From the UHGV virus genome UHGV-1493261: a stretch of 64,000 nt of DNA. One strand, written 5' to 3'. The notes under the pieces were generated by a model. That model was not told where the DNA came from. It saw only the letters and a program-made list of their open reading frames with translations, and did not search any database. How positions within the stretch are numbered: position 1 is the first letter of the stretch; each line of letters begins with the position of its first letter. This DNA is from a virus. Positions 1 to 64,000 of the stretch are shown here, piece by piece. The position numbers were made by a program, and so were the translations under genes.

Positions 1-2
1 TC

Positions 3-614
3 TTTAAACCACCCGTCGTAAAGGGGATCTACCCAGCACGAGGGCAAATCTACTACGTCAAAGGCTCCAATGGTAGCGGTAAATCCACTGTGCCGTCTCA
101 GCTGGCGGAGAGGGATCCTCAGGCGTATGTCGTGACCCATAACGGCAAGGTAATGCTGACTGTCTGTCCTTCGTTCAACGTGGTCTGTATCGGTAAATAT
201 GACAAGTCGAAGTCCAAGGGGGTTGATTCCCTGAAGGACACTGAGCAGATGTTGTTCGCGTTGTCTATTGCTGACCAACCAGAATACTTGAAATATGATG
301 TGATTTTCGAAGGTATCATTCCATCCACATTATTGAGTTCTTGGATCCCCCGTCTGACACGCCCACCACGTGAATTGGTTGTGCTCTTTATGGACACTCC
401 TCTTGAAACGTGTATCACCCGCGTTAAATCACGTAACGGCGGTGTGGACTTCAATGAAAGTCTGGTGGTCGAGAAGTGGGAGAGAGTTCATGACCATCGT
501 CAACGACATAAAGACTTGTTCCCTACGGTGGCTGCGGGTATGATGAAGTCTCACGGCCTAACAGTAGACCAGGCTGTGATGGCATTCCTCTGTCGTGATT
601 TTGGGAGTATCTGA
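3..614 (+). CDS. P-loop NTPase/kinase, 5'-partial at window edge; candidate kinase of the thymidine-modification pathway
   Basis: Frame is open from nt 3; Walker A GSNGSGKST lies upstream of the first in-window Met. Stop overlaps the start of the next gene (TGATG). Confidence 0.55.
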   Translation, partial: FKPPVVKGIYPARGQIYYVKGSNGSGKSTVPSQLAERDPQAYVVTHNGKVMLTVCPSFNVVCIGKYDKSKSKGVDSLKDTEQMLFALSIADQPEYLKYDVIFEGIIPSTLLSSWIPRLTRPPRELVVLFMDTPLETCITRVKSRNGGVDFNESLVVEKWERVHDHRQRHKDLFPTVAAGMMKSHGLTVDQAVMAFLCRDFGSI

Positions 615-1660
615 TGGAAATCAAAGCAATAAACAACAATGACATGCTGAAACAGGCTGTCTTGGCTATCCGTGAATTCGGGATCGAATCTGATCCTGGT
701 AATGCTGAAATCAATACTGATAGCACCCGCTTCCTTGATGGCGTGACCATAACCGTCGCCGACATCCGTGACCGCTGGCTATCCGTTGAAGGTCGTAACT
801 CATCGGCTATCGCCGCCATCGGCGAGACCTTCTGGGTTCTGTCCGGGCGCGATGACGTTCGCTTCCTGTCCCGCGTGTTGCCCCGCGCCGCCAACTTTTC
901 CGACAACGGCCACACATGGCGAGCTGCTTATGGTCCGCGTCTGTACGCTCATGGTCAGCTGGATAGCGTTATCAACCGCCTGCGCAAGAATCCAAACACT
1001 CGCCAGGCGTACCTCACCATCTATGATCCGGCTCTGGATTCAGATGCTGGTCTGGCGAAGTTCAGTGAGAGTGGCGAAGCAAAGACCAAGGACATGGTGT
1101 GTAACCTGGCTCTGTTGTTCGCCATCGTTGAAGGTCGCCTGAACCTGACGGTTATCAATCGCTCACAGGATGTTCTGTGGGGTATGAGTTCAATCAACTT
1201 CATTGAGTTCTCTATTCTTCAGGAAGTGATTGCTCGGGTGTTGGATGTTGACGTCGGCCAGTACAAGCTCTTCTCCAACAATCTTCATTACTACAACAAT
1301 GAAGTCAGCCAGAAGCAGCTGGGCAAGATCACGAAGGACACCAAAGTAGAAGCTGGGTTCATCAACTCCATGATCCACTTCACGAACGTGACCAACCAGA
1401 ACCATATCCGCGATCTGTTCACTGGCGTGCTTGTTCATTGTGACTTCGGTAGCCCTTGGGAAACTGTTGTTGCCTTCCTGAAGGAGTATGATGCGGATCG
1501 CGGTCTGATTGTGCAGATGGCATACTGCCTGCACTGCAAATTGAATAACAAGCTCATTAACCTGGACCTGATTCAGGATCATGGATTGAACACCGCGCTC
1601 ACCCATTCTCCGGTTGACCGCAAGATCGTTGATCCTAAGTTCCTGGAAGGTGTAGTATGA
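614..1660 (+). CDS. Thymidylate synthase-fold pyrimidine hydroxymethylase (candidate dUMP hydroxymethylase)
   Basis: 348 aa. The segment DMVCNLALLFAIVEGRLNLTVINRSQDVLWGMSSINFIEFSILQ parallels the ThyA / dCMP-hydroxymethylase catalytic core (Cys nucleophile followed by the Q-R-S-x-D-V/F-x-G motif); TRQAYLTIYDP resembles the ThyA R-R-x-I motif. Confidence 0.65.
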   Translation: MEIKAINNNDMLKQAVLAIREFGIESDPGNAEINTDSTRFLDGVTITVADIRDRWLSVEGRNSSAIAAIGETFWVLSGRDDVRFLSRVLPRAANFSDNGHTWRAAYGPRLYAHGQLDSVINRLRKNPNTRQAYLTIYDPALDSDAGLAKFSESGEAKTKDMVCNLALLFAIVEGRLNLTVINRSQDVLWGMSSINFIEFSILQEVIARVLDVDVGQYKLFSNNLHYYNNEVSQKQLGKITKDTKVEAGFINSMIHFTNVTNQNHIRDLFTGVLVHCDFGSPWETVVAFLKEYDADRGLIVQMAYCLHCKLNNKLINLDLIQDHGLNTALTHSPVDRKIVDPKFLEGVV

Positions 1661-2226
1661 TGTACCCAAATCTTGAATTCTTTACGGGGCGCAAGCGTTC
1701 CGGTAAGGACTTCTGTTTGGAGTCCCTCATCAGATATCACCAACTACAGGGTGATATGGACATCCAGCGCCTTTCGTTCTCAGATGAACTGCGCCGGGTT
1801 GCCAACTTCATCTATCCATGGCTGCCAGCGGAGGTAGAGGATGCCGTGAAGGACGTTCCTTACGACCACCCTGATAACCCCAAGGGCTTAACCCCACGGC
1901 AGATCTGGCTTCATCTAGGCAGCGATACGGGCTTACGTTACGTACAACCCGATCTGTTCCTGGCGTTCTTCAAGCGCTTCCAGCTTCCTCTGGTAGAGCA
2001 GAACCCCCACGTCCATTATATCGTGAGCGATCTGCGTACCCCTCAGGAATATGAATGGGCGCTGAGTACGAAATGTCCTATCACCCGTATTTCAAAGGCC
2101 GATCGTGCTGGTATCATAGAGGACGATATAGAGGCTTTCATTGACCAAATGAAAGTGGACTACGAATTCCTCAATCCATTTGATGGTTGGGAACCGTTCG
2201 TTAAATTCTACGGAGAACGTAAATGA
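1657..2226 (+). CDS. Deoxynucleoside monophosphate kinase (T4 gp1-like)
   Basis: 189 aa. N-terminal FTGRKRSGKD matches the gp1 dNMP kinase P-loop (GxKRSGKD). ATGA overlap with the upstream gene. Confidence 0.6.
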   Translation: MMYPNLEFFTGRKRSGKDFCLESLIRYHQLQGDMDIQRLSFSDELRRVANFIYPWLPAEVEDAVKDVPYDHPDNPKGLTPRQIWLHLGSDTGLRYVQPDLFLAFFKRFQLPLVEQNPHVHYIVSDLRTPQEYEWALSTKCPITRISKADRAGIIEDDIEAFIDQMKVDYEFLNPFDGWEPFVKFYGERK

Positions 2227-2777
2227 TCACAGCAGGGCATATCAAAAGCCTGCTCGAACTCCAAAAGGCCACTAACGTGGCCTACTTTGGGGAAGAGTGG
2301 AAGAATGTATGGAGTCAGAACGCAGTTATCAACTCCATCTATCGTGAGTGGGCAGAGTTCCTTGATGAAACCACCCGTGACTGGAAGGTCTATGGCAACG
2401 ACATCGGGTTTGACCATACGAACGCAGTTTATGAACTGGTGGACGTGGTACACTTCATGTTGTGCTTCATCCTTGTGGACCGCACCAAAGGTGAGATCGA
2501 AGAAGAATTTGAAGTCCTGAGTAATCGCGAATTCACCCCATCTGCTTTGGGTGTTGTAGGGCATCGCAATGTTACGTACCGCCTTGGGCAATTCATGAAC
2601 GATCCTTGCGTTGAGACTCTCATGTTCTTCCTGTCGTCTGCGTGTTCTTATATGGAGATCGACATTGAGACTTACATACTGGCGCACAAACGCAAGAACG
2701 ATCGCAATCGTCTGCGTGCTTCTGGTGGTGCGGATTACGACAAGTCCGCAGAAACCCCTCTGACCCTGGAGTTCTAA
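2223..2777 (+). CDS. All-alpha NTP pyrophosphohydrolase (dCTPase/dUTPase gp56-like or MazG-like)
   Basis: 184 aa. Helical, acidic patches (EWAEFLDE, ELVDVVHF) typical of dimeric dUTPase/MazG-type NTP-PPases. Overlapping start couples it to the kinase. Confidence 0.45.
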   Translation: MITAGHIKSLLELQKATNVAYFGEEWKNVWSQNAVINSIYREWAEFLDETTRDWKVYGNDIGFDHTNAVYELVDVVHFMLCFILVDRTKGEIEEEFEVLSNREFTPSALGVVGHRNVTYRLGQFMNDPCVETLMFFLSSACSYMEIDIETYILAHKRKNDRNRLRASGGADYDKSAETPLTLEF

Positions 2778-3319
2778 TGTTTACAGTCGTCGTTTCATAC
2801 CATGCGGAGAACGCTGCTCAGGCATCCTCCAAATTCGCCGAGCACATCATCGGCGGCGGCCATAATGTATTCCTTACCGAATACAACAGGCCTGTTAAAC
2901 CGGGCGACGGTCTTTCGGCGACTGTTACGCATAAGATCGCCAGCGAGCAACCAGAGTCTCTGTTCAGAATGATCGAAGAGTATGCCAGTGGTGGCATCAA
3001 GATACCAGATGAACTGGTAGACGTTTATTTTGAAGGCTCGATCTATTATATCCACGCTATGCCAAAGGATGTAACCATTGAACAGATGATGTATATCCTG
3101 AATATAGCACTGAACACTGCGTGCATCAACCGCACGAACTACAACAATCTGCGCAATATGTACCTAACCGACCGACATAATGAAGCACCGTCACCTATTG
3201 AGACGATGTCCCTGAAGAGCATCCAAGAGGCGGTTAACATTTTGTCCCAGAAGGTTATGGGTGTAGACTTACTAACGACGATTAACAACAAAGAGGAAGT
3301 GAAATGGCCAGTTCATTAA
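2777..3319 (+). CDS. Hypothetical protein
   Basis: 180-aa ORF, co-directional; start overlaps the upstream stop. Confidence 0.5.
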   Translation: MFTVVVSYHAENAAQASSKFAEHIIGGGHNVFLTEYNRPVKPGDGLSATVTHKIASEQPESLFRMIEEYASGGIKIPDELVDVYFEGSIYYIHAMPKDVTIEQMMYILNIALNTACINRTNYNNLRNMYLTDRHNEAPSPIETMSLKSIQEAVNILSQKVMGVDLLTTINNKEEVKWPVH

Positions 3320-4389
3320 TGGACCGCATGCTGAAGGTTGCTAAGAAACACGATGACCAGGCTTCAGTGCTGTCCCAATCAGACGCTCTGGAACCGTCTA
3401 TCATCTGTTCTACTGGTATTCCCCTGATCGACATCGCATGGTCTGGGCGTATTGACGGCGGCCTGATCTCCGGTATCAAGATGATGGTGGGTGATTCCCG
3501 TACCTTCAAAACGATGTTCGGTCTGGTGGACGTCAAGGCGTACATGGACAAGTTCCCTGACGCTATCTGTGTATTTGCTGACTCGGAAAAGGGTGCCAAC
3601 GCCGATTACTGGACCTCTATGGGCATTGACATGGACCGCGTCCTGTACGTACCGATCGACAACGTTGAACAGACCAAGATCCGCTTGCTGCAGATCCTAC
3701 AGGAAGTCAAGAAAGGCGACCATGTTATAATCTTCATCGACTCTATCAGCCAACTTCCCTCCACCAAGGAAGTTGAAGATGCGATCAAAGGGAACGACAC
3801 TCAAGACATGACCCGCGCCCGTGCCCTCAACAGCTTCTGGCGTGTCATGACTCCCGAAATCAACAGCAAAAATCTCGTGTGTGTTTGGATCAACTCCTAT
3901 TACGATGAGATCGGCAACCAATATGCCGAGCCTAACATCAAAGGTGGCAAACAGGGCTTCTTATCCTCCAACTTGATCTGGTTTATCACCCGTTCTCAGG
4001 TGAAGGAAGACAAAGATCTGCTGGGCTGGAACTTCAACATAAGCATCATGAAAGGTCGCCATGTCAAAGAGAAAGCCAAGCTCCCTGTGACGGTACTGTA
4101 CAACGGTGGTATTGATCGCTGGAGCGGCCTGCTTGAGATCGCTCGTGCTCTGGGTTATGTTGATATGCCGTCTTCCGGCTGGTATGTGCGTACAGCCAAG
4201 GGTGGTTTCGATCCTGAGAAGGAAAAGAAATATCAGAAGCGTCAGATGGGTGATGATTTCTGGTATCCGCTGCTGGAGAATGTCAACTTCGCCGATGACG
4301 TGAAGAAAATGTTCGGTGTTTCTAACGGTACTGTTATGCCTGCTAACATGCTGGAGCAAATGGACCATGTTATTAACACAAGCGAATAA
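3304..4389 (+). CDS. uvsX: UvsX RecA-like recombinase
   Basis: 361 aa. Collinear with T4 UvsX: VCVFADSEKG vs VCLFYDSEFG; FIDSISQLPSTKEVEDAIKGNDTQDMTRARALNSFWRVMTPEINSKN vs FIDSLGNLASKKETEDALNEKVVSDMTRAKTMKSLFRIVTPYFSTKN. Confidence 0.92.
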   Translation: MASSLMDRMLKVAKKHDDQASVLSQSDALEPSIICSTGIPLIDIAWSGRIDGGLISGIKMMVGDSRTFKTMFGLVDVKAYMDKFPDAICVFADSEKGANADYWTSMGIDMDRVLYVPIDNVEQTKIRLLQILQEVKKGDHVIIFIDSISQLPSTKEVEDAIKGNDTQDMTRARALNSFWRVMTPEINSKNLVCVWINSYYDEIGNQYAEPNIKGGKQGFLSSNLIWFITRSQVKEDKDLLGWNFNISIMKGRHVKEKAKLPVTVLYNGGIDRWSGLLEIARALGYVDMPSSGWYVRTAKGGFDPEKEKKYQKRQMGDDFWYPLLENVNFADDVKKMFGVSNGTVMPANMLEQMDHVINTSE

Positions 4390-4696
4390 CAGTGGAGGGG
4401 GAGGAGACTCCCCCAATAACTACACAATCATCGACCCTGGTGCTGATCAGCTGGCGATTATCAAGATCACTTCTGGCAAATTCCGTGGAGTTCAATTCCG
4501 GTTCGGCAAGGTGGCCATCAACGAAGTGGACGGCGAACCCCGCCTGTCTTTCGTGACTGATATATTGAAGAAACCATTGCGTCTGATGTTTGTGAATTTG
4601 AAAGAAAATGACTTGTTCACTGAGGTGTCAGGGGATATCCTTGTAGATCTCATGCAGCGTAATGCTCAGGAATATAATAAATTTTTGGTGGGGTAG
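4367..4696 (+). CDS. Hypothetical protein (start uncertain)
   Basis: ORF-track frame begins with GTG at 4316 inside uvsX; first ATG at 4367. Contains a GGGGGAG-GAGA-CTCCCCC hairpin near its 5' end. Confidence 0.35.
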   Translation: MLLTQANNSGGGGDSPNNYTIIDPGADQLAIIKITSGKFRGVQFRFGKVAINEVDGEPRLSFVTDILKKPLRLMFVNLKENDLFTEVSGDILVDLMQRNAQEYNKFLVG

Positions 4697-4702
4697 TGGC
4701 CA

Positions 4703-6127
4703 ATGTTACTCGAATCTGTCGTGCTTTCACAGTTGATTTACAATGAAGATTACCAAAGAAAGATCCTGCCGTACCTGAAAGCCGATTATTTTGACAACGA
4801 AGGCGAAAAGGTCATCTTTGGTCTGATTGACAGTTATACCTCAGAGTACAATGCCCGCCCGTCTGTCGAAGCACTATCTATAATTCTTGAACGGACAAAG
4901 CTGAACGAATATGTGTTTGACCAGGCGGTATCTGCCCTGGAGAACATCAACGACAACACCTTCAATGAAGAGTGGCTGGCGAAGGAAACCGAGGCTTGGG
5001 CGCGGCAAAAGGCCGTACACAACGCAATCAAGACCGCCGTCAACATCTACGGTGACGAGAAGCGCAAGGACGAGATGAACAACATCCCGACCATGTTGCA
5101 GGAAGCCCTGGCGATCCGGTTTGATTCATACCTCGGTCACATCTATTGGGAGATGGCGGCAGAGCAGTATGACCACATGAACTCCAACGAGGCCAAGATC
5201 CCGTTCGCAGTTGAGATATTCAATAAGGCGACACGTGGTGGCGTTGGTAAGAAGACACTGAACATCGTAACAGGCGCGATCAACGCAGGTAAGACCACAA
5301 CGCTGATTGACCTGACCGCAGGGTACTCGGAGCAGGGGCTGAACGTCTTTGTCTTCACCCTTGAAGTGGCTGAGAACGTCTGGCGACACCGCCTTGATGC
5401 CCGTATCATGCGTCGCGACTTTGAGTCTTTAGAGAAACTCACAAGGCACGAGTATATTGCAACGATAGAGAAGCTCCGCAGTCGCCAAGATGGTGCGCCC
5501 AAGGGTGATATCGTCATCAAGGAATATCCTTCCGGTACTGGACACACAGGTTTATTCCGCCGCGATATCCTTGAGTACATCCAGGCAACTGGTCGTGCTC
5601 CCGATGTTATCGTTATTGACTATCTTGGCGAAGCTGCTTCCTCGCGCCTGCCTGCCCACCTGATGCAGAACACGAACGTCTATTACACGTCTGTGGCTCG
5701 TGAGTTTCGTGCGCTGGGATTTGAGTTTGATGTCCCTGTATGGACTGGTATGCAGTTCAATCGTGAGAATCAGAATAGCACTGATGGCGGAATCAGTGAT
5801 TTGGCAGATGCTATCGGTATTCCGAAGGTGGCCGACTTCATCATGGCATTCTATGCTCCTGACGAACTGGCGGCGGTCAAGAAAGCCCGAGCCTCAATAC
5901 TCAAGAACCGTTATGCCAACAAGCAGAAGCTGAAATCATTCCTGTTTGGTATGGACCAAGACAAACAGATCCTGTTTGACCTGGACTGGAATGAAGTTAA
6001 GAAGGACCTGACTGAGGCTGAGGCCAAATATGTCGAAAACGTACACATCAAACATGACCTCAACAAGTCCGGGGCTGCTGCCAGCGATGAGCAGAAAGCC
6101 CAAACAGTCAATAATTGGAAATTCTAG
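4703..6127 (+). CDS. Replicative DnaB-like DNA helicase (T4 gp41-like)
   Basis: 474 aa. Walker A GAINAGKTT; N- and C-termini collinear with T4 gp41 (MLLESVVLSQLIYNEDYQRKILPYLKADYF vs MVEIILSHLIFDQAYFSKVWPYMDSEYF; ends NNWKF vs ANELKF). Confidence 0.9.
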   Translation: MLLESVVLSQLIYNEDYQRKILPYLKADYFDNEGEKVIFGLIDSYTSEYNARPSVEALSIILERTKLNEYVFDQAVSALENINDNTFNEEWLAKETEAWARQKAVHNAIKTAVNIYGDEKRKDEMNNIPTMLQEALAIRFDSYLGHIYWEMAAEQYDHMNSNEAKIPFAVEIFNKATRGGVGKKTLNIVTGAINAGKTTTLIDLTAGYSEQGLNVFVFTLEVAENVWRHRLDARIMRRDFESLEKLTRHEYIATIEKLRSRQDGAPKGDIVIKEYPSGTGHTGLFRRDILEYIQATGRAPDVIVIDYLGEAASSRLPAHLMQNTNVYYTSVAREFRALGFEFDVPVWTGMQFNRENQNSTDGGISDLADAIGIPKVADFIMAFYAPDELAAVKKARASILKNRYANKQKLKSFLFGMDQDKQILFDLDWNEVKKDLTEAEAKYVENVHIKHDLNKSGAAASDEQKAQTVNNWKF

Positions 6128-6130
6128 GCA

Positions 6131-6160
6131 ATTCAATAAAGCGGGTCATAGGGTATAATT
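6131..6160 (+). promoter_or_regulatory. Sigma70-like early promoter candidate
   Basis: TTCAAT (6132-6137), 16-nt spacer, TATAAT (6154-6159); AGGAG RBS and ATG at 6192. Confidence 0.35.
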
Positions 6161-6191
6161 CTATGATCTGAATGTAAACCAGGAGCACATC

Positions 6192-6527
6192 ATGTCACAC
6201 AATGATTTTATGGCTGGCCTGGTGCAGGCCGCCAAACAGGTGTGCCACACCAAACAAGCGATTGAGCTGAGTCCGGAGCAGACTCTGGAGTTCTTCAACA
6301 ATCGTAAAATCTGGGAGGAATATGGAATTGGTATGATATGCCAAGAGGGTGAACTCGTACAGCTGGATCTGCCGTCATTTCCCCTTCCAGTGCGCACCAA
6401 CACAGTGGAATGGTATACGACGGAAGATGGTGTAGAGATCATCCCGAAGTTCCAGTATCACTCAATCGTAAACTTCTTTTTACGCCGTTGCGGGACTAAT
6501 CTGATCCCACAAGGTATGAGATCTTAA
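6192..6527 (+). CDS. Hypothetical protein
   Basis: 111 aa; AGGAG RBS 6 nt upstream; TATAAT box at 6154-6159. Confidence 0.55.
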   Translation: MSHNDFMAGLVQAAKQVCHTKQAIELSPEQTLEFFNNRKIWEEYGIGMICQEGELVQLDLPSFPLPVRTNTVEWYTTEDGVEIIPKFQYHSIVNFFLRRCGTNLIPQGMRS

Positions 6528-6542
6528 CAAGAGGAACACCAA

Positions 6543-6857
6543 ATGTCTGTAGAACAAATCGGCTTTTATGTACTACCATCTGATCCTGAATCCCGTCGCA
6601 AGCTGATAGGTGCGATTGAAAACTGTCGTGCCGCCCAAGTCCGCATCAAGTCGGAACAGACTTTCATTACTGAGACTCTGGCCGAGCTGGCGAAAGACAC
6701 GGGTATCAAGGCCAGCGACTTGCGCAAGGTTGTATCCGACCGCGCCAATGGAACTTACCATAAGACGATCGAAACGAGCGAGAAATATCAAGACTTATAC
6801 GAGTCTCTATTCCCGAACGCCAAGCCCGATCGAGATCCGAATGCCAGTGGCGAATAA
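6543..6857 (+). CDS. Hypothetical protein
   Basis: 104 aa; followed by an intrinsic terminator. Confidence 0.55.
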   Translation: MSVEQIGFYVLPSDPESRRKLIGAIENCRAAQVRIKSEQTFITETLAELAKDTGIKASDLRKVVSDRANGTYHKTIETSEKYQDLYESLFPNAKPDRDPNASGE

Positions 6858-6875
6858 ATCAATAGAACACCAAGA

Positions 6876-6900
6876 AGCCCAGTCAAGTACTGGGCTTTTT
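6876..6900 (+). terminator. Intrinsic terminator
   Basis: AGCCCAGT-CAAGT-ACTGGGCT followed by TTTTT, after the stop at 6857. Confidence 0.65.
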
Positions 6901-6972
6901 AACTTCAATAACTTTACTTTCAAGAAATAATCGCCTAATATTTAATCTGTATTGAAGAGTTACAACTACATC

Positions 6973-8178
6973 ATGAGGCTGGAAATGAACGTCAAAACAT
7001 TCAATATTCCGATCGACAATGAAGGGTTGGTAGTTGAGCGACTGAAGAAGCTCGAGCGCACTGCCGAAAGGTTGGGTGTTCCGTTTCCGACTGTGACTTA
7101 TGGTGAACCCTTCAAAACCCACACCCGCGACTTCACTGGTGAGATCCTTACTCACTGGTGGAAACCTGTCACTCTCGAAGGCGAAGGCATTGACCACCCC
7201 ATCTCTTATGGTGGCTGGAAGATCATCGGTCAGTTCAATCACGAATATCCAAAGGTTATTCTTAACCGCCTGTCCGACAACATCAATCCTGACTTCATCC
7301 GTCGCTTCGAGACAGAGAACGTCTCTTGGTGTCAGCATTGCAATCTAGCCATCCGTCGCAAGAACACGTATGTGATTGAAAATGAGGAAACGCATACCCA
7401 GATGCTGATTGGTAGCACCTGTATGCATCATTATGTGCCTCATCAGAAATCGCTTGACGCGATTATGTCTTACTATCTGGAAATCCAAGAGTTCTTCATG
7501 CCAGACGAGGACGACCCAGAGGGTATATATCGCGTCCAAAATGAGCGCTTCACCGACACCCACAGTTACCTGCGCGCATGCTTCCAGGTGATGCTGGCAG
7601 GCGTGGATATCAAGTCTGAACTGTTTGACAAAGTACTGGGCTATGTCCGGTCTCATCAGAAACCAAAAGCAGGTTCCGATGAAGAGTATTTCGTAAACAA
7701 GGCACACGAATACCGTGAAGATGCCGAGTCGGAAATGTACCATATGAAGCTTTTCATCAGTGCGCTGTCCGAATCTAATGAGTTCAATGTTCGCCTGAAA
7801 CGCATGTGTGAACCCGGCTATCACCTCATCAAGGATAACAACACAGTCTGCTGGGGTGCCAAGAAGTATTACGATTACATCCATCGTCCTCGTACTGACC
7901 GCAAGGCGGAGAACAAATGGGTGGGTGAAGTCAGTGAAATGCTGGAAGTGCAAGTCAGATTCGACAAGCGCACCTTCCTCTTCTCCAATGAATATGGTGA
8001 TAGTTACCTGTTTACTTTCAAAACAGCAGAAGGCAATACAATTACCTGGAAGACCTCTTATATGGATACAGAGTTCTTGCAGGGCGATATGATCATCCGT
8101 GGTCGTGTCAAAGAACTGACTGAGTACAACGGCGTTAAACAAACTCAGGTCACCAGAGCCAAATTGAGGAAATTATGA
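6973..8178 (+). CDS. Hypothetical protein with Cys/His clusters
   Basis: ORF-track start 6952 is TTG; first ATGs are at 6973 and 6985. Contains CQHCN and STCMHH motifs. Confidence 0.5.
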   Translation: MRLEMNVKTFNIPIDNEGLVVERLKKLERTAERLGVPFPTVTYGEPFKTHTRDFTGEILTHWWKPVTLEGEGIDHPISYGGWKIIGQFNHEYPKVILNRLSDNINPDFIRRFETENVSWCQHCNLAIRRKNTYVIENEETHTQMLIGSTCMHHYVPHQKSLDAIMSYYLEIQEFFMPDEDDPEGIYRVQNERFTDTHSYLRACFQVMLAGVDIKSELFDKVLGYVRSHQKPKAGSDEEYFVNKAHEYREDAESEMYHMKLFISALSESNEFNVRLKRMCEPGYHLIKDNNTVCWGAKKYYDYIHRPRTDRKAENKWVGEVSEMLEVQVRFDKRTFLFSNEYGDSYLFTFKTAEGNTITWKTSYMDTEFLQGDMIIRGRVKELTEYNGVKQTQVTRAKLRKL

Positions 8179-8288
8179 ATTTGATTGAGTTTGTTCTGAA
8201 GTCGTTCGCCTTTGGTCTGATAGCATGTGGGATGATTACAGCTATGCTTCTCGTCATAGCCCTGGTCATCCCCTTTAAGAGGAAATAG
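8175..8288 (+). CDS. Small hydrophobic peptide (37 aa, single predicted TM helix)
   Basis: Not in ORF track (below 60 aa). ATG overlaps the upstream stop (ATGA), GAGGAAA RBS; sequence MNLIEFVLKSFAFGLIACGMITAMLLVIALVIPFKRK. Confidence 0.4.
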   Translation: MNLIEFVLKSFAFGLIACGMITAMLLVIALVIPFKRK

Positions 8289-8290
8289 AG

Positions 8291-8491
8291 ATGAAACGTG
8301 AAATCATGGATGTGTACGAGCCAGGATCTTGTTGTCCTGGCCATGACAAGTATCCATCCGATACTTACAAGAATCGACGTTCCAAAGCGCAACGCTCCAA
8401 GAGCATTAAGAAGGAGCATCGCCACGCTCGTCGTGTCAAGCGTCTGGGGCTGAAATCTGACCTGAATACCATTACGCGGGAGGACTTTTGA
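8291..8491 (+). CDS. Hypothetical small basic protein
   Basis: 66 aa, Lys/Arg-rich; AGAGGAAA RBS. Confidence 0.5.
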   Translation: MKREIMDVYEPGSCCPGHDKYPSDTYKNRRSKAQRSKSIKKEHRHARRVKRLGLKSDLNTITREDF

Positions 8492-8703
8492 TGGAATGTT
8501 CATGCGGAGGGCAGGGCACAAGTGCCTACATGCCATTCACCACTGTGAAGGAAGCCGAAGCCGCTGGATTTGCCGTGGACAAGGCTCCCTGTGTAATCGC
8601 CACGAAGGATTGCCCGTGCTGTAAGAGGCACTCTCAGGACGTCTTCTACGCCCCTGATGCGCGTCCGGCTACGGTCAACCTGCTCTCACTGATGAGGAAG
8701 TGA
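8488..8703 (+). CDS. Hypothetical Cys-rich small protein
   Basis: 71 aa with CSCGG and CPCC motifs; ATGA overlap with the upstream gene. Confidence 0.45.
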   Translation: MMECSCGGQGTSAYMPFTTVKEAEAAGFAVDKAPCVIATKDCPCCKRHSQDVFYAPDARPATVNLLSLMRK

Positions 8704-8826
8704 CATGATAAAGTTTATCGACTGGTTGTTCTGTATACCGCCGCTGAGTGCTGAGATCCGTTCCCTGATAATATATTGAAGTCTCTGGGGTTATAATAGC
8801 ATCACATATAACCCTGGAGACACCAC

Positions 8827-10257
8827 ATGATCCCTATCCTTGAAACAGTCCACCGACTTCGCGAAACCAAAGGCAGCAATGCGAAGAAAGCCGTGCTGAC
8901 CGAAGCATTCAAGAACAACCCAGACTTGGCAGACTTCCTGCAGTATGTCTATGACCCAATGACGTCGTTCTATCGGACTGAGTTGAAGCTCAGCGCGTAC
9001 CCTCGCATGCTCGTCCGTGAGAAGACCGATGACATTAGCGAAGTCTATGGCGTCCTCGACCAGATGGCGCAGCGCCTTGTCGGTGGCCAAAAGGCTGATG
9101 CCCTGTTGGCCTCTGTCGCCCTGAAGATGGATCCCCAATACCACGAACTCATTCAGATGATCCTAGACCGTGATATCAAGGCGGGTATCGCTGAGAAGGG
9201 CATCAATGCAGCGTTCAAAGCAGCGGGTGGCACAGGCCGACTGATCAACATTCTTCCGTATCATCGTTATGACAACATGACGATTGACCTGCTGAAGAAG
9301 ATGGACTTCAAGCGTGGTGTCTACAGCCAGCTGAAGTCAGACGGTATGTTCGCCAACATCATATGTCGGTACAATAAAGAGCCTGAGATTCGCTCTCGAT
9401 CCGGTTCCCTTATCGCAGGCGGTTCGGTTGACAACCTGTCACTGGTGTTCAAGGACATCATCTACGATGCGGGGATTGGTGAGAGTGTGTTCCATGGTGA
9501 ACTTCTCGTTGTTGACCTCAAGTCGAATACCATCCTGCCTCGTGCTGTCGGTAACGGTAAACTCAACAGCGTGATTCAGACAGGAGAACCCCTAGAAGAT
9601 CGTTATCGGGTGATCTACCGGGTGTGGGATGTTGTGCCGTATGAACAATGGTTCAACGCCCAGCGCGTGGATACCCCGTATGAGCGCCGCTTCGATATCA
9701 TCCAGCAACTGTTTGATGAAGACGACGGTCTGGTTCAGGTTCAGGAAACTCGTGTTGTTCACTCATTTGCCGAAGCCGTCGACCACTTCAAAGACGCGCT
9801 GGCTCGCAAAGAAGAAGGCACGATATGTAAGGCCGCAGACATGCCGTGGGAAGATGGTACTTCTTCTGAAGGTCTGAAGCTGAAGATGGAGGTTGAGTGT
9901 GACCTTGAAATCGTGGGCTTCAACGAGGCCGACAAGAAGGGTAAACACGCCAAGACTTTTGGCTCACTGATTTGTAAAACTTCCGACAGCCTGCTTGTTG
10001 TTGGCGTATCAGGGATCTCAGATGAGCTGAGACGCCATATGTGGGAGAACCAGGGCGATTACATTGGCAAGATCGCCGCAGTGCTCTCCAATGGCGTACA
10101 GGACAAGACAGACGATGCGATGAAGTCTTTGTTCCTACCTCGCCTTGTAGAAGTCCGCATTGACAAGAAAGTGGCCAACACACTGGATGAAGTCTATGCG
10201 ATACAGAAAGCGTACATCGAAAACATCGCATTCCTGTTGGAGAAGGGAAATGGGTGA
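8827..10257 (+). CDS. ATP-dependent DNA ligase (T4 gp30-like)
   Basis: 476 aa. Adenylation motif I KSDG (K-x-D-G); motif IV-like EEGTICK; motif V-like LKLK. Confidence 0.8.
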   Translation: MIPILETVHRLRETKGSNAKKAVLTEAFKNNPDLADFLQYVYDPMTSFYRTELKLSAYPRMLVREKTDDISEVYGVLDQMAQRLVGGQKADALLASVALKMDPQYHELIQMILDRDIKAGIAEKGINAAFKAAGGTGRLINILPYHRYDNMTIDLLKKMDFKRGVYSQLKSDGMFANIICRYNKEPEIRSRSGSLIAGGSVDNLSLVFKDIIYDAGIGESVFHGELLVVDLKSNTILPRAVGNGKLNSVIQTGEPLEDRYRVIYRVWDVVPYEQWFNAQRVDTPYERRFDIIQQLFDEDDGLVQVQETRVVHSFAEAVDHFKDALARKEEGTICKAADMPWEDGTSSEGLKLKMEVECDLEIVGFNEADKKGKHAKTFGSLICKTSDSLLVVGVSGISDELRRHMWENQGDYIGKIAAVLSNGVQDKTDDAMKSLFLPRLVEVRIDKKVANTLDEVYAIQKAYIENIAFLLEKGNG

Positions 10258-10483
10258 GTACATGAGTTTCTGGTGGGCGAAGTTCTTGGTTGAACTTCAG
10301 ATATCCGGCATCGTCTTCTTGATCGCCGTGATCCTAGTTGCCCGTTCGGCGTTCAAGCAATGGCGCTGCAAACACAGCACCTATCGTGAGAACCATGCTT
10401 GCCATGCTATCTGCACCCATTGCGGGAAGGATCTTGGGTTTGTGGGCACTGTTCGCAAGATGAAGAATCACAAAGAGGTGTGA
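10250..10483 (+). CDS. Small membrane protein with C-terminal Cys/His cluster
   Basis: Internal ATG of ORF 10160-10483 with GGAGAAGGGAA RBS; hydrophobic helix then HACHAICTHC. Confidence 0.4.
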   Translation: MGEYMSFWWAKFLVELQISGIVFLIAVILVARSAFKQWRCKHSTYRENHACHAICTHCGKDLGFVGTVRKMKNHKEV

Positions 10484-10487
10484 TCTG

Positions 10488-10745
10488 ATGGACGAGCTAT
10501 TCGCATTGGTGATTGCATTAACGTTCTTACTGTCCTTGATTATCAGCTCGCTTGTGTTGTTGCTGGTGTGGATAGCTGTTCCCGAGATCAATAACCACAA
10601 GGCGCTCGTTGTCGTGATTATCCTAGGTCTGAGTGCTTCCCTTACTCTTCACTATTCCAAACAGGAGTATAATCCTAACAAATATTACAAGACATTAGCG
10701 GACAAGTATCATGAGTTTAAGAATGAAAGAGCTTCCGGTAAATGA
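10488..10745 (+). CDS. Hypothetical membrane protein
   Basis: 85 aa with two hydrophobic helices; AGAGGTG RBS. Confidence 0.5.
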   Translation: MDELFALVIALTFLLSLIISSLVLLLVWIAVPEINNHKALVVVIILGLSASLTLHYSKQEYNPNKYYKTLADKYHEFKNERASGK

Positions 10746-10965
10746 CAAGAAGTACATGTACAAGGTTCTGCTGAGCCTCGGGGTGTCACAATCTGGGCTG
10801 GCTCGTTTATTGGATTGTTCTAATGTTGTGAACTACTGGGCGAAGGGATATCGTGTTGTCCCCCGCTCATTCCGTCGCTTCATCCTGGTGTTACAGTTCA
10901 TCAAGAAGAAAGGGCTGATGGAAGAGTTATTGCAATTTATTAAAGAAGAGGAACGCAAATGCTAA
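10711..10965 (+). CDS. Small helix-turn-helix protein (start uncertain)
   Basis: HTH-like GVSQSGLARLLDCSNVVNYW; candidate ATGs at 10711, 10723, 10759. Confidence 0.4.
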   Translation: MSLRMKELPVNDKKYMYKVLLSLGVSQSGLARLLDCSNVVNYWAKGYRVVPRSFRRFILVLQFIKKKGLMEELLQFIKEEERKC

Positions 10966-11618
10966 CAGAGTGGCAGAAGATGGAGTTCGAGCGGGCGTTC
11001 AACGTTTACTGTGTCTTCATGGCGATCAAGCTGCACTTCACCACTAAGGACTTCGATTACAGCTTGTATGGACCTATGAATTACAAGTTCGAGACGTTCT
11101 TGGCGAAGGAGGCCGTGTGCAAACAGTTTGCTCGCCTTGCCCGTCGGTTCGAGTCGTCACAGGGTGAAGTGGTAGAGAACTACATCATTGCCAACTTCAT
11201 CAAATCACCCAAGACATGGGTGACGACATTGCTTACACGCCAGGCTCAGGCCAATTATGATGAATACCGTAAGCTGTACGAGAACTTCACATATAACTTC
11301 CTTGAGGAGTTCGAGCGGGAGATGATCCCTGCCATAAGGGAGCGCAACTGCACCTTCATTGAGTACATCAAGGGGACGGGTACAGGTCATCCACCGTTGC
11401 TAACAGACATCATCATCAAGAAGTTCCCGATTTGGTTCCTTGTCGGTCTGAACAAGATCGTTGGTTTCATTCATCTATACGATACGATTCTGCGTGATGA
11501 CATCTACTGGAACTCAGAGGCGTTCTTGCTCAGGAAGACGAATGCTGTGGTTCCGGATGAGGATACCACATATTCAAAACAGAGACTCCGTGAGCTAATA
11601 CAAGCCCACGGAATCTGA
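10959..11618 (+). CDS. Putative helicase loader (T4 gp59-like)
   Basis: 219 aa (T4 gp59 is 217 aa); lies between ligase and the hub block; weak remembered similarity only. Confidence 0.35.
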   Translation: MLTEWQKMEFERAFNVYCVFMAIKLHFTTKDFDYSLYGPMNYKFETFLAKEAVCKQFARLARRFESSQGEVVENYIIANFIKSPKTWVTTLLTRQAQANYDEYRKLYENFTYNFLEEFEREMIPAIRERNCTFIEYIKGTGTGHPPLLTDIIIKKFPIWFLVGLNKIVGFIHLYDTILRDDIYWNSEAFLLRKTNAVVPDEDTTYSKQRLRELIQAHGI

Positions 11619-13613
11619 TTACCATTCCCACAGGATGCGGGAATTATCTGTTTTGTTCTCAGGCTCAAGATATGAGCTGTTGAAGTTATTGGTCGTGTTG
11701 ATCCTCTTAGAAGCATCCACATTCTGCTGTACTGGCATCACGACGCTGGCTGGAGGCGGTGAATAGCCGCCTTGTACTTGCTCGATATTAGACAGCGCCC
11801 TCCCTTGTGATGGCATGGCCCCACCCAGAGTACCACCCCCGATAGAACCATACGCAGCTTTCAGCTGAGAGGTGCGGTCATTAGCCATATTCTTGTGATC
11901 TGAAGACACACCAGAAGGTATCGGAGTCAGCGTCTGTGGATCGTTGTTCGGTTTTGGATCGTTGTTCGGTTTTGGTGACGTCTGTGGATCGATGTTCGGT
12001 TGTGGTGACGTCTGTGGCTGCGAGGTCTCTGCCACATTAGGAGACGGATTCTCATCAGTGTCAATCAGCATAGACTGGCGAGCCTCATCCATCTTCTGCT
12101 TCGCAGCCTGTCCACCCAGAGCGTCAGGGATGATGCTGACGAACTTGTCAACGATATCGAACATCGCATTGGTGATTGTGTTCAGCATGTTGAAGAAAGG
12201 TTTCTTCACATTTTCGGCAAATCCCTTCTTGATTTCGTCAATAACCTTGTTGGCCACACCCATGCCCTCGTCGATCACACTACTGATACCCCCTGTGATC
12301 CAGTCTACCAGCTTCATCAATTCCGACTGAAGGTTGTCTGCCAGCTTGCCAGGGATATCCGTAAGAGACGTGTCTCTCCCGATCCCTGCAAACAAGTCGT
12401 TGCTAATCCAGTCGATAATACCATTCAGCCAACGAGCGGGAGCCTCGGTGATCATGAGGGTGTATTTGCGCAGGGTTTCTCCCGCCTCGGTATCAAAGCC
12501 AAAGATCTTGGACACCCAGTCAAATATATCACCAAATCCACCAACCAGTTCTGATATCCCCGCCCGTACTCGGTCAACTATCGTGACAGCACCTTTACCC
12601 AGGATCTCCTTCGCATCAATGAAGCCTTTACCGAAGTCCCAGATCATAGACAGGAGAGCCAGTGGACCGACTTTCAGGAACTTGAACACCTTCCCAAATG
12701 GGCCCAGAAGTTTGGTGATACCTTCTCCCAGCTTGGAGAACATGCCGAGGAAAGTCCCGACAACACCACCGATGATCTTGAACGGCTTGAGCAAGAAGCC
12801 CTTCAGTGCATTCAGGCCAAGCATGGCCGCCACAGCAGCCCCGATACCGGAGGAATCGTCTTTCTGGTCATCGTCTTTGGGTATAACAGAACCCGCCTGA
12901 GGATGACCACCCGTTTCTTTGTCGGTTTCCCCACGGCGCATCTCGTCCTTCTCACGCCACTTCTGGTCTTCATCAAAGATGCGTGTCAACACTCCAACGA
13001 TATGACCGCCCGTGCGTCCAATCTTGTTTTCAATGCTAGACAAGCGAGTAAGGGTGTCATCGGAGTTCTTTTTCAGTTCAGCAACATCGTCACGAACCTC
13101 GATCATCACTCCGTCGATCATGTTCAAGAATGATCCCACGCGGACCAGAGACACACTCTGCTCGTCCATGCGCTTGAGGGTGTCATCATTGGCAGACTTC
13201 AGCTGGTCTGAGATCAGGTTAAGATACTCCAGGGACGTGTCATCTGTTGGCATGCGGGTGATCTCACCGAGGCGGTCAATCTTGCCTGCGATATTCTCCA
13301 GTTCCCGATTGCCTTCGTTACCCACATCGACAGTATCCTTCATCCATACGCTGAAGTCGCGGGTGAAGATCGGAGACATGCGAGCGAATCCCATGACGAT
13401 CTCATTGACTGTCGGGATACGGATTTCAAATGGCTTGGACTCGGCCTTGGTGCCCTGTTTAGTGGCAGATTCCAGCTTGGCCAGATTCTTGTTCATCCGG
13501 TCAAGCTGTCTGTTGGTTTCATTCTGAGCGCGGAGTTGTTTGCGCTGCATCATCTCCGCCTTGATCTTGTCTAGAACTTTGACAACATCATTGTTCGTTG
13601 CTTCCTGTGCCAT
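11619..13613 (-). CDS. Putative tail tape-measure / baseplate hub protein (gp29-like)
   Basis: 664 aa. Coiled-coil N-terminus, Gly-rich hydrophobic centre, Pro-rich repeat linker (PQTSPQPNIDPQTSPKPNNDPKPNNDPQT). Position matches the T4 hub block. Confidence 0.4.
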   Translation of the reverse strand: MAQEATNNDVVKVLDKIKAEMMQRKQLRAQNETNRQLDRMNKNLAKLESATKQGTKAESKPFEIRIPTVNEIVMGFARMSPIFTRDFSVWMKDTVDVGNEGNRELENIAGKIDRLGEITRMPTDDTSLEYLNLISDQLKSANDDTLKRMDEQSVSLVRVGSFLNMIDGVMIEVRDDVAELKKNSDDTLTRLSSIENKIGRTGGHIVGVLTRIFDEDQKWREKDEMRRGETDKETGGHPQAGSVIPKDDDQKDDSSGIGAAVAAMLGLNALKGFLLKPFKIIGGVVGTFLGMFSKLGEGITKLLGPFGKVFKFLKVGPLALLSMIWDFGKGFIDAKEILGKGAVTIVDRVRAGISELVGGFGDIFDWVSKIFGFDTEAGETLRKYTLMITEAPARWLNGIIDWISNDLFAGIGRDTSLTDIPGKLADNLQSELMKLVDWITGGISSVIDEGMGVANKVIDEIKKGFAENVKKPFFNMLNTITNAMFDIVDKFVSIIPDALGGQAAKQKMDEARQSMLIDTDENPSPNVAETSQPQTSPQPNIDPQTSPKPNNDPKPNNDPQTLTPIPSGVSSDHKNMANDRTSQLKAAYGSIGGGTLGGAMPSQGRALSNIEQVQGGYSPPPASVVMPVQQNVDASKRINTTNNFNSSYLEPENKTDNSRILWEW
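11937..12024 (-). repeat. Intragenic tandem repeats encoding a Pro-rich linker
   Basis: Plus strand shows ggatcgttgttcggttttg twice, then gtgacgtctgtggatcg(a/t)tgttcggtt(t/g)tg twice. Confidence 0.6.
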
Positions 13614-13624
13614 GGGTCACCTCG

Positions 13625-15013
13625 TTAAACCTTCTGTGCTTGGCCTTTCTCAATCGCCTGAGGAGTAGTGGTGGAAGCAGTTGTCTGATTGGTCTGAGGT
13701 GGAAGCACCTGCTCCAGCAAACTGTCCTTGGCAATCTCAGCGATGCACTGATAATCTTTGGTCAGGCGGGAAATCTTGTGACGCACTTTGGTCACGATAT
13801 AGTGGCCTGTCGATAGCTTACTTAACTCTGCCAGGTTTTCGTTCTTCTTAGGACGGTTGGACTGGTCTTCGACGTAGAACACCTGACCGACGTTCAGGCG
13901 GTTATCACCAACGAGCAACACGCGCATCACAGTGCTGGCAAGACTGAAGTTGATAACACGACTAGCATAATCAATCTGCTCCGCTCCATCCGGCTGGGCT
14001 TCAATGTAACGGACGTTCTGACGATTGAATTCATCTGAGAACATCGGGAACGGATCAAGGTGAGCCGTCTCTGCAAACCACTCAGTATAGATGCGCTGTG
14101 TTGGGGTGACTGTCTTGGTCTCAAAGTCGTAGACGCGCTCGTTCACCGCCAGGACATCGCGGTAGTTTGCCATGAACTGGTCACGCGCCAGCTTCTTCTC
14201 TGCCTTGATGATCGTGCGCATAAAGCGCTCAGAGTTGAAGTTGTTATCCTGCATGAGCGGCGCGTCCTGAGGATCACGGAACAACTTGTTCTGTTGAGCT
14301 AGTTCCTGCTTCTCTTCTGCTGTCAATGACTGGCTACCCTGGTTGAACAACGTCGTCAGGCTCTTGAAGTGATAGCCATTGAAGTCTTCATAGAACACGA
14401 ATGGCATGAACAATTCGTCATAAGAACGGCTCGCCATATAATCAATAGATCGCAGCACAGGCCAGAGAGGGGTGGCGAACCGCTCTTGAATTCCATATGA
14501 CGGGTCGATGTCTTCGAACTTGGTGCGCGACTCCAGCTGATTGAAGATTGTCTTCGCCATGTCAGAATACGAACCGTCAAGACCGAGGGAGCATCGGATC
14601 ATGCTGTCCTTATAGGCATCGGTGGTCACCATGTGCAACCAGAATGCTTTCTTGGACGAGCTGTTGGACTCATCAGCTACGCGCCCAACACGCGCTACGC
14701 GCAGGGAGAGAGTGGTGTAATCCGAGGCCGCCGGACTCTTGAATGACACCACAACTTCTTCGCCACCCAAGATAGGCATTGTGTCAAGAATGTCCCACCC
14801 CTCTTTTATCAAGACATTGGCTGTAAGCGATGGAGATGACTTCCCTTCAAGACCCAGATCCTGGAAGACGTTGAACTCCTCAAACAACGCCGTCAGGTCA
14901 TATGGCGTTGGTGATCCGCCCTGGGGTGTATGAGGGAGTATCGCCATATACTTCAGGTCAAATGTTGTTGACGGTGTTACAATACCGTCTTGGGTCTCTC
15001 TGTTTTCGATCAT
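13625..15013 (-). CDS. Putative baseplate/tail assembly protein
   Basis: 462-aa ORF in the minus-strand structural operon; no diagnostic motif recognised. Confidence 0.45.
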   Translation of the reverse strand: MIENRETQDGIVTPSTTFDLKYMAILPHTPQGGSPTPYDLTALFEEFNVFQDLGLEGKSSPSLTANVLIKEGWDILDTMPILGGEEVVVSFKSPAASDYTTLSLRVARVGRVADESNSSSKKAFWLHMVTTDAYKDSMIRCSLGLDGSYSDMAKTIFNQLESRTKFEDIDPSYGIQERFATPLWPVLRSIDYMASRSYDELFMPFVFYEDFNGYHFKSLTTLFNQGSQSLTAEEKQELAQQNKLFRDPQDAPLMQDNNFNSERFMRTIIKAEKKLARDQFMANYRDVLAVNERVYDFETKTVTPTQRIYTEWFAETAHLDPFPMFSDEFNRQNVRYIEAQPDGAEQIDYASRVINFSLASTVMRVLLVGDNRLNVGQVFYVEDQSNRPKKNENLAELSKLSTGHYIVTKVRHKISRLTKDYQCIAEIAKDSLLEQVLPPQTNQTTASTTTPQAIEKGQAQKV

Positions 15014-15564
15014 TTCGCCAACTCCTGCTCCAGCTGATTGACAAACGAAGACACATAATCTGGGTCGAGTACTTGGATGTTCCGTTTGGCTTCATTCTTA
15101 CTGATTGCATCATCATGATATGAAACTGCCGTCAGACCATAGTTAGCAATTATGGACGGCTCATCCAGGTCTAGGTTATATGCAAATTTGATAGCACGGG
15201 CGTCGGTCACGTTGTTGAACTGGTCGACATAATAGGCTGTATCCCACATACCATCGATGCCGTAATCTGCAGTCAGTTCTTCAATAATACGGCGTTCCGG
15301 TTTCGGCCAGTCCTTATTGATGTCCATGATGCCGTTTATCAGACAAGGTATCCAAAACAACTCGAAGGATCCGTAAACGCGTTCTGCGAAAGACCTTGGG
15401 GTTTCCCCCTCTTGAATCGTATACGGCAGGAGAAGCCCTTCGATGTCCTTAATTTTCTGTAAGATCATCACCCGGCGCGTTAAGTTCTGTAACAGCACCT
15501 GATCATTCTCTTGGACATCTTGCAATTGATGCCAAACAAGTGGAAACTTCTCAAAATATTTCAT
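15010..15564 (-). CDS. Putative baseplate hub-associated protein
   Basis: 184 aa (T4 gp28 is 177 aa); overlapping start/stop with neighbours. Confidence 0.4.
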   Translation of the reverse strand: MKYFEKFPLVWHQLQDVQENDQVLLQNLTRRVMILQKIKDIEGLLLPYTIQEGETPRSFAERVYGSFELFWIPCLINGIMDINKDWPKPERRIIEELTADYGIDGMWDTAYYVDQFNNVTDARAIKFAYNLDLDEPSIIANYGLTAVSYHDDAISKNEAKRNIQVLDPDYVSSFVNQLEQELAK

Positions 15565-15575
15565 GGCATCCTCTC

Positions 15576-16544
15576 TTAGAAGCTATCGCCTTCGGTTTCA
15601 AAGCGCCCTTTATGCAGAGGCTCCAGTTCGATGAAGGTCATGTCAACCTGCGTGGACACGATACCATCATCTTTGTGAACCGCGTATGAACTGTCCGGCG
15701 TCTCGTTGACGAACATGTTGGAAAGTACACAAGTGGAGATGCGGTGCAGCCACTGGTTACGCTCCCCATTGACCATGAACGTAATGTCGAATGTTGAAGG
15801 ATGCAAGTAAAACGCGCTGGAATTCTTGTTGTACTTGTACTCTGGGTACATGTGCATCTTGAACATGCGGATGATCTCACGGACCATTTTGGCTTCCTTC
15901 TGAGATCGCGGCGTGAATTTGAATGTAAACGGAATCTCACGGTTGCGTACCCCCTGGAAGATCATCTCCACATACGGGTTGGTCATCGTACCAGTGAACA
16001 ACTCAAGGGTGTCATGAGCGTTGATGGTAGGCATGAACGGGATAGCCTCCGATGCAGACTGAATGGCCTTGGTCGCTGCAAATCGACCCATTTCCTTCCC
16101 GACGTTGAGCGCATCACCCAGTTTAAACTGAGTCATGTCTTGGGCGGCGCGGGAAAGGAACTGTGCCCCCATACCAGCCAGCCCCAGCTCGCTACCGTTC
16201 CAGCCAACGCCATAGTTGGTTGTAATGGACTCGGGCATACAAAGTACGATAGACTCGTTTGAACGAACGTGACGCGCCCATGCATATTTGGTGATGGAAC
16301 CAGACTTGGACCCATAGACCACAGGAGTATTCCCCAGAGGGTTCTGTATTGGGTTCTCGATAGTCTGAGTAGCCGTGTTGCCATAAGATGAACCGGAGAT
16401 GCGGTTGATGTTGAATAGGACATAGTGTCCCAAGGTCTTACCCCCAGTGACGTCTAGGGGATAAGACAATTGCTTCTGAGCCTGGGACAATCCCTTCGTG
16501 TTCAGAACCTTGATCTTATCGATTGTCTTTTTGAAGTCGGACAT
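15576..16544 (-). CDS. Putative baseplate/tail-tube initiator family protein
   Basis: 322-aa first gene of the minus-strand operon; assignment by position only. Confidence 0.4.
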   Translation of the reverse strand: MSDFKKTIDKIKVLNTKGLSQAQKQLSYPLDVTGGKTLGHYVLFNINRISGSSYGNTATQTIENPIQNPLGNTPVVYGSKSGSITKYAWARHVRSNESIVLCMPESITTNYGVGWNGSELGLAGMGAQFLSRAAQDMTQFKLGDALNVGKEMGRFAATKAIQSASEAIPFMPTINAHDTLELFTGTMTNPYVEMIFQGVRNREIPFTFKFTPRSQKEAKMVREIIRMFKMHMYPEYKYNKNSSAFYLHPSTFDITFMVNGERNQWLHRISTCVLSNMFVNETPDSSYAVHKDDGIVSTQVDMTFIELEPLHKGRFETEGDSF

Positions 16545-16594
16545 AGTCTCAGCCCTTAAATAGATAGAGTGTTATGGCTATTTAGGACTAGATT

Positions 16595-17209
16595 ATGAGC
16601 AACTATCTTCAGGGGAAGTACACCCCAGTTAATCCCAAGAAGTATCAGGGGAATGTGAATAACATCATCTTCCGCTCTTCGCTGGAGTTGGTGGCTTTCA
16701 AGTTCTGTGATATGAACTCCGCGATAGTGAAGTGGTCTAGTGAGGAGACCGTAATCCCTTACATTTCCCCAGTCGACGGGCGCACCCATCGTTACTTCAT
16801 GGACCTCAAGGTCTGGACGCGCCGTGAAGGGCAAGAGGAACTACAGGTCACCCTCATTGAGATCAAGCCCAAAGACCAGATCAAGCAGCCGAAGAAGACT
16901 CCGAACATGAAGGAGTCGACATTCAACAATGCGATGCGAACCTGGTTGGTCAATTCTGCCAAGTGGGAGGCCACCCGCGAACTGTGTGCCAAGAAGAACT
17001 GGAAGTTCATTATCTGGACCGAAGAGCATCTTGTTCCAGGTGAGGATCCGGATGTTCGTAAACAGTTTGAGCTGAAGTCGAAAAAGAAACGGGATATGGA
17101 GATGCAAGATCGCCGACATGCTGAGCGTGTCAGGGTGCTGAAGGAACAGATGCGGAAGGAGATTAAACCCGCCCCAACGGAGCGGGATGATGGACTTCTA
17201 TTACCTTAA
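16595..17209 (+). CDS. PD-(D/E)xK-like protein, possibly head-completion nuclease-like (gp4-like)
   Basis: 204 aa. D...E-x-K arrangement (PVDGRTHRYFMDL ... LIEIKPK); basic C-terminal tail; divergent from the hub operon. Confidence 0.3.
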   Translation: MSNYLQGKYTPVNPKKYQGNVNNIIFRSSLELVAFKFCDMNSAIVKWSSEETVIPYISPVDGRTHRYFMDLKVWTRREGQEELQVTLIEIKPKDQIKQPKKTPNMKESTFNNAMRTWLVNSAKWEATRELCAKKNWKFIIWTEEHLVPGEDPDVRKQFELKSKKKRDMEMQDRRHAERVRVLKEQMRKEIKPAPTERDDGLLLP

Positions 17210-17418
17210 CTTCTTTTGTGGCCAGGGGCGTAGCAGGTATGCCTGTCGCGCCCGATTTGCCAGCCGTCTGCTCGCGCCTGTTTGACACAATCACCCCAAG
17301 TCTCACCAGTGTATTGTTTGAACCCGCACTTGGGGTGATGCTCTTCCCAAGCCCAACTGCACGCCTTGCAATCTGAGCATTCACAATAAAGATCGATGGT
17401 GTAACCTGAAGTGATCAT
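17206..17418 (-). CDS. Hypothetical Cys-rich small protein
   Basis: 70 aa with 6 Cys (CECSDCKAC ... C). Confidence 0.45.
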   Translation of the reverse strand: MITSGYTIDLYCECSDCKACSWAWEEHHPKCGFKQYTGETWGDCVKQARADGWQIGRDRHTCYAPGHKRS

Positions 17419-17420
17419 AA

Positions 17421-17828
17421 TCAGTCTTCTAGGTGATCGTAGATCTTCTGACGGAACGCATTACCACCAGCACAACCCTTGGCCAGCAGGTGGGTGCCGC
17501 CCGTACCGATCACGCTGATTGTTGAGAAGCCCAAGATACGGCCTGTGATGGACTGATCAACCTTCACTGTCTCCACCTTACCGATGCGCAACTCATCAGC
17601 ATCACGACGGATGAAACCACGTTTGACGATGACGCGCTTGTTAGTCACAGCGAATTCAGTTGTCAATACATTTAAAATTGTTGGTATCAGAAATAACAAG
17701 CTGAATCCAAATGTTGGGATAAACGTTAAAATAACCAGAACGTAAATCCAAAAACCGCTCCACCAAGTCGGGCGGGTGAAGGCAATAACGTGCTCGTCTT
17801 TGCCGAGCATACGATCTACATAACGCAT
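17421..17828 (-). CDS. Membrane protein with bacterial PH (bPH_2/YdbT-like) domain
   Basis: 135 aa. Two N-terminal TM helices, then VTNKRVIVKRGFIRRDADELRIGKVETVKVDQSITGRILGFSTISV, typical of bPH domains. Confidence 0.55.
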   Translation of the reverse strand: MRYVDRMLGKDEHVIAFTRPTWWSGFWIYVLVILTFIPTFGFSLLFLIPTILNVLTTEFAVTNKRVIVKRGFIRRDADELRIGKVETVKVDQSITGRILGFSTISVIGTGGTHLLAKGCAGGNAFRQKIYDHLED

Positions 17829-17838
17829 GATAAATTCC

Positions 17839-18348
17839 TTATTTGTCAGGGTTCACTAAAACAGGGGTGGATACCAGTTCGCCGTTCTTCACAGAATGCT
17901 GGACTACAACAAACTGATCGACCATGCGATATACTTCAATTCCAGCAGCCAGCATGTCAATAATACCGTCTATGATACGATATGGTCGGTCATAGAACAC
18001 TTTAGCGATCTTGCCACTGTCGATAATACGACGGGTGCACTCTGGGCATGGACTATGAGTGACAAACATCACCAGGCCACAACAGTCTTCGGTGTGCTGG
18101 GGGAGTTTGCTCAGAGCATTCTCCTCGGCGTGGATAACACCAACCGATACCAGTTGACCGTCTACTTCCTTCTCACAGACATTAGGAGCGCCAGGAGCAG
18201 TCCCGTTCCAACCGATAGACAGGGGCTGGTCAACACGCGGGTCAACGATAACACAGCCGACCTTCAGGCGCTGGGCATAGCTGGACAGAGCGTATGCATG
18301 AGCCGAGCGCATATGCGCAAACAACATACGGGGTTTGATAGCCATCAC
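17839..18348 (-). CDS. dCMP deaminase (cytidine/deoxycytidylate deaminase family)
   Basis: 169 aa. Zinc-binding HAEENAL and PCPEC motifs. Confidence 0.85.
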   Translation of the reverse strand: MMAIKPRMLFAHMRSAHAYALSSYAQRLKVGCVIVDPRVDQPLSIGWNGTAPGAPNVCEKEVDGQLVSVGVIHAEENALSKLPQHTEDCCGLVMFVTHSPCPECTRRIIDSGKIAKVFYDRPYRIIDGIIDMLAAGIEVYRMVDQFVVVQHSVKNGELVSTPVLVNPDK

Positions 18349-18659
18349 ATCACCAGTTTCTTTTCAAGGAGGAAGATCATGTCGTCTTGGTCTGCACGAC
18401 CAAAGATCTGACCCATGGCGACCATCTGGTGGACTTCCCTGACAATGATTTCTTTGCCAGGAGTAACTTCATCCAGGTCCATGATAGTGCTGACGCGGTC
18501 TACCATGCGCGGCGGGTGATTAATGTAGCGCTGCAGGTACTTCTCACGAGTGGCGATCAGGTTGTTCAGCTCGGACAGCTCTGTCTCTTCTTCTGAGAAG
18601 CGCTTTTCCTTCGCCTGTAGTTCAGACAGACGCTCATACATTTCTTTTAATGGGGTCAT
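18345..18659 (-). CDS. Hypothetical coiled-coil protein
   Basis: 104 aa; overlapping stop/start with dCMP deaminase. Confidence 0.5.
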   Translation of the reverse strand: MTPLKEMYERLSELQAKEKRFSEEETELSELNNLIATREKYLQRYINHPPRMVDRVSTIMDLDEVTPGKEIIVREVHQMVAMGQIFGRADQDDMIFLLEKKLVM

Positions 18660-18728
18660 TTCCGGTTCCTCTTAATAAACGAAGGGAAGTATATACTCCC
18701 CCTTCTTCAATAACCGCTGAATCTTTAT

Positions 18729-19058
18729 TCAGAGATAAGATTTACCGAGTTCGGTCAGGCGATAGAACGTCACCTCAGTGTTCGGCCAGTTCACGTAAGA
18801 ACCGTCATGAACCATTGAGCCAGCTGGTTCAATCAACCCTTTGGACAACAGGGAAGCCCCAGTGCGGGGGTTGCCTTTGACGGAGGTGAAACCACCAGCG
18901 TTCGGGCATACCTGGAACGTCCAGACGGTGTTGCCCTTGTCATTGGTCCAGGATTTGGGATGAAAGTACCATTCACCATAACGGCAATGACCTTTCTCAA
19001 AGTTCAACATTCCTAAAAGGACGCAGAGTTGATGTCCTGTGATGCGTGGCTTTTTCAT
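18729..19058 (-). CDS. Hypothetical protein
   Basis: 109-aa ORF. Confidence 0.5.
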   Translation of the reverse strand: MKKPRITGHQLCVLLGMLNFEKGHCRYGEWYFHPKSWTNDKGNTVWTFQVCPNAGGFTSVKGNPRTGASLLSKGLIEPAGSMVHDGSYVNWPNTEVTFYRLTELGKSYL

Positions 19059-19255
19059 GACAATACTCCTTTCAGAGCTAAAACGGAAAGCACACCAATA
19101 ATCAACACAATCGGCCTGATATAATAACCCGTTTTAGTTTGCTTCAAGATACATGGAGAGGAGAAGCGCAGATATGGATCCCCTTTCCGGTAGCCTGTGA
19201 TTGTAACCTTCTGCACTTTATAAGGCACTTTTTGACCAGAAAAATAAATTTTCAT
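19055..19255 (-). CDS. Hypothetical small protein with C-terminal TM helix
   Basis: 66 aa; ends [18 protein letters not shown]. Confidence 0.45.
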
Positions 19256-19812
19256 ATTTCAATCCCCAGATTGGTGTATAACAACTCAGACAGGGTTACA
19301 GGGCGCTTGAATTGTTCCCAACTACAGTTCAGGTATTCACGTTCTTCACGCATTTCACTGTGAAGATGACCATGGATATTATACGCCCAGCGGTCTAATT
19401 GATAAGGAACGTGAGTGGTCAACACACGACCAACCGGAGTATCACGCTCATACATCGCACCAAAGGAGCTAATCCATCCCTCTTGATACAGCTGCATCAA
19501 CATCTTGAAGCTGTCATGGTTGCCTTGCGCCACCCTGATGATAAAGTTCGGACGCCAGTCATCGGGAACCGGGCGGCGCTTGAACTCATCAATATTCCTC
19601 TTGGCACCCTCGCGCATCAGGCGAATGAACCCCTCAGCCCCGATGAAGCAGATGTCCCCAGCCAGTTCAAGGACGTCTCGGGACTTCAGCCCCTGAAAGA
19701 TACTGTCGATAACTGCAGCATCATGTGCCTCTTGGGTATCGAACCCACGGGGATTGAAGATCTTCTTGTGCCCAAGGTGGGTGTCGCCCAGATACTTTAC
19801 AATTCCTGCCAT
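19252..19812 (-). CDS. Calcineurin-like metallophosphoesterase
   Basis: Motifs GDTHLG, GNHD, GHLH. Start set at the internal ATG (MAGIVKY) that overlaps the upstream stop by 1 nt. Confidence 0.7.
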
Positions 19813-20153
19813 TATGGTTTCCTCAACCATTCTAAAATCGGTACGTTCACAAACCCTTTATGCCAGCGATGGGGTTTATGGCCTCTGTTGTGTTCGAGCA
19901 AACACGTGTCCGGTGGGACACTGAAGTGGATGCCGTCGATGTCGTAGTAATGCCCATCAATCAGAGTATACACATGACCTTCGGTCTGACTGTAATGGAT
20001 CTCTGCTTGAGGGTACACGTGCTTCAACAACAGAGCGACCTGGTAACACTTCCCGTTCTTCCCCACATACTCGACATCCACCTGTTGTGGAAACACATCT
20101 TTGACAAGGTTTATCAATCTCGTGATGTCATTTACGACAACCGAACGTTTCAT
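19812..20153 (-). CDS. Hypothetical protein
   Basis: Start moved to the internal ATG (MKRSVVV) preceded by GGGAGAGGTGAT; 113 aa. Confidence 0.5.
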
Positions 20154-20205
20154 ATCACCTCTCCCGAGGATTCGTTGGTGAACCAATGATACTCTATCCC
20201 GGATA

Positions 20206-20228
20206 TAGAAAAGCCCCTCACGGGGCTT
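20206..20228 (-). terminator. Intrinsic terminator
   Basis: Minus strand reads AAGCCCC-GTGA-GGGGCTTTTCT; overlaps the stop of gene 20218-20520. Confidence 0.5.
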
Positions 20229-20520
20229 GATCGTCTTCATCAGGGAATATACGCCATCGACCTATTCCATACCACTCACCGATAGAGTTCCACGTCCTTT
20301 CCCCAGGCCAGCCACCGACCGAGTAGTAATGCGCCACCAGCCGCCAGTAAGGAAGAGAGGCCGTGTTCACGCCGCCGTCGGCCTTTAGGCAGGCCAAGTA
20401 CCAATTCGTGAGACTGAACGCCTGAAATAACGGATGAAGGAACATGAAGTACAGGTAGCCCAATATGGCTGTGAATACCCCAGCTGTTACGATCACACCG
20501 ATGACAGTGAATACAATCAT
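20218..20520 (-). CDS. Hypothetical membrane protein
   Basis: 100 aa with two hydrophobic helices. Confidence 0.5.
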   Translation of the reverse strand: MIVFTVIGVIVTAGVFTAILGYLYFMFLHPLFQAFSLTNWYLACLKADGGVNTASLPYWRLVAHYYSVGGWPGERTWNSIGEWYGIGRWRIFPDEDDQAP

Positions 20521-21149
20521 CCCACAACCTCCAGTCCCATCAGATCTTCCATGGTCTTCTGAATACGCAGCCAGTCAAGCGCAGCGTCATAACGAGGGTC
20601 GTGATAGACCATACCTTCCAGTTCCCACGCCTTGATGCCAGCATACCGATCCTGCTGTCCAACACCCTTCAGCCAACTCACGATGTCGAACGTGTGGTGG
20701 TAATCCCATGGCTCGTTGGAGTCCTGCTTACACGTCACTTCAATGATGTGCTGAGCCTTGCGTAGATCGAACAAGTTACGGTCACACCAGTCAACCGAGC
20801 GCGGGTCTACCCCAAGACGATGACAACCCTTGCGGATTTCATCGGCCAATTGGAAGATAGAGATGTCATCTTCCTTGGGATACAGACTGACGGCGCGAGC
20901 CGCATCACACGGGTTGCGCTTGCCCGTGCCCAGCCACCATTCAACTGTCCCAGCGTCCTTCACGCGACCAAGTTCGAGCTGCTCTTTGACATTCAGCTTA
21001 ATGAACGTCGTGCGCTCCTCAACCAGCTGCTGAAGAGTATAACGCTTGGTCAGGTCGGCGATGGTGTGTGCCCAAGACAGCATGACTGCATCATCCCAGC
21101 GCCCCAGGGTTTCGCTGTCGGCCACAGCCAAAAAATTTGATTTATACAT
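20517..21149 (-). CDS. DEDDh-type 3'-5' exonuclease (DexA-like)
   Basis: 210 aa. Exo I AVADSETLG (D-x-E); Exo III YHDPRYDAAL (H-x4-D). Confidence 0.6.
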   Translation of the reverse strand: MYKSNFLAVADSETLGRWDDAVMLSWAHTIADLTKRYTLQQLVEERTTFIKLNVKEQLELGRVKDAGTVEWWLGTGKRNPCDAARAVSLYPKEDDISIFQLADEIRKGCHRLGVDPRSVDWCDRNLFDLRKAQHIIEVTCKQDSNEPWDYHHTFDIVSWLKGVGQQDRYAGIKAWELEGMVYHDPRYDAALDWLRIQKTMEDLMGLEVVG

Positions 21150-21393
21150 GTTTATTCTCCCAACACTTTATTTTGGCTTTTACTGTATAATAATTTTCAT
21201 CAATGAACTTTTTGTTGACGCGCTTAATTTCTATCTCTGGGCAAAGTAACCCTATAGTTTCCCTCAAAATCTGGCTCACCCTGGCCTGTGAAATACAATA
21301 AATTTCTGATACTTCTTTCGAACTAGATCCAGACATGACAAGTTTTAGAATATTGACCTTTTTATAAAATTCTTGATCAAACGCGCATATCAT
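21142..21393 (-). CDS. Small HTH protein (sigma-70 region 4 / LuxR-type helix-turn-helix)
   Basis: 83 aa; SSKEVSEIYCISQARVSQILRE resembles sigma region 4.2 / LuxR HTH. Gene is markedly AT-rich versus its neighbours. Confidence 0.45.
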   Translation of the reverse strand: MICAFDQEFYKKVNILKLVMSGSSSKEVSEIYCISQARVSQILRETIGLLCPEIEIKRVNKKFIDENYYTVKAKIKCWENKHV

Positions 21394-21396
21394 TAT

Positions 21397-21996
21397 TCAC
21401 CCCTCCTCGTCGATGATTTCTTGCTCATCTTCGACAATCATGATACCTTCTGTGTCTAGATGAGAAAGTTCCATCAGATCATCATCGAATCCGTCTCCTT
21501 CCCTGATATAGAAGACTGGGACGACACGGCGGCGGGTCTCTTCATACACGCTTTCAGAGATTCGATTGATATGGCGCACTACACTGTAGAGGTTCAGGCC
21601 ACCAATACCACAGCCGATAGCAGGCAGGCCGACATAGACAGTTTCGTCTTTAGTTGCTTCCACAATTTCATGCACCTGCTCAAACAGGGTCTGAACAGAA
21701 CTGATGACTGACGGCATTCGAGCGTTCGGGCCTGGATAAAACTGAGTGTAGAGGTTCGCACCCCAGACACCAGTGCTATGGTCAAATGCATAGGACATGC
21801 CACCCAGGCGTTGCTCTGGACCACGAGGGTCGTTCGCATCGACTTCGCGCAGCGCTGGGAAGTTGTTGCCGATGTGCAGGGCAATACCCGCGCCCATGGT
21901 AGACCAACAGTTGGCACCGTGGGCAAAGATGTCGATCAGATTGAAGCTACAGGCGGCTTTCAGTAAATCGCCGCCATTGATTACATAGGCTGTCAT
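21397..21996 (-). CDS. Macro-domain (ADP-ribose-binding/processing) protein
   Basis: N-terminal INGGDLLKAACSFNLIDIFAHGANCWSTMGAGIA parallels the macro-domain GD-x7-DAIVNAAN-x5-GGG signature. Start set at the ATG forming an ATGA overlap with the upstream stop. Confidence 0.5.
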   Translation of the reverse strand: MTAYVINGGDLLKAACSFNLIDIFAHGANCWSTMGAGIALHIGNNFPALREVDANDPRGPEQRLGGMSYAFDHSTGVWGANLYTQFYPGPNARMPSVISSVQTLFEQVHEIVEATKDETVYVGLPAIGCGIGGLNLYSVVRHINRISESVYEETRRRVVPVFYIREGDGFDDDLMELSHLDTEGIMIVEDEQEIIDEEG

Positions 21997-22235
21997 GCGT
22001 ACTGTCTCCATTCAATAATGCTGTTGTCAACACATGACACCTGGATGATGCCTGTGCGGTGGTGATAATCAGTCATCTGCATGATAAAGTTGTTCCCATT
22101 GCGGATAATGGTGTTGACAACGATACCCTTGGCAGCAAGGCGTATTACAATGGCAGTGCAAAGGCGGTCCATGTAACCGGACACAGAACCTGGTTCGAAG
22201 CATCGCTCGAACAGATTTTCAAATTCTGGGCTCAT
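21993..22235 (-). CDS. Hypothetical protein
   Basis: 80-aa ORF translationally coupled to the macro-domain gene. Confidence 0.5.
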   Translation of the reverse strand: MSPEFENLFERCFEPGSVSGYMDRLCTAIVIRLAAKGIVVNTIIRNGNNFIMQMTDYHHRTGIIQVSCVDNSIIEWRQYA

Positions 22236-22253
22236 TTGATGTTACCAAACAAG

Positions 22254-22275
22254 GGGTCGAGGCGGTAATAATACC
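22254..22275 (+). terminator. Hairpin + T-run (plus-strand orientation)
   Basis: GGCGGTA-ATAA-TACCGCC followed by TTTTTCTTC on the plus strand, inside a minus-strand gene block. Confidence 0.35.
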
Positions 22276-22285
22276 GCCTTTTTCT

Positions 22286-22696
22286 TCAATAGAGGTCTTC
22301 TGAAAAGAGTTCGCGGAAAGGGGTTGTCTTCAGGCGCACCTGATTGATCTGCCCAGCTTCACGGGCTACGATGCATGCCTCTTCACGAGTGAGGAAGTTG
22401 CCCTGGTTGTCGATGAATCCCTGTTCGCGGGTATGGGTGGATTTAATGACGCCTGCTTCTTTCAGGATCTTGAGCTGGCTGTTCATGAATCGGCTGTGGT
22501 GACGGTCGGCAACGACGATTACATCACCATATTTGTTGGCAGCAGCGACCACACGGCGCTCCCAGGCACCTTCGACAGGAAGTTCACGAGTGTACAATGG
22601 AATCATCGTATCACCGATGTCATCCCCCTTCACCTGTGAGAACAACTTGCCTTCAGTGCCCGTTGGGAGTTCACGAAAATATCCCAGTAATTTCAT
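22286..22696 (-). CDS. Hypothetical protein
   Basis: 136-aa ORF. Confidence 0.5.
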   Translation of the reverse strand: MKLLGYFRELPTGTEGKLFSQVKGDDIGDTMIPLYTRELPVEGAWERRVVAAANKYGDVIVVADRHHSRFMNSQLKILKEAGVIKSTHTREQGFIDNQGNFLTREEACIVAREAGQINQVRLKTTPFRELFSEDLY

Positions 22697-22698
22697 AA

Positions 22699-22977
22699 TC
22701 TATTCAATCCAAATTTCAGGTTCAGAGATGTCAACCATATCCACTGTCTGGTTCTTCAGATCATGGAAACAGTCGCCGAGGAATTGTATTTTGCCGTCGG
22801 TCAGGAACAGATGGCAAATGATGCTGGATCAGTTGCATTCACCAGCAGGCTCGGTGTGAACGTAGGCTCAATAACATTGTTGTTCCACGACCACATCGGA
22901 CCTTGGGTTTCGCCCTTAATGCGATATAGATGAAGTATACCACACCCAGGACAATGAAAATACAAGGAATCATCCAT
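22699..22977 (-). pseudogene. Candidate frameshifted small Cys-containing gene (Zn-ribbon-like)
   Basis: 58-codon ORF (MDDSLYFHCPGCGILHLY...AICS, stop at 22801) is followed in the -1 frame by a 35-codon open stretch without a start (…LTDGKIQFLGDCFHDLKNQTVDMVDISEPEIWIE) ending 2 nt before the next gene. Confidence 0.3.
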
Positions 22978-23012
22978 AGACAGAAGTTTAGGGCTCAGAA
23001 GCTATGTTATGA

Positions 23013-23300
23013 TCAACCATCTACAGTGGCTTCAGGATCGTAGGGGCGCAGTTCACCAACCAGTTTCGGAAAGAGTGCAAGCCCGAACAGGTTGAAAGAA
23101 CGCATAGTGCCTACCATTGCAACATCTTCCCCTTCCTCGATATCTTTCAGGGCGCACATTGGATAATATTCATCGACCTCTGGGTCTTCCGTCTCACCAT
23201 AGAGACCAAACGCCACCTCCTCTTTGATAAAGCGAGGAACCAGGAAATCAAATAGGATAATGATGAATACTATAGGTGCTGCAGAACGGAAATAGAACAT
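23013..23300 (-). CDS. Hypothetical membrane protein
   Basis: 95 aa with N-terminal hydrophobic segment; GGAGGG RBS preceded by a GGAGGGG-CGAA-CCCCTCC hairpin. Confidence 0.5.
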   Translation of the reverse strand: MFYFRSAAPIVFIIILFDFLVPRFIKEEVAFGLYGETEDPEVDEYYPMCALKDIEEGEDVAMVGTMRSFNLFGLALFPKLVGELRPYDPEATVDG

Positions 23301-23341
23301 AGCACAACCCTCCAGGTGAGGAGGGGCGAACCCCTCCGATG

Positions 23342-24673
23342 CTATAGGCCAAGAGCCTTTTCAAGGTCATTAAGGTCTTCAGTGTAAAGATCGATGTCCT
23401 CTTTCTTACTTAATTCCTTGTGCTGTGCTTCAAGGTTCTCAATCTGCTTCAGTAGGCGCTCACGGGCGTCCAGAGTAATAGACGACAGAGGCATCTTGAA
23501 CAACTCGTCAAGATCACCACCAAAGTCCGGGTAGTCCTGCATGAACAGAGACTTCAGCACGTCAATCTTTTGGCGGAGATCAACACGCGTCGCCCATTCA
23601 ATGAACACCGCCCGGTCACCCAGCTTGCGGATCCTGTCTGCCATGTCCTTCAACAGATACTGGCGACGGTCTTCGTACCGTGACAGGCGATAATTGAAGA
23701 ACGGCAGCAACATGTCCCGCCAACCAGAATAACGATGAATAACACCGTCTTCATCCCAGGCCGTCCAAACAGGCTTGGTGGCTGAATACAGCTTGAACAT
23801 CTGCTCAACCTGCTCGTCACTCAGCTTAGAGAGTTCGCCGCGCTTAAACACAACCGTGATATCCCAGCCATCTTCGGTCGTGTCGTTGGCGTACTCGGTC
23901 AGGATACCTGCCTTATACAGAGGCAACAACACCTTGGTCTCATAAGTCTTGGCGAACCAACCCACTGGGACTTCGGTGATATGCAGGGTCGTGGCATTGA
24001 CCCGACGGAAGATACCGCGACTGTATGCTCTTCCTTCCTCAGTATAGCCTGTCTCCCCTTTGTAGCCGTTCCAGTACGGTTTTAAGTCTTTCGGGTCTTC
24101 GCCACGGAGAAGCGCTCTCAGGGCACTGAGCACGGACTTAACGCAATGACACGGGGTGTCGGTAGAATATCCGGTGCCGATACCATTGATCCCATTCACC
24201 AGGAACATGGGTAGGATGGGCAGAAAGAACTTCGGCTCCAGTCTTTCTTCACCAAGGTAGTTGTATTCCAAGATACCCTCATCCTCCTTACGGAAGATCT
24301 TGCGGATAACATCAGATACAGCGACGGATATGTATCGGGCAGATGAAGCATCACGCCCCATGATAGAACCAAACTGGCCATCGCGGTCAAAGTACGGGAT
24401 GTTGTTCGTGCCTGGGAACCCCTGAGCCATGTTCACGATAGTGCCGCTCATGTTCTCACCACCAGACTTGTAGTTGGTGCGAGCGGCGGCGAACATACCA
24501 AGGCGGTCAACGATCTCCTCCTTGTTGTACTCAAGAGCAGCAAAGAGGATCTTGCGCTGGCTTGGCTTGAGGCTGTCAATCAGCTGAGGGATTTGACGGA
24601 TGCTGTTGACCACAGAAAACTGCTTATGGTCAGTGTTGACAAAGTCCGTTACAGTAATGCTCTTGGCAACCAT
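23342..24673 (-). CDS. DNA topoisomerase II medium subunit (T4 gp52-like)
   Basis: Collinear with T4 gp52: LKPSQRKILFAAL vs FKPVQRFVIARAL; active-site Tyr context ARYISVAVS vs SRYIFARVS; KFFLPILPMFLVNGINGIGTGYST vs AFYLPIIPTVLLNGVSGIATGYAT. Start set at ATG 24673 (ORF-track TTG at 24736 not used). Confidence 0.85.
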   Translation of the reverse strand: MVAKSITVTDFVNTDHKQFSVVNSIRQIPQLIDSLKPSQRKILFAALEYNKEEIVDRLGMFAAARTNYKSGGENMSGTIVNMAQGFPGTNNIPYFDRDGQFGSIMGRDASSARYISVAVSDVIRKIFRKEDEGILEYNYLGEERLEPKFFLPILPMFLVNGINGIGTGYSTDTPCHCVKSVLSALRALLRGEDPKDLKPYWNGYKGETGYTEEGRAYSRGIFRRVNATTLHITEVPVGWFAKTYETKVLLPLYKAGILTEYANDTTEDGWDITVVFKRGELSKLSDEQVEQMFKLYSATKPVWTAWDEDGVIHRYSGWRDMLLPFFNYRLSRYEDRRQYLLKDMADRIRKLGDRAVFIEWATRVDLRQKIDVLKSLFMQDYPDFGGDLDELFKMPLSSITLDARERLLKQIENLEAQHKELSKKEDIDLYTEDLNDLEKALGL

Positions 24674-24674
24674 C

Positions 24675-25124
24675 TTACCCACGATAACCTCCCACTTCAT
24701 ATGGATCGACAATGTAGTCCACAATCCAAGTTTCAAGTTTTACCGCCAGAGGAGATTTGTCTTCTTCATCCAGGGTGTAATATCTTTTGCCAGTACCCTT
24801 CAGTGGGTCGTACACAACAAGTTTTTCATGACGAGTGTCTAAGATGATCTGGTGCAATAACCCTGGCGTTGCTGGACTTGGCACGCAAAGCAGATAAACA
24901 TAATCATGATAGATGGTGGCAGTTTGGTTGATCCCTTTCCCTTGCAAGAACGGAACCCCTTCCATACAAAGAACGTCACCAATCGTGGTTTCCCAATTCG
25001 CGAAACTTTCATGCCATATTTCAGCAACCTCGGCGACCGGACGCTCAAGTAACATCGCCAGGCACGTTGACATACACGTGTCTTTTGTTGGCTGCATCTG
25101 ATGAGTTAGTGGATATTCCATCAT
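24675..25124 (-). CDS. Hypothetical protein
   Basis: 149-aa ORF between the two topoisomerase subunit genes. Confidence 0.5.
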   Translation of the reverse strand: MMEYPLTHQMQPTKDTCMSTCLAMLLERPVAEVAEIWHESFANWETTIGDVLCMEGVPFLQGKGINQTATIYHDYVYLLCVPSPATPGLLHQIILDTRHEKLVVYDPLKGTGKRYYTLDEEDKSPLAVKLETWIVDYIVDPYEVGGYRG

Positions 25125-27031
25125 TCATCCTCGGTTTCAAATAGACAAACATCGCTAAACCAGGTTTTGCGGTAATCGGCGGCCTCATCACCGAAGCCAT
25201 TCTTCAGTGACTGTTGATAGCCATCGTCCAGCGTGACCGTCGTAGTATACGCATCCAGGTTGTTTAGAATACGCTTGAAGTCTTCAGTGCTGTTGCCACC
25301 CAGACCTTTCAGATATTTCTTCTTCGTGATCTTCTTGGCATCGGGGGTCTTCAGGAACTCCTCATACTCGGTGTTGTTCATGAACTCATGCATCACCTTA
25401 CCACACCACACGCGCATATAAGGAGTACGCAGCAGCTTCAGCCTGCCCTGACGGACGTACTCTGGCCAGAACGTACAATACAGGGTGATCAACAACCCAC
25501 GGATGTGAATGCCGTCGTCGTCCGCATCGGTAGCCACAACAGTCTGTGGGTAACGGCTGATGTCAAGGGGCTGGCCTGGTACTGCACCACCGTGGATGGT
25601 ACACAGATTCTTGAACTCTTCGTTTGCCATCACCTTTGAGCGCGGGGCGTTCAAACAGTTGATGAACTTACCACGAAGCGGGAACAACCCGATCTTCTTG
25701 GTGTCGCGGGCGTTCAGGATAGGATTGGAGGCACTATCACCCTCTGTCAGCAACAGGGAGCATCCGCTGCGGTCACCACGGGCGGTCGCCGGGTAATACT
25801 TCTCAATCTCACGATAATCCCGCTTGCTGATGTCCTTCTTGGCCTTTTCAAACTCAGCATCATCCTGCTCATTGCGCAGGGAAGCCAGTTCTTTACTCAG
25901 ACCAGCCGTAACGAACTCAAGCGCCTTGCGGATCAGTTTATCGCTGGGCTTGTACGACGTACCGAACTGGCTGACAGGAGTGGTCATGCGCTCCTTGGTC
26001 TGGCTGTCAAAGCGTGGGTTGTTGATGTCGGCAGCGATGAACAAGGACATGTGGTTCTTGATCATTGCTGGCTTCAGCTCGGTCTTGAACTTCTTCACCA
26101 GCTGGGGACGAATCGCTGCCACGATCTGGTCGGCAACATAATCAACGTGAGGACCACCGATGTGGGTGGCAATAGAGTTCACGTATGATGCGTGCATGAA
26201 CGTACCGGATGAAGGGGCTACAGCAACAGACCAATCCCCGGTTTCGTCAACAGCCGAGCCAGCATGGAAGTAATCAACGAAATGGCCAAAGCGGTCAATC
26301 CGGATTTGCTTCCCGTTGAGAACAATCTTCAGGCGCGGGTTACACGCAGCCACTTCAAACGCGCGGCGATAGATCATCAGCAGGTTGTTCTGGTCAAGTC
26401 CTTTGACGCCCAGGCGAGCATAGTCAGGGATCCAGGCGATGGATGTGCCAGGACTGTTCACGTTGCTGATGACTGGGTTAGATTTCTTGCTCATGTTATC
26501 TTCAAACGTCTGAGTATAAGACTTCTTGCCGTCATTAGTCGTGACGCGGAACCATTTGGAGAACACGTTGACGAGGGACGCCCCTTCGCCATTCTGACCA
26601 CCGGACTTCTGGTTGTTGTACTCTTCGTCTTCGTCGTTGAAGTTCGATCCCGCATATAGAGAGCCGAACAACATTTCAGGAAGCCACTCGTTGGTGACGC
26701 CATGCTTGACCACAGGGATACCCCCGTTGTCAGCAACGATGATTTGACCGTTCATCGGGGAAACTGTGACGGTGATTTCCGTCAGGGATTTGCCCTCAGG
26801 GGTCTTGCTGTGGTCAACACAGTTGGTGATGATTTCATCAAACTGTTTGATCAGCGCGGGGGAGTACTCAAAGTTGTCACGGAAGATGACTTTGTCCTTA
26901 GTTGGGTCATACACCCACACCGTCCCCACAGACGAACGAATACTGCCCAGATGACGCTCTGGGCGGAGTAGGATATGCTCAACGTGAGTGAGCTTCTTGT
27001 ACTTGCGTTCAATATCAATTTTGTTGGACAT
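25121..27031 (-). CDS. DNA topoisomerase II large subunit (gp39-like, GyrB-type ATPase + Toprim)
   Basis: 636 aa. GyrB-like N-terminus (LTHVEHILLRPERHLGS); Toprim LLTEGDSA. Confidence 0.88.
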   Translation of the reverse strand: MSNKIDIERKYKKLTHVEHILLRPERHLGSIRSSVGTVWVYDPTKDKVIFRDNFEYSPALIKQFDEIITNCVDHSKTPEGKSLTEITVTVSPMNGQIIVADNGGIPVVKHGVTNEWLPEMLFGSLYAGSNFNDEDEEYNNQKSGGQNGEGASLVNVFSKWFRVTTNDGKKSYTQTFEDNMSKKSNPVISNVNSPGTSIAWIPDYARLGVKGLDQNNLLMIYRRAFEVAACNPRLKIVLNGKQIRIDRFGHFVDYFHAGSAVDETGDWSVAVAPSSGTFMHASYVNSIATHIGGPHVDYVADQIVAAIRPQLVKKFKTELKPAMIKNHMSLFIAADINNPRFDSQTKERMTTPVSQFGTSYKPSDKLIRKALEFVTAGLSKELASLRNEQDDAEFEKAKKDISKRDYREIEKYYPATARGDRSGCSLLLTEGDSASNPILNARDTKKIGLFPLRGKFINCLNAPRSKVMANEEFKNLCTIHGGAVPGQPLDISRYPQTVVATDADDDGIHIRGLLITLYCTFWPEYVRQGRLKLLRTPYMRVWCGKVMHEFMNNTEYEEFLKTPDAKKITKKKYLKGLGGNSTEDFKRILNNLDAYTTTVTLDDGYQQSLKNGFGDEAADYRKTWFSDVCLFETEDE

Positions 27032-27080
27032 CGGCCTATCCCGTCAATGGTAAACACACAAGATTATGTATGGGGTCGGC

Positions 27081-27662
27081 TTATAGACCAAATTTGCTGC
27101 GCCACTTTTCAACCTTGTGTTCAATAGCGTGCTCCACTTTAATGCGAGTGGCCATCAAAGAGGAGCCACGGATCGCCCCTTCCCCACACCCCATGCGCGC
27201 AGCATGCTTGATTAGGTCATTGACAAGATGATCCAATCTGTCTTGACTGCGATAAGGCTGGTTGCACAATCGGATAATCCGGCCATGATAATGATGGATA
27301 AGATTCAGATGCTTTTGAGGATCACGATCAATCAGACGGAACCAGTCTTCTTCCAACAGATTAGAAGAAATATCGTTCACCGTCGCCATGTGGTTGATGA
27401 CAGAGTCGATCATTTCGACCTTGTTCAGAGAGCCGCGCATTTGGACGTCGTCATAATCCATGACGTACATAAGGTCAATGGCAGAGATAATGACATCAGC
27501 AACTTCGCCATTCAACGGCTCGGAAGATGCTATGCCATGAAACACATCAGACAGTTCACAGATCTCTTCACCTAGTTTGTTCAGAACAAACACAGGCGAA
27601 CGGTCTGGGGTATGAGCAGTGCAGTCATAAGAAGTGTCGACGATAGTGTGTAGAAATTTCAT
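27081..27662 (-). CDS. MazG-like nucleotide pyrophosphohydrolase
   Basis: 193 aa; LNKLGEEICELSDVF matches the MazG E-E-x-x-E-L core. Confidence 0.5.
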   Translation of the reverse strand: MKFLHTIVDTSYDCTAHTPDRSPVFVLNKLGEEICELSDVFHGIASSEPLNGEVADVIISAIDLMYVMDYDDVQMRGSLNKVEMIDSVINHMATVNDISSNLLEEDWFRLIDRDPQKHLNLIHHYHGRIIRLCNQPYRSQDRLDHLVNDLIKHAARMGCGEGAIRGSSLMATRIKVEHAIEHKVEKWRSKFGL

Positions 27663-28162
27663 TTCAAAGTTCCTTGTATGCGGAGACGATTAATGTGGGC
27701 AATGATATAGTCCATAGAGTTTTGAAAACTGTATTTCCCGTTCCGAACATATGCATGGATCAGGGGTAGGCGACTGTAAGCCAATCTGATCTTCAGACGT
27801 TCAGGCATTGTCTGGAGTTTCATGCTAGTTGCAAATAGGATATTGCGCTTGAATTCTTCGGTAGACGGGTCCAGGACAATGACGCGGGAAGCCGCCAATC
27901 CCTGTCCATATTGCTTGGCCTCATAACCGTCGAGCAGGCGCAGGTTGTCATCCCTATACTTCAGCCAATACCAGTACCCCTCCATGGAGTTAAACACACC
28001 ATGTTCATGGGTAGTCATTGGATGATGGGTAAAATGCGAGAGGAAGCGCCCGAGTTCCGTCTGGCTCCGGCTGTAGATGTTGAAGTGATTCTTACCCTCT
28101 GTTGCAGGGGTCATCTTGTTCTGTGGAACGTTCATTAACAGCATCATGATGTAGTTTCTCAA
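27659..28162 (-). CDS. Hypothetical protein
   Basis: 167-aa ORF. Confidence 0.5.
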   Translation of the reverse strand: MRNYIMMLLMNVPQNKMTPATEGKNHFNIYSRSQTELGRFLSHFTHHPMTTHEHGVFNSMEGYWYWLKYRDDNLRLLDGYEAKQYGQGLAASRVIVLDPSTEEFKRNILFATSMKLQTMPERLKIRLAYSRLPLIHAYVRNGKYSFQNSMDYIIAHINRLRIQGTLK

Positions 28163-28189
28163 ATCAAAGTATTGCTGTGTGCAGCCAGT

Positions 28190-28387
28190 TTATTTCTTCA
28201 CACACCCCAAATAGGAGCAGAGTAAACCGACAACAGAAAATATAATGGCAAGAAGGTAACGAGTTACCTGCATTTGTGGTGTTGTAAGCAGGCCGATAAC
28301 GCTTTCGAGCGCCAGGAACAAACACACCCCAGCGACTACACCGAATTTGAACGAATTACGTTCTCTGTTAATTCTGAACTTGTACAT
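28190..28387 (-). CDS. Small two-TM membrane protein
   Basis: 65 aa with two hydrophobic helices and a basic C-terminus. Confidence 0.45.
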   Translation of the reverse strand: MYKFRINRERNSFKFGVVAGVCLFLALESVIGLLTTPQMQVTRYLLAIIFSVVGLLCSYLGCVKK

Positions 28388-28409
28388 TGCGCACCTCCTG
28401 TTAGGGAAA

Positions 28410-28432
28410 TAGGGGAGGAAACTCCCCTGTAA
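28410..28432 (-). terminator. GNRA-tetraloop hairpin terminator
   Basis: GGGGAG-GAAA-CTCCCC; identical 17-mer to the one at 48901. Confidence 0.45.
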
Positions 28433-28436
28433 CTAT

Positions 28437-28937
28437 CTAGCCCAGAAACACTACTAAAGTCAAATTAGTGAGGGCGCTGCGACCTTCCCGCAGCATTTCA
28501 TGCGCAGATGCAAGGCGCTTGGGGTCATGCAACGTATCAGAGAACACGATGATGTTTGCTTTATCGATGTCCGTGCCCATGTAATGGGATATGGTTGTCG
28601 TGTGCTGTTTCTTGTCTACATCGGGCAATGATACATCCGCACCTGCTCGGGAGCGGAAGAAAGAATCGCGTTCACTAACGCTATGGAAGACACCCATGAT
28701 GTTGAGGTTGTTCTCTGTCTGGAAATCATAGGACAGAATCTTCTTCAGCGCGGCGGTGTGCCCAGTCTGGCGCAGCATGCGATAGTACAGTATGTTTCCA
28801 GGACAGGTGGGGTCCGTCACACCTCCCCTCGATTGGCGATCTTTCTGGATTTCATACGCATCCAGGATAAGTTGTTGGACCATTTCAATATGGGCAGTCA
28901 GGGAGATTTCGACTTTACGTTTGACCATGGATTTCAT
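28437..28937 (-). CDS. Hypothetical protein
   Basis: 166-aa ORF. Confidence 0.5.
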   Translation of the reverse strand: MKSMVKRKVEISLTAHIEMVQQLILDAYEIQKDRQSRGGVTDPTCPGNILYYRMLRQTGHTAALKKILSYDFQTENNLNIMGVFHSVSERDSFFRSRAGADVSLPDVDKKQHTTTISHYMGTDIDKANIIVFSDTLHDPKRLASAHEMLREGRSALTNLTLVVFLG

Positions 28938-29004
28938 TTGGTGTATCCTCAGTTAGGTTCCGCTCATGGGGAACGAGTCCATTATACACCGAATACCGGA
29001 AATG

Positions 29005-29029
29005 AAAAAGAGGCCGGAGCCTCTTTTGT
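29005..29029 (-). terminator. Intrinsic terminator (bidirectional shape)
   Basis: AAAAAGAGGC-CGGA-GCCTCTTTTG; A-run and T-run flank the hairpin. Confidence 0.55.
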
Positions 29030-29055
29030 TAACCCATGATCATCGCGTTCATGGC

Positions 29056-29313
29056 TCATTCCTCTTCGTATTTTCCTGTCCTGAAGTTCCACTTTCGCGC
29101 ATTCTTCAGGTCCAGGTCTTTGAAGATGTTTCCAAAGATCTTTTGGAAGGAGGTCTGCTCTTGTTCTTCCTCAAGATCCTTGGGCTTCTTGACAGGCTCT
29201 TTCACCATACCGCCTTCGGGTTTCCCCACATCGGCGGTCGTGGTTCCAGGGGCTGCCGAGTCTTCAAGGAAGTCCTGGAAGCATTTCATGATTAGACCGC
29301 AGCCATTTCGCAA
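29056..29313 (-). CDS. Hypothetical acidic/basic small protein
   Basis: 85-aa ORF; start may be the internal MKCFQDF. Confidence 0.4.
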   Translation of the reverse strand: MRNGCGLIMKCFQDFLEDSAAPGTTTADVGKPEGGMVKEPVKKPKDLEEEQEQTSFQKIFGNIFKDLDLKNARKWNFRTGKYEEE

Positions 29314-30113
29314 CGAGTAGAGGTCACAGAGTGGCCGTCAGCGTCTTCAACAACACACCAGTACTCACCCTCGTTTTCGGCAGCAACTGCAGTGATAACC
29401 AGGCTCGCAGTTGCAGCAGTGGGGTTAGTGCCAGCATCGATCACCTCACCTTCACCACCAGGGACATCAGAGAAGTACCAAGTATGTGTGTATGGGGTAG
29501 TGCCGCCTGTAGCAGCGATGGTGAAGGTTGCGGATTCACCTGTTGTTACATCCTGAGAAGCAGCCAGATCGGTAGACAGAGACAGAGCGCCAGCCACTGT
29601 GATGACGGTAGAGTCAGTGTGGTCACCTTCAATGGTTACACCGTATACAGTCACTGAACCCGGCGCCAGCAGCTTGAATTTACCACCACCGATGTGCACA
29701 GCTTTGGTCAGATCGCCAGAGTACCAGTTGACACCCTGGTAGGTCGCGTTCTCCGGAGCGACGGCCGCCTTCAGTTCAACAACCTGACCGACTTCACCAT
29801 TAGCAGTTTCAGGGGTGATGGTCAGGCCAGTGGTCAGCACAGCGCTTGGGTCGTGGATTTCATAAGACAGCTGGAAGCCAACGGGCTTGGTTGGATCCAC
29901 TTTGGTGACGCCATCGGCCTGCAAATTGCTCTTAGTCAGCAGTGCATCCAGACCTTTACACTCAGTCAGGATCTCGTCTGGGTCTTGGTTAAGACTGGTC
30001 TTTTCCCAACCACGAGCAGTACCTGTTACAGTGTGAAGACGCTCAGTTTCCGGTTTGTTGCGAACAACTTCCGGTGCTACTAATACAGTGATCGTTGGCA
30101 TGGTTTCCTCCAC
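29292..30113 (-). CDS. Ig-like domain protein (Hoc-like / Big_2-type)
   Basis: 273 aa, Thr/Val/Gly-rich beta-strand pattern; C-terminal Ig signature TFTIAATGG...YTHTWYF...GEYWCVVEDADGHSVTS (Y-x-C). Confidence 0.5.
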   Translation of the reverse strand: MEETMPTITVLVAPEVVRNKPETERLHTVTGTARGWEKTSLNQDPDEILTECKGLDALLTKSNLQADGVTKVDPTKPVGFQLSYEIHDPSAVLTTGLTITPETANGEVGQVVELKAAVAPENATYQGVNWYSGDLTKAVHIGGGKFKLLAPGSVTVYGVTIEGDHTDSTVITVAGALSLSTDLAASQDVTTGESATFTIAATGGTTPYTHTWYFSDVPGGEGEVIDAGTNPTAATASLVITAVAAENEGEYWCVVEDADGHSVTSTRCEMAAV

Positions 30114-30472
30114 TCATCCAAATCGTTGTTCAGAGCCATCATCAGCTCATTATCTGGTTCGTATGAACCGGAACATAAATCATCGCGCCATACGCCTAAT
30201 GTCAACAAAGCAGCCTTGAGGCGTGGCAACTGGGGCTTATCCACCTTCAAAACGAGCATACGGCAAGCGGCCTCTGTTTCGAACGTATTGAAGACAGTAA
30301 TCAATTGATTGAGAATCAACCGAGGACTCTTACCAGGGACAAATCTCTTCAATGATTGATTAATTAGCGAAATCCGCTGAATGTCTACCAACAGTTCATC
30401 CCACGAGACAGAATCTACAATATAATGCCTCAGTGCATAATCCATCAAGTTGCTTTCGTCAACGATAGGCAT
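30080..30472 (-). CDS. Hypothetical protein
   Basis: 130-aa ORF. Confidence 0.5.
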   Translation of the reverse strand: MPIVDESNLMDYALRHYIVDSVSWDELLVDIQRISLINQSLKRFVPGKSPRLILNQLITVFNTFETEAACRMLVLKVDKPQLPRLKAALLTLGVWRDDLCSGSYEPDNELMMALNNDLDEWRKPCQRSLY

Positions 30473-30502
30473 ATTGAATAAGTTCAGCTGTTGTACATCG
30501 GC

Positions 30503-30928
30503 TTATTTAATCTGCAATTTTTCGATCAGCTTCGCAATCAGCTGAATGCGATCTTCTTCTGTGATACCCAGCGGCGCAGCCAACAACTTGAGATCGTCAA
30601 CCCCCAACAGGTTCAGAGTCTCGGCTGTGATGTTGGTTTCAATCACAGCCCCGGTTTCAAACGGCTTACCGAACTTGTCGCGACCATAACGCTTGAGGGT
30701 CGCAGCCAGCCCTGGAAGCTCCTGGAGGAGTTCCTTCGTGCCGTCTTGGTATTCGCACACCCAACCGTACCCGCCAGCGTAGACGACGCCTCCGTCTCCC
30801 CCTGGAGGGATGTTATCGATGGCGCGTTGTAGGTAAGTGGGCAACACACCTTCCTCCTTCGCCTGGATGTCATCGACTGGGGCTTCGGTTTTGATTTCAA
30901 CTTTCTTGACTTCAGGTTTCTTCGCCAT
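30503..30928 (-). CDS. Hypothetical protein
   Basis: 141 aa; AGGAGA RBS. Confidence 0.5.
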   Translation of the reverse strand: MAKKPEVKKVEIKTEAPVDDIQAKEEGVLPTYLQRAIDNIPPGGDGGVVYAGGYGWVCEYQDGTKELLQELPGLAATLKRYGRDKFGKPFETGAVIETNITAETLNLLGVDDLKLLAAPLGITEEDRIQLIAKLIEKLQIK

Positions 30929-31152
30929 GTTTGGTTCTCCTATAGACTGTTACGTATTTACCACAGCAATTGCAACAGTATACGTGCATCGCGTATCCTT
31001 CGCCTGTGAAGTCGCAACCACCACAGCGACAGAACAATTTCACGAACTGTTGGTCATGAACTTCACGGGGAGGAAAGTTCTTGTGGGAGTATTCCCTGGT
31101 CTCGCCTTCGAACTGAAAGGAGGCCGGAGCCTCCTTGGTGGATGGGGTTTGG

Positions 31153-32718
31153 TTACTTGTACAGACCTGTCACGTCAATAGACTTGTGCTGGCGATTGTA
31201 CTCAGCAGTGTAGTCATCCAACACCAGGTATTCACAGCAGCGGATTTTGCTTGAACCAAAATCATCGGTGACCGACACGATGTCACGCGGGTTCAGCTTA
31301 CAGCGAACGACACGCTGTCCCACAGAACCGAAACACTCCTTCAGGTAGGCCAGGGAGCAAACGTGCAAACCGTATGAACACAGGTCAGAGTTGTTGTCGT
31401 TCACGAATGAGCGAGCCATCCGCACGATAGTGCCTGGGGCGTTGCTGATCGTGTTGCTGTGCTTGTCCATGTAGTTGCCGCGCACCGATTTGTAGAGGAT
31501 GATGTCACCATCGTCGTCAATTTCGATGTCAGAGTACGCCATGAACTCATAGATGCGCCCGGACTGAACCAGAGAAGCTGACGGGTTCTGGAACATTTTG
31601 TCCATAAACTTCGCCATGCGGTCCAGATTGTGGAAGTCACCCTTCAGCATCAGCGCCAGTACACGCTTGGCGATGGATGTGCCTGTGATGTCATGACCGG
31701 ACCAGCGGACACGGTTGTCAGACACGTCTACCAGACCAGCAGCGTACTTCGCGATGGCTTCACGAGGTCGCATCAGCGAGTAGGCCAGCTTCACGTCTTT
31801 GTCTTTGATCGCCTGTACGATGCGGTCGTAGGCCGGGTGTGAAGTGGTGATCGTTTCCGGCTTACCGTCAATCGCGATAACAACGCTGTCAGGCAGAATC
31901 AGGATCTGGTGTTCGTTCAGGAACACGTCCAGGTCTTTCGCACCGAAGTCCTGCTTGGTCTTCTTGTCATCAGCCACTTCTTCAACGTCTTTGACAGCGA
32001 CGGTGAATTCTACAGAAGACAGAGCCAGACGCAGGGTGCGACCGAGGATGCCATCAAAGTAACCAACACGGCGACGGGCATCCAAGGATCCACGGATAGG
32101 ATAGGTTTCCCCGTCAACCACAACGCTGATTTCAACGTTACTCGGAACTTTGTCCGCACCTTCTGACAGTGCCACAGAAATTTCTGCCATCTCGCCGATA
32201 GCTTCAACATCGAAAGCGCGACTATCACCTTCCACAGGAGTCAATTCAGACTTTTCAAAGAAAGCCCCTTTGAAATTGCCGTCGTTAGTGAGACACAGAT
32301 ACTTGTTGTGGTTCGGCAGATATGCCCCAACATACCATTCTGTGCCATCTTTGTCTTTGGCCGTGCCGCCCGGTTGGACCTCGAATACTTCCTGCTCTTC
32401 CGGCTTGATAGGAGAGATCACAGTTACCTTGTTTTTCTCCTCGGTAATCCGGACCAACAGGGCACGGGCGATCGTCTTGGCTGACACACCGTACACCTTG
32501 GCCAAGAATGCATTGCTGACATTACCTGCCGCCGAATCCCTTTGGATATTGGCGATCTGATCTGTTGTCAGGGATTTCAGCGAAGTAGGGTCAACACCGA
32601 GTTCCGTGTCGGAAACACGTTGTACAGTCGAGCGGGGTATGCCCAACAGAGTAGCAATTGCGCTCTGGCTTTTGCCTTCCTTCAAATACTTCAGGATCTT
32701 TTCGTCAATCTTGTTCAT
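31153..32718 (-). CDS. rIIB: RIIB protein
   Basis: C-terminal half collinear with T4 rIIB (DDDGDIILYKSVRGNYMDKHSNTISNAPGTIVRMARSFVNDNNSDLCSYGLHVCSLAY vs TEDGYFYAWKVVRSNYFDCHSNTFDNSPGKVVKMPRTRVNDDDTQTCSRGLHVCSKSY). Start set at internal MNKIDEK, which carries an N-terminal HTH as in T4. Confidence 0.85.
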   Translation of the reverse strand: MNKIDEKILKYLKEGKSQSAIATLLGIPRSTVQRVSDTELGVDPTSLKSLTTDQIANIQRDSAAGNVSNAFLAKVYGVSAKTIARALLVRITEEKNKVTVISPIKPEEQEVFEVQPGGTAKDKDGTEWYVGAYLPNHNKYLCLTNDGNFKGAFFEKSELTPVEGDSRAFDVEAIGEMAEISVALSEGADKVPSNVEISVVVDGETYPIRGSLDARRRVGYFDGILGRTLRLALSSVEFTVAVKDVEEVADDKKTKQDFGAKDLDVFLNEHQILILPDSVVIAIDGKPETITTSHPAYDRIVQAIKDKDVKLAYSLMRPREAIAKYAAGLVDVSDNRVRWSGHDITGTSIAKRVLALMLKGDFHNLDRMAKFMDKMFQNPSASLVQSGRIYEFMAYSDIEIDDDGDIILYKSVRGNYMDKHSNTISNAPGTIVRMARSFVNDNNSDLCSYGLHVCSLAYLKECFGSVGQRVVRCKLNPRDIVSVTDDFGSSKIRCCEYLVLDDYTAEYNRQHKSIDVTGLYK

Positions 32719-32749
32719 CTTGTAGTTCCCACGTTGGTTAACAGGACTA

Positions 32750-35506
32750 TTATGCCCTGATAATGGAATTTGAAATAACGTCCAAGTAATCCGAAGAATT
32801 TTCAATCGGGTTCAGGGCGCTTGGTTTGTAATTCTCTTTCAAGAACCGGACAACACGATGACGTTCTACGGTCATGCGGTTCGCCTTTTTCGCGTTCCGT
32901 GTTGGCGTCTTCAGTAAATCAAACGGTACGAATCCGTGAATCCTCAGAACTTCCGATGCGCGACTGAAGATTTGCAACATACGTTGTTCCGCGCGGAACA
33001 CCCTTTCATCCCGCTCATTGGTATACAGATTCAGATTCAGAGTGCTGATCGTATCCTGGAAATGTTTGAAGCGGCGAACCTCATGAAGAGAAACATTACG
33101 CTTCGACATCGCCTGATAATGGCGGATAGTTTGTTCGTCCAAGATATCGTCAACATAATCCAGCATTTGGTTATACCGATTAACCAGCTGATTATAACGC
33201 CCGTCTTCCCCTTCACCGAACGCCTGTTTTACCAGATGACACCCGTATTTCAGGCGATTAGAACCAAGATGAAGTCTCTGATGAGATTTCAGCAACTGTA
33301 TCGCGTTGTGGCGTTCCAGCATCGGCCTGGCATTCTCCAACATGATCTTCAGGATTTCATCGATCGGGATGAAGACCTCTGGGAACTTCTTCATCATTGG
33401 CACGGATTTACGGCGAGCCAAGAATATTCTGTCGTGAATGTTGAGCATGTCGCTGATATACACTGGCTTGCCTTCATCGTCGACACTGACTGCGTGCTCA
33501 TACAGAGATTTGCGAATACCCCGCGCCGCAGCTGTGGTCAACGTTCTGTCCATCACCTGATGGATACACTCATAGCCAGACACCTCAATATAGACGATGC
33601 GCTCGCCCTTGTTGATGATATCTGAGATCTGGTCGCCCGTCAGTTCTTCATACTGTTTTATGTCGAAGTTTCTGGACGTGAACGGAAACAGACCAGGGTC
33701 TTTGGTGACCGGAGGCGTGACATACGTCAGTTCGTTCATGAACTTAACTTCAGCAGGCTCCAGCACCGCACTCAGCCAATCGACGAACTTGTCGGCGAAG
33801 CACAGATAATCAACCGTCGTTTCTTCTTTACCAATCCAAGTTTCAAAGAAATCATAGAGAGCCTGAGAATTCTTGAACGCAGGGTTGTCCTTAGATTGGT
33901 TGCGCTTGGTGACATAGGATGTGTTCGGCTTGGCCACGATGACTATCGTCCCTGTATCTTTCAGCTGCTTGATCTTCAGGTTACGAGCACGAACACTATC
34001 TTCGATCACCACAGTAACATGCTGGCCGCGATCAATCCACTTCTGGATTTCTGAAATGGTCAGGGTACTGGACTCACCCCAGTCATAGAAGATCTCCATA
34101 GAGAACGGCGATGACAGCTCATTGAACGGCGCGGTATGGTCATAATCGCGATCAATCTCAACAGGCAGCGGGTAACGGTAATATGAATCGTGGAAGCGCT
34201 TGTCAGCCGGGTATTCCTTTTCAACCATCTTGCGGAACCCACTGCCGAACATTTCACTCAGTTTTACCTTCTCCATATACAGGGCAAGAGGACCGCGCTT
34301 ACACGCCAGCTCCAGGTCACGCATCTTTTCTGTCAAGATTGCATTGGCGGTGCCCTTAAACTCCTCAGAGAGCGTCTCACGCGTGAATTCGTCATACGAC
34401 AGGTCTTCACGCGACGGTGGTACGTTCAGCGAGCCAAGTTCAAAGAATGTATAAGACGACGGGAACTTACTCATGATAGAGGAAGTGTCTGGGTCGAGCT
34501 GATTCAGGTCAATCGGGTACGACACGCCACCCATTACAGCATAATGGATGTTCCCCTGGCCTTTCGGCTGGATGTACGTGTTGTTGACCTTGAAATCATA
34601 ACTGATATCTTCCCAGCTGAAGCGGTATGAAGCGTTCTCAACAATTGGACGTTGTTCAGGGCGCATAACACGACCAAGGCGAACCAGTTCATCGGAGAAT
34701 GCAGAGAAACGAGCGTTCTTCACCGGGATCTTCACCGTCATGCCGTTGAACTCATCGGTGTCTTCCGGCTTAGGATCACGGGTTTCAAGATCTTTGGTGA
34801 TCAGATCAACAGTCGGGATGCGCTTGGCATTCAGGTACATCAGGAAGCGATGGAGTTTACCGTCCATGCGGCTTTCCACAGTGAACGAATCCGATACCGC
34901 AAATGGTGATTTGGAGCCAAGACCGAATGCCCCAATCTGATCATCATCTTCTTCCTTCGTACTGTGGAAGAGGGTGGTATACAATCCAGGCGTACGAATG
35001 ATCTCGCCGTCTTCACGACGGAACACCAAAGACCCATTGTAGAACCCTGGAATGCCGATGACTCCGGCCGAATCGGGGATCTCATCTTCCTTGACCACCA
35101 TGTTTCCTTCCAGCAGCACCTCATCTTCCTGTGCTGGGATAGGCTCGCCAATGATCTTCTCAAGTGGCAGACCGATGCCGTAATCACGTATTTCCAGCCA
35201 TGGTTCAAAGTCATCAGGTAGATGCACAACAACCTGCTTACCCTTCGGTGCAAGGTATTTGCTATGGCGGGCAGGAGGCGGAGTGAGAGGCGCGTAGTGG
35301 GACGCCATCACACGGTGCATACGATCACGCATGCCATGGGAGTCGATGGCGTTACAGACGGTTTCGCGCAGGGCTGCAGCCTCTTTGTAACGATACAATG
35401 ATGAGAACAGAGTCTCAAACATCTTATCGTTCATCTTCACGTTGAACGCCTGCCCCTGAATGGAAGACGACGAGCGGATAAAGTGCTCGGACTTGCGCAT
35501 TTTCAT
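32750..35506 (-). CDS. rIIA: RIIA protein
   Basis: 918 aa. Matches T4 rIIA: [28 protein letters not shown] vs [49 protein letters not shown] vs [21 protein letters not shown]. Confidence 0.88.
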   Translation of the reverse strand: [918 protein letters not shown]

Positions 35507-35582
35507 AGTATAGAAATCCTATCAATGTCAAAGGGGAACATATTGGTTGAGTGGGTATAATACGGTGGGCGTCTTCAATTGA

Positions 35583-35606
35583 AAAAGCCCTCGGCTGAGG
35601 GCTTTG
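35583..35606 (-). terminator. Intrinsic terminator
   Basis: Minus strand AGCCCTC-AGCCG-AGGGCTTTTTC, downstream of gene 35613-35960. Confidence 0.55.
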
Positions 35607-35612
35607 TTCAGA

Positions 35613-35960
35613 TCAATCTTCAGTGGCAAATTGCGCCTGGAAGTTGAATGTCGGTCGGGTGGCACCAGGCTCAAGGGTTTCCTCAAGATAGCCCACGACC
35701 GTGCGGGTGACTGACACAGTCTCTTTGCGCGGTTTGACTGGAGTGGCCAGTGCGATGATAGATGCCTTCTCTTCTTCAGTGCGGGTATAATCCACGTTGA
35801 AATGATAACGGCTACCGAACGCTGCCACTTCCACTTTGGTGATCTGTAGATCTTTCAGTTCAGTGCTGTTCAGGGTTCCCACGTTCAACTGTGAGCGCAG
35901 GTGCTCAACAATATTGGAGTACACATACTGTGGGGTGATCAGCTGTTCAATAGAACTCAT
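35613..35960 (-). CDS. Hypothetical protein
   Basis: 115-aa ORF. Confidence 0.5.
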   Translation of the reverse strand: MSSIEQLITPQYVYSNIVEHLRSQLNVGTLNSTELKDLQITKVEVAAFGSRYHFNVDYTRTEEEKASIIALATPVKPRKETVSVTRTVVGYLEETLEPGATRPTFNFQAQFATED

Positions 35961-36101
35961 AACATATCCTCTACTTTTTGGGTTCGGTTTTACTTAATCG
36001 AGCGACCTCTGCTCGAAGGAAGATTATCTCGTCGGTCATCAAACATCACCCATGATCTGGCCAACTTTGAAGTGCCTGCAGAAAGATCCTTCAGGCACTC
36101 C

Positions 36102-36302
36102 TCACTTACGTTTGCGCTTGTTCTTTCCATAGGTCTTCGCCTTCTTCTTGCGGGTTACAGACGGGCGACCATGTCCCGGTTCGCCGGGTGTGCCACCCTG
36201 AGTGTAACGACGCCCCCACATGTCATCACCACGATGCGCGGCGACGATTTCCATTTCTGACAGCGCTAGCATAGCAGCAACAGCCGCAGATGATTTCTTC
36301 AT
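36102..36302 (-). CDS. Small protein with highly basic C-terminal tail
   Basis: 66 aa; hydrophobic N-terminus, ends RKKKAKTYGKNKRKRK. Confidence 0.4.
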   Translation of the reverse strand: MKKSSAAVAAMLALSEMEIVAAHRGDDMWGRRYTQGGTPGEPGHGRPSVTRKKKAKTYGKNKRKRK

Positions 36303-36754
36303 TTCGTTTCCCCCTTGGCAGCATAGGACAGTGCCTGAACAATCATTACAGCCAGATCGATCGGCGAGTAGGTGCTGTTCAGATCTTCTCGAACACTCTG
36401 CTCGATTTCTTCATCAGACTGGACCACAGGACAGTTCTTCCCCTGGCGACGGCGTTCTGCGTTGATCATATCACGCAGGAGCAGATCGGTGAAGGAGTAC
36501 TCATCAAAGTTTTCCAGATAATTCTGAATCCCAGTGGATACAGGGGTTGGCTCCGGCTCCTGTGCCCCAGGATCTTTCAGGGCAGCAACAGTGGCATCAA
36601 TATCCCACAGAGGGTTCATCAGTAACAGAAGATTAACTGTTTCTCCTGACTCTGAAGTCGGGTTATTTCCCAGCACCTTGTAAAGATTCTTCAGGGTGCT
36701 GTCAAAGGTCAGAACGGTCTGCGCCAGTTCTTCATAAGTTGGTTTGGTAGTCAT
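36299..36754 (-). CDS. Hypothetical protein
   Basis: 151-aa ORF; overlapping stop/start. Confidence 0.5.
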   Translation of the reverse strand: MTTKPTYEELAQTVLTFDSTLKNLYKVLGNNPTSESGETVNLLLLMNPLWDIDATVAALKDPGAQEPEPTPVSTGIQNYLENFDEYSFTDLLLRDMINAERRRQGKNCPVVQSDEEIEQSVREDLNSTYSPIDLAVMIVQALSYAAKGETK

Positions 36755-37116
36755 CAGCGTTTGCTCCGGCGTTTGTTCTTCATCTTAGTGGCCTGACGTT
36801 TGTGAGCAGCGGCTCCACGCAGGCGTGTGGGTTCTTGATAGCGGCGGTCGGCATAGAACTCCCGCATATCACATTCAGTGTCTCGTTGTTTAAGTTTGGC
36901 AATCAGAGCCTTGGTGTCCGGCATCTGTTCTAACTCGTCACAGATGATCATGCGCTCACCAGGCTCATTCCGACGCTTCGGGATATCATCGGGAGTGATG
37001 TGCACAACCTCAACTCCTGGTAGCTTCTCTTCCAGTAGAACTTTGATCAACCGAGAACCCAGTCCGGCTCCAACAATCACAATCTTTCTTGGCTTGTCTG
37101 TCATGTTCTTGTCCAC
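36754..37116 (-). CDS. Hypothetical protein with N-terminal GxGxxG motif
   Basis: 120 aa; KIVIVGAGLGSRL; basic C-terminus. Confidence 0.45.
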   Translation of the reverse strand: MDKNMTDKPRKIVIVGAGLGSRLIKVLLEEKLPGVEVVHITPDDIPKRRNEPGERMIICDELEQMPDTKALIAKLKQRDTECDMREFYADRRYQEPTRLRGAAAHKRQATKMKNKRRSKR

Positions 37117-37117
37117 G

Positions 37118-37155
37118 AAAAAGGGGATAGAGCAATAATACCCTATCCCCTTTTA
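37118..37155 (-). terminator. Intrinsic terminator (bidirectional shape)
   Basis: AAAAGGGGATAG-(13 nt loop)-CTATCCCCTTTT. Confidence 0.55.
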
Positions 37156-37166
37156 TTGAAGAACGA

Positions 37167-37580
37167 TTAGACTTCAGATTCTACTTTGCCGCCTCGTAGA
37201 TCCCGAACTGGTTTACCGTCCGGTGCCATCACATAAATGGTGTTGATTGTCTCAAACCAAGACAGCTGGTCAACACCCTCGGTGTATGGGGTCACCGGAA
37301 CAGAAGTCTTGACCTCTTTGCCTTTCGTGTTCGGATGTTCAACCACATCCAAGAACGCACATTTCCCGCTCGGAAGGATCACACCATCAGTAAACAGCAC
37401 GATCTTCTTGCGAGGGTTGCTGGCCTCACCCAGGCACACCACCAGATGATGGATCATCTCGGGGCGGGTAATCAACATGTCGTCTTTGATAATCCCTTGC
37501 TTGATAGCAGAGATCACCACTTCATCCAACAGAGCCTGCTGTTGGTCCAGTGTCAGGGATTCAGTGAGTTTCACGCTCAT
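37167..37580 (-). CDS. Hypothetical protein
   Basis: 137-aa ORF. Confidence 0.5.
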   Translation of the reverse strand: MSVKLTESLTLDQQQALLDEVVISAIKQGIIKDDMLITRPEMIHHLVVCLGEASNPRKKIVLFTDGVILPSGKCAFLDVVEHPNTKGKEVKTSVPVTPYTEGVDQLSWFETINTIYVMAPDGKPVRDLRGGKVESEV

Positions 37581-37584
37581 GACA

Positions 37585-38154
37585 TCAGCCTTTGAAGTTA
37601 ATCGGTTTCTGAATACCAGCGTCGAACGCGGCCTGGGTACGGGTATCGCTCACCACCTGGCAGGTCTTGTCAAGGTCGATGCGCGGGTAGCCGAACATGC
37701 CAGCAATCAACGAACCAGGGAACTGAGCCAGCTTGGTTTCGTATATTGTGCAGATATCCAGCTTCTTGGTCTGGCTGATGCGGAATTCATCACGCCCAGA
37801 ACTGATCACCACCTGGATCTCTTTGTACAGGCTGGAATCGAACTGAATATTCTGCTCCTGGATCCACTGCATGACGGCCTTGGAACCATCAGCGCCATAA
37901 CGCCCTTCGAACGTGCCTTTGATCACTTCCTTCAGGCCGTCTTTATACATGTCAGGAATCTGCGCCGTCTCTTGAACTTTGAGCGTGTAGTTGCTCAGGT
38001 AGTTCTCGGAGTCTTTGTTGAACTTCTTGACCTGCTGCTCAGTGCGGTTGAAGTCGTTGAAGTAGCTGATGACTGTACTGATGCCGAGAATCACTATACC
38101 CAGCAAAGCCAAACCAACTATCCAACCTGTTGCGATACCCTTAGATTGAGACAT
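37585..38154 (-). CDS. LemA-family membrane protein
   Basis: 189 aa. N-terminal TM helix; C-terminal YETKLAQFPGSLIAGMFGY resembles the LemA signature Y-N-x-x-I-x-x-FP-x-x-I-x-AGMFGF. Confidence 0.55.
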   Translation of the reverse strand: MSQSKGIATGWIVGLALLGIVILGISTVISYFNDFNRTEQQVKKFNKDSENYLSNYTLKVQETAQIPDMYKDGLKEVIKGTFEGRYGADGSKAVMQWIQEQNIQFDSSLYKEIQVVISSGRDEFRISQTKKLDICTIYETKLAQFPGSLIAGMFGYPRIDLDKTCQVVSDTRTQAAFDAGIQKPINFKG

Positions 38155-38172
38155 TCTTACTTCCTCTTTTGA

Positions 38173-39288
38173 TTAAAAATTAAACGGATAACGACGACGG
38201 CCACCATTGTACTCCATTCGCTGTAATATGAAAATTGCGGTGAACGGTAGACAGCCCAGCAGAACAACAATCACAACTTCCCAGGTCTTGAGTTCCCGCC
38301 ACTTCAGGTACTCCATTTCCTTCATCTCAACGCGGTTGTAGCCTTTGGTGATGTTAGCGACAACATCAGCCATGACACCGACACCCATGTCGTGGCCTGT
38401 GAGAGCCATACCATTGCGAGAATGGAGTTCACGGTTATGCATACCATCAGCGAACGAAGTGCTCTTACCCCAGTTGATCTTCATGTCTTTGTTGATGTCG
38501 GTCACGACGATAACGTCGTTCTTTTTACCACCATCCCAAGCATAGACCAAGCCCTGGAAGTATTCAACTGGCTGGCCGGAAGTCACAACCCAGACGATGT
38601 TCACCTGCTTGGCTGCGCCCAGCTTCTTCAGGACATCATTCAGATAGTCGTTCCAGTATGTGGTCGGTAACGCCAGACCAGACACATTCAGTACACGAGT
38701 GACGCGATAGTAGTCATAGACTTCGGGATACTTCGGAATCTTGTCTTTGAAGCGCTCAGCAAACTGCTGGTCTGAACGAGAGAACAGAGAGTCTTTGTTG
38801 CCCAGCACATAATTCATATATGAATGTTCACGTGCCGCAGGTTCCCCGATTTTAACTTGTGCCCAGCGCGGCGGTTGACCAAGACCACGACGATCAATAC
38901 GATCAATCGTCAGATTACCAACAGTCGTCAACACATCCCAGTCCACGTCATACGAATGCTCATAGCATGTGCTGCAATGGCGGGTGCGGGTACATGACTT
39001 GCTGCTACCGGAACCGGAACATGATGTGGTGTAGTAGCAGTTGCATTCATATGAATGCTCACAACTCACCTTATTCCGCTCCTTTGCAGTGACGTACCCG
39101 TTCAGGATCTCAACATCCCCAGAACTGCCAAGGGAGAACGCAGCATAAGTCCCCGCCTGAATCAGACAGGATAGCACCACTACAATCGCGGTCGCTATCA
39201 GAGTCTCTTTCGGCTCATGGGTCTTGCGGTGGTAGGTCACAAACAGGATAGCCAGTACCAATGGCACACCAAACAGGAGGTAGATCAT
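38173..39288 (-). CDS. Membrane protein with Cys-rich extracytoplasmic segment (possible LemA partner)
   Basis: 371 aa. N-terminal TM, C-terminal TM pair, Cys cluster CEHSYECNCYYTTSCSGSGSSKSCTRTRHCSTC. Confidence 0.45.
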   Translation of the reverse strand: MIYLLFGVPLVLAILFVTYHRKTHEPKETLIATAIVVVLSCLIQAGTYAAFSLGSSGDVEILNGYVTAKERNKVSCEHSYECNCYYTTSCSGSGSSKSCTRTRHCSTCYEHSYDVDWDVLTTVGNLTIDRIDRRGLGQPPRWAQVKIGEPAAREHSYMNYVLGNKDSLFSRSDQQFAERFKDKIPKYPEVYDYYRVTRVLNVSGLALPTTYWNDYLNDVLKKLGAAKQVNIVWVVTSGQPVEYFQGLVYAWDGGKKNDVIVVTDINKDMKINWGKSTSFADGMHNRELHSRNGMALTGHDMGVGVMADVVANITKGYNRVEMKEMEYLKWRELKTWEVVIVVLLGCLPFTAIFILQRMEYNGGRRRYPFNF

Positions 39289-39503
39289 TTGGATTCACCG
39301 ACGAGCTGCGCCTTGGTCATCCCAAGGAGTTGATCTTTATGCTCAGGATTGGCGCCGTTCTTTAACAACAAATCCCAACGCTCTTCATGGTACTGTGGGT
39401 CCAGTGCTTCATCAAATGTGATGTGGTGGCGGAACATAATAGTTGCCACTGAATGGACGCAGTGAGCGATTGCGCGCTTCATTGTTCGGGTATTCTTGAT
39501 CAT
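39285..39503 (-). CDS. Hypothetical protein
   Basis: 72-aa ORF overlapping the stop of the upstream gene. Confidence 0.45.
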   Translation of the reverse strand: MIKNTRTMKRAIAHCVHSVATIMFRHHITFDEALDPQYHEERWDLLLKNGANPEHKDQLLGMTKAQLVGESK

Positions 39504-39606
39504 TTGGATTCTCCCATGACGATAACGGAAGCACCAAAAGCCGCTTCCATGTTGAGTAGAGACATATCTTCAATTCGTTGCATTGCCATGATGTATATTC
39601 TTGCAA

Positions 39607-39648
39607 AAAGAAAGGGGAACGGGCTAATAATAACCCATTCCCCTTTAT
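39607..39648 (-). terminator. Intrinsic terminator
   Basis: Minus strand GGGGAATGGG-(loop)-CCCGTTCCCC followed by TTTCTTTTT. Confidence 0.5.
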
Positions 39649-39671
39649 TGAAGGAAGCAACCCCAGTCAGA

Positions 39672-39839
39672 TTACTTTTTCTTCAGCTCTTCCAGTTTGG
39701 CTTCGATTTGTTCTAGGATATCTTTACCCTTCTGAACAATCACTTCACCATCTTGCGCGTGTTTACGGAAGACCAAAGCACCAGCGATGAAGCCGACAAC
39801 CGCGCCAGGAAGCGCATAAACCAGCAGATCTTGTAACAT
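39672..39839 (-). CDS. Small TM protein (55 aa)
   Basis: Not in ORF track. GAGAGGA RBS before ATG; MLQDLLVYALPGAVVGFIAGALVFRKHAQDGEVIVQKGKDILEQIEAKLEELKKK; terminator directly downstream. Confidence 0.45.
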   Translation of the reverse strand: MLQDLLVYALPGAVVGFIAGALVFRKHAQDGEVIVQKGKDILEQIEAKLEELKKK

Positions 39840-39875
39840 GATAATATCCTCTCTTTATAGGCGAGGATATTTATA

Positions 39876-41111
39876 TCAGCGTTTCAAGAGTGCCATGAGG
39901 TTGACGCTGCTGGACTTCGGCTTGTCCTCAACCTTGCGCACAGGCATCTTCAGGTTCGTACATACCTCGGATGGTTCCCAGCGCGTACCCTTTTGCAGGT
40001 GCCAGATATGCAGAGGAACACCAGTCTCAAAGAACACAGGCATCTTCCACTTCTGGACGCCTGGAACGTGCCCTGCAGGAGCCTTTTCACATAACAGGGT
40101 ATCTGGCAGCCAGAGCGAACGGGCTTCCCAGAGCGCTGCGCAGGAGTATTCAGGCCAGACGCGTTCCATGTAGTCTATCTCATCCCAGGTACGCTCTGCG
40201 TCCCACCCGATGTAACGGGTATTCTTCAGTCGGAAGAATTTCTTCAGCCAACAAGCACCGGAGGTTTCAAAGTTCAGGCGGTTGATGAACGTCAGGTGCC
40301 CGAACTCAGCCACACAATCCTGGAACGCCTGCTCAAGGTCGGCCTCAAGGATGTCACACTCTTCATCCGTGATAGGACAACCGTTGATCTTTTTCTTCCC
40401 GTGCTTGGTCACCCAATCGTCACGGTTGGACAAGAACGCCGCACCGTTGCGGTTGGACTCGCTTCCATCACGATCACGCAGCATGAAGCCAGGGACGTCA
40501 ATGGTGTATTCGTTCCCGAAGACCATGTTCAGGGCTTCCAGGAAGTTCCAGGCGCTCAGGCGACCGAAGTATTTCCAGGACATCGCCGTGTCCCACAGCT
40601 GGGTGAATTGTTCTGTCTTATCGATGCACACCAACATCCCACGGAAAGCGTCATATTGAGTACGACCAGCCAGCCAGTCAATATAGGACTGAACACACGG
40701 AATCATCTTGGACTTGCGGTAGCGACAGTCAGTATCGAATCGCATGCGTTCAAAGTTCAGGTTGTACCAGTCTGAGAAGCGCTGCATCTCTTCCTTAGAC
40801 TGAGGCGGCACAGGGAACTCACTGTAGATAGTCCACGGCCCGACGGCGTTATAGCAACAACCCCACAGGAATGCCATCCAGATCTTGCGCTCGACTTTCT
40901 GTTCGAGGCTGATGCCTTCAGTGACTTCGATCGCATAGTCCATCAGACGCATCTGCTGGTTGTGCTCTTCTGTGTAGGACAGCGCCTCCACCCAAGCCTT
41001 GAGCAGGTACATGCGATTCTCAGGTTTACGGTAGTCAACAGCTAGGTCAATCGGGTACTTCCATTCAGTAGGAGGCGTATAGCCCGTCGGCATTTTAGAT
41101 AGATGCGTCAT
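39876..41111 (-). CDS. Hypothetical protein (candidate DNA-modification enzyme by neighbourhood)
   Basis: 411-aa ORF adjacent to a P-loop kinase; no motif recognised. Confidence 0.5.
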   Translation of the reverse strand: MTHLSKMPTGYTPPTEWKYPIDLAVDYRKPENRMYLLKAWVEALSYTEEHNQQMRLMDYAIEVTEGISLEQKVERKIWMAFLWGCCYNAVGPWTIYSEFPVPPQSKEEMQRFSDWYNLNFERMRFDTDCRYRKSKMIPCVQSYIDWLAGRTQYDAFRGMLVCIDKTEQFTQLWDTAMSWKYFGRLSAWNFLEALNMVFGNEYTIDVPGFMLRDRDGSESNRNGAAFLSNRDDWVTKHGKKKINGCPITDEECDILEADLEQAFQDCVAEFGHLTFINRLNFETSGACWLKKFFRLKNTRYIGWDAERTWDEIDYMERVWPEYSCAALWEARSLWLPDTLLCEKAPAGHVPGVQKWKMPVFFETGVPLHIWHLQKGTRWEPSEVCTNLKMPVRKVEDKPKSSSVNLMALLKR

Positions 41112-41586
41112 CTTTCGCTTCCTCTTCAGGAGCCAGCTGAATGTCTTCTGGTTTCACGAACCCCATCGGACGTTCCCACATATCGATAAAGCGACGGTCA
41201 GCGGTCACGAACCACAGACGGGCTGCAGTGTGGGTCTTACTCGAGATGAACATCTGAGCATTCGTCTGGGTACGGAACGGAGCAGCCTGCAACCACTTGC
41301 CGAAGTCTTTGGACGACGGGTTGGCGTTCAGCTGGAACTGAGGGATGACGCAGTTCTTTTCAGGAATCAGGCGCACGGCAGTAATGTGCTTGGCGTTTCC
41401 GGTGTAGTCAATCGCAACAGCCACAGCATCGCGAGGGATTTGAATTTTCATTTTGGTTCCTTGAATATTTTGTAACCAGCAGCGCCGATAGACATCACCG
41501 CGCCAATACAGTACATCACAGTCACGTTCAACTTCTCTGAGGTTGTTAAGTCCAGAGGGGTGAAATGATAAGCTAGGGCAGTACAC
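41095..41586 (-). CDS. Hypothetical protein
   Basis: 163-aa ORF. Confidence 0.5.
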   Translation of the reverse strand: MYCPSLSFHPSGLNNLREVERDCDVLYWRGDVYRRCWLQNIQGTKMKIQIPRDAVAVAIDYTGNAKHITAVRLIPEKNCVIPQFQLNANPSSKDFGKWLQAAPFRTQTNAQMFISSKTHTAARLWFVTADRRFIDMWERPMGFVKPEDIQLAPEEEAKDDASI

Positions 41587-41647
41587 ATTGAAACGGCTGC
41601 CATAACCAGACCAATGAACAACAGATAATTAGACAACCGTTTCATGA

Positions 41648-42565
41648 TCACCCCTTCTTCATCAGGTCAAGGAGAGAGCGCGACGCTGCCTTCGTTGCTT
41701 CTGGCTGGGCGCTCGCCTTGGTTTTAGTTTTGGATGCCTTCTGTGGCTTCTCAGGCACTCTGTGCGCCAAAGGATCCTGGCCGCCGATTTCACGAGTCAT
41801 CGGATTGGTTTCACAGTAGGCGTAAAAGTCTTTGGTGTCCATGTTAACTTCACGCAGTTCGGACCGTATCTGATGACAAATCGCATTACCCACAACCCAC
41901 AGCGGGGCGTCGTATGGGAGCACCGCCAACTCGGACTGCTGTTTGGTCGTGAACTCCTGGGTGTTGGTCTCTGGCGCTTTATACAGGATATCCTGTCCGC
42001 TGTAATCATCAACAGCCACAGTGAAGCCCAGCGCCAGCATTTCGGCCTTCGACTTCTCAAACTCCTTGGAGTAAGATTCGTTGCGCGACCAGCCGGAGTT
42101 CCCTGCTTCTTTACCAGAGCGACCACGGATACGAGCATCGTACTGATAGCGGTCGGGGTACGCAAAGTACAGCAGCGCCAATGATTCAATCGGATAGTTC
42201 TTGAACATCCATTCAGGACGCCATTTGTCCGATAGCATGAGGGGTTCTCCATCACACACCAGAGTGTAACCCTGAACCAACCAGCACTTGATTAGATCAC
42301 GAGCAATATCGCCTGAGCCTGTAGCAGCATGGATTGCATCCATTGAAGTCCAGGAAGCCAGGCCGGATTTGTTAGACACGGTGTACTGTCCAACGAAGAT
42401 TAACTTCAGCTCTCCGAACTTCAAGCCAAACGGGCGAGTCTTGTCACCAACGGTGTAGGTCAGTTCGGTAGGCTCCAGCTTAGTGCGCAGCCATTCGATG
42501 AACTGGACAACACGGGTGCCCTTACCCGTACCGCTGGTTCCTTTCACTACGATAATTTTTGCCAT
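41648..42565 (-). CDS. P-loop kinase (candidate 5-hydroxymethyl-dU DNA kinase)
   Basis: 305 aa. Walker A GTSGTGKGT at the N-terminus; Lys-rich C-terminal tail. Confidence 0.5.
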   Translation of the reverse strand: MAKIIVVKGTSGTGKGTRVVQFIEWLRTKLEPTELTYTVGDKTRPFGLKFGELKLIFVGQYTVSNKSGLASWTSMDAIHAATGSGDIARDLIKCWLVQGYTLVCDGEPLMLSDKWRPEWMFKNYPIESLALLYFAYPDRYQYDARIRGRSGKEAGNSGWSRNESYSKEFEKSKAEMLALGFTVAVDDYSGQDILYKAPETNTQEFTTKQQSELAVLPYDAPLWVVGNAICHQIRSELREVNMDTKDFYAYCETNPMTREIGGQDPLAHRVPEKPQKASKTKTKASAQPEATKAASRSLLDLMKKG

Positions 42566-42870
42566 TACACAGCATCCTCAATACGCCAGCTCACGCCGCC
42601 CAGCCAAGGTGCCCAGAACACAGCAACCTGTGGGCGGCCATTCTCTTCAAACTTAACTTTATACTGGTCGTCGAAGTTATAGAAGATTTCATCTGCTTCA
42701 GAGCGCTGGCCGATCTTCACCAGTACATCATGAAGAGCCTTGGCTGCACCGATAGGAGTTGGAGTCTCCTGCTGACGAATGAAGTTGTTCACATAGATAA
42801 TCACACCATCCATGTCGCTATCACCGGAATGCTTGTCTGGGGTTTCCCCAAACTTGGATTGTTCTTGCAC
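42565..42870 (-). CDS. Hypothetical protein
   Basis: 101-aa ORF; overlapping stop/start. Confidence 0.5.
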   Translation of the reverse strand: MQEQSKFGETPDKHSGDSDMDGVIIYVNNFIRQQETPTPIGAAKALHDVLVKIGQRSEADEIFYNFDDQYKVKFEENGRPQVAVFWAPWLGGVSWRIEDAV

Positions 42871-42879
42871 GATGTCCTC

Positions 42880-43659
42880 CTATCGGACGTATTGATAATG
42901 ACTAATCAGGCGGTTTACCACTTCGACAATATTGCGGTTCAGGAAGTCGAAGTGGTTCTGGCCTTCTACTGGTTTAATATAAAGCATATCTTCCGAATTC
43001 GAAAGATCCAGTTTTTCATAATTGCCCTGAGGAACAAAGATGACAAAGATGTTGTTCAGGCCACACGGCTCGACATACTTCGGATTGTCATCAATCAGGA
43101 CATCGCCAGCCAGCAGATGCTTTTCGTCGGTGCTGACAAACCCGTTGAAGATACCAGGGAACTTATCATAGACAAACTGACGCTTGCTGCGCTCGTGTTC
43201 CGGCTCGCACTTCGACACCGCGATGAATTCAACATTGTCGAAATCTTCAAGCAAGATCTCCTTCAGATTCACCAGGAACTCGTAAGCGCCGGGGAGCGGG
43301 TTCATCTTGGCGTACAGGTCAGGGCGACGCCACCAATCCATAGGATCGTTACCGCTTGGCACACGTTGTTTGTGCATCCCCAATTGGACTTCATGGTATA
43401 GCCACGCCGGATGCGCACGTTCACGCATCAGAATAGCCAGGTCGCCAGCATGGGACATATAACACTCTTTGGTGATCGGCTGGAACTGGTATGACTTATG
43501 TTCCCCCGTAGCGATAGCAGCGGCGGCGATGTTCTCTTCGTTGAACCACTGCACCCAAGGGGAGAGGCTGTCGACCAACGTCAGGTCAACATCCACGAGG
43601 ACGCGATACAGGCCACCGACCTTTGATTTCATATCATAGATACAAACCAGGTTGTTCAT
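42880..43659 (-). CDS. HAD-superfamily 5'(3')-deoxyribonucleotidase-like protein
   Basis: 259 aa; N-terminal LVDVDLTLVDS resembles HAD motif I (D-x-D-x-T). Confidence 0.45.
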   Translation of the reverse strand: MNNLVCIYDMKSKVGGLYRVLVDVDLTLVDSLSPWVQWFNEENIAAAAIATGEHKSYQFQPITKECYMSHAGDLAILMRERAHPAWLYHEVQLGMHKQRVPSGNDPMDWWRRPDLYAKMNPLPGAYEFLVNLKEILLEDFDNVEFIAVSKCEPEHERSKRQFVYDKFPGIFNGFVSTDEKHLLAGDVLIDDNPKYVEPCGLNNIFVIFVPQGNYEKLDLSNSEDMLYIKPVEGQNHFDFLNRNIVEVVNRLISHYQYVR

Positions 43660-43997
43660 TTGTCTTCCTCAACTTTATCGTAGCCTGTAGCAACACACTG
43701 TTCTTCGGTACAATCTGCATACAGAACGACGGAGGCCTGCTTCACGTAGGTGGTGCAGTGGTAAGTTTCGTCTTCCTGGATGGAATCGTCATAGTTGCAG
43801 ACAGTTTGGAGCGGACCCGGAGTAGTGTTGTCCAGTGCTGCATGCGCCTTGATGGTGTCTTCCATCTTGGACACGGCCTGCTCATTGGTGAACGTCGGCG
43901 CGTCAAGGTCTACAGTAGACGCAACGTCCAGAAGGGTGGAACACGCAGTGGTAGAGAAAGCCAGAGCACACACCAGAAGAATCTTATTGAGTTTCAT
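43656..43997 (-). CDS. Putative lipoprotein
   Basis: Start at MKLNKILL with AGGTGA RBS. Signal peptide ILLVCALAFSTTAC with a lipobox-like Cys, followed by 4 further Cys. Confidence 0.5.
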   Translation of the reverse strand: MKLNKILLVCALAFSTTACSTLLDVASTVDLDAPTFTNEQAVSKMEDTIKAHAALDNTTPGPLQTVCNYDDSIQEDETYHCTTYVKQASVVLYADCTEEQCVATGYDKVEEDK

Positions 43998-44026
43998 TTC
44001 AATCACCTGTTTGTCAAAGGGTTAAC

Positions 44027-44052
44027 AGGGGGAATTATATCCCCCTTTGGTT
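44027..44052 (-). terminator. Hairpin / putative terminator
   Basis: AGGGGGA-ATTATA-TCCCCCT with a T-rich flank; sits between the polymerase stop and the lipoprotein start. Confidence 0.4.
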
Positions 44053-44059
44053 TATTGAA

Positions 44060-45641
44060 TCAACCTTTCTTCTTTTGCATCATGGCAAGAAGGTTCACAC
44101 GGCGCTTGTGTGACCAGCCGACCACGTCGAGGATAGACTGAATCGGATCAATGAAGGACTTCTCAAAGGCCGCCTGATAATCCACCCATTTGCCCAGACC
44201 AAGCTCCTCAGGGAAGAACTCAGGATATGCGAAGTAATTCTGGCCGAATGGGTTGCCCGGCTTCAACAACACCATCTGTACCTTATCACCAGACTCGATC
44301 ATCGGTAGACCCAGATCTTCGTTCTTCTCAACCAGACGGTTGTAACCCACACAAGCCTTGGCAGCAAAATGAGCACCAGAGATGAACGATCCGTCAGCAG
44401 CCACACACTTCTCTATGTCGGACACGCCTGACGCCTTGGCGATATCGTCTACAGAGAGTTTCATGTACTCCTCTTTGTACTGGGAGATGAGCGTCTGCAC
44501 TTCCTCTTCGGTGCCGAGTAGGATCTTCTCATAGCACTTAACAAGACGCTCACGACACCATTCCGGCGTGGTGGACTTGCGGGCTTCCAGACCTTTGAAC
44601 TTGATCTTCGGCTTCTCGTACTTGATACCCTCACTGTCGTACACGGCCATGGCATACATCTTCTTGGCTCGCCAGACAGCGGCTGACGCAATGACCTCAC
44701 GCTCCCATACCATGCGCTGTTCAAATCCGTTCATGGTGTTACACAGAAGCTGTGCCCACTCATTGGTCTTCGGCTGGTAGTTGTCTTTGATCCATTGGTC
44801 GATATTATCAACCATAGCATGATGGTCAGTAACATCAGGCCACAACTGCTTGACAAGACGCTCAATGCAGATGTAGTTGGAGTCGGTATCCCCTGCGATG
44901 ACGAAGTCCTGGCCTGTTGTACCACACAGCTTGTTCAGATAGTCATCAGTGTAACGCTTGTTCCACTTGTTGATCAGCTGACCGGATGTGGTGATGGCTT
45001 CGGCAATGTTGAGGTTGAAGTACTCTTTGAACCAGACGTTCGAGATAGCGCCATAACCTGCGTTCATCAAGATCTTCAGACCTTGCTGTAGGGTGTCTTG
45101 AGCAACACCCAGATCTTCCCACTTCTTCATCACTTCGGTCAGGGCATCAAGATCAATGTTCTTGTGCTCTTCATACCACTCTGGGTCATAGTAGCGAGAC
45201 TTCATGGCAGACTCAAGATGGAAGTCGCCCTTCGACATCTCTTTACACCAGCCAGCCCACTGCTCATACTTCAGACCCTTGGCCTTCTCTACTTTACGGT
45301 CGCTGTAGATACCACGCATGATTTCAGACAGGAACGACATCTTCTCGTTGCTGAAGAATTGAACGTTCGGCGTGAACGACACGTTGTAGCGGCGCAGGGT
45401 TTCAAAGTGGAACTCACCCAGGGCAACCAACTCATCAACAACCTGCAGGCGTTCGTCAACCGCACGCAACAGCTTGTCGTGAAGGGCTTTCATCAACCGA
45501 CGTTTGTGCATCGGCGTTGCCATGTTATTCATCTGAGCAGCCAGCTCTTCACACATAGCCTCAATAATCTCACGGCGCTGGTGTTTGTCGCCAACGATAG
45601 TCTCTGGACCGAGGTTGTACTGCTGAATGATGTGTGGATAT
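44060..45641 (-). CDS. DNA polymerase (family B, T4 gp43-like), exon 2
   Basis: Begins YPHIIQQYNLGPETI (completes motif A; T4 SLYPSIIRQVNISPETI). Motif B KILMNAGYG; motif C VIAGDTDS. The first 16 codons of the ORF-track ORF are assigned to the intron. Confidence 0.8.
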
Positions 45642-46824
45642 CGCTTGTGTTCAGGGATGCTCGCTATTTCATCCCCCGTGTTCGTCATTCAGTTTACCGA
45701 ACACTGCTGTATGTCACCATACAGGCCAGACTATATCACAATCTCCAGAACTGTCTAGAGATTCTCTCCATTTCGAGGCGCTTGCCCCTACTCTACTCGC
45801 TTCAGATCAGACGCTTAGTCGTCGGTCTTGCTTTCGATAGTCGTTGAACCTTGTCACCCACTACTTCAAGGAAATCATCTGGGTTTAACCCAGCGTAACC
45901 AAAGAGTCGTTTGAAGTTTCTTGCCAACTTGCCCCACTCTACAGTCTTCTTACCTAAATCCTGTTGTGTCAAGCAATGAGCGGTTATTTCTTCCCCACTC
46001 ATTCTGGCAAACATTTCCTTCCTTTTCTCTAAAGAATCTTTAAATTTCTTCTTCGCTTTCGGATCGGCGTTTGGTCCCACCTGGCCTTTCTTTGCGCCTA
46101 TTATACATTTCAACTCACCACTCAAATATCTCGGGTCTTGCGTTGAAACTTTGATAACACTACCATCCAGGAGTCTTACGGGGACAGTGCCTTTGTGAAC
46201 AAGACTGGAATTGGCTTTAATTCTTTCAGCTGTTTCTTTATCAGCGCCGAAATAAGCCTTACCCTTCATATCTGCCCTTTTAACACCCTTCTTAGATTTG
46301 GATATCTTTCTTCTGACATCTTCCCTCTTCGAAGGATTCCCTTCTCCCGTCAACATTTCAACATTCTTTCTTCTCAATTCCTCACTTAGTTCCCCGTTAT
46401 GGGATTTCATCATGAAGTAGGCGAAGAACGCTGATTTATCTTCTGGTAATGCTTCATGCAATAGGCGATGAGCCTCCACATGATCTTTGTACAACAGGTT
46501 TACGATATTCCATTCTTCTTTAGAGAACTCAGGATAATGCGCCTGGGGCAGTATATGATGGTGCTCACTGTATTCATCACCATCATAACTGTGTTCCTCA
46601 CAGAACTTCAAATATTCTTCTATCTTAGATTCTTCAATTACCAAATCATTTCGATAGAACAGACTCTTGATTTCCTTCATGACCTTACTCCTTCACCGTG
46701 GTTACAGAGTATTTAGGTCTTCGTGGCCGACCTTGGCTGCTGATTATCTCTAAAGAGACTTCCCAGCAATTAAGAGAGTTATTCGATGGTTGTCGCCAAC
46801 CAAAGCCCCTATGCTGCTAACTTA
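45642..46824 (-). mobile_element. Group I intron (inferred) in the DNA polymerase gene, carrying an HNH homing endonuclease
   Basis: Exon 1 stops 5 codons after DLNSL; exon 2 resumes at YPHII. Boundaries placed so the 5' exon ends in U and the intron ends in G, giving DLNSLYPHII. GATATAGTC (S-element-like) lies near the 3' end. Confidence 0.6.
45802..46680 (-). CDS. HNH homing endonuclease (intron-encoded)
   Basis: 292 aa. HNH motif HHILPQAHYPEF...NIVNLLYKDHVEAH; Lys-rich C-terminal DNA-binding region. Confidence 0.75.
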   Translation of the reverse strand: MKEIKSLFYRNDLVIEESKIEEYLKFCEEHSYDGDEYSEHHHILPQAHYPEFSKEEWNIVNLLYKDHVEAHRLLHEALPEDKSAFFAYFMMKSHNGELSEELRRKNVEMLTGEGNPSKREDVRRKISKSKKGVKRADMKGKAYFGADKETAERIKANSSLVHKGTVPVRLLDGSVIKVSTQDPRYLSGELKCIIGAKKGQVGPNADPKAKKKFKDSLEKRKEMFARMSGEEITAHCLTQQDLGKKTVEWGKLARNFKRLFGYAGLNPDDFLEVVGDKVQRLSKARPTTKRLI

Positions 46825-48242
46825 AGGGAGTTCAAATCTTCCGAGAAGACCCAGAAGTAGATTCCTGGTGTCACATCCATGACGTATGCACCCTCAAAGT
46901 CGGTCGGACCATCGTATACACGCTGGATCTTAGGCACTATCCCCTTCTCATACAGGCGATAGTAGCACATGGCCAGCCACGGAGCCACAGTGCCCAGACC
47001 GTCTTCATAGTTGGACTTGGTGCGGTACGCAAGGACGAACATCAGCTGGAGCAGACGCAGCTTCTGTTCAAGTCGCCATACCAGCTTAACGTCTTTGATA
47101 CCATATCGGGTGTGTTTGCAGTAGTCGTTGAAGTACAGATCAAAGAGCGACTTGCTCTCACTGTAGTCCATCTTCTTCTCACCCAGCTCACAATACGCAA
47201 TCCAGTCAAGAGAGTAGCGTTCACGGGTGGTGTACGTGTGTTTCTTGTAGATCTGCATATAATCGAGCATAGGGCAACCCACGAACTGATACGTCGTGAT
47301 GTCACCCTTCTTATCACGGATGATGCGCTTCTTAATGATGCCCCAAGGACTGAGGCGCGACGTTTCAGCCTCACCCAGAACCTGATTCATGCGCTCAACA
47401 AGATAAGGGCTATCAAACGTCTCAATGTTCCAGCCAGTCCATCCGTCGAACTGACGCTGTGACCAGAAGTCTAGGAACGAGCGCAGCAGATCTTGTTCGG
47501 TGGTGAACTCCTGATAAACAACCTCAAGGCCGCCGATCTCTTTGTCTTCGGTGTCATATGCGAACTTATTGCGGTCTTTGGCACAGGGCATACCCCAGAC
47601 CATGAACTTATTGGTCGCCATATCCTGAAGCTGGATCAGGGTAATGGGGAACGCCGCATTCATGTCTTGGGTGATCTTGCCGTTGCTGTCAATGATAGGG
47701 AACTGATCAGTGACGTTGTTGCTGATGAAAGAACCAGGGAAGTGCTCACGGACAAAATCATGGTTGGCCAGCACTTGTTTATGGAAGCGGCGAATGCGCG
47801 CCTCATTCCCTTTGAACGTCTGCTGCTCAATGGTTGGGTGAGGGAATGGACCTTTGGTCATCTTTCCGTCTTTCCACCCGGCGGAGAACACTTCGATATC
47901 GAGGTTAGCAATATGGATGTTGGTGTAATCCGGCTCAATCTTTCCAGGAAAGCTATGGGCGATGAACTGGTATGCATAATCGGTCTGCCCGTAAATGGCA
48001 GCACCCTGGACTTCCTTGTACTCTTCAAGATAGTTGTCAGCGTCACGCATGGAAGGGAACTGCTTGGCTACCAGGGGTTCATTGAGCAGGCCGACCTTTT
48101 CAACATTTGAATAGTCAGCCGTGGGTAAATAGAGAGTAGGTTCGAATTTCTTTTTCAACAGACGGCGATTACCCATGTCATCTGCAATTCGAATCAACAG
48201 GTCATTGCCCCTGCGGGCAACGTTCGTATAGAAAACGGTCAT
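46825..48242 (-). CDS. DNA polymerase (family B, T4 gp43-like), exon 1
   Basis: N-terminal 3'-5' exonuclease domain (Exo I ANLDIEV); ends in the first half of motif A (DLNSL). Confidence 0.8.
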
Positions 48243-48321
48243 GTAATTCTCCAGGTTATCCGTGCCGTTAGCACGTGGGCATATTTAACCATAGAGCCAT
48301 TCATTGACCAAGGAGTTTATT

Positions 48322-48894
48322 ATGGCAATCCCCCTCGTTGGTATGATCCCAGGGGTGCTCAAGCAACTCTGGAACCTCGGGACTGATTTGATCCAATATA
48401 AGCGGGAAGTTGTACAGGCCAAACACGACGTCAAGCTGGAGGCCATCAAGTCCTCCTCAGATTGGGAGCTGTCTAAGATTACCGAAGTCGGCGGATCTTG
48501 GAAAGACGAATTCTGGACTATCGTGTTGGCCATACCCGCCATCCTCGTCATGACTGCTCCGGTTGTGGAACTGATTCTGTTCCCTGGTGAGTATCATAAA
48601 GGGGATTTCATCAAAGCAGTAATCGGTGGCCTTCAGGCACTAGATACCGCGCCTGAATGGTATACCTATTCGTTATTGACAGCAATTAGTGCATCATTCG
48701 GTATCAAAGGCTACAACCACTACAAAAGCAACAGGCGAAAAGCCCAAGCTATGGATGCTCTCAAGCAATTTGGGGTTCGGGTCGTACAGAAAGATCCCAC
48801 TGTTGTTACTCAGTCGGGTTCTCCCGATCTTGAGTCTGCTCCCCCAGCTGGGTCTACTGCGACCTCTGGTGCGTGGCCTGATCTGAAGAAATAA
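48322..48894 (+). CDS. Hypothetical membrane protein
   Basis: Start at ATG after AAGGAG (ORF-track TTG at 48304 not used); hydrophobic segments. Confidence 0.5.
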   Translation: MAIPLVGMIPGVLKQLWNLGTDLIQYKREVVQAKHDVKLEAIKSSSDWELSKITEVGGSWKDEFWTIVLAIPAILVMTAPVVELILFPGEYHKGDFIKAVIGGLQALDTAPEWYTYSLLTAISASFGIKGYNHYKSNRRKAQAMDALKQFGVRVVQKDPTVVTQSGSPDLESAPPAGSTATSGAWPDLKK

Positions 48895-48900
48895 GTTCAA

Positions 48901-48925
48901 GGGGAGGAAACTCCCCTTTCTTTTG
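48901..48925 (+). terminator. Intrinsic terminator (GNRA tetraloop)
   Basis: GGGGAG-GAAA-CTCCCC followed by TTTCTTTT, right after the stop at 48894. Confidence 0.65.
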
Positions 48926-48936
48926 GTGTTTAGGGA

Positions 48937-49149
48937 ATGAAAGTGGTAAACAAGAGATTGCTCGTCACCCAAGGCGGGGCGACGATAGTGCGCGGAAGGA
49001 TCTATGAACAGACACAGCTGGGTGATCACAAGACGCGCCTGACTGTCAAGGCTCCCGATGGTGGTTGGCCGACAAAGGTGATTGTCCCTGACGGTCTCAT
49101 AGAACGAGGGACGGCAACGTACAAGGGAGCAGAGTTCAAAATTTATTAA
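48937..49149 (+). CDS. Hypothetical protein
   Basis: 70-aa ORF. Confidence 0.45.
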   Translation: MKVVNKRLLVTQGGATIVRGRIYEQTQLGDHKTRLTVKAPDGGWPTKVIVPDGLIERGTATYKGAEFKIY

Positions 49150-49244
49150 AATATTTATTGAATAAAGTTTACTTCTTCAATAACTGGCGTATACTTCTAA
49201 TTGTAGTACGAACAAACAACAATCTGAAGAGAAGGAAATACATC

Positions 49245-49802
49245 ATGGCAATCGAAATTATCGCTCAATCCAAATCTGGCAAAACTGTAATGTACGGTAC
49301 TGAAGAAGGCCGCACAATCACCACTCTGGTCACAATTGACGGTTCCAACCCAGTGAAAGGTGGTCGCTACCTGGTTGAATACGGTTCACGCCTGCTGATG
49401 GTAAGCAAAGTCGATGGTCGTGAAATCATGATTCCCCGCAAAGAGTACTTCGACTCACGCATTGAAGCCATGAACTTCTTCCTTTTCCAGGAACGTCACG
49501 AACTGTTCGTTGAAGCGAAAGACGCAGGCCTGGACGATGCGACTGCCGAGCTGATTGCCGAAGGTAAAATGTCCCTCGAGGAAGCTCTGGGTGACATGGA
49601 TTGCGAAGCCGAAGCCCATTACATCGAATATTCCGCTTATCAGAATGAATGTGAAGACGATCTTGAAGATGACGGCTTCGACCCTGACCTTCACGGTGGC
49701 GAGGATGACAATACTCCTTCACTGGAAGTGATCATGGCAGGCGGTCAGGCCGCCTGGGAGTGGCAGAACGAAAAGAACGCCTGGCTGGATTCCCGCCTTT
49801 AA
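49245..49802 (+). CDS. Hypothetical protein with acidic C-terminus
   Basis: Start at internal ATG (MAIEIIAQSK) with AGAAGGAAA RBS; promoter-like TTTACT-16 nt-TATACT upstream. Confidence 0.5.
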   Translation: MAIEIIAQSKSGKTVMYGTEEGRTITTLVTIDGSNPVKGGRYLVEYGSRLLMVSKVDGREIMIPRKEYFDSRIEAMNFFLFQERHELFVEAKDAGLDDATAELIAEGKMSLEEALGDMDCEAEAHYIEYSAYQNECEDDLEDDGFDPDLHGGEDDNTPSLEVIMAGGQAAWEWQNEKNAWLDSRL

Positions 49803-49816
49803 TGTGAAGAAATAAA

Positions 49817-49842
49817 GAAAGGGGCTTAACGCCCCCTTTCTT
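49817..49842. terminator. Bidirectional intrinsic terminator between convergent genes
   Basis: AAAGGGGC-TTAAC-GCCCCCTTTCTT between the plus-strand stop (49802) and minus-strand stop (49841). Confidence 0.6.
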
Positions 49843-50299
49843 ATTCATCCCAGAAGTCGTCATCATCCCCGACAGCAGCCAGTTCCGTGTCAAGTTCTTC
49901 ATCAGTAAACGGTGGCAGCACCCCGTTCTGAATCAGATAATCCATCTCATCGTCTTCCAGCTGCAGATCAGTGGCAATATACAGCGCTCCACTGCCCTCT
50001 TCGTCCGTCTCGATGCTATACGAAGTGTATGGCACCCCATTCACCGTGATGATAATAGAGGTCGGATCCTCTTGATCTACGTGCGCCTCAAACGGTACGC
50101 CATCAATCGGCGCATCTTCCAAGAAGGTGGCAAGGGCTACTGCAGCACGAACAACATCAGTGCCTTCAACGCCTGCATAGATCTCTTCCGCACCCGTCTC
50201 TTCACGTTCAAACAACTCAATCGTGATACCGTCTTGAACACCAGTCCATACGGGGATGTCATTGGTGTATTCTGATTCAAACAATTTGGAGGTTGGCAT
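49841..50299 (-). CDS. Highly acidic protein
   Basis: 152 aa, extremely Asp/Glu-rich (ends DDDDFWDE); preceded by two copies of the CCTAAATACCCC motif. Confidence 0.5.
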   Translation of the reverse strand: MPTSKLFESEYTNDIPVWTGVQDGITIELFEREETGAEEIYAGVEGTDVVRAAVALATFLEDAPIDGVPFEAHVDQEDPTSIIITVNGVPYTSYSIETDEEGSGALYIATDLQLEDDEMDYLIQNGVLPPFTDEELDTELAAVGDDDDFWDE

Positions 50300-50444
50300 G
50301 TTAGGTTCCTCAGTGGGTTAGCCATATGGGGTATTTAGGCTTCCCGCTTGGCAAAGCCTGGTTTGTACAGGACGCATATCGGAAATGTTGGAGGAAGGTT
50401 TTCATAGATACCCCACACTGGTTGTATGGGGTATTTAGGAGGGA

Positions 50445-51659
50445 TCAGGAAGGGGTGAATTCGTTTACAGGCACTGCTTCGGGGATAGCCAGTTCAGGAC
50501 ATGCTGCCTTCATCGGCTCGATGTACGGCTTGCTACCCACAATCCAGAACAGAGTGTTCTCATTGAGCAACTCTGGCTTGTTCTGCTGGATCCAGGTCAT
50601 GACCTTGCCTTCATAGCGAGGATGCAACTCAATATCACCCCACTGATATTCCATCAGGTCATTGTAACGAACCCAATTAGTGGTGTGAAGATCCCAATGG
50701 TGTACCTCAAAGCGAGGAAGCACGACCTCTGGCTCTTCCTTCTGCCTGATACCACTTAGGAGGCCAGCCAGAGAAACGCTCTTAGAGGCATGCTGAAGCT
50801 CCTTCTTACCGTGTACATAGTCTGGGTTGTCGTGATAACGACGAGTGAAGTCGACAATGTGTGGCAGATTCGCCTGTTTACCGATGATGCGCAGGCGGCT
50901 CTCGATAAAGTCAAGGCGGTTAGGACCGATGCCGATCAGATACACACGCTTCAGATTAGGTTTAGGGTGCATCGCCAGTCCAGTCAGAATGCTTGTGCAT
51001 GAGTTGCAGGATCCAGCAGGGATAATCAGATCGGTAATATGGTCAGGGATGTTGGCAACCTGCTCGCCACCCAGCATATGGAACCCAGCAATCCTCTCAG
51101 GGGAGTGGGTTGTATGGTCGAGAGTGATACCATACTCCAGATAATACGCCTTTGGATTCTGTTGTTCGATCAACTTCTTACAGCGCGGCTGGATGGTGCT
51201 GTTGTATCCCGATCCGACGAAGTTGAACTCACTACCAAACCAGGCCGACATTGCCACCATGTCGTGGTTCATACATGTCGTGGGTTTGGTCGCGCCGAGT
51301 ACAGTAGTTGTGTGGCCACCGAAGTGCCGAGAGACTGCTGTCGCCATAGGGGACTGTGGACTACCAACGACAGTGCCGTGGATGATGTCGGGGGAGCCTC
51401 CGGCCTTGAGGTGCTCAACCATCAGCCAGATGGCCTGACGGAGTTTGCTGCCGTTGATACCCTGTTGGCCATTCGCGTAATTGGACAACGGTGCGAAGTA
51501 ATCTTCACGCTTGAACCAGACCTGCTGGTTGGTTTCGGGATTGACGACAAGTTCACACGGGGTGTGCTTGTAGAGATAGTCTTCCCAGTGAACCAGATTG
51601 CGGTCGAGGGAAAGGGTATCGAAAATGGTCTTGTTCATTCTATTTTCTCCTGTAGACAT
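50445..51659 (-). CDS. PLP-dependent fold-type II enzyme (ACC deaminase / D-cysteine desulfhydrase-like)
   Basis: 404 aa. FKREDYF ... GINGSKLRQAIWLM ... GTVVGSPQSPMATAVSRHFGGHTTTVLG parallels the ACC-deaminase pattern KRDD ... GGNKTRKLE ... TAGGIQSNHARQTAA with the PLP Lys in N-G-S-K. Confidence 0.55.
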   Translation of the reverse strand: MSTGENRMNKTIFDTLSLDRNLVHWEDYLYKHTPCELVVNPETNQQVWFKREDYFAPLSNYANGQQGINGSKLRQAIWLMVEHLKAGGSPDIIHGTVVGSPQSPMATAVSRHFGGHTTTVLGATKPTTCMNHDMVAMSAWFGSEFNFVGSGYNSTIQPRCKKLIEQQNPKAYYLEYGITLDHTTHSPERIAGFHMLGGEQVANIPDHITDLIIPAGSCNSCTSILTGLAMHPKPNLKRVYLIGIGPNRLDFIESRLRIIGKQANLPHIVDFTRRYHDNPDYVHGKKELQHASKSVSLAGLLSGIRQKEEPEVVLPRFEVHHWDLHTTNWVRYNDLMEYQWGDIELHPRYEGKVMTWIQQNKPELLNENTLFWIVGSKPYIEPMKAACPELAIPEAVPVNEFTPS

Positions 51660-51708
51660 TGGCTTATCATAGTGTATCTACAGGAGTATAGAAAAGGAGA
51701 ATCTCGGC

Positions 51709-52371
51709 TTATTTCTTGAATAAACGAAGGAACTTCATCATGTTGTCCATGAAAGTCGGCTTCTTGACCTTTTGTTTTACCGGAGCGCCCTGATCATTCA
51801 GAACACGACTGACCGGAGGAGTAGGCGGTGTCGGCGCTTTCGTTTCACAGGCCGGAACGATGTTCACGTCATGATGAGAAGACTCAGCTGTAGTGTTAAC
51901 AACATTGTTCTCCTGGACGACGACAGGCTTGACGAGATTCTTTTCATACTCGCGAGCCATGGCCTGGTACTTCCGATTCTCTGCGTCAAAGTCCATAGAA
52001 ACGACTTTACGACGGCGGCGCGTCGCGCTCTCATCACCATAGAAATCGTATCCGTTCTTGACCAGCCAGTGTACAGCTTGGACAAATGAATGGAAGATCA
52101 TGAACGGCTGGCCATTACCCTCTTCAGCAGCGGTGATGCCGGTGTAGCCCATGAGCACAACCTGACCCTTTACGTCGAGGTCAAAGGATGTACATTCACC
52201 GTGCTGGTTCAGATCACGCGGAGCCAGCTGGGAATCACGATGGATATAATTCGGCGACAAAAACTCATTCAGAGTTCGTTTGTTGCCTTTGTATTCAAAC
52301 AGACGAATACAGATGGGAGTTGTCAGTTCATGCCATTCGGCATCGTTGACCCAGATAGAAACATTACGCAT
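51709..52371 (-). CDS. Hypothetical protein
   Basis: 220-aa ORF; Pro/Thr-rich linker and basic C-terminus. Confidence 0.5.
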   Translation of the reverse strand: MRNVSIWVNDAEWHELTTPICIRLFEYKGNKRTLNEFLSPNYIHRDSQLAPRDLNQHGECTSFDLDVKGQVVLMGYTGITAAEEGNGQPFMIFHSFVQAVHWLVKNGYDFYGDESATRRRRKVVSMDFDAENRKYQAMAREYEKNLVKPVVVQENNVVNTTAESSHHDVNIVPACETKAPTPPTPPVSRVLNDQGAPVKQKVKKPTFMDNMMKFLRLFKK

Positions 52372-52471
52372 CGGTGTATCCTCAAATCAATGGATAGGGG
52401 TTTAACGGTTAAATTTTAAACCATTCTATCTCATTGAACAAATACAGAATGGGAAGGATGGACAAAAGAAA

Positions 52472-52500
52472 GCCGGATAAGGACATCCGGCTATACCACA
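52472..52500 (-). terminator. Intrinsic terminator
   Basis: Minus strand AGCCGGAT-GTCCTT-ATCCGGCTTTCTTTTG, downstream of the tRNA island. Confidence 0.55.
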
Positions 52501-52709
52501 TCGATGGGATGGGTTGAAAGACTACACGCTTGCACTGGTACTGCCTTATGGGAGAGCGCGTCAGGAGTCGAACCTGAAGTCGTAAGCGTAGAGAAAGCTA
52601 TTTGCATTTCACTATCCCCGCTCCGATTTTCTTAACTTCCTAAACACCCCGATTACGAGAGAGTCGACATGCACATCTTCTAACTCTTCAGGAAGTCACG
52701 CCCGTAATT

Positions 52710-52798
52710 TGGCGGAAGGTGAAGGATTCGAACCTTCGGGGGCTAAAAGCCCCACTCGATTAGCAGTCGAGTCCCTTAAACCTCTCGGGCAACCTTCC
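52710..52798 (-). tRNA. tRNA-Ser (anticodon GCT)
   Basis: Manual cloverleaf: acceptor GGAAGGT/ACCTTCC, anticodon loop CTGCTAA, long variable arm GGGGCTTTTAGCCCC, T-loop GGTTCGAATCC, encoded CCA. Confidence 0.7.
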
Positions 52799-53016
52799 AA
52801 TTTGGACGGGCTTCGCACCCGATTGAGCATTTGATCTGCCGTAGCCCAACTCCCCGCGCTTCACAGCGCCGATTGGTTAACTGGTGACCAGTGCCTTCTG
52901 GTTAGATCCCCTGGAACTTTACAGGCTTCGCGCCCAACCATTTCTGGAAGTTGAGGCATCGTTTCCGATGTGGAGTCCCCTCATTTTACACAGCTGGCTG
53001 CAACGCTTACCGTGTT

Positions 53017-53100
53017 TGGTGTGAGTGGATGGATTCGAACCACCGCGCTGTTACGGGGAGATTTACAGTCTCCTGCATTCGACCGCTCTGCCACACTCAC
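53017..53100 (-). tRNA. tRNA-Tyr (anticodon GTA)
   Basis: Acceptor GTGAGTG/CACTCAC, anticodon stem GGAGA/TCTCC with loop CTGTAAA, 12-nt variable arm, T-arm GGTGG-TTCGAAT-CCATC, encoded CCA. Confidence 0.65.
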
Positions 53101-53216
53101 ATTTGGTGGGTGTTACTATCGTCGTCTTCGGATTCCGTTCGGCTATTGGACGTCGCTTCAAGAGCTTGTCGGTCGCGTACTTCTTGCCTATTCACTTTCG
53201 TTCACACCCATAATTC

Positions 53217-53291
53217 TGGCGGTGCCTCAAGGACTCGAACCTTGCTATCACGGATTAACAGTCCGCCGCTTCACCATTTAGCTAAAGCACC
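53217..53291 (-). tRNA. tRNA-Asn (anticodon GTT)
   Basis: Acceptor GGTGCTT/AGGCACC (one G-U), anticodon loop CTGTTAA, T-arm CAAGG-TTCGAGT-CCTTG, discriminator G, CCA. Confidence 0.7.
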
Positions 53292-53299
53292 TGAATATT

Positions 53300-53375
53300 T
53301 GGCATGCCCTCCAGGACTCGAACCTGGGTTGTACGGTTTTGGAGACCGACCTCATAGCCGCCAGATCAAGGGCAC
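53300..53375 (-). tRNA. tRNA-Trp (anticodon CCA)
   Basis: 76 nt with canonical numbering: T-arm CCAGG-TTCGAGT-CCTGG, anticodon loop CTCCAAA, acceptor GTGCCCT/AGGGCAT, CCA. Confidence 0.7.
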
Positions 53376-53443
53376 ACACCTTACAACGAACTATACTGTA
53401 TAAAGGTTATTGAAACAAACGTTTATTTTATTCAACCATAATA

Positions 53444-53520
53444 TGGTGATCCTGATTGGGTTTGAACCAATGACCAATGAATTATGAGTTCACTGCTCTA
53501 ACCGACTGAGCTACAGGACC
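53444..53520 (-). tRNA. tRNA with CAT anticodon (elongator Met or Ile-lysidine type)
   Basis: Acceptor GGTCCTG/CAGGATC, canonical D-arm TAGCTCAGTCGGTTAGAGC, anticodon loop CTCATAA, T-arm ATTGG-TTCAAAC-CCAAT, CCA. Anticodon stem lacks initiator features. Confidence 0.7.
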
Positions 53521-53736
53521 AAATTATTGTGTGACCAACCAAGGACTGTCAACCCTTTATCCCGTTTGTGCATGATCGGTTCATGCAGGCCTCTTTGTGC
53601 TGCCTCACGGCATGCGCTTCTGTTGGTCATTGGCTTACACTGTGGCCTCACAACAGGCGTTTATTTTTCCAGGGCTTTCCACTTGCAAGTCTTGACCATA
53701 CAGGGATACGGGCTTGCAAGATCGGGTTGGACACAA

Positions 53737-53811
53737 CTTTGATGGCTCTGGTATTAAAGATCCCGCGTCACCCATAGACATGGTTTATAAATCCAGAGCC
53801 ATCAAAGTTGC
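53737..53811. repeat. 18-bp perfect inverted repeat around a ~39-nt AT-rich spacer
   Basis: CAACTTTGATGGCTCTGG (53737-53754) and its exact reverse complement CCAGAGCCATCAAAGTTG (53794-53811). Confidence 0.7.
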
Positions 53812-55490
53812 AACCAATGTCGTAACTCGCAGCTTCCATACAGAAGCAACTTGTCCTCTAACACTCGGACCAAACGAGGCTGGCTGGTTGATTCAGAGCC
53901 GCTGGTTGATTCAGCAAGCATGGGTTGATAGCCCGGCAACATAGAATCACCCAATGCTCTCTCAAGTTCATAAATCGAAGTGCCCTGACTCAACAGTATG
54001 GCCCAATATGCTGTTATCGTCCACCGGATTGGCCGCCCAATTTGTAGATCAACCTTTGGGTTTAAGATAAATTGCCAAGGCACTTCGATTTGTGTGCCCT
54101 TCACCTGCCAGGGATCAGGGCTGATGGCAAGACTTCGCTCACATCTTTCAAGATACTCGTGAGAATATCCTCAAAGATGTGGTGCCGTTTTAGGGAGTCG
54201 AACCCAAATGTTCGGCCAGCGCTGACCTTACATCCCATCTGACTTAGGCAACCCACCTCTGCTTACTCAGGAGCTTATCCCCTTTGGACAGTCAGATGTA
54301 ACGGCATTTTATTTAACAATTCATTCAACTGATAACTTCAGGGGACCACTCTCATCTCCCCACATTTCGACCGCCCGGGACGGTTTAGTGGTACGTCACT
54401 TGGTCTGTTACATGGTAGGAGCCGATTCTCCCTCGAATTACCTCTTGTTCGTATGCCTACAAACAATTTCACAGATTGCTGACAAGTTATCATGTGAATG
54501 AATTGTCATTGTATGCCCTGACTTATTAATCACATCTCAGGGCCGCGATGCGCCAGATTCTGTTACAGGGAACTGGAATACCCCGCTGACTTATAGGCTA
54601 TTACGCCGCCATCAGAACTTCGGAATCATTAGCAGTTATTTGCTTGGTCAGTTTCTAAAAACCCGCAAAGTCACGCACAACGAAAACGAAAACCTGTTTG
54701 AGTCCTAAACGTACCTGTCTTAGTCTCACAACGCTATGAGTGGCCAGGACTCAAACAGCTTGCCGTTCAGTAGGTTAACTATACTTTGTAACCCGTTATT
54801 GATAAAACTTTTTATTTTGTTGGCGAGGGTGTCACCATCGATTTACCGGAACTTACGCATCCGGCCTCGCCTGTTGGTGCTCCTTCGAATCCGGGAAGAT
54901 CAGTAGGAACTATGAATCAAGTTAATTCAACCAACAGGAACCTTGTTGCCCTTTGACGCAACATTATGAACCCTCTGTGAAGACTCATAATGTTGTCGGC
55001 GTGATGGAGATTAGCGCCCCCGACCTCCCCTTGTGTTGGTGTCGACTTGCCAACGGGGTGCTCTCTGATTCTGAGCTAATCACGCTACAACAGGGAGTTT
55101 CGTTCTCCGACGGTCAAGTGCGTCCACTGACACCATGCAAGGTGGATATTGACTTATGGAGCCGGAGTCCTCGTCCTAGGACTGTGCTTGGCCTCAGCCT
55201 TTACACCGCTGGTAGCCCGACTCTTTACACCATAAAATTTACTATACTACAGCCCAACTAATTTGAAAAGTCCTCTCCTCTTTGAGCTACACTGCCCACA
55301 GCAGTGCGGACGAACCTGAACTCAAAACCGGATGCGCCGAAGTGGGCGCCTGTTTACCGGACTGATCGGGTCGACCCAGGAGAGAGCAGGTAATCCCGAT
55401 CAGAAGGATGAGGAGTAACATCATGTAAAACATAGTGTTCCCTCCCTTCCATGCAAATAACTTTACTGCAATTATTTATTGAATAAAGCG

Positions 55491-56060
55491 TTATTTTAAC
55501 ACTTCTAACTTCACAATACGACGCAGAAGGTAAACATATTCGCCAGCAGCTTCATGCGTCATATAATGGGTAGAAGGTGTGGAATGAGTGTTCTGGGTTT
55601 CTTTTAATCCAACGCGTTCAGCCCAACCATTAATAGAGTTCCCATAGAAACCGATAATCGCGCCAAAATAAATGCGCCCGCTTTCTGGCTCTAAAACATA
55701 GTTGACAGTGAAGCAAATGTCAGAACGAATAGACTCCAGTTTCATACCAACACGACCTTCAGAGAATTCGTTACGAACATATAAATGACGGAAGCGATCG
55801 CGCCGTGCTTGTGATGATTCTTCCAATTCTTGTCGAAGTGAAGAAGTTATGTCAATATTAAATGAAAATGTTGGATTTCGTAAATCAGAACGGGCCAACT
55901 CTAACGCAGATTCAATAACGCGACGGAAATTGATACTTTTACCTGTCAGGCGTTTCACTTCATCGGTGATTGTTCCAAAAGGGATTTTCGTGGCGTGTTC
56001 CCCTTCGTATTTTGCTAACAAAGGAATAATGTGTTTCATGATTGCTGTGTTAATGTGCAT
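55491..56060 (-). CDS. Hypothetical protein (AT-rich gene)
   Basis: 189-aa ORF in an AT-rich segment between the RNA island and the late structural genes. Confidence 0.45.
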   Translation of the reverse strand: MHINTAIMKHIIPLLAKYEGEHATKIPFGTITDEVKRLTGKSINFRRVIESALELARSDLRNPTFSFNIDITSSLRQELEESSQARRDRFRHLYVRNEFSEGRVGMKLESIRSDICFTVNYVLEPESGRIYFGAIIGFYGNSINGWAERVGLKETQNTHSTPSTHYMTHEAAGEYVYLLRRIVKLEVLK

Positions 56061-56425
56061 TCCGGAGCCTCACTCGATTGATTAAATGTCTCCGTTATTA
56101 TATTGGAGGTATGTTTATTGAATATAAACACAGGAATGACCAATAAAATAATGACAGTGATTATTAATAGGTAAAAACTACTTTTCTACAACATCAAGAA
56201 ACTGTATCCTAACGCAGTGCCCTTCGAGTTGTGAGTGTTAACGAACAACGAGAAGCAGCCTCCATGGCTGTGGAATGGTGCTGCCCGCACAGGGCGGTGT
56301 TACGAGCGAGGGCGTCAGCCCCCTCGCGAGTTATATTCGAATAAATTAAACGCGCGCGAGCGTTTTGATTCCCGTTGGCTAAATATCTTCAACACCATAT
56401 TCAAACTCAGGTGATGGAGATTATC

Positions 56426-58204
56426 ATGGCCACGCAAACAGTCCCTTCACTCGATGTCAGGGCTTTCGAGTATCTTATCAAGAAGCGCATGAAAGCTGAT
56501 CCAACTTTCAAGGATTATGACTTTGAAGGTTCTGGTCTCAGTGCAATCGTGCGTATCTTGGCCTCGGATGCCAACTCTATCGGGTTCATGCAGAACATGC
56601 TGAATGGCGAAAGCCATCTTCACTCTGCTCAACAGCGTTCTAATGTCGGTCTGGCGGCGGGGTTCTTATCTTACACCCCTCACAACTACCAGGCGGCGTA
56701 CCTGTACGCAAACGTCACAGTCACTCCATATGACGCCAGCACGGCTCCGGACACGATTATAATGGATCGCCGCGCGATGTTCATTGGGGCGAAGGATGGC
56801 AAATCCTACAACTTCACGGTTGAACAACCTGTGAGTGCCTCTCTTGTAGACGGCTCTTACAAGTTCGAGAACATCAAACTCGTACAGGGCAACTGGCTAT
56901 ACAAGTCCTATGACGTGGAAGGCAGCGCGATCTCTACCTATGTGATCCCATCTTCTTCCGTGGACATCGACCATATGGTGGTGCAGGTGCAGGAATCTGA
57001 GACATCTGACGTGCGGTCTACCTTCTCACGATATGTCAGCCCGTTCGATTTGAGCCAGTATGCGCAACTCTACTTCGTTGAGCTGGGGTTGGACGGGATG
57101 TACACGTTCGAATTCGGTGATGGGTATATCTGTAAGCGAGTAGAAGACGGGAACGTCGTGTACCTCCAGTATCTGGAGACAGCTGGTGCAGACGGCAATG
57201 ATATCACTGCCTTGTCCTCCGCGTCTTCCATCGGGGGATTCAACCTTGTGGATGTTGAGCTGGTGTCAGAACGTTCTTCCGGCGGTGCGGACCCGGAGAG
57301 CATTGAGGACATCAAGCGCCTTGCTCCGCTGGCTTATCAGGCTGAGGGTGCGGCAGTGGCCGAAGTCGATTATGCTGTGTTGACCGAGCGTCTGTTCTCC
57401 AACGTCTCCCGCGCCAAAGCATATGGCGGCGACACGCTCTCTCCGCCTGACTCCGGATACGTTTACATTGCTGTGATACCTTCTGTTGGTGAGGCGCTCT
57501 CGGACGCTGAGAAGGCAGATATCGTGGCGACGTTAGACAAGTACAATGTGGGCACGATCACACCCAAGATTGTCGACGCTGAACTGACTTATGTTGATGT
57601 CACCACCCGCGTGTTCTGGGATCCGACTTCCACGTCCTATACCGAAGAGCAGTTGAAGACAGTCGTGAAGAACGGTGTTGTCAACTGGGGCTTGGGGAAC
57701 CTAGAAGGATTCGACGAACTGTTCGATAAAGAGCAATTACAGTCGGCCATCACCGACATGGACAGATCTATAGTGTCAAACATCACTTCTGTGAAGTACA
57801 AGCGCCATTTCAAGCCAGACTATGGGGTACTGGACAGCTTCACATTCGATTTTGGGCGCTCGATTGCGTCTGGTTCTGTGCGTATCAGTGGGTTTAAGCC
57901 GCTTCCGGCCGAGGTCGAATTCACTTACTATATACGCGACGTCAGTGGTGTCCTGAATATGTACAAGGTGAGTACAACAGACACAACCAAGGAATATCTG
58001 GTACAAGCTGTTGGAACGGTTGATTATGCGACTGGCGTTGTTGAACTCCAGCGTATCATAGTATCCAACTACAACACTGAGGGTGTGACAATAATTGTGT
58101 CTCCAGACGGTCTTGACCAGAACATTCAGGCCACACAGAATCAGGTGCTCCGCATCGGTGCTGTAACTGTGGAGCCGGAGGTGCGTTATGTCCAAAGATC
58201 TTAA
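56426..58204 (+). CDS. Baseplate wedge protein (gp6 / Baseplate_J-like)
   Basis: Start at ATG with GGAG 8 nt upstream (ORF-track start 56375). Large beta-rich protein heading the plus-strand late block; assignment by size and position. Confidence 0.5.
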   Translation: MATQTVPSLDVRAFEYLIKKRMKADPTFKDYDFEGSGLSAIVRILASDANSIGFMQNMLNGESHLHSAQQRSNVGLAAGFLSYTPHNYQAAYLYANVTVTPYDASTAPDTIIMDRRAMFIGAKDGKSYNFTVEQPVSASLVDGSYKFENIKLVQGNWLYKSYDVEGSAISTYVIPSSSVDIDHMVVQVQESETSDVRSTFSRYVSPFDLSQYAQLYFVELGLDGMYTFEFGDGYICKRVEDGNVVYLQYLETAGADGNDITALSSASSIGGFNLVDVELVSERSSGGADPESIEDIKRLAPLAYQAEGAAVAEVDYAVLTERLFSNVSRAKAYGGDTLSPPDSGYVYIAVIPSVGEALSDAEKADIVATLDKYNVGTITPKIVDAELTYVDVTTRVFWDPTSTSYTEEQLKTVVKNGVVNWGLGNLEGFDELFDKEQLQSAITDMDRSIVSNITSVKYKRHFKPDYGVLDSFTFDFGRSIASGSVRISGFKPLPAEVEFTYYIRDVSGVLNMYKVSTTDTTKEYLVQAVGTVDYATGVVELQRIIVSNYNTEGVTIIVSPDGLDQNIQATQNQVLRIGAVTVEPEVRYVQRS

Positions 58205-59042
58205 TAACGGACACAATGGGGTGAAATATGAAACCCCATTGTTCTACCAGAATGAATTCCCAGTATTCATCGAGTTCATGGATACGTTCTTCAACTGGTT
58301 GTATCGCCAGCAGGGATTCACCGAAGAGGAGATCTTGGCGTATCTGGCAGACACTGGTGGTTGGGTGAACCCAAATACGGATCAGTCTCCTATTGAGCAG
58401 TTGATTGACATCAAGAAGCGCAAGACGCCAGGTACTGAGGCCAAAGACTTCTTGGAAGACAAGTTCCTGACGCGCACGTTTGAGAACATGATGGCGCTAG
58501 ACTTCGAAAAATTGCTGGATGTAGATGGTCGGCCATTAATCTCAGTAGAAGACAAGAACGAACGCATCGACGATTGGTATGCTGATTTTGGATTCCAGAG
58601 AACGGTTGATAAGTCCTTCCTGGAGTTCGGGAAGTTTGTGCCAGTTGGTTCAGACAGTTTGGTGACTTCAGACGGAGACACACTCTCTGTGTATGTCGAG
58701 GGAACTGAACGCCGGACGCTGGACCATGTACGCTGGTTGAAGTTACTTAAACACATTTATCGCATTCGCGGGACGAAGAAAGCGATTGAATTGTTCTTCT
58801 GGATTTACTTTGGTTGCCCAGTGAGTGTGTATTATCCCAAGGAAGAAATTGGTGGCCTGGATGACAACTTTGAATGTGACGGCGCGACAGGAATGCGTGA
58901 CGATTACTACTATGATGAATTCACGTATGTGATAAGAGTTCCTGGCAACGTATCTGATTTTGAAGGTGTGTTTGATCGCGTCTTCCGTCAGCATTTCCAT
59001 CCTGCTGGGTTTACTGTATTCCTAGAAAGTACAAGGAGTTAA
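58188..59042 (+). CDS. Baseplate structural protein
   Basis: 284 aa; start overlaps the upstream gene end. Confidence 0.45.
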   Translation: MSKDLNNGHNGVKYETPLFYQNEFPVFIEFMDTFFNWLYRQQGFTEEEILAYLADTGGWVNPNTDQSPIEQLIDIKKRKTPGTEAKDFLEDKFLTRTFENMMALDFEKLLDVDGRPLISVEDKNERIDDWYADFGFQRTVDKSFLEFGKFVPVGSDSLVTSDGDTLSVYVEGTERRTLDHVRWLKLLKHIYRIRGTKKAIELFFWIYFGCPVSVYYPKEEIGGLDDNFECDGATGMRDDYYYDEFTYVIRVPGNVSDFEGVFDRVFRQHFHPAGFTVFLESTRS

Positions 59043-59044
59043 AA

Positions 59045-60235
59045 ATGGCCGATTTTCTGAGTCAATACACAGGTCAGCAGATTGATGCAATCCTTTCTTC
59101 TGTTGACGATAAAGTAAGTAAGTCTGATGTTGTCAACGATTTCTCTGTTGATGACCCGTTGTTCCCTCCGTCAGCTCATTTGACATACGAGCTGAAGCGT
59201 TCTGTGGATAATATCTACGACACACTGGAAAACAAAGTGATCCGCACCGACGGCGGTGAACAAACGATCAACGGGAGAAAGACTTTTGTTGCGTTGTTGA
59301 CCGCCAACGGCGGCCTGACTGTTCCGGCTGGAAAGAAACTGTCTATCGCGGATGAGCCTACGATAGCGACAGATGGTGTTAACCTGAGCATGTTGAGAAA
59401 GCATGGTGTCAGTGAAGACACTACCCCACCTGGTTCTGGTTTGGCTGGGGAGTTGTTGACATCCGGATATTACAAATTCAATTTGGATTTCACCAAATTG
59501 TCTGCGTATACCGGATCAACGTTGCCGACTTCAGTTCCAGTACAAACAGATTCTGGAGCGCGTTATTGGACAATGACTGCATTTTTTGATGCGTTGTTTG
59601 CAGACAACCGATTTAATGGATATGTGGCAACGACAGCGTATGATGCAGATATGCTGAGTTTAGAGTCCCAGATTAATAACATCAACACATCGTTGAACGG
59701 GAAAGTCAACACCTCGACTTACAACACGAAGATGGCGTCATTGGATTTGAGTATCTCCAATATCAATACGTCTCTGGGTAATAAAGTCGAGGTTAGCACG
59801 TACAACACGAAGATGACATCTCTGGATAACAGCATCAGTTCTCTTTCCAGTGATAAAGTTAGTGTATCAACGTATAATGCCAAGATGACCTCTGTCGACA
59901 ATAGTTTAGGGAACGCCGTTTATCGTACCAAAACGAATTTGTCTTCTTACACGGTTTCGGCTTCTGGGACGACGGCTCTTCCAGATTTTGATTTGGTGAA
60001 CCTTTGTCAAATACTGGTAACTGCGCAATGGGGGACAGGTAACGTTGTTGATACATATCGAGTAACCATAACTCGTGACGGAACGATCAAATCAGAGTTG
60101 TTGGTTCAGAAAAGTACGAGCGGTACAGTGACGTTCACAGGGGCTGTGGTGGGTGGTAAATTGAGAATTTCCGTTGTTAATGCGAATACAACAACTGCCT
60201 GTTCGGTCGATTATTCTATTGTAGCTTCTTTCTAA
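59045..60235 (+). CDS. Tail fiber protein with internal 21-aa tandem repeats
   Basis: 396 aa. Repeats NINTSLNGKVNTSTYNTKMASLDLSIS / NINTSLGNKVEVSTYNTKMTSLDNSIS / ...VSVSTYNAKMTSVDNSLGN. Confidence 0.6.
   Translation: MADFLSQYTGQQIDAILSSVDDKVSKSDVVNDFSVDDPLFPPSAHLTYELKRSVDNIYDTLENKVIRTDGGEQTINGRKTFVALLTANGGLTVPAGKKLSIADEPTIATDGVNLSMLRKHGVSEDTTPPGSGLAGELLTSGYYKFNLDFTKLSAYTGSTLPTSVPVQTDSGARYWTMTAFFDALFADNRFNGYVATTAYDADMLSLESQINNINTSLNGKVNTSTYNTKMASLDLSISNINTSLGNKVEVSTYNTKMTSLDNSISSLSSDKVSVSTYNAKMTSVDNSLGNAVYRTKTNLSSYTVSASGTTALPDFDLVNLCQILVTAQWGTGNVVDTYRVTITRDGTIKSELLVQKSTSGTVTFTGAVVGGKLRISVVNANTTTACSVDYSIVASF
59682..59915 (+). repeat. ~63-nt tandem repeats within the tail fiber gene
   Basis: About three diverged copies encoding the STYNTKM-containing heptad-like unit. 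Confidence 0.6.
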
Positions 60236-60236
60236 A

Positions 60237-60280
60237 ACTAAATACCCCCTAGATGACATGAATACATTTAGGGGTATTAC
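60237..60280 (+). promoter_or_regulatory. Promoter-like CTAAATACCCC motif with hairpin leader upstream of the tail spike gene
   Basis: CTAAATACCCCCTA...TAGGGGTATT inverted repeat ending 5 nt before the ATG at 60283; same architecture at 63485-63523 and, on the minus strand, at 50326-50439. Confidence 0.4.
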
Positions 60281-60282
60281 AA

Positions 60283-63200
60283 ATGGCCAACAAACCAACA
60301 CAGCCTCTTTTCCCTTTGGGTTTAGAAACTTCTGAGTCTTCGAATATAAAAGGCTTCAACAACTCCGGCACTATTGAGCATTCCCATGGTGCCGTAATGA
60401 CATTTCCTGAAGATACTGAAGTTACAGGTCTTCCATCTTCTGTACGTTACAATCCTGATAGTGATGAATTCGAAGGTTATTACGAAAATGGTGGTTGGTT
60501 GCCGCTGGGTGGCGGTGGCATCCGCTGGGAAGTCCTTCCGCATGCCTCTACGGCAACGCTCACTGAAGGGCGAGGCTATCTCATTAATAATACCACAGGG
60601 GCATCTACAGTGGTTCTCCCTTCCCCTACGCGTATTGGGGATTCCGTTACTATTTGTGACGCTTATGGGAAATTTGCCACTTACCCATTGACCGTGTCTC
60701 CTTCTGGAAATAATTTGTATGGCTCCACTGAAGACATGGCTATAACAACTGATAACGTATCAGCAACGTTCACTTGGTCTGGACCTGAACAAGGTTGGAT
60801 TATTACATCCGGCGTCGGTCTTGGCCAAGGTCGTGTCTACAGTCGTGAAATCTTTACAAAAATTTTGGCGTCTGAAACAAGTTCTGTCGCTCTCAATACC
60901 CCACCAACAATCGTGGACGTGTATGCTGATGGAAAACGTCTTGCGGAATCCAAATATTCACTAGATGGGAATGTAATCATTTTCAGTCCTTCTTTGCCAG
61001 CCAGCACAGAACTTCAGGTGATTGAATATACTCCTATTCAATTGGGTATTGGGGATGGTTCTGGCTCTTCCACGATTACCTGGGTCTATAATGGGGGTTC
61101 AGCGATTGGTGGTGAAACCGAAATCACGTTGGACGTCGTTGTTGATGATGTTCCGGCCATTGATATAAACGGAAGTCGCCAGTATAAAAATCTGGGATTC
61201 ACATTCGATCCATTAACCAGTAAAATCTCTCTTGCACAAGAACTGGAACCAGAGGATGAAGTTGTTGTAATTATCAATGGAACACCAAACATCTATAATC
61301 AAATTGATTATACTTTGCGGGAAGTTGCTCGTGTAACCAATGTTAAAGATACAGAGGTCGTTTATTTTAGTGTTGGTGCTGCGTTAAGTGGGTATAAAGT
61401 TATTTATGACAAGGAGACGCAAAGGGCTTATCCCTTGCCTGCTGATATTGTCCCTGGTACTACTGCTGTCAGTCTTAGTTCTTCCGCTGTACTTGTACAT
61501 TCAGCGGGTTCTGTAGATCTCGGGGAATTGGCTGTATCTCGTGAAGAGTACGTCACATTGTCCGGGTCATTTGATACCGGTGTAACAGTTAATACCAAGA
61601 ATGAACTGGTTGTCTTTACTGACGGCAAGTACCGTTGGGATGGGGTGTTGCCTAAAGAAGTTTCTGCTGGTTCAACCCCTTCGACAACTGGTGGAATTGG
61701 TTTAGGGAAGTGGGTTAGTGTTGGCGATGCATCACTTAGATCAGAGTTGTCAAAAAGTGATGGTTTTTTATTGATTGGTGGACTGAAAGAAACATTTTAT
61801 CGAACATTTGATAACATCCAAATCATGAAGTCAGATGATAATCTAAAAGATGGGGATGTAGTTTCAACCAAGGGGTTTTATACAAAAGGTGATTTAGGTG
61901 GTTCGACATACCGAATAACAGCATCTGCTACGGCGGATGGTTGTAATGTGATTGCATTAGATAACGGTTTGTTCGCAGTTAACACTAAAACCCGCGTGCG
62001 TATCCAAGAGTTGGGGGTAGTAGATAACCCATCCGTGGATCAGTCTGCAATATTTAACACAGCTATGTCATACGCTGGTGGGGAAGTTATCATTGATGGT
62101 ATCTCAATTTTACTTACAGCAACCGTAACAGTTGCACGGTCTATGCATTGCGTGAACGGGGGGAAACTAATAACTACCTCAAGTACATACGCAAATATTG
62201 TGAGGATTTCAAAGGATAACGGATTTTTCACTTTAAACATAGACGCTAATAAAGCGGCGTGTATGCCAGTCAGGGTGACAGGGAACGGTAATAAATTTAC
62301 AGCAATTTCCATTACTGGACTTTATGCACCTTCTGGTTCCGGGACGGGAGTTATTGGAGTCCAGTTTCAGGGGTCTAATAATGTCGTGGATTCTATTGTT
62401 GGTTCTGACTGTGTAAACACCGGAAACACAAACGCGTCAATGCCGCAGTTGTTTATGTTCTATGATGGTTCTAAGAATAACTACATAGGGTCTGTGTATG
62501 CCTCTGGGTGCTGCTCTATTTTAAACTCAGCACAAGATATAGAAGTTACGGTGGGCAGGATGTATCTTGTTGACTGCCAGGACAATGGGATATATGGCGG
62601 TGGGCGTATTCATGTCGATTACTTCCATTACGATGGTAGTGAGGAAGCAATCGCTGGCTCATCCCTAGCGGACCTTACCATAACTTACGCAGAAGTTGGT
62701 GGTGAAGGGCTTGGTGCAGTTTCGTATGCCGATATGACCCGTATGAGCATAGACCATTTGCACATATTTAGGGGTACGGATGGGGATACCCCAAAATCAG
62801 TGGTAAATGCCCGAACAGTCGTCACAACGGCTGGCGTATTATCTATTGGGCGTTTAACAGGTGAGATTGAAGGTGTACGTCTTTTTTCATGCGACAAAGG
62901 TATGTTAAATCAGTTTATTCTTGGGGCGTGCGATATTTTGTTTGTATATAACGCTTCCCGTATGAACGAGCGGATAGCCGACATACGCAACGTCAGGTCG
63001 TTTCGTATCGGCGACATGAGCGTGAGATTTTGGGATAAAGGTAATGCTTTGGCTAGTACATCCCTTAATGTACCCTTTGATTTCCCTGTTTCCCCGTCAG
63101 CACCGAGCACATTAAACAGTCTTAACTTCATCGGTTTGATGGTTGACCAGGCAACACCTCAGCCGAATGTAACATTTCAAGGGCGCGGTCTGAGAAACTC

Positions 63201-63423
63201 TAATGTATATGTCAGACACGGTTTATGGCAGACAAATATTGGGCCATACCTGCGAGAAATGACTTATTCGCTAGGCTACAACGGGGATAATGGGATACAA
63301 CAAACACCGACAACGGGATACTGGCGTAAAGGTGAAGATTTTGCACTCATAAACGCTACTGCGGCTCCATTCCGGTTAAGGTGCACCGTATCTGGCACAC
63401 CAGGTACTTTTGTTGCCTATTAA
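60283..63423 (+). CDS. Tail spike protein (long form with N-terminal anchor domains and C-terminal beta-helix)
   Basis: 1046 aa. Residues ~360-490 are near-identical to the N-terminus of the next gene; C-terminal half is beta-helix-like and Gly/Asn/Val-rich. Confidence 0.65.
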   Translation: MANKPTQPLFPLGLETSESSNIKGFNNSGTIEHSHGAVMTFPEDTEVTGLPSSVRYNPDSDEFEGYYENGGWLPLGGGGIRWEVLPHASTATLTEGRGYLINNTTGASTVVLPSPTRIGDSVTICDAYGKFATYPLTVSPSGNNLYGSTEDMAITTDNVSATFTWSGPEQGWIITSGVGLGQGRVYSREIFTKILASETSSVALNTPPTIVDVYADGKRLAESKYSLDGNVIIFSPSLPASTELQVIEYTPIQLGIGDGSGSSTITWVYNGGSAIGGETEITLDVVVDDVPAIDINGSRQYKNLGFTFDPLTSKISLAQELEPEDEVVVIINGTPNIYNQIDYTLREVARVTNVKDTEVVYFSVGAALSGYKVIYDKETQRAYPLPADIVPGTTAVSLSSSAVLVHSAGSVDLGELAVSREEYVTLSGSFDTGVTVNTKNELVVFTDGKYRWDGVLPKEVSAGSTPSTTGGIGLGKWVSVGDASLRSELSKSDGFLLIGGLKETFYRTFDNIQIMKSDDNLKDGDVVSTKGFYTKGDLGGSTYRITASATADGCNVIALDNGLFAVNTKTRVRIQELGVVDNPSVDQSAIFNTAMSYAGGEVIIDGISILLTATVTVARSMHCVNGGKLITTSSTYANIVRISKDNGFFTLNIDANKAACMPVRVTGNGNKFTAISITGLYAPSGSGTGVIGVQFQGSNNVVDSIVGSDCVNTGNTNASMPQLFMFYDGSKNNYIGSVYASGCCSILNSAQDIEVTVGRMYLVDCQDNGIYGGGRIHVDYFHYDGSEEAIAGSSLADLTITYAEVGGEGLGAVSYADMTRMSIDHLHIFRGTDGDTPKSVVNARTVVTTAGVLSIGRLTGEIEGVRLFSCDKGMLNQFILGACDILFVYNASRMNERIADIRNVRSFRIGDMSVRFWDKGNALASTSLNVPFDFPVSPSAPSTLNSLNFIGLMVDQATPQPNVTFQGRGLRNSNVYVRHGLWQTNIGPYLREMTYSLGYNGDNGIQQTPTTGYWRKGEDFALINATAAPFRLRCTVSGTPGTFVAY

Positions 63424-63429
63424 AACTAA

Positions 63430-63455
63430 CCCCGCTTTGGCGGGGTTCTTATTAT
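63430..63455 (+). terminator. Intrinsic terminator
   Basis: AACCCCGC-TTTG-GCGGGGTT followed by CTTATT. Confidence 0.55.
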
Positions 63456-63484
63456 ACCTTTGTTCATAAATTTTATTAGTTCAG

Positions 63485-63523
63485 CCTAAATACCCCATAT
63501 TGGTCATCCTTTATGGGGTATTA
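63485..63523 (+). promoter_or_regulatory. Promoter-like CCTAAATACCCC motif with hairpin leader upstream of the second tail spike gene
   Basis: CCTAAATACCCCAT-(14 nt)-ATGGGGTATT, then ATG at 63526. Confidence 0.4.
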
Positions 63524-63525
63524 TC

Positions 63526-64000
63526 ATGATTTCTCAATTCAATCAACCACGCGGCTCCACTTCCATAGAAGTTAACAAACAATCTATCGCTCGAAATTTC
63601 GGTGTCAAAGAAGACGAAGTCATTTATTTCACTGCTGGTATTGATCTCAGCGGATTTAAAGTAATTTATGATGAGTCTACCCAACGGGCTTATTCTCTTC
63701 CTTCAGGTATTGTTTCAGGAACCACTGCTGTTAGTCTTAGTGCTGACGCTGTTCTTGTGCACTCAGCTGGTTCTATAGACCTCGGAGAATTAGCCGTATC
63801 CCGTGAGGAATATGTTACATTGCCCGGGTCCTTTAATTCTGGTGCTACGCTTAATGCTAAAAATGAAATACTTACCCATACAACAGGAAAATATCGTTGG
63901 GATGGTGAATTACCTAAAATAGTGCCTGCTGGTTCAACTCCAGATAGTACTGGCGGTGTTAAATTAGGAGCATGGGTTAGTGTTGGTGATGCATCACTGC
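63526..64000 (+). CDS. Tail spike protein (second paralog), 3'-partial at window edge
   Basis: N-terminus MISQFNQ...VIYDESTQRAYSLPSGIVSGTTAVSLSADAVLVHSAGSIDLGELAVSREEYVTLPGSF...GKYRWDGELPK...WVSVGDASL duplicates the internal module of the upstream spike. Confidence 0.65.
   Translation, partial: MISQFNQPRGSTSIEVNKQSIARNFGVKEDEVIYFTAGIDLSGFKVIYDESTQRAYSLPSGIVSGTTAVSLSADAVLVHSAGSIDLGELAVSREEYVTLPGSFNSGATLNAKNEILTHTTGKYRWDGELPKIVPAGSTPDSTGGVKLGAWVSVGDASL

What the first reader, a model, noticed from the sequence alone, without database searches (positions are those of the whole stretch)
53521..54179. Repeat-dense non-coding segment: 18-bp perfect inverted repeat and tandem 13-mer
CAACTTTGATGGCTCTGG at 53737-53754 has its exact reverse complement at 53794-53811 across an AT-rich spacer; a 18-bp perfect palindrome arm is very unlikely by chance. 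Nearby, GCTGGTTGATTCAG occurs twice in tandem (about 53883-53915). Possible roles: protein-binding operator, replication origin with iterons, packaging signal, or a long-stem ncRNA. The only long ORF here (53802-54104, minus) has no RBS I can see.
Basis: seen in the sequence. Interest (0 to 1): 0.6.

Follow-up and report, generated by a model that had tools for sequence, protein, structure and literature searches.

The report
Structured RNA genes beside phage tRNAs
The inverted repeat is a conserved RNA hairpin that sits next to a roughly 206-nt folded RNA in the tRNA cluster of a Salmonella/E. coli phage, and that RNA belongs to a widespread, unannotated family of cloverleaf-like RNAs found among the tRNA genes of many unrelated phages.

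Summary
The window is from an Ackermannviridae phage. The finding lies in a ~2 kb ORF-poor stretch upstream, on the minus strand, of five tRNA genes.

The repeat is an RNA stem. Across 24 distinct relatives it stays 98.8% paired, 7 of 17 pairs change on both sides, the loop is replaced, and G·U outnumbers A·C 13:3 (92:9 over all helices), pointing to minus-strand RNA.

Next to it, 53530-53735 is a ~206-nt multi-helix RNA. Its 25-nt loop motif occurs in 61 viral contigs, about 40 outside the family, often flush against tRNAs. A covariance model built only from outsiders finds one window hit (E≈1.5e-7), limited to the 5' hairpin. Rfam 15 has no such family.

The exact 14-mer tandem is window-specific, and its module shows no excess folding. 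The 100-aa ORF is spurious. Origin, iteron and packaging roles are not supported; record breaks at the repeat look like assembly artefacts.

Function is unknown. My best inference is a co-transcribed, tRNA-like stable RNA with a flanking processing or stabilising stem.

The parts
53734..53810 (-). It has an 18-bp perfect stem (arms 53734-53751 and 53793-53810), extendable to about 22 bp and to the 30-nt imperfect arms 53727-53817, with a 41-nt apical region.
   Evidence: z = -8.2. helix 2: 17 pairs, 98.8% paired across 24 distinct sequences, 7 pairs with changes on both sides; the loop is replaced in Ag3 and reduced to a GAAA-capped stem in Dickeya phage; 13 G·U cells against 3 A·C.
53530..53735 (-). 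'Block A', a structured RNA of about 206 nt. It is a diverged member of a widespread phage RNA family with a four-way-junction (cloverleaf-like) layout. It lies between the hairpin and tRNA-Met.
   Evidence: It is the most conserved block across Ackermannviridae genera, 76-94% identity. The structure has 99.1% of cells paired, against 24-39% in slid controls, and 16 pairs with changes on both sides.
53725..53735 (-). 5' strand of the closing helix (UGUGUCCAACC). It pairs with 53530-53540.
   Evidence: helix 3: CG<->UA compensation. It is fully rewritten but still complementary in KP13-26 (UUUUAUUAUUGA/UCAAUAAUAAAA) and reads ACUCAACC/GGUUGAGU in MAM1.
53680..53724 (-). 5' hairpin carrying the 25-nt family loop motif GCCCGUAUCCC-UGUA-UGGUCAAGAC (53689-53713).
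   Evidence: It is the only match in the window, with 0.01 expected by chance. Model R1, built without any Ackermannviridae sequence, hits 53660-53733(-) at 37 bits, E≈1.5e-7. The stem covaries. Loop positions N1 and N4 are Watson-Crick in 50 of 50 distinct contexts.
53659..53680 (-). Invariant 22-mer GGAAAGCCCUGGAAAAAUAAAC. It contains the 5' strand (CCUG, 53670-53673) of the long-range helix.
   Evidence: It is invariant in all 26 distinct Ackermannviridae sequences. An exact-match scan finds it only in ~150-160 kb Ackermannviridae-size contigs.
53620..53656 (-). Extra covarying hairpin domain (CUGUUG...CAACAG, with an inner GGCC stem). It is specific to the Ackermannviridae/KP13-26 subtype.
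   Evidence: helices 7 and 8: UA<->GC and GC<->CG<->AU changes.
53602..53611 (-). GNRA-capped hairpin GCC-GUGA-GGC. Relatives have GUAA or GCAA loops.
   Evidence: Read from the alignments. A GNRA hairpin occupies the same place in other family members (helix 4).
53570..53586 (-). Second central hairpin, GCAUGA-ACCGA-UCAUGC, immediately before ACAAAC.
   Evidence: helix 9: UA<->CG at the base. The equivalent hairpin covaries family-wide (helix 5).
53541..53568 (-). CAAAC, the 3' strand (CGGG) of the long-range helix, and the 3' hairpin AAGGG-UUGACAG-UCCUU, which abuts the 3' strand of the closing helix (53530-53540).
   Evidence: helices 6 and 10. The family-wide equivalents are CAAAC-N4-C and a hairpin with loop UGGAAAG; both covary. 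The model did not align the window's version.
53819..53947 (-). 'Module B', a segment of about 130 nt holding the tandem 14-mers (53883-53896, 53901-53914) and a conserved core (53849-53884) that resembles a tRNA D-arm. It is bordered by the direct 9-mers CAUUGG(G/U)UG (53811-53819, 53948-53956).
   Evidence: The exact tandem is found only in this window; relatives carry CTGGAGCAACCAGC or CTGGGGCAACCAGC, or no repeat. The small stem GUCC/GGAC <-> GUCU/AGAC <-> GCCU/AGGC was read off the alignment by eye and not formally tested. There is no excess folding, z = +0.5. The border 9-mer occurs only at these two sites in the window. The whole module is absent in L011.
53965..54098 (-). 'Module C', a 20-bp long-range helix (arms 53969-53987 and 54076-54094) enclosing about 90 nt.
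   Evidence: z = -4.1. Compensatory changes GC<->UA, CG<->UA and AU<->GC are seen against the 69-73%-identical versions in Cba120, Det7 and other Kutterviruses.
54140..54181 (-). A 19-bp hairpin directly after the ACCA end of the upstream tRNA-like element.
   Evidence: I5; z = -7.2. It is present only in the closest relatives.
53802..54104 (-).
   Evidence: It is interrupted by a 248-nt segment (not a multiple of 3) in L001, L002 and L003. It has no Pfam family and overlaps covarying RNA helices.
53444..53520 (-). tRNA-Met, the first of five minus-strand tRNA genes (Met, Trp, Asn, Tyr, Ser; 52710-53520). It begins 10 nt after block A. A terminator-like site lies at 52492-52471(-).

Best explanation
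The segment is not a DNA control site. It is part of a stable-RNA locus on the minus strand that continues the phage's tRNA cluster. The 18-bp inverted repeat is the stem of a long RNA hairpin lying directly 5' of a ~206-nt RNA (53530-53735). That RNA folds into a four-way junction with a closing helix, a long 5' hairpin with a 25-nt conserved loop, a long-range helix carrying extra hairpins, and a 3' hairpin that abuts the closing helix. It is a diverged member of a family present in many unrelated phages, where it typically occupies a 'tRNA slot' flush against tRNA genes.

Inferred mechanism (not shown): the region is transcribed together with the tRNAs. RNase P cleavage at the downstream tRNA-Met, followed by exonucleolytic trimming, defines the 3' end. 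The ~22-bp stem acts as an RNase III-type processing site or as a protective 5' stem that defines or stabilises the 5' end, in the position where other phages simply have a tRNA. The released tRNA-shaped RNA then acts in trans. What it does is unknown; candidates are a tRNA mimic or decoy, or an RNA that dimerises through its near-palindromic loop.

The tandem 14-mer is a recent local homogenisation of an older imperfect duplication and has no iteron role.
For: Shown here:
(1) The stem is kept by compensation: 7 of 17 pairs change on both sides and 98.8% of cells pair. For the whole structure 99.1% pair, against 24-39% in slid controls.
(2) Strand: 92 G·U cells against 9 A·C overall, and 13 against 3 in the stem. 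This is the same strand as the five tRNAs.
(3) The loop is exchangeable while the arms are kept.
(4) Block A is the most conserved block across genera.
(5) Family: the loop motif occurs in 61 IMG/VR contigs, about 40 of them outside Ackermannviridae. KP13-26 carries a homolog in a 217-nt gap between tRNA-Asn and tRNA-Thr, with a rewritten but complementary closing helix.
(6) In 14 loci (about 7 lineages) a same-strand tRNA ends 17-25 nt before the motif. In phiM12 a tRNA-His follows directly.
(7) Family covariation: 87.8% paired against 28-43%, score 0.77 against 0.20 or less. On the model-fitted alignment: 96.1% paired and 23 of 27 pairs with changes on both sides.
(8) A model built only from outsiders gives one hit in the window, at E≈1.5e-7.
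(9) MAM1 lacks the hairpin and has a tRNA-type 3' end (T-arm and CCA) in its place.

Established knowledge: phage T4 tRNAs are made as tightly spaced multimeric precursors cut by RNase P, which also cuts tRNA-like RNAs (PMC11143913). That E. coli RNase III needs roughly two helical turns of dsRNA is from my own knowledge.
Against: There are no expression data, so transcription, the RNA ends and the processing steps are all inferred. The covariance model aligns only the 5' hairpin module of the window's element. Homology of the rest rests on KP13-26 as an intermediate and on my reading of equivalent motifs. In the window the long-range helix is only 4 bp, the bulged base is C rather than U, and the 3' hairpin loop is UUGACAG rather than UGGAAAG. 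Shuffle controls can be exceeded by related sequences without any structure, although the slid controls argue against that here. Rabagast lacks one arm and block A in this locus, so the element appears dispensable in the laboratory. Thermodynamics does not distinguish the strands (z = -8.2 against -8.9). The RNase III role is only one of several possible roles for a long stem.
Confidence: 0.6

Rival explanations
1. The hairpin is a functional RNA in its own right, for example a dsRNA decoy, an sRNA precursor or a protein-binding stem-loop. It is not a processing or boundary element for block A.
For: The stem covaries independently. The apical region keeps a UAUGGGUGAC motif in most lineages. 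In Klebsiella phage P01 an STnc100-type sRNA is inserted beside it. Several other long stems cluster in the same kilobase.
Against: The apical region is replaced in Ag3 and reduced to a GAAA tetraloop in Dickeya phage. The hairpin is absent in MAM1, where a tRNA-type end takes its place. It is always glued to block A's 5' end in the 24 sequences that have it.
Confidence: 0.17
2. The region is recombination debris of a hypervariable tRNA region: pseudo-tRNAs and fragments with no present function. The repeats would then be by-products.
For: The region is a mosaic. Segments of 130-260 nt are present or absent at short direct repeats (TCACCCAA, CATTGGKTG). Module B shows no excess folding. The exact 14-mer tandem is window-specific. 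Rabagast lacks part of the region. The 96% identity to a Klebsiella phage over 53829-54510, against 70-77% in the flanks, suggests recent exchange rather than constraint.
Against: Debris does not accumulate compensatory double substitutions. The inverted-repeat stem, block A and module C all do. Block A's relatives in unrelated phage families keep the same fold. This rival may well hold for module B and the tandem 14-mer.
Confidence: 0.12
3. The repeat acts on DNA, as an operator, an origin with iterons, a cruciform or a packaging/terminus site.
For: It is a perfect 18-bp palindromic arm pair and the longest in the window. Three independent GenBank records (AV101, dinky, LHE287) start at the same nucleotide, CAGAGC, of one arm.
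Against: G·U cells outnumber A·C 13 to 3 in the stem and 92 to 9 overall. The arm sequence drifts with compensation instead of being kept as a recognition sequence. There are only two adjacent copies of the 14-mer, exact only in this window. There is no AT-rich unwinding region or skew switch; GC is about 48%. The record ends are the two arms, reverse complements of each other, and two records have lost the loop, which is an assembler signature. The window and most relatives read through. Rabagast lacks one arm.
Confidence: 0.06
4. The segment encodes small proteins: the 100-aa minus-strand ORF, or the plus-strand ORFs annotated in some relatives.
For: ORFs of 69-100 aa exist. Some records annotate 'hypothetical proteins' here.
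Against: Annotations disagree on both strand and position between records, and most records annotate nothing. A 248-nt indel falls inside the ORF in the closest relatives. There are no Pfam hits. The substitution pattern follows base pairing.
Confidence: 0.02

Closest known systems
ROOL and GOLLD RNAs (large ornate ncRNAs of phages and prophages)
   Same: They are phage-encoded structured ncRNAs of unknown function, 'often near tRNA islands', with covarying intermolecular kissing loops (PMC12286853). The family found here also sits in phage tRNA arrays, and its conserved loop holds a near-palindromic tetramer in which N1 and N4 are complementary in 50 of 50 contexts.
   Different: It is much smaller (about 150-230 nt against about 580-800+ nt). 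The architecture is different, and there is no Rfam ROOL or GOLLD match even at E<=10. Oligomerisation has not been tested here.
Stable non-tRNA RNAs co-transcribed with phage T4 tRNAs, and tightly spaced multimeric tRNA precursors cut by RNase P
   Same: The RNA sits between or next to tRNA genes on the same strand with spacers of a few nucleotides, so its ends can be produced by the tRNA-processing machinery (PMC11143913 for T4 dimeric precursors and for RNase P cutting tRNA-like RNAs). That T4 encodes two extra stable RNAs of unknown function in its tRNA cluster is from my own knowledge.
   Different: No sequence relationship was tested or seen. T4-like coliphages did not appear among the BLAST hits to the loop motif.
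tRNA and tRNA-like structures (cloverleaf four-way junction)
   Same: It has four helices around one junction: the 5' and 3' ends pair, about 2 nt separate the closing helix from the 5' hairpin, and a 3' hairpin with a 7-nt loop (UGGAAAG, U1...A5 as in a T-loop) lies next to the 3' strand of the closing helix.
   Different: ARAGORN and the Rfam tRNA model do not recognise it. It has no anticodon loop and no UUCRANY T-loop, CCA is not encoded, and the '5' hairpin' and 'anticodon' arms are greatly expanded.
RNase P RNA, helix P4 with its flanking conserved strands
   Same: At the family level the long-range helix reads AAUAG-U(bulge)-CCGG ... CAAAC-CCGG-C. In the window it reads GGAAAG-C-CCUG ... 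CAAA-CGGG. This recalls GGAAAG-U-CCGG ... ACAGAA-CCCGG-C of bacterial P4, which I recall from memory. Genes that need RNase P are adjacent.
   Different: No RNase P model matches at E<=10 in the window or in seven other loci. The helix does not extend as P4 does. A hairpin lies between its 3' strand and the closing helix, which RNase P lacks. There are no P15- or S-domain equivalents. I treat this as a resemblance only.
RNase III processing stems in polycistronic precursors (rRNA operons, T7 early RNA)
   Same: It is a long, nearly perfect stem of about 22 bp between functional RNAs in a presumed multi-gene transcript.
   Different: Cleavage is untested and no known site motif was checked. The stem could instead be protective.

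Membership tests
Unnamed phage RNA family defined here (GCCCGAAUCCC-loop, cloverleaf-like, tRNA-array associated) | 5' hairpin whose loop is GCCCGWAUCCC-NNUN-UGGUYAAGAC, with N1 and N4 complementary | tested here: met
   There is an exact match at 53689-53713(-), the only one in the window, with 0.01 expected by chance. The tetramer is UGUA. Model R1, built from non-Ackermannviridae members only, hits 53660-53733(-) at 37 bits, E≈1.5e-7.
Unnamed phage RNA family defined here | Long-range helix G-[U bulge]-N4 / N4'-C, flanked by AAUAG and CAAAC | tested here: inconclusive
   The window has GGAAAG-C-CCUG ... CAAA-CGGG: 4 pairs including one G·U, invariant within Ackermannviridae (helix 6). The bulged base is C and the closing G-C pair is missing. 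KP13-26 has CAAG/CUUG at the same place. R1 did not align this part.
Unnamed phage RNA family defined here | Central GNRA-capped hairpin followed by a second hairpin directly before CAAAC | tested here: met
   GCC-GUGA-GGC (53602-53611) and GCAUGA-N5-UCAUGC (53570-53586) are followed by ACAAAC. The same order is seen in 15 outsiders (helices 4-5). The window also has an extra hairpin domain (53620-53656).
Unnamed phage RNA family defined here | 3' hairpin with the 7-nt loop UGGAAAG next to the 3' strand of the closing helix | tested here: inconclusive
   A hairpin lies at the right place (53541-53557) with a 7-nt loop, but the loop reads UUGACAG. KP13-26 has UGGAAUA. The stem varies on one side only (helix 10).
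Unnamed phage RNA family defined here | Closing helix formed by the 5' and 3' ends | tested here: met
   53725-53735 pairs with 53530-53540. There is CG<->UA compensation within Ackermannviridae (helix 3), and the helix is fully rewritten in KP13-26.
Unnamed phage RNA family defined here | Full-length match to a family covariance model | tested here: not met
   R1 matches only the 5' module in the window and in L002, L005, L006 and L007 (36-39 bits). It gives full-length matches to KP13-26 (59.8 bits), to Vibrio phage YC, which is an Ackermannviridae (59.5 bits), and to members outside the seed alignment (74-94 bits). A broader model could not be built because alignment A6 has 402 columns, over the 400 limit.
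Unnamed phage RNA family defined here | Same-strand position inside or next to a tRNA array | tested here: met
   tRNA-Met starts 10 nt after the element. For the family.
tRNA | Recognised by tRNA detectors; anticodon loop; canonical T-loop | tested here: not met
   ARAGORN and Rfam RF00005 call only the five known tRNAs. Nothing is called in 53521-54179 even at E<=10.
RNase P RNA | Match to the RNase P covariance models, and P1-P4 topology with the P4 3' strand leading directly into P1 | tested here: not met
   There is no RNase P hit at E<=10 in the window region or in seven family loci. A hairpin separates the helix's 3' strand from the closing helix.
ROOL / GOLLD | Match to the Rfam models; size of 500 nt or more | tested here: not met
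   There are no hits. The element is about 206 nt.
STnc100 (RF02076) | Match to the Rfam model at its gathering score | tested here: not met
   It is absent from the window. It is present at 53.6 bits in Klebsiella phage P01, as an extra 168 nt at the position equivalent to window ~53830.
Replication origin with iterons | Several dispersed copies of a conserved iteron, an AT-rich unwinding element, and conservation of the repeats | tested here: not met
   There are two adjacent copies only. The exact repeat is window-specific. GC is about 0.48 with no skew switch.
RNase III processing stem | About two helical turns or more of near-perfect dsRNA | tested here: met
   The minimum-free-energy structure has 19+3 contiguous pairs.
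RNase III processing stem | Cleavage in vivo or in vitro | not testable with these tools
   This needs RNA end mapping in rnc+ and rnc- hosts.
Intrinsic terminator | A GC-rich stem followed by a U tract | tested here: not met
   The stem is followed by UGUCCAACCCG. The scan lists no terminator-like site at the repeat on the minus strand.

The most novel reading that the evidence does not exclude
The family, including the window's 53530-53735 element, could be a catalytic or tRNA-directed RNA that phages carry alongside their tRNA genes. One form of this reading is a minimal RNase P-like ribozyme whose long-range helix (AAUAG-U-NNNN / CAAAC-N'N'N'N'-C) is a P4 analogue. Another is a tRNA-shaped decoy that neutralises host tRNA-targeting defence nucleases, possibly acting as a dimer through its near-palindromic loop.
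Probability: 0.08. Interest if true: 0.9.

Novelty: new variant of a known kind. Interest (0 to 1): 0.62.

Why it matters
Phage tRNA clusters are usually read only as codon-supply or anti-defence tRNA sets. This work shows that a ~2 kb 'empty' stretch conserved in about 285 Ackermannviridae records, a group that includes phages studied for therapeutic and biocontrol use, contains covarying RNA structures. One of them belongs to a family that recurs in tRNA arrays of unrelated phages infecting Klebsiella, Acinetobacter, Sinorhizobium and Vibrio, and in many uncultivated phages. That family is absent from Rfam 15 and is unannotated in the GenBank records inspected. It gives a compact (150-230 nt), experimentally tractable companion to the enigmatic ROOL and GOLLD RNAs. 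It also makes a concrete question testable: what do phages gain from tRNA-shaped non-tRNAs? On the practical side, gene callers fill the region with spurious small ORFs, and assemblers break genomes at this hairpin.

Tried and rejected
- **Rfam, gathering and E<=10 thresholds, on the window and 17 related loci.** Only tRNAs came up, plus STnc100 in one Klebsiella phage. There was no RNase P, tmRNA, YrlA, ROOL or GOLLD hit. The weak mir-3119/MIR397 hits simply reflect a long hairpin.
- **RNase P homology.** I considered it because of the GGAAAG...CAAAC helix and rejected it as a membership claim, since no model matches and the topology differs.
- **Sigma-70 promoter reading of TTGACA-18-AATAAT at 53552-53523(-).** Rejected. 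The start site would fall inside tRNA-Met, and the TTGACA is not conserved in the Klebsiella and Serratia phages.
- **Cis-regulatory leader for a specific gene.** Rejected because the downstream ORFs in other phages are unrelated to one another (ThyX, a TnpB-like protein, unknowns).
- **Genome terminus or pac site.** I examined the ends of three records and concluded that the breaks are assembly artefacts.
- **The 'repeat_region' in phage rabagast.** It is just one arm of module C's helix.
- **Reading module B plus the hairpin as one class-II tRNA-like gene.** The D-arm-like core and, in some Klebsiella phages, a good 5-bp/7-nt anticodon-like arm fit this reading. No T-arm or acceptor partner exists, so I left it as a possible tRNA remnant.
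- **A broader second covariance model.** It could not be built because the alignment has 402 columns, over the 400 limit.
- **The single genome-contig scan.** I spent it on the Ackermannviridae-specific 22-mer, so whether the family occurs in cellular genomes or prophages was not tested.
- **Literature searches.** They found no description of this RNA and no Ackermannviridae transcriptome. A catalogue of 10,006 candidate viral structured RNAs (PMC10690425) may contain it unnamed; I did not check.
Full report
**Observation.** The region was read directly and scanned for repeats. The perfect 18-mers CAACTTTGATGGCTCTGG and CCAGAGCCATCAAAGTTG lie at 53734-53751 and 53793-53810. They sit inside 30-nt imperfect arms (53727-53756/53788-53817). 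This is the longest inverted repeat in the window, and four of the five long inverted repeats in all 64 kb lie within 53727-54767. The hairpin folds at -45.8 kcal/mol, z = -8.2. GCTGGTTGATTCAG occurs exactly twice, at 53883 and 53901. The 100-aa minus-strand ORF exists.

**Context.** ARAGORN and Rfam find five minus-strand tRNA genes (Ser, Tyr, Asn, Trp, Met) at 52710-53520, ending one base before the finding. A terminator-like site follows tRNA-Ser at 52492-52471(-). BLAST places the window in Ackermannviridae; the closest record is Salmonella phage vB_CECAV_050, an Agtrevirus, at 96.6% identity. In every genus examined, a stretch of 1.5-2.2 kb between the tRNAs and two conserved small minus-strand ORFs is either unannotated or filled with inconsistent small ORF calls on either strand. 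The finding region itself matches 285 phage records, most with no feature annotated under the match.

**The inverted repeat is an RNA stem.** Block mapping and alignment show that homology to distant genera breaks inside one arm and resumes at the other. The arms are kept while the apical region is replaced in Ag3 and reduced to a GAAA-capped stem in Dickeya phage. I aligned 24 distinct sequences (A2) and counted pairs on the RNAalifold structure.
- The stem (helix 2, 17 pairs) is 98.8% paired, and 7 pairs change on both sides. Examples are CUCUGG/CCAGAG to CUCUAG/CUAGAG and GGCUCUGG/CCAGAGCC to GGACACUGG/CCAGUGUCC.
- Over all 66 pairs, 99.1% of cells pair, against 24-39% when the partners are slid. 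Sixteen pairs change on both sides, against 0-2 in the slid controls.
- G·U cells outnumber A·C cells 92 to 9 overall and 13 to 3 in the stem. This is expected only if selection acts on RNA of the minus strand, the strand of the tRNAs.
- Folding energy alone does not distinguish the strands.

**Block A.** Immediately 3' of the hairpin on the minus strand, 53530-53735 is the most conserved block across genera: 93-94% identity to Ag3 and Dickeya phages and 76% to Serratia MAM1 and Klebsiella P01. It contains an invariant 22-mer, which exact-match scans find only in Ackermannviridae-size contigs. Its fold has six parts:
- a closing helix, 53725-53735 with 53530-53540;
- a long 5' hairpin, 53680-53724;
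- a short long-range helix, CCUG/CGGG;
- an extra hairpin domain, 53620-53656;
- a GNRA-capped hairpin and a second hairpin;
- a 3' hairpin, 53541-53557, next to the 3' strand of the closing helix.

Five of these helices show compensatory change. In MAM1 the hairpin is missing and a tRNA-type T-arm plus CCA end sits in its place.

**A wider family.** A weak BLAST hit led to Klebsiella phage KP13-26 (Stephanstirmvirinae). There, a 217-nt gap between tRNA-Asn and tRNA-Thr in an array of 19 annotated tRNA genes holds a homolog. Its 5' hairpin and loop are conserved and its closing helix is completely rewritten but still complementary. The 25-nt loop motif GCCCGWAUCCC-NNUN-UGGUYAAGAC occurs in 61 IMG/VR contigs. 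About 40 of these are not Ackermannviridae, and they range from 13 to 358 kb. Named carriers include Sinorhizobium phiM12 and phiN3, Acinetobacter EAb13, Escherichia HK2 (N4-like) and Vibrio phage YC. In the four neighbourhoods I inspected the element is either unannotated or overlapped only by a low-scoring ORF call.

The members share one layout: closing helix; 5' hairpin with the motif; AAUAG-U(bulge)-N4; a GNRA hairpin; a second hairpin; CAAAC-N4'-C; a hairpin with loop UGGAAAG; and the 3' strand of the closing helix.

Covariation is strong.
- On a core alignment, 87.8% of cells pair, against 28-43% slid. The score is 0.77 against 0.20 or less, and 157 cells change on both sides against 48±6 in shuffles.
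- On 27 members aligned to a model, 96.1% pair and 23 of 27 pairs change on both sides. This alignment leans towards the structure because it was fitted to it.
- Loop positions N1 and N4 are Watson-Crick in all 50 distinct contexts, and 42 of the 50 tetramers are self-complementary if G·U is allowed.

Context is consistent.
- In 14 loci (about 7 lineages) a same-strand tRNA ends 17-25 nt before the motif, and another tRNA often follows the element.
- Other members are followed by unrelated ORFs or by a terminator.
- Rfam 15 has no matching family, at gathering score in ten loci and at E<=10 in seven.

**Membership of the window's element.** A covariance model built from 15 non-Ackermannviridae members gives a single hit in the 64-kb window, at 53660-53733(-), with 37 bits and E≈1.5e-7. 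It aligns only the 5' hairpin module. The same model gives full-length hits to KP13-26, to Vibrio phage YC (a divergent Ackermannviridae) and to members outside its seed alignment. Membership is therefore formally shown for the 5' module. For the rest it is inferred through KP13-26 and through equivalent motifs in the same order.

**The rest of the finding.**
- *Module B (53819-53947)* carries the tandem 14-mers and is bordered by the only two CATTGGKTG sites in the window. One relative lacks the module entirely. Close relatives have CTGGAGCAACCAGC or CTGGGGCAACCAGC as the upstream copy, and distant ones have no repeat. The exact tandem is therefore a recent homogenisation in this phage. The module shows no excess folding, z = +0.5.
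- *Module C (53965-54098)* has a 20-bp long-range helix with compensatory changes against versions that are 69-73% identical, and z = -4.1.
- *A 248-nt segment* flanked by the 8-nt direct repeat TCACCCAA is present in the closest relatives at window 53947-53954, inside the 100-aa ORF. The ORF is therefore not conserved. None of the local ORFs has a Pfam match.
- *Window 53829-54510* is 96% identical to a Klebsiella Taipeivirus, while the flanks are 70-77% identical and the tRNA genes about 80-87%. I read this as recent horizontal exchange within a mosaic region.

**DNA-level roles.**
- There is no iteron set, no conservation of the 14-mer, and no AT-rich dip or skew switch.
- Three GenBank records (AV101, dinky, LHE287) begin at the same nucleotide of one arm. 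In AV101 and dinky the two record ends are the two arms, reverse complements of each other, and the loop is missing from the record. LHE287 keeps the loop. This is what an assembler produces at an inverted repeat. It is not what a physical end looks like, and the window and most relatives read through.
- Rabagast, whose record is deposited as a complete genome, keeps only one arm and has no block A in this locus.

**Mechanism.**
- *Shown:* conserved base pairing that is selected on the minus strand; family membership of the 5' module; the tRNA-array context.
- *Inferred:* co-transcription with the tRNAs; 3' end formation by RNase P cleavage at tRNA-Met followed by trimming (T4 precedent, PMC11143913); a processing (RNase III-type) or stabilising role for the ~22-bp stem, in the position other phages fill with a tRNA; and a trans-acting role for the released tRNA-shaped RNA.
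- *Function:* unknown. The resemblance of the long-range helix to RNase P helix P4 is noted but fails the membership tests. The nearest known kind is the group of phage ncRNAs associated with tRNA islands, ROOL and GOLLD (PMC12286853), which are much larger and unrelated in sequence.

**Verdict.** Of the four suggested roles, only 'long-stem ncRNA' survives. The more interesting result is next to it: a structured RNA belonging to a widespread phage family that is not in Rfam 15 and is unannotated in the GenBank records inspected.

Noticed in passing
window 54180-54305 (-): A tRNA-shaped element that neither ARAGORN nor Rfam calls. It has a 7-bp acceptor stem, a very long arm in the D-arm position, an expanded anticodon-like arm, a canonical T-loop (GGG-UUCGACU-CCC) and an encoded ACCA end. 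The minimum-free-energy fold is a four-way junction (z = -2.4). It is 95-98% identical in 14 loci from Kuttervirus, Taipeivirus and Agtrevirus.
   Followed up: partly
L001 2862-3110, L002 3932-4180, L003 3017-3265 (equivalent to window 53947-53954): A 248-nt segment is present in the closest relatives but absent from the window. It is flanked by the 8-nt direct repeat TCACCCAA, of which the window has one copy, and it contains a T-arm-like AGAGUUCGAUUCUCU. This is either a deletion between short repeats or an insertion with a target-site duplication.
   Followed up: partly
L002 3618-3832 (-), equivalent to window ~53830: Klebsiella phage P01 carries an Rfam STnc100 match (53.6 bits, gathering score 47), a family known as an sRNA of lambdoid prophages. 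It forms an extra 168 nt inserted right beside the inverted repeat. The window has no such element.
   Followed up: partly
window 53874-53960; L032 1501-1587: An 87-nt piece of module B, including the 14-mer region, is 84% identical (E = 3e-17) to a stretch inside the virion RNA polymerase CDS, flagged as a pseudogene, of the N4-like Klebsiella phage vB_Kpn_K17alpha62.
   Followed up: no
window 54998-55085 (-) and 54549-54740 (-): A sub-threshold tRNA hit (23 bits) has a good acceptor stem and D-arm but an expanded anticodon arm and a non-canonical T-loop. There are also weak permuted/alpha-tmRNA-like hits. Parts of both stretches are conserved as far as Serratia phage MAM1. The ~2 kb gap may hold several aberrant tRNA-like RNAs.
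   Followed up: no
window 53829-54510 vs L002 3807-4744: Identity to a Klebsiella Taipeivirus is 96%, while the flanking sequence is 70-77% identical and the tRNA genes about 80-87%. This suggests recent horizontal exchange of this segment between phage genera that have different hosts.
   Followed up: partly
OQ973471 (AV101), NC_049504 (dinky), PP761450 (LHE287): record ends; window 53751/53793: Three independently deposited 'complete genomes' are linearised exactly at the inverted repeat. Two of them lack the ~40-nt loop altogether. These are probable recurrent assembly breaks, and the deposited sequences are probably missing the loop.
   Followed up: yes
L078 (Salmonella phage rabagast, MT074469) 2213-2530: This is a natural variant that retains only one arm of the repeat plus the loop. 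It lacks block A and tRNA-Met in this locus, and a 135-nt 'tRNA-OTHER' is annotated nearby. Its record is deposited as a complete 143-kb genome.
   Followed up: partly
loop motif, window 53689-53713 (-) and 50 distinct contexts in other loci: The four variable loop positions (NNUN) are near-palindromic: UGUA, GGUC, GAUC, UAUA, AAUU and others. N1 and N4 are Watson-Crick in 50 of 50 contexts. This is compatible with a symmetric kissing-loop dimer or with an unusual two-nucleotide loop.
   Followed up: partly
window 54316-54338/54484-54506 and 54685-54706/54746-54767: Two more long inverted repeats (23 nt at 91% complementarity, and 22 nt at 86%) lie upstream in the same ORF-poor stretch. I did not analyse them for covariation.
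   Followed up: no
L031 (NZ_JAALLN010000218.1, Flavobacterium poyangense assembly, 526-nt contig): A tiny contig in a Flavobacterium genome assembly carries the Ackermannviridae-specific 22-mer and module B sequence. It is most likely phage contamination of that assembly.
   Followed up: no
window 55287-55433 (-): A 48-aa hydrophobic ORF (MFYMMLLLILLIGITCSLLG...) is annotated at the same place in relatives from several genera. It marks the upstream edge of the non-coding stretch.
   Followed up: no

Follow-up and report, generated by a model that had tools for sequence, protein, structure and literature searches.

A conserved tRNA-like RNA without an anticodon lies downstream of a tmRNA-like tag RNA in Ackermannviridae phages

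We identified, on the minus strand of the UHGV virus genome UHGV-1493261, a 126-nucleotide (nt) unit that is very likely, beyond chance resemblance, a real and conserved gene for a tRNA-shaped RNA without an anticodon, its expression being inferred. The unit occupies positions 54180–54305 of the 64,000-nt stretch of DNA that was analysed (the window), and its structure, conservation, exact boundaries and linkage to an upstream RNA encoding a peptide tag are shown by the comparisons that follow. The original prediction of a tRNA-like candidate of approximately 126 nt at this place held, and every feature it had described was found at the coordinates it had given.

The unit runs from G1 to an encoded CCA, as defined by its sequence, its homologs and a consensus structure, and unit position n corresponds to 54305 − (n − 1) on the minus strand, to which all coordinates of its parts refer. 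The 5′ acceptor strand GCCGUUA (54305–54299) faces AAACGGC (54190–54184) with six of seven bases paired (positions 1–6 with 117–122 in 12 of 12 variants) and A7 and A116 left unpaired; the 3′ strand, the discriminator and the encoded CCA together span 54180–54190. The discriminator (54183) is A in the window and U in Kuttervirus, a switch that occurs among copies otherwise approximately 97% identical, and the CCA lies at 54182–54180. In the place of the D and anticodon arms stands the 63-nt arm A (54236–54298), in which a 9-bp stem (CAUCUGACU, 54298–54290, paired with AGUCAGAUG, 54244–54236) closes a 45-nt apical region. This region contains a 22-nt motif, AAAGGGGAUAAGCUCCUGAGUA (54264–54285), which is invariant in 12 of 12 variants, is unchanged even in the 81%-identical copy of phage GEC_vB_GOT (GOT) and can fold as a GGGG/CUCC hairpin with an AUAAG loop; it may be a binding site, a possibility that is inferred without binding data. 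The 30-nt hairpin B (GGAUGU..GGUCA-GCGC-UGGCC..ACAUUU, 54206–54235) takes the place of an anticodon arm or a long variable arm and is capped by a tetraloop, without a 7-nt loop. The T arm (GGG/UUCGACU/CCC, 54193–54205) has a canonical T-loop sequence and is identical to the T arm of Escherichia coli tmRNA at 12 of 13 bases; its stem is short, with three uninterrupted G–C pairs, and a 5-bp version requires a U–U mismatch.

The upper half of a tRNA is therefore kept (acceptor, T arm with standard loop, discriminator and CCA) and the D and anticodon arms are replaced; because a 63-nt arm and a 30-nt tetraloop hairpin stand in their stead, the unit cannot decode. Its minimum free energy is −45.8 kcal/mol (z = −2.5; 3 of 200 shuffles were equally good), and a motif scan of 52601–55600 for a T arm followed by 7 nt, any base and CCA, with an acceptor partner, returned the unit as the sole site outside the annotated tRNAs. 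Directly after the CCA lies another hairpin on the same strand, CAUCUUUGAGG...CUUGAAAGAUG (54142–54179), recognized by comparing the window with CBA120, Ag3 and GOT; in other genera its base is still paired with altered sequence and its loop is much longer.

ARAGORN called five tRNAs elsewhere in the window and none at the unit, and neither a standard cloverleaf nor an anticodon loop fits. The end features of a canonical tRNA (RF00005) are present and kept in 12 variants (6/7 acceptor pairs, UUCGACU of the UUCRANY type, A or U at position 73, CCA); the cloverleaf criterion (D arm, 5-bp anticodon stem, 7-nt loop and above-threshold score) is unmet. Only with a lowered score threshold (-ps70, -ps80) did ARAGORN give a weak tRNA-Leu(CAG) call, confined to the 3′ 77 nt. 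Local alignment left the isotype of origin unresolved, with tRNA-Thr giving the best mean score and tRNA-Ser(GCT) among the top single matches. Rfam produced no match at the unit at gathering thresholds, and with permissive thresholds the sole match was the 13-nt T loop (RF00023 positions 349–361, 10.5 bits). The predicted long insertion and lack of a standard cloverleaf thus held in ARAGORN, Rfam and the consensus structure. Rfam models for GOLLD and ROOL matched neither the window nor 14 related loci at gathering thresholds, nor in a local E-value scan.

Nor is the unit part of a one-piece tmRNA of the RF00023 type, in which the tag frame and pseudoknots are nested between the acceptor strands: here both strands lie 3′ of the tag frame. 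ARAGORN called no tmRNA either across the window or among 129 scanned loci (L001–L129), and the G3:U70 alanine identity pair, sought in the unit, is C3–G70 in 12 of 12 variants. We considered a one-piece tmRNA with a distant 5′ strand, GCUGUUU (54759–54753), that pairs 7/7 with AAACGGC including a U3–G70 wobble, and rejected it because its UUU is part of a separate hairpin showing covariation between the window and Ag3, which has no unit, and because it is the local GCCGUUA that covaries with the 3′ strand in GOT. An antisense relation of the unit to host tmRNA was likewise rejected, the local alignment score of 19 being background; a BLAST search of the unit against E. coli genomes, which is insensitive to short matches, returned none.

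The unit is carried by 199 phage records (Ackermannviridae), 128 of them at 95–99% identity, and the unit is mostly 95–99% identical, compared with mostly 80–95%, with many gaps, for the surrounding 3 kb. Across 12 variants and a 41-pair consensus, 98.4% of pair cells are standard, against 34–47% paired in slid controls, and pairs changed on both sides number 4 against 0.4 expected, a count that 0 of 500 shuffles matched. RNAalifold independently gives the identical consensus structure. In the 81%-identical GOT copy every main helix is kept via four compensatory changes: the acceptor pair U5–A118 becomes C–G, the 9-bp stem of arm A carries two double changes (U–A to C–G and C–G to U–A) with other pairs shifting by G–U transitions, and hairpin B changes A–U to G–C. 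Hairpin B also shows U–G/U–A and C–G/U–G alternations in other phages, the T arm is invariant apart from one G–C to G–U, and the apical pairing of arm A is not conserved in GOT. A single divergent sequence, and hence one lineage, supplies all four compensatory changes, and the odd genomic position of the GOT copy could be an assembly artefact. The 6/7 acceptor pairs and the 9-bp internal stem of the original prediction thus held, both being conserved with compensatory substitutions in GOT, as did its T loop, discriminator and CCA, the T arm being conserved. It had named Rfam, which has no match at gathering thresholds, and covariation across related phages as checks, and absence of conserved secondary structure as a refutation; the four compensatory pairs and conserved stems mean that this refutation is not met. 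Its interpretation as a tRNA-like structured RNA is supported, as an inference from sequence, and the stability of the RNA is untested.

The conserved block begins exactly at G1 in four different upstream contexts (...GACAAU|GCCG, ...CCCAAA|GCCG, ...UUUUAU|GCCG and ...AAAAU|GCCG), and every copy ends in NCCA. Such exact edges are what would be expected of a unit set by RNase P and CCA; in the absence of end-mapping data, this processing is inferred. No homolog was detectable outside Ackermannviridae: an IMG/VR pattern scan for divergent homologs gave 12 loci, all on Ackermannviridae-sized contigs, a metagenome scan gave one true copy and four spurious, high-GC matches, and a covariance model of the unit found no homolog in 81 loci of other phages. 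The best matches of this model outside the family were canonical tRNAs (T4 tRNA-Thr, 16.8 bits, E 0.24).

The unit is located in an approximately 2-kb minus-strand stretch without a long open reading frame (ORF) or predicted terminator, upstream of the five-tRNA cluster. No minus-strand ORF of ≥110 amino acids occurs from 53520 to 55490; a 150-amino-acid plus-strand ORF (52951–53403) overlies tRNA genes. A consensus scan alone suggested a sigma-70-like minus-strand promoter candidate, TTATCA-16-TATAGT (54778–54805), upstream of the tag RNA, and no terminator-like site on that strand until 52492–52471, from which co-transcription of the unit with the tag RNA is inferred. The region is mosaic in these phages, with homing endonucleases. 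The neighbouring proteins have no RNA-related domains, and no SmpB encoded by an Ackermannviridae phage was found, the matches coming from host genes that border prophages and from a few unrelated phages.

The companion tag RNA (54515–54694, minus strand) is tmRNA-like, as judged by sub-threshold tmRNA matches, tag variation and an antisense leader. The leader (54693–54656) is followed by an A-rich spacer, a tag frame (GCU AAU GAU UCC GAA GUU CUG AUG GCG GCG UAA, encoding ANDSEVLMAA*; 54633–54601), a first pseudoknot (54585–54553) and a second pseudoknot with a GAUUAAUAA loop (54552–54515), all on the minus strand. The sub-threshold matches are to the models of permuted, alpha and beta tmRNA, in the part that describes the coding piece, and reach 21–31 bits for RF04321, 18–22 bits for RF01850 and 15–18 bits for RF01849. 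The tag peptides fall into 18 variants with third-codon-position variation, and in our reading of the alignment the pseudoknot stems vary between phages yet stay complementary. The approximately 40-nt leader is antisense to nt ~66–107 of E. coli ssrA in 92 of 92 unique modules, and the tag RNA itself lacks a tRNA-like domain (ARAGORN). The module is unannotated and widespread, with matches in 718 of 5426 complete E. coli genomes. Besides Ackermannviridae it occurs in Schitoviridae, Chaseviridae and Caminolopintovirus, in many prophages and in P1-like phage-plasmids; counted without Ackermannviridae, its carriers are P1-like plasmids plus four phage lineages, of which three are named families and one is the genus Caminolopintovirus. 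An exhaustive 2014 survey of 543 phage genomes reported ssrA only in mycobacteriophages, with Bacillus phage G and DS6A as further cases whose genomes lay outside the survey dataset (PMC4131195). In the open-access literature searched (subscription journals were outside its scope) we found no paper on phage antisense pairing to tmRNA, and papers on Ackermannviridae mentioned tmRNA only in citing ARAGORN; within that literature the tag RNA is likely to be undescribed.

In 15 of 16 informative loci the unit follows the tag RNA on the same strand at a distance of 129–328 nt, and in four loci (L001, L035, L115 and L140) only approximately 15 nt separate its last pseudoknot from G1. This position of the unit, directly downstream of a tmRNA-like tag-encoding RNA, had not been visible to the author of the original prediction. 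Each element also occurs without the other. Upstream of the GOT copy neither a tag RNA nor a tRNA lies within 9 kb, and rIIA is found downstream; Ag3-like phages and most other families have the tag RNA alone, so the unit is not required for it. A strict search downstream of each tag RNA found a tRNA-like unit in only 36 of 118 loci, which shows that the association observed in Ackermannviridae does not extend to all tag RNAs. Base pairing between unit and tag RNA was considered and rejected, the RNAduplex energy of −75.2 kcal/mol being no better than that of shuffles (−71.7 ± 5.2 kcal/mol), and a 5-bp AGCAG match of the unit to the resume region was discarded on its loss in Kuttervirus.

The reading that we favour, which in our judgement could as easily prove wrong as right, is that the unit is a non-canonical tRNA-like RNA excised by tRNA-processing enzymes that would also set the 3′ end of the upstream RNA; both expression and processing are inferred. 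The unit would be transcribed within a long precursor of non-coding RNA and tRNAs, host RNase P would cut 5′ of G54305, and 3′ trimming would halt at the encoded CCA (54180), the same RNase P cut creating the 3′ end of the tag RNA. Substrates of bacterial RNase P are marked by an acceptor and T arm and an RCCA-type end, and the unit bears these features. The released 126-nt RNA would probably have a function of its own, via the invariant 22-nt motif of arm A, any ligand being inferred; the copy that has lost its tag RNA and tRNA neighbours still keeps all main helices. Against excision, the short T stem and the A–A mismatch at the base of the acceptor could weaken recognition; against a pure processing handle, the invariant internal motif and the GOT copy would be left unexplained. 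The A/U switch of the discriminator is not what a specific aminoacylation identity usually shows, and it offers no clue to function.

A bolder reading, inferred from sequence and in our judgement less likely than not, is that unit and tag RNA belong together in a single phage operon for reprogramming host trans-translation. The leader would anneal to nt ~66–107 of host tmRNA, covering the 3′ strand of pseudoknot 1, the frame-setting A-rich stretch and the first codons, and the resulting duplex would take the place of pseudoknot 1 and offer the phage spacer, resume codon and tag frame, so that rescued proteins would be tagged ...ANDSEVLMAA (or a LAVA-type sequence; in P1, ...ANDDLMMVAA) in place of ...ANDENYALAA. 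The unit would then be a built-in maturation and stability module of the tag RNA, possibly a cofactor engaging SmpB or another tRNA-binding protein. If true, the virus would take over ribosome rescue in a new way, through a template RNA relying in trans on the tRNA-like domain of host tmRNA.

Among the alternatives, it remains possible that the unit is a free-standing tRNA mimic or decoy that, as has been suggested for tmRNA reduced to its tRNA-like domain (TLD), needs no tag RNA to act and, once released, would bind and titrate a factor that recognizes tRNA or tmRNA; the candidates, for which there are no binding data, include SmpB, EF-Tu, RNase P, the CCA-adding enzyme, a host nuclease directed against phages and a modification enzyme. 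The structural constraint on the GOT copy, which has neither tag RNA nor tRNA neighbours, the invariance of the 22-nt motif and the 12/13 identity of the T arm to that of tmRNA speak for it. So do two precedents: the tmRNA of mycobacteriophage DS6A consists of hardly anything but a TLD, and strong inhibition of tmRNA by a similar molecule, perhaps through titration of SmpB, has been described (PMC4131195, PMC11915505), and T4 RNAC and RNAD show phages keeping stable RNAs in tRNA clusters. Against it, the unit has no G3:U70 pair and no detectable tmRNA-type feature beyond the T arm (the sole Rfam match spans 13 nt), no partner has been identified, and the reading leaves the tight positional association with the tag RNA (15 of 16 loci) without explanation. 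We consider it unlikely that the unit is the acceptor half of a wholly phage-encoded split tmRNA. In that role it would be charged with an amino acid and, together with host SmpB, reach stalled ribosomes, while the tag RNA, either still attached to the 5′ end of the unit or held non-covalently, served as template. This would fit a tag RNA that lacks a tRNA-like domain, a unit that is the nearest downstream element with acceptor, T arm and CCA in 15 of 16 loci (in some only ~15 nt past the last pseudoknot), a combined size close to that of tmRNA, and an arm A occupying the place of helix P2 in the tRNA-like domain of tmRNA. However, C3–G70 stands where G3:U70 would be needed, and for want of that pair the unit has no alanine identity; the complementarity of unit and tag RNA is at shuffle level (−75 versus −72 ± 5); each module occurs without the other (Ag3, GOT and other families); and a leader antisense to host tmRNA would supply a tRNA-like domain in trans, making that of the unit unnecessary. 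A split-tmRNA template would, moreover, hang on the acceptor 5′ end, which is the RNase P cut site, and such an extension would not be tolerated by the ribosome.

Two explanations would deny the unit a function as RNA. A decaying tRNA gene (such as a tRNA-Thr or tRNA-Ser that has acquired insertions) or a functionless chance likeness is suggested by the canonical tRNAs heading the outside matches of the covariance model (T4 tRNA-Thr, 16.8 bits, E 0.24), by local alignments favouring tRNA-Thr and tRNA-Ser, by the weak ARAGORN tRNA-Leu call on the 3′ part at -ps70/-ps80 and by the mosaic region with its homing endonucleases. We regard it as very unlikely, as a pseudogene would not be expected to exceed its flanks in conservation across 199 genomes, to maintain helices by compensation in an 81%-identical copy or to keep exact G1 and CCA edges through four rearranged contexts. 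Part of a small protein gene, either a 51-amino-acid GTG-initiated ORF (54256–54101, minus strand) or the plus-strand 'hypothetical proteins' of relatives, is all but excluded: short ORFs do overlap the unit and hypothetical proteins are annotated there in some GenBank records, but no ORF is conserved, homologs differ by 1-nt indels, one of them (in GOT) inside the ORF, the much longer hairpin 3′ of the CCA in Kuttervirus destroys the minus-strand ORF, substitutions preserve base pairs, and the annotations are inconsistent between records and missing from most.

Among the closest likenesses are T4 RNAC (species 1 RNA) and RNAD, small stable RNAs of unknown function that end the T4 tRNA cluster (PMC3014915, PMC9697503). 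Like the unit, they lie beside the tRNA genes of a lytic phage on the same strand, and their sizes are 139 and 119 nt against 126 nt; RNAC shares a predicted four-way layout with an acceptor-like stem, a long arm, a second hairpin and a T arm (CCGGG-UUCGAAU-CCCGG), but its CCA is not encoded. No homology of either to the unit was detectable, the covariance model matching only tRNA-Thr in the T4 tRNA region, and BLAST of rnaD returned only Straboviridae. A common 10-mer, CCUGAGUAAG, was considered as a sign of homology to RNAD and rejected; it is not conserved among RNAD homologs, and because its AGUAAG half varies among them we consider it a chance match. The 4.5-kb T4 tRNA region examined showed no tag RNA, although no dedicated search for one was made there.

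The tRNA-like domain of tmRNA and the TLD-only tmRNA of DS6A share with the unit an acceptor, a T arm and CCA without an anticodon. The former also has a long helix in place of the anticodon arm, and the latter is phage-encoded; the unit also adjoins a tag-encoding RNA. TLD-only forms of tmRNA are known and may titrate SmpB (PMC4131195, PMC11915505). In contrast to the tmRNA domain, the unit has C3–G70, an extra 30-nt hairpin and no nested tag frame, and compared with a DS6A-type TLD it is twice the size, has two extra arms and resembles tmRNA only in its T arm. In two-piece permuted tmRNA (alpha- and beta-proteobacteria, cyanobacteria) the tRNA-like and coding RNAs are also separate, but there the acceptor piece is encoded upstream of the coding piece, whose 5′ end pairs with the acceptor 3′ strand, whereas the unit lies downstream and is self-closed; with this gene order reversed and model scores below threshold (21 against 47 bits), the RF04321, RF01849 and RF01850 models do not account for the arrangement. 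The layout of loci such as L001, a tRNA-like fold directly downstream of a non-coding RNA, also recalls MALAT1 mascRNA and tRNA punctuation, in which one RNase P cut gives the upstream 3′ end and a small CCA-ended RNA. Those systems are eukaryotic or organellar, however, and processing of the unit is only inferred; unlike a mere processing handle, the unit has strongly conserved extra arms that processing does not need.

The unit adds a well-supported new family to the small class of tRNA-shaped, non-decoding RNAs in the tRNA clusters of lytic phages, a class in which T4 RNAC and RNAD have been without known function for decades; because its boundaries are clean, it should be easy to delete or express. 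Its context outweighs the unit itself, being a widespread, unannotated RNA that joins an anti-tmRNA segment, a conserved tag frame and two pseudoknots. If the tag RNA works as its sequence suggests, phages would reprogram or block ribosome rescue through base pairing, which would provide a testable mechanism for old observations that some phages depend on tmRNA and would mean that a whole class of such RNAs has been missed by present tmRNA finders and genome annotation.

The tRNA-like RNA gene (hereafter the unit) lies on the minus strand of the window from 54305 to 54180 and reads, from G1 to the encoded CCA, GCCGUUA-C-AUCUGACU...AGUCAGAU-G-GGAUGUAAGGUCAGCGCUGGCCGAACAUUU-GGG-UUCGACU-CCC-UAA-AACGGC-A-CCA. 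The original prediction of a 126-nt tRNA-like RNA that fits no standard cloverleaf was confirmed as an observation and supported as an interpretation: the acceptor stem comprises seven positions, six of them paired and the other an A·A mismatch, the proposed 9-bp stem encloses a long insertion, the T loop UUCGACU agrees with the tRNA consensus, the discriminator and encoded CCA are both present, and neither ARAGORN nor Rfam fitted a cloverleaf. ARAGORN, run on the window, reported five tRNAs at 52710-53520, with no tRNA at the unit and no tmRNA, and Rfam at curated thresholds called the same five tRNAs only. The sole match to the unit in a permissive local Rfam scan was 13 nt of the T loop against the tmRNA model, and ARAGORN with a lowered score threshold (-ps70/-ps80) gave a weak tRNA-Leu call covering only the 3′ part. 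The unit is predicted to fold into a four-way junction of the acceptor stem, a 63-nt arm A, a 30-nt hairpin B with a GCGC tetraloop, and the T arm (-45.8 kcal/mol; z = -2.5 against shuffles).

The window belongs to an Ackermannviridae phage near Agtrevirus vB_CECAV_050, and 199 phage records carry the unit, 128 of them at 95–99% identity; the 3 kb around it are mosaic and mostly 80–95% identical. For the structure test we used 12 distinct variants that align unambiguously. Standard pairs filled 98.4% of the pair cells of the consensus structure, as opposed to 34–47% when the partners were slid by 1–3 columns, and RNAalifold independently yielded the same structure. Four two-sided changes preserved pairing (the 9-bp stem accounts for two of them, the acceptor stem and hairpin B for one each), which 0 of 500 shuffles matched, and several more changes were G-U transitions that kept the pairs. 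The absence of a conserved secondary structure across related phage genomes would have refuted the original prediction; such a structure was found. Because all four compensatory changes come from a single copy, that of Salmonella phage GEC_vB_GOT (GOT; 81% identical), they may represent few independent events.

In each of four unrelated upstream contexts the conserved block begins precisely at G1, and its 3′ end is always NCCA. Homologs differ by 1-nt indels, no long ORF spans the unit, and in Kuttervirus a much longer hairpin replaces the sequence past the CCA; the unit is therefore very unlikely to encode protein. The unit is real and under selection; its expression is inferred. In Enterobacter phage fGh-Ecl02 (L009, 1407-1564), a near-identical copy of a non-coding module of Gamaleyavirus PGN829.1 (L003) has replaced the 5′ half of the unit. 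Hairpin B, the T arm and the 3′ strand are all that is left of the unit, so we regard this locus as a natural recombinant in which the element is probably inactivated.

Among known RNAs, the closest in kind is T4 RNAC (L130, 1909-2047, minus strand), a stable RNA of 139 nt whose function is unknown and which is located where the T4 tRNA cluster ends. Its predicted fold (z = -4.6) has the same four-way layout, with a long arm and a hairpin set between an acceptor-like stem and a T arm; no homology between RNAC and the unit was detected by sequence or profile. The neighbouring T4 RNAD (2054-2172, minus strand) opens with a T-arm-like hairpin, ACCGG-GUCGCUA-CCGGU, and across five Tevenvirinae genera it varies in the middle but hardly or not at all in its 5′ 48 nt and 3′ 24 nt. 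As regards the TLD-only tmRNA of phage DS6A, the unit has only its T arm in common with tmRNA. Membership tests rejected the unit as a tRNA, a standard or permuted tmRNA, GOLLD or ROOL. tRNA-Thr and tRNA-Ser gave its best alignments, suggesting that it derives from a tRNA gene of unresolved isotype.

The minus strand of 53520-55490 holds no ORF of 110 aa or more, and where relatives have short plus-strand annotations as 'hypothetical proteins', these differ from record to record. Promoter-like sites on the minus strand occur at 55269-55241, 54805-54778 and 53552-53523, and the first terminator-like site on that strand, at 52492-52471, lies past tRNA-Ser; the unit is thus most simply inferred to be part of a long non-coding/tRNA precursor. 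Much the best of these sites, at 53523-53552, is a near-consensus sigma-70 site (TTGACA-18-AATAAT, 11/12) directly upstream of tRNA-Met, so the five tRNAs also have a promoter of their own, independent of the non-coding leader region. Several other elements were seen nearby. A long near-perfect inverted repeat, CAACUUUGAUGGCUCUGG...CCAGAGCCAUCAAAGUUG, spans 53721-53818 on both strands, attracts spurious matches to microRNA models, and recurs with altered sequence in phage Ag3 and fGh-Ecl02. At about 54818-54840 (minus strand), CGAUGGUGA|CACCCUCGCCAACA is the deletion remnant of a mini tRNA-like element, GGCGAGG...GUGUGG-UUCGAUU-CCACAC-CCUCGCC-A-ACA, which CBA120 and Ag3 keep intact, 5′ of the tag RNA described below (L006, ~1113-1187; L007, ~1415-1489). 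The segment UGUAAAGGCUGAGGCCAAGCACAGUCCUAGGACGAGGA at 55168-55205 (minus strand) resembles E. coli tmRNA nt 287–326 in the sense orientation; with a score of 25, where shuffles reach as high as 26, the likeness may be due to chance.

Upstream of the unit lies a tmRNA-like RNA (tag RNA; 54515-54694, minus strand) without a tRNA-like domain, consisting of an antisense leader (54693-54656), a tag frame (54633-54601) and two H-type pseudoknots 3′ of the tag. The frame, GCU AAU GAU UCC GAA GUU CUG AUG GCG GCG UAA, encodes ANDSEVLMAA*, is closed by double stop codons and is preceded by AAAUAACU, whose counterpart in E. coli tmRNA is AAAUAGUC-GCA. BLAST placed the same stretch in four unrelated lineages (Caminolopintovirus, Gamaleyavirus and Triduovirus of the Schitoviridae, and Chaseviridae), always in an ORF-free gap adjoining tRNA genes, and a pattern scan of IMG/VR returned at least 120 loci. 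Across loci, 18 distinct 10-residue tags share the consensus A-N-D/E-x-x-x-L-A/M-A/V-A. Summed variation was 11.0 bits at third codon positions, 6.3 at first and 5.3 at second, and all four Ala codons are used for the last residue; from this we infer that the frame is translated. By our reading of the alignment, the pseudoknot stems vary between phages with complementarity retained (CGGGG/CCCUG and CCAG/CUGG versus CAAGG/CCUUG and CCGA/UCGG; GGCCCUGA/UCAGGGC versus GGCGGGAG/CUCCCGCC). ARAGORN found no tmRNA in the 129 loci scanned (L001–L129), Rfam never scored the tag RNA above threshold, a permissive Rfam scan gave only sub-threshold matches to permuted and alpha-proteobacterial tmRNA models (54549-54740), and PGAP places no annotation under the matches in E. 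coli. Matches to the module occur in 718 of 5,426 complete E. coli genomes, with 554 places on ~90–100 kb plasmids and 220 chromosomal; in the one such plasmid examined, the P1-like phage-plasmid p1493-4 (L147, ~2490-2680; tag ANDDLMMVAA*), it lies between the dmt terminator and tRNA-Asn/tRNA-Thr.

Each of the 92 unique modules has a leader that aligned to the antisense strand of E. coli ssrA, the tmRNA gene, at a median score of 34 (range 21–43; shuffled leaders 15.5 ± 2.3, maximum 26), and the great majority of these leaders mapped to nt ~65–105. Within ssrA the antisense segment, given overall as nt ~66–107, takes in pseudoknot 1 on its 3′ strand (AAAAAGCCGC), the A-rich stretch that sets the frame, and the resume codon plus the codons after it, 2–6 (...ACGACGAAAACUA). 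The leader of L002, for example, is UAGUUUUCGU-G-AGCGAC-UUUGCGGCUUUUUA, where the perfect antisense would be UAGUUUUCGUCGUUUGCGACUAUUUUUUGCGGCUUUUUA. Its predicted duplex with ssrA reaches -49 kcal/mol (shuffles -32 ± 3.4), and that of the window's leader -53 kcal/mol (shuffles -37 ± 3.4), equalled in each case by 0 of 200 shuffles. Against their own tag regions the leaders scored a median of 12, below the host-tmRNA score in 92 of 92. Judged from sequence alone, the complementarity is therefore likely to be specific to the host tmRNA. The tag RNA may anneal to host tmRNA through its leader and then either present its own template beside the host tRNA-like domain or block the host template.

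The tag frame precedes G1 by 129–328 nt, on the same strand, in 15 of the 16 informative loci, and in four (L001, the closest relative, L035, L115 and L140) G1 follows the second pseudoknot after only ~15 nt. In the window this interval is longer by ~180 nt (54497-54319, minus strand), a segment that L001 lacks and that has ~80% identity to sequence just ahead of the Triduovirus TR2 tRNA cluster (L005, 1501-1680); this points to unrelated phage families having exchanged non-coding modules. At the corresponding place, immediately 5′ of the unit, Kuttervirus genomes (CBA120, L006 1524-1590; L061, L073, L076) carry a mini tRNA-like element that begins AUGGGAG, has a 7-bp hairpin with a GAAA loop, ends GAAGG-UUCGAGU-CCUUC-CUCCAAU-C-CCA and contains a G3xA70 mismatch. 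Ag3 has the tag RNA without the unit, and other families have different elements downstream. Most loci outside the Ackermannviridae (among L002, L003 and L010–L129) show repeated modules there with CACAAC/GUUGUG junctions, hexamers for which other pairings are possible: one is a long helix, GGUAAGAGCAUU...AGUGCUCUUUCC, of variable content that sometimes includes a T arm, another a ~130-nt tRNA-like unit, UGUGGUG...T arm...CRCCACA-A. One locus subclass has a unit 5′ of the tag RNA, with the terminal sequence ...UGCUCUU-U-CCA right before the leader. GOT carries a single copy of the unit by BLAST, at the end of its record (156879-157015) just upstream of rIIA, and the 9 kb preceding that copy contain neither a tag RNA nor a tRNA; given this isolation, the copy was either transposed or is an assembly artefact. 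No complementarity of the unit to the tag RNA or to ssrA was found.

Because a tag RNA that pairs with host tmRNA needs no unit as acceptor, the unit has to be read differently. Its RNase P and 3′-trimming features, and evolutionary boundaries at those same cut sites, suggest that it is excised like a tRNA: the bacterial RNase P and 3′ trimming system would release it and would also set the 3′ end of the upstream RNA, here the tag RNA. By analogy, the same logic, in which one excision makes the 3′ end of an upstream RNA, operates in MALAT1/mascRNA and in tRNA punctuation. Excision alone leaves unexplained the 22-nt motif AAAGGGGAUAAGCUCCUGAGUA, which is invariant, and the maintenance of the isolated GOT copy; from these we infer that the released RNA has a role of its own.

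The obvious candidate for that role, a decoy or cofactor for a tRNA- or tmRNA-binding protein, is possible, with no binding data to support it. A split tmRNA in which the unit supplies the acceptor half is an unlikely reading: the unit lacks a G3:U70 pair, the template would hang off the 5′ end of the acceptor stem, and the discriminator is A or U depending on the copy. Origin as a pseudogene without present function is all but excluded by the conservation pattern.

We found no description of the unit or the tag RNA in the literature searched, which did not cover subscription journals. Among phage tRNA-like stable RNAs, the unit is likely to be a new variant confined to one family, and what it does is unproven. 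Its chief value lies in its context, namely its physical linkage to a widespread, apparently undescribed RNA that seems designed to pair with host tmRNA.

Follow-up and report, generated by a model that had tools for sequence, protein, structure and literature searches.

The ORF-poor block beside the tRNA cluster of this phage is an RNA island of about 1.77 kb (53521–55286, minus strand; positions are those of the window, the whole stretch of 64,000 nucleotides of UHGV virus genome UHGV-1493261 that was analysed), co-oriented with five tRNA genes and, as we infer from the sequence, transcribed together with them. Its core (54686–54500, minus strand; central element about 54770–54515) looks like the messenger half of a tmRNA, and around it in the island lie further modules: the flanking tRNA-like RNAs, an inserted module (module B) and several structured RNAs upstream. 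The original prediction, that a gap of about 1.2 kb (54306–55490) holds further ncRNA or cis-acting sequence, is supported by a string of conserved, covarying RNA structures in a block larger than first stated, and the comparative alignment with related phages that it proposed did reveal structure-preserving covariation. The lack of long ORFs over 1.2 kb is not in itself unusual in random sequence; what stands above chance is that the ORF-free block has been kept at 70–98% identity across the phage family, together with the covariation of its base pairs.

The resemblance to tmRNA centres on a tag reading frame (GCU AAU GAU UCC GAA GUU CUG AUG GCG GCG UAA UAG; 54598–54633, minus strand), which translates to ANDSEVLMAA, ten codons followed by two stops, with GCU as the resume codon. 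An A-rich linker of 11 nt (54634–54644) precedes it, with U at −5 and A at −4, and no AUG, GUG or UUG occurs from the in-frame UAG, seven codons upstream, to the GCU. Exactly ten codons, of the form A-N-[D/E]-x-x-x-L-x-[A/V]-A-stop, are found in 96 of the 97 copies examined, and these codons vary synonymously (GCG/GCT/GCC at codon 10, GCA/GCT at codon 1, CTG/TTG for leucine, and TAA/TAG/TGA as stops). The stop codons lie in the loop of a P5-like helix (54586–54615, minus strand; outer part CUGA...UCAG, inner part GGC...GCC), which is aligned with P5 of Escherichia coli tmRNA by cmsearch and which covaries (outer pair, 41 GC and 33 AU; inner pair, 34 GC and 26 AU). Next comes an H-type pseudoknot (54553–54585, minus strand), the stem of which (CGGGG/CCCUG) shows double changes at three pairs, 17–32 at each; its loop CCAG pairs with a downstream CUGG, and these tertiary pairs, which were outside the covariance model, show 100% pairing and 18 and 12 double changes (CCGA/UCGG vs CCAG/CUGG). 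The module ends in a hairpin (54515–54544, minus strand; GGCCCUGA-[GAUGUGAUUAAUAAG]-UCAGGGC, loop motif UGUGAUUAAUAA) with a covarying stem and a loop block that is invariant among five copies found by BLAST, its invariance in larger sets being partly forced by the search pattern. With P5, the stem and tertiary pairs of the pseudoknot and the last hairpin taken together, 92% of cells pair, compared with 25–44% when partners are slid, and 198 cells carry double changes, a level of support reached by none of 500 shuffles. A second pseudoknot stem, GUGUG/CACAC, is unsupported, having zero double changes, 16% of cells unpaired and a 5′ side fixed by the search pattern. At the other end, a 12-bp hairpin (CUGUUUGAGUCC...GGACUCAAACAG; 54694–54758, minus strand) leads into the module and shows two compensatory double changes between clades (GAGUCC/GGACUC vs GGGCAC/GUGCUC).

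The module thus shares with one-piece tmRNA (SsrA, RF00023; E. coli ssrA) an A-rich leader, the U at −5 and A at −4, an alanine resume codon, stops inside the P5 helix and a pseudoknot after the tag; as in E. coli ssrA, the ten-codon tag opens with AND and closes with two small hydrophobic residues. Unlike one-piece tmRNA, it has no flanking acceptor, D or T elements, no demonstrable cis PK1, and two downstream structured elements instead of PK2–4, and its 5′ region is antisense, rather than homologous, to tmRNA. No PK1 was found in cis, and no tRNA-like domain is covalently linked to it (the corresponding part of the Rfam models is deleted in the alignments). A cis hairpin in the 5′ arm (CUUUGCGG/CCACAAAG) can form and is 92% paired, but shows no covariation to support or exclude it; both sides of a possible cis helix, AGUUUUC/GAAACU, are invariant, in a ragged part of the 5′ alignment.

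Why might such an element have been missed? At gathering thresholds, the Rfam scan that had been suggested gave, like default ARAGORN, five tRNAs only, and default ARAGORN reported zero tmRNAs in the window or in 60 loci. Below threshold, tmRNA matches fell reproducibly on this element in each of five unrelated phages: tmRNA_permuted matched the module at 20–33 bits, the alpha and beta tmRNA models matched too, and the tmRNA_permuted and beta_tmRNA alignments were anchored at the resume and tag region. The window itself scored 21.4 bits with RF04321 (gathering score 47) and 18.2 bits with RF01849 (gathering score 50), and the best-scoring relative 33.1 bits, within an overall range of 8–33 bits against gathering scores of 47–84. 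With its threshold at 90% (-ps90), ARAGORN reported a 'permuted tmRNA' with these tags in four loci. A covariance model of the module (R1) aligns its tag and P5 to those of E. coli ssrA.

With the covariance model, about 130 copies were confirmed, in Ackermannviridae, T1-like, N4-like and Chaseviridae phages, lambdoid prophages and Enterobacterales genomes. Pattern matches in IMG/VR numbered more than 120 loci, most of them confirmed by the model, and BLAST found related sequence in 352 of 5426 E. coli genomes. In a pattern scan of 185,579 genomes, which also serves as a specificity control, matches were mostly due to chance: five of the first 100 were model-confirmed, all in Enterobacterales. 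Core elements are 80–98% conserved across families that otherwise share no DNA. The module is always co-oriented with flanking genes, and in T1-like phages a sigma-70-like promoter of its own precedes it (TTGACA-17-TAGATT, at the place equivalent to P2), in Ackermannviridae a family-invariant promoter-like site; in the window this site is P2 (TTATCA-16-TATAGT; 54778–54805, minus strand), a candidate from a consensus scan just upstream of the messenger module, in a region, GTTTT(A/G)TCAATAA.G..T.ACAAAGTATAGTTAAC, that is invariant across the family (an alignment of the island in 11 Ackermannviridae sequences). We found no description of such elements in the literature on phage tmRNA-like elements in these families, nor a phage list in the text supplements, as far as these were accessible, of a 2025 tmRNA database paper.

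The module has a 5′ arm of about 45 nt (GUUUUCGUUUUCGUUGUGCGUGACUUUGCGGGUUUUUAGAAACUGACCA; 54645–54693, minus strand) that is antisense to E. coli tmRNA from about nt 54–56 to nt 107, a span comprising the 3′ half of PK1, the linker, the resume codon and codons 1–6. The arm of the window is predicted by RNAduplex to pair with E. coli tmRNA at −45.9 kcal/mol over 37 pairs (z −4.5 vs shuffled host), and arms overall at −43 to −47 kcal/mol over 37–41 pairs, with z ranging from −4.8 to −6.7 when the arms are shuffled and from −4.5 to −7.0 when the host is; these energies disregard competing intramolecular structure, the host PK1 being stable and the arm able to form its cis hairpin. The site is specific: 38 of 48 distinct arms aim at host nt 50–59 onward, removal of host nt 49–112 lets the best site drop to −29.8, which is background, and pairing of the arm with its own module (−26.4) is likewise at background level. 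The predicted helix ends 12 nt before the phage resume codon, and length-variable positions of the arm map to a predicted internal loop. Variant arms (flopper, L016, L030 and Rosenbergiella types) have another layout, and all are complementary to host AAAAAUAGUCGC; they differ by A-to-G or C-to-U changes, which preserve G·U pairing. For variants with a short arm, the duplex energy does not reach significance (z about 0 to −0.6). On host-specific covariation of the arm, the 'Vibrio' phage pYD38-A and the 'Acinetobacter' phage AB4P2 are uninformative, because both have the enterobacterial arm. Two blocks, GCGUGAC and UUUGCGGG, can be picked out within the arm. The 5′ part of the R1 model matches the minus strand of E. 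coli ssrA, and the complementarity could be a relic of an inverted ssrA fragment, which would speak against the docking considered next.

How might an antisense arm and a tag template work together? We propose, with a probability of roughly 0.4, that docking of the module on host tmRNA lets the phage tag template take the place of the host's. During infection the phage RNA would base-pair with host tmRNA; the pairing would hide the host's own tag template and would set the phage resume codon about 12 nt past the intermolecular helix, which is the spacing from PK1 to the resume codon in tmRNA; and ribosomes rescued by alanine-charged host tmRNA–SmpB would then resume on the phage template, adding a phage-specified tag. 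Like transcription, the RNA ends, the pairing of arm and host and the tagging are what we infer. The fuller statement, that a mobile, detached messenger half of tmRNA, carried by at least five enterobacterial phage families, replaces the host tag template by antisense docking, is put forward a shade more tentatively still. We know of no precedent for the loading of a template onto tmRNA in trans. The proposed duplex recalls trans-acting antisense and sponge sRNAs in being predicted as extended, imperfect and multi-block with a specific host RNA, but differs in being aimed at tmRNA instead of an mRNA or sRNA and in the fusion of its arm to a translatable tag template.

In Ackermannviridae the module is followed downstream by a conserved, CCA-bearing tRNA-like RNA, and elsewhere one of another type can follow it, so that the module may have an acceptor partner of its own. 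The module and such a domain (TLD#2 here, the UGUGGUG...CACCACA family elsewhere) would then form a split phage tmRNA: two cooperating RNAs from one precursor, of which the domain would be charged, bind SmpB and enter stalled ribosomes, the antisense arm at most silencing a host competitor. TLD#2 (54180–54305, minus strand), a 126-nt RNA that begins one base beyond the gap as originally noted, has an acceptor stem GCCGUUA/AAACGGC, a long internal helix, a T-arm GGG-UUCGACU-CCC, discriminator A and an encoded CCA. It follows the module in Ackermannviridae, where it is 94–98% identical in 199 records yet never annotated, and it covaries, with at least four compensatory changes relative to Shigella phage MK-13; in SeKF_19 it begins 6 nt 3′ of the module. 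At least 33 of 109 other contexts have a tRNA-shaped RNA of 90–155 nt, located 78–570 nt downstream of the module. Its acceptor is UGUGGUG/CACCACA and its discriminator A, some copies encode a CCA, and the D-loop is complementary to the T-loop, a pairing retained in the one variant copy. A P2-like helix (AGUGCUCUUUCC/GGUAAGAGCAUU) joins the module to the 5′ side of the UGUGGUG-type domain, homologues occurring in different circular orders with the 5′ strand of helix P2 before or after the module, and it is module plus domain that ARAGORN joins under -ps90.

Several observations tell against a partnership of this kind. The tRNA-like RNAs near the module are self-contained, and since both acceptor strands lie within the domain, RNase P would sever it from the messenger. 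The alanine identity pair G3:U70 is absent from all of them (C3–G70 in TLD#2, U3–A70 in the UGUGGUG family, U3·G70 in tRNA-like RNA #3 of Kuttervirus), and acceptor sequences differ among phage families. Of TLD#2, the T-loop alone matches Rfam tmRNA. Tethering of the module by pairing to the downstream domain was tried and rejected, as variable-core duplexes between the two RNAs are no better than shuffles (mean z −0.9); in about two thirds of contexts no UGUGGUG-type domain was detected by the scan, and the specific complementarity to host tmRNA would be left unexplained. Two-piece tmRNA from permuted genes (alpha- and betaproteobacteria, cyanobacteria; RF01849–51, RF04321) gives the best Rfam matches: the phage element too is probably processed from a longer precursor with tRNA-like parts, but in true two-piece tmRNA the acceptor stem forms between the pieces and tethers them (PMC11915505), whereas the nearby phage domains hold both acceptor strands and lack G3:U70. 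We regard a split phage tmRNA as the main rival, though an unlikely one.

Between the messenger module and TLD#2 sits module B (54314–54510, minus strand), an insertion of about 195 nt of structured RNA with a terminal helix of about 25 bp (minimum free energy −64.6 kcal/mol, z −4.3). The hairpin GGAGCCGATTCTCC that the original prediction had picked out near 54417 is a real stem within it. Relative to the copy in Schitoviridae phage S5, where module B adjoins tRNA genes, 14 of 61 predicted pairs show compensatory changes. Klebsiella phage K751 has a copy of 97% identity and most Kuttervirus lack one, from which module B may be judged an indel or mobile element; it shares a contig with a messenger module in one case (L082), and an exact-pattern scan of IMG/VR gave one further locus.

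Could the arm act by inhibition only? A pure antisense inhibitor or sponge would block the resume region of host tmRNA, shutting down trans-translation and the tagging of phage proteins, and the tag-like frame would be mere vestige or structural mimicry. The strong, site-specific complementarity to host tmRNA nt 54–107 fits this, and phage interference with trans-translation has a precedent in mycobacteriophage DS6A, whose tRNA-like-domain-only RNA is reported to inhibit tmRNA (PMC4131195). Such tRNA-like-only relatives, known also from jakobid mitochondria and some plastids (PMC4131195; PMC11915505), indicate that tmRNA halves can exist apart and that a phage can carry one half that interferes with host trans-translation; they are the half without the tag, and the phage module is the converse, the tag-coding half without the tRNA-like domain, which on its own is absent from the tmRNA surveys consulted. 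The tag, however, is under constraint at the level of the peptide (ten-codon length, synonymous third positions, conservative replacements, stop, U at −5 and A at −4), which an untranslated vestige would not show, and P5 and the pseudoknot are also upheld by covariation. Inhibition alone is therefore distinctly improbable as a full account of the module.

The upstream part of the island is equally modular. Its transcript probably starts at a promoter-like site, P1 (TTTTCA-17-TATAGT; 55241–55269, minus strand), for which a function is suggested by a consensus scan and which lies in a block, GGAGAGGACTTTTCAAATTAG...GTA.AGTA, that is almost invariant across the 11 Ackermannviridae. tRNA-like RNA #1 (54998–55085, minus strand) has an acceptor stem GCGUGAU/AUCACGC, a D-arm, an atypical T-arm, no CCA and an elongated arm at the anticodon position; it scores 23.2 bits with the Rfam tRNA model (RF00005), below the 29-bit gathering score, and both its acceptor stem (GUGUGAU/AUCACAC in Taipeivirus) and an inner stem (GUUGG/CCAAC vs GGCGG/CCGC) covary. 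Neither 55085–54998 nor 54305–54180 contains a tRNA cloverleaf with a 7-nt anticodon loop, longer helices replacing the anticodon arm. There follow an 11-bp hairpin (CAACAUUAUGA...UCAUAAUGUUG; 54959–54995, minus strand), in which both stem strands are invariant in the 11 sequences and the loop is largely conserved, few of its positions varying, and a domain closed by a 9-bp helix (CCUGUUGGU/ACCAACAGG; 54870–54938, minus strand), which holds a conserved hairpin UCUUC-CCGGAUUC-GAAG and is kept in 11 of 11 relatives, with a U·G variant in Kuttervirus. Within that domain, CUGAUCUUCCCGGAUUCGAAGG (54915–54880) was considered as a tmRNA 5′ acceptor with its GGAUUCGAC motif; the likeness was judged coincidental, because in the family alignment the motif forms the loop of a small hairpin within this domain, and there is no acceptor 3′ strand to match it. 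tRNA-like RNA #3 is here a remnant (54821–54871, minus strand; GGCGAGG, hairpin CCGGAUGCGUAAGUUCCGG at 54846–54864, CCUCGCC-A), its T-arm and proximal acceptor strand having been lost in a deletion of about 50 nt common to the window, YX22 and one further relative (L031). At this position Kuttervirus and K751 have a 67-nt tRNA-like gene with a T-arm GUGUGG-UUCGAUU-CCACAC, which is labelled 'tRNA-Ala' in SeKF_19 and in which acceptor and T stems covary. The hairpin of the remnant is the other of those originally quoted (CCGGAACTTACGCATCCGG), and it has proved real, being invariant save for one substitution in one of the 11 aligned Ackermannviridae.

Phage T4 likewise makes stable non-tRNA RNAs (species 1 and 2, or RNA C and D), co-transcribed with its tRNA cluster and cut from the precursor that they share with it. 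They resemble the island as structured non-tRNA RNAs inside a phage tRNA cluster; they are not known to have a tag frame or complementarity to tmRNA.

The mosaic, indel-rich character of the island, with tRNA-like RNA #3 deleted here, module B present in some close relatives and missing from others, and relatives that carry insertions and an HNH endonuclease gene, might suggest non-functional debris, namely decaying tRNA and tmRNA pseudogenes and mobile-element scars beside a tRNA cluster; that is very unlikely in view of the conservation of core elements between families otherwise unrelated in DNA, and the retention of compensatory changes and promoter-like sites.

There remains the coding potential of the gap. 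The original statement that it contains no convincing ORF holds for most of the span and fails at the right end, where a 48-aa ORF (55433→55287, minus strand) encodes a small hydrophobic protein (MFYMMLLLILLIGITC...) and is a real gene outside the RNA island. It has a GGGAGGG ribosome-binding site, is stop-free with 88–94% amino acid identity in Kuttervirus and Agtrevirus/Ackermannviridae (tblastn; DNA identity there about 81%), matches phrog_8415 (E 1.4e-32), and is annotated in YX22 and, as orf219, in CBA120; being conserved and provided with a ribosome-binding site, it makes the right-hand 200 nt or so of the gap coding. It was correctly noted that the minus-strand ORFs overlapping 54306–55490 all fall short of 60 aa (the longest are of 51, 48, 32, 32 and 31 aa), and a protein frame conserved in homologues, named at the outset as what would overturn an RNA reading, was found at 55287–55433 only and nowhere in 54306–55286. 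All other ORFs of at least 30 aa in 53800–55290 were rejected by tblastn against 10 relatives, among them a 102-aa plus-strand ORF (54953–55261) that close relatives interrupt by stops or frame breaks and that, if still open, has an amino acid identity (59–64%) below that of the DNA. That the gap holds an unrecognised gene, either frameshifted or encoded on the plus strand, as this ORF and the many short CDSs placed here in some records by automated pipelines might suggest, is exceedingly improbable, since ORFs other than the 48-aa gene are either broken in close relatives or less conserved as protein than as DNA, and the short annotated CDSs vary between records.

Nearly all bacteria have the tmRNA–SmpB system, and several phages are known to depend on it. 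Reports of tmRNA genes carried by phages come almost entirely from mycobacteriophages and Bacillus phage G (PMC4131195). A tag-coding RNA as widespread and unannotated as this one would mean that standard annotation (ARAGORN, Rfam, PGAP) systematically overlooks a whole class of tmRNA relatives, and that large 'non-coding gaps' beside phage tRNA clusters can now be recognized as modular RNA islands. Carriers of the module include therapeutic-candidate phages (Kuttervirus, T1-like, N4-like), Stx-type lambdoid prophages and phage-plasmids. Phage manipulation of ribosome rescue and proteolytic tagging may be far commoner than has been assumed. If docking on host tmRNA is true, the module would be without known precedent both as a template supplied in trans for trans-translation and as an RNA that reprograms tmRNA; template choice would be redirectable in trans, potentially as a programmable tagging tool, and the phage would pick the C-terminal tag, and therefore the protease fate, of the proteins rescued in its host.

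The source phage belongs to the Ackermannviridae (best matches: Escherichia phages PC3 and PH4, 96%, and YX22, 93%), and the region is matched in 291–442 phage records. Five tRNA genes (Ser, Tyr, Asn, Trp and Met) occupy 52710–53520 on the minus strand, on which the next annotated gene is a 189-amino-acid ORF (55491–56060; phrog_3788). The original observation that the gap lacks minus-strand ORFs of 60 amino acids or more was borne out. The gap itself, which had been placed at 54306–55490, proved to be part of a larger ORF-poor block (53521–55286), and its right end is coding: a 48-amino-acid gene (55287–55433, minus strand) has a ribosome-binding site and a phrog_8415 match, and retains 88–94% amino acid identity, with no stops, in relatives with about 81% DNA identity. 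A 102-amino-acid plus-strand ORF (54953–55261) and all the remaining ORFs are broken in close relatives or change faster at the protein than at the DNA level; thus, no conserved protein frame was found for 54306–55286, and the suggestion of noncoding RNA or cis-acting sequence stands there. A 100-amino-acid ORF with a GTG start (53802–54104, minus strand) contains stops in YX22, L031 and Taipeivirus relatives, and is probably not a gene.

At the core of the interval is a tmRNA-like tag-coding RNA, the module (54686–54500, minus strand). Alignment of the window copy with those of a Salmonella siphovirus, the N4-like phage IME11, lambdoid HK633 and the Chaseviridae phage flopper exposed a conserved frame (54633–54598, minus strand), GCU AAU GAU UCC GAA GUU CUG AUG GCG GCG UAA UAG, specifying ANDSEVLMAA and two stops; the E. 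coli SsrA tag is ANDENYALAA. In 96 of 97 aligned copies, the tag is exactly 10 codons long and reads A-N-[D/E]-x-x-x-L-x-[A/V]-A-stop. In nucleotide sequence these copies fall into 29 versions, and in peptide sequence into 16; codon 10 always specifies Ala (GCG, GCT or GCC), Leu7 is encoded by CTG or TTG, and TAA, TAG or TGA serves as the stop. The tag frame is under peptide-level constraint. From the in-frame UAG, seven codons upstream, to the resume codon, the window copy has no AUG, GUG or UUG. All leader variants tabulated have A at −4, and nearly all have U at −5; these correspond to U85 and A86, which set the frame in tmRNA.

Across 80 distinct module sequences, 92% of cells were paired, compared with 25–44% for slid partners, and the 198 double-change cells were equalled by none of 500 shuffles. 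Covariation explicitly backs a P5-like helix around the stops and the 5-bp stem after it, whose pseudoknot partner, absent from the model, is 100% paired (CCGA/UCGG vs. CCAG/CUGG); the terminal hairpin is also backed by these counts. In many copies from outside the Ackermannviridae, a 12-bp helix (AGUGCUCUUUCC/GGUAAGAGCAUU) closes the module, its 5′ strand lying upstream of the module in some and downstream in others, a placement that is circular-permutation-like. The Rfam tmRNA_permuted, alpha and beta tmRNA models all match the module below threshold (in the window and four other phages), and ARAGORN at a 90% threshold reports a 'permuted tmRNA' in four loci, with tags ANDDVVLMAA, ANDDLMLAAA and ANEEMYLAVA. 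R1, a covariance model built from 22 diverse copies, places the tag and P5 of the module onto those of E. coli ssrA. No tRNA-like domain arises from the module's own ends, and none is covalently linked to it.

A pattern scan of IMG/VR gave at least 120 loci. R1 matches numbered 97, 36 and 5, a few of them partial, with about one per locus where the module is real, and R1 filtered out 95 of the 100 chance matches that the pattern gave in unrelated bacteria. The module is matched in 352 E. coli genomes, with none annotated by PGAP among the matches listed; 208 of 361 matches in E. coli genomes are plasmid-borne, and among the matches listed the plasmids are mostly of 94–115 kb, a size typical of phage-plasmids. 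In lambdoid prophages (HK633, L005:2245–3196), the module lies in the late-transcript leader, between PR′/qut and the holin gene, a position that in Stx phages carries tRNAs and stx.

The 5′ portion of R1 matches the opposite strand of ssrA at the E. coli K-12 locus. RNAduplex predicts that arms of about 45 nt (AGUUUUCGU / GCGAC / UUUGCGGCUUUUUA / GAAACUGACC) at the 5′ end of the module pair with host tmRNA nt 54–107, a stretch that runs from the 3′ half of PK1 through the A-rich linker and the GUC-GCA resume site to codons 1–6. These duplexes have 37–41 pairs and energies of −43 to −47 kcal/mol (z −4.8 to −6.7 when the arms are dinucleotide-shuffled and −4.5 to −7.0 when the tmRNA is shuffled); the site is chosen by 38 of 48 distinct arms, and deleting host nt 49–112 reduces the score to background. 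The module is complementary to host tmRNA at a specific site. For the window arm (54693–54645), the value is −45.9 kcal/mol (z −4.5), against −26.4 with its own downstream module. The phage messenger (AAU GCA AAC GAU GAU) differs from that of the host (GUC GCA AAC GAC GAA AAC) exactly at the arm-pairing positions, so self-pairing is avoided. Variation in arm length falls in a predicted internal loop. Arms of the flopper, L016, L030 and Rosenbergiella types have a different architecture, all of them keep complementarity to AAAAAUAGUCGC, and their differences are A-to-G or C-to-U, preserving G·U pairs, as expected for pairing with a fixed trans target. The spacing from the end of the window arm to the phage resume codon is 12 nt; from the end of PK1 to the resume codon of E. 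coli tmRNA it is 11 nt.

The RNA is conserved, covarying and preceded by promoter-like sites. Distant BLAST matches show sub-blocks of the gap recurring in unrelated phages; in every case the DNA is unannotated and the sub-block co-oriented with the flanking genes and tRNAs. From an alignment of 11 Ackermannviridae genomes, the minus-strand order upstream of the core is: P1, a promoter-like site near-invariant in the family (55269–55241); tRNA-like RNA #1 (55085–54998), with covarying acceptor and inner stems; a hairpin with an invariant stem (54995–54959); a helix-closed domain kept in all 11 genomes (54938–54870); the remnant of a 67-nt tRNA-like gene (54871–54821); P2, an invariant promoter-like site (54805–54778); and a covarying 5′ hairpin (54758–54694). 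tRNA-like RNA #1 is without CCA and has an elongated arm at the anticodon position with an invariant loop, AGUCGACA; of the four aligned Taipeivirus phages, three have insertions of 24–60 nt in its D-loop. The 67-nt gene, which is without an anticodon arm, is intact in Kuttervirus and Klebsiella phage K751 (L002:4437–4503, L130, L132) and is labelled 'tRNA-Ala' in SeKF_19, a call that some pipelines repeat. A deletion of about 50 nt has removed its T-arm in the source phage and its closest relatives, and the first of the local hairpins originally noticed sits in this remnant. In size, the gene approximates the ~65-nt tmRNA forms consisting only of a tRNA-like domain (tmRNA database paper).

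Downstream of the module, at a distance of 78–570 nt, at least 33 of 109 contexts (L003–L005, L083, L086 and about 30 other loci) have a tRNA-shaped RNA of 90–155 nt with acceptor UGUGGUG/CACCACA, discriminator A, encoded CCA in some cases, and a hypervariable core. The loops of its D-like (GCGCA-GGCUGA-UGCGC) and T-like (GCCGG-AGAUCAGCA-CCGGC) hairpins are Watson–Crick complementary (GCUGA/UCAGC), a pairing preserved in the variant copy L059 (GUCGA/UCGAC); in a minority, the D and T loops are canonical. The positional analogue in Ackermannviridae is a 126-nt tRNA-like RNA (54305–54180, minus strand; acceptor GCCGUUA/AAACGGC, T-loop UUCGACU, encoded ACCA). Undetected by ARAGORN and Rfam, it is 94–98% identical in 199 records, from Ackermannviridae only and unannotated among the matches listed, and its helices have four or more compensatory changes when compared with phage MK-13. 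The main rival to docking on host tmRNA is a split phage tmRNA using such a downstream RNA; in SeKF_19 the 126-nt RNA follows the module by 6 nt. We think a split tmRNA unlikely: G3:U70 is in none of these tRNA-like RNAs, no significant pairing to hold messenger and tRNA-like RNA together was found, and RNase P would cut the two apart, since each tRNA-like RNA holds both acceptor strands.

In the window, module B (54314–54510, minus strand) separates the 126-nt RNA from the messenger module; it is a structured element of about 195 nt (z −4.3) with a closing helix of about 25 bp. It has copies at L007:2990–3195, L130:2050–2245 and L082 (around 9146); compared with the copy in Schitoviridae phage S5 it shows compensatory changes, and it includes blocks that Ackermannviridae and Schitoviridae share with 100% conservation. 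Being present or absent among close relatives, it behaves as a mobile insertion in RNA islands, and could be an intervening sequence excised by RNase III. Comparable unannotated islands of 1.2–2 kb surround the module in IME11 (L004:1700–3785) and flopper (L006:2166–3389), the former with at least one tRNA-like sequence (about 2928–2996; UCCGGUG...CGCCGGA-ACCA, 7-bp acceptor) unreported by ARAGORN. HNH homing-endonuclease genes in or beside the island in CBA120 (L132:158–571) and phage 0507-KN2-1 (NC_022343) are consistent with its being indel-rich and mosaic. In Kuttervirus (SeKF_19, L002:3929–4000), the 126-nt RNA is directly followed by a 65-nt tRNA-like element (acceptor GACAUUG/CAGUGUC, T-arm GCGGG-UUCGAGU-CCCGU, flanking inverted repeat CAUCUUAGAGGAC/GUCCUCUAAGAUG), of which only a hairpin (CAUCUUUGAGGA...UCUUGAAAGAUG, 54140–54180) remains in the window. 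Between the tRNA-like domain and tRNA-Met, 53874–53960 (plus-strand coordinates) is 83% identical to L008:3001–3087 of Klebsiella phage FBKp27 (Schitoviridae), where it follows the last gene of a six-tRNA cluster and precedes a terminator.

In the tmRNA surveys consulted, the phage tmRNAs listed come only from mycobacteriophages and Bacillus phage G (79 phage sequences were listed in 2025, via ARAGORN, BLAST and covariance models); forms with only the tRNA-like domain are described, whereas a form with only the messenger is not (PMC4131195, PMC11915505). The tmRNA count given in genome papers on these phages is zero (PMC10112204), and we found no published description of this element in the literature. 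As it lacks defining tmRNA features, we regard it as tmRNA-like rather than as a tmRNA.

That the module is a functional tmRNA-derived tag-template RNA seems very probable. A role solely as inhibitor would fit the arm but not the constraint on the tag, and is improbable; debris is even more so, and hidden coding the least credible, both being poorly supported. Docking on host tmRNA is the reading that we prefer, at a probability of roughly 40%: the phage RNA would dock on host tmRNA, mask the host tag template and offer its own instead, and rescued proteins would receive a phage-specified tag.
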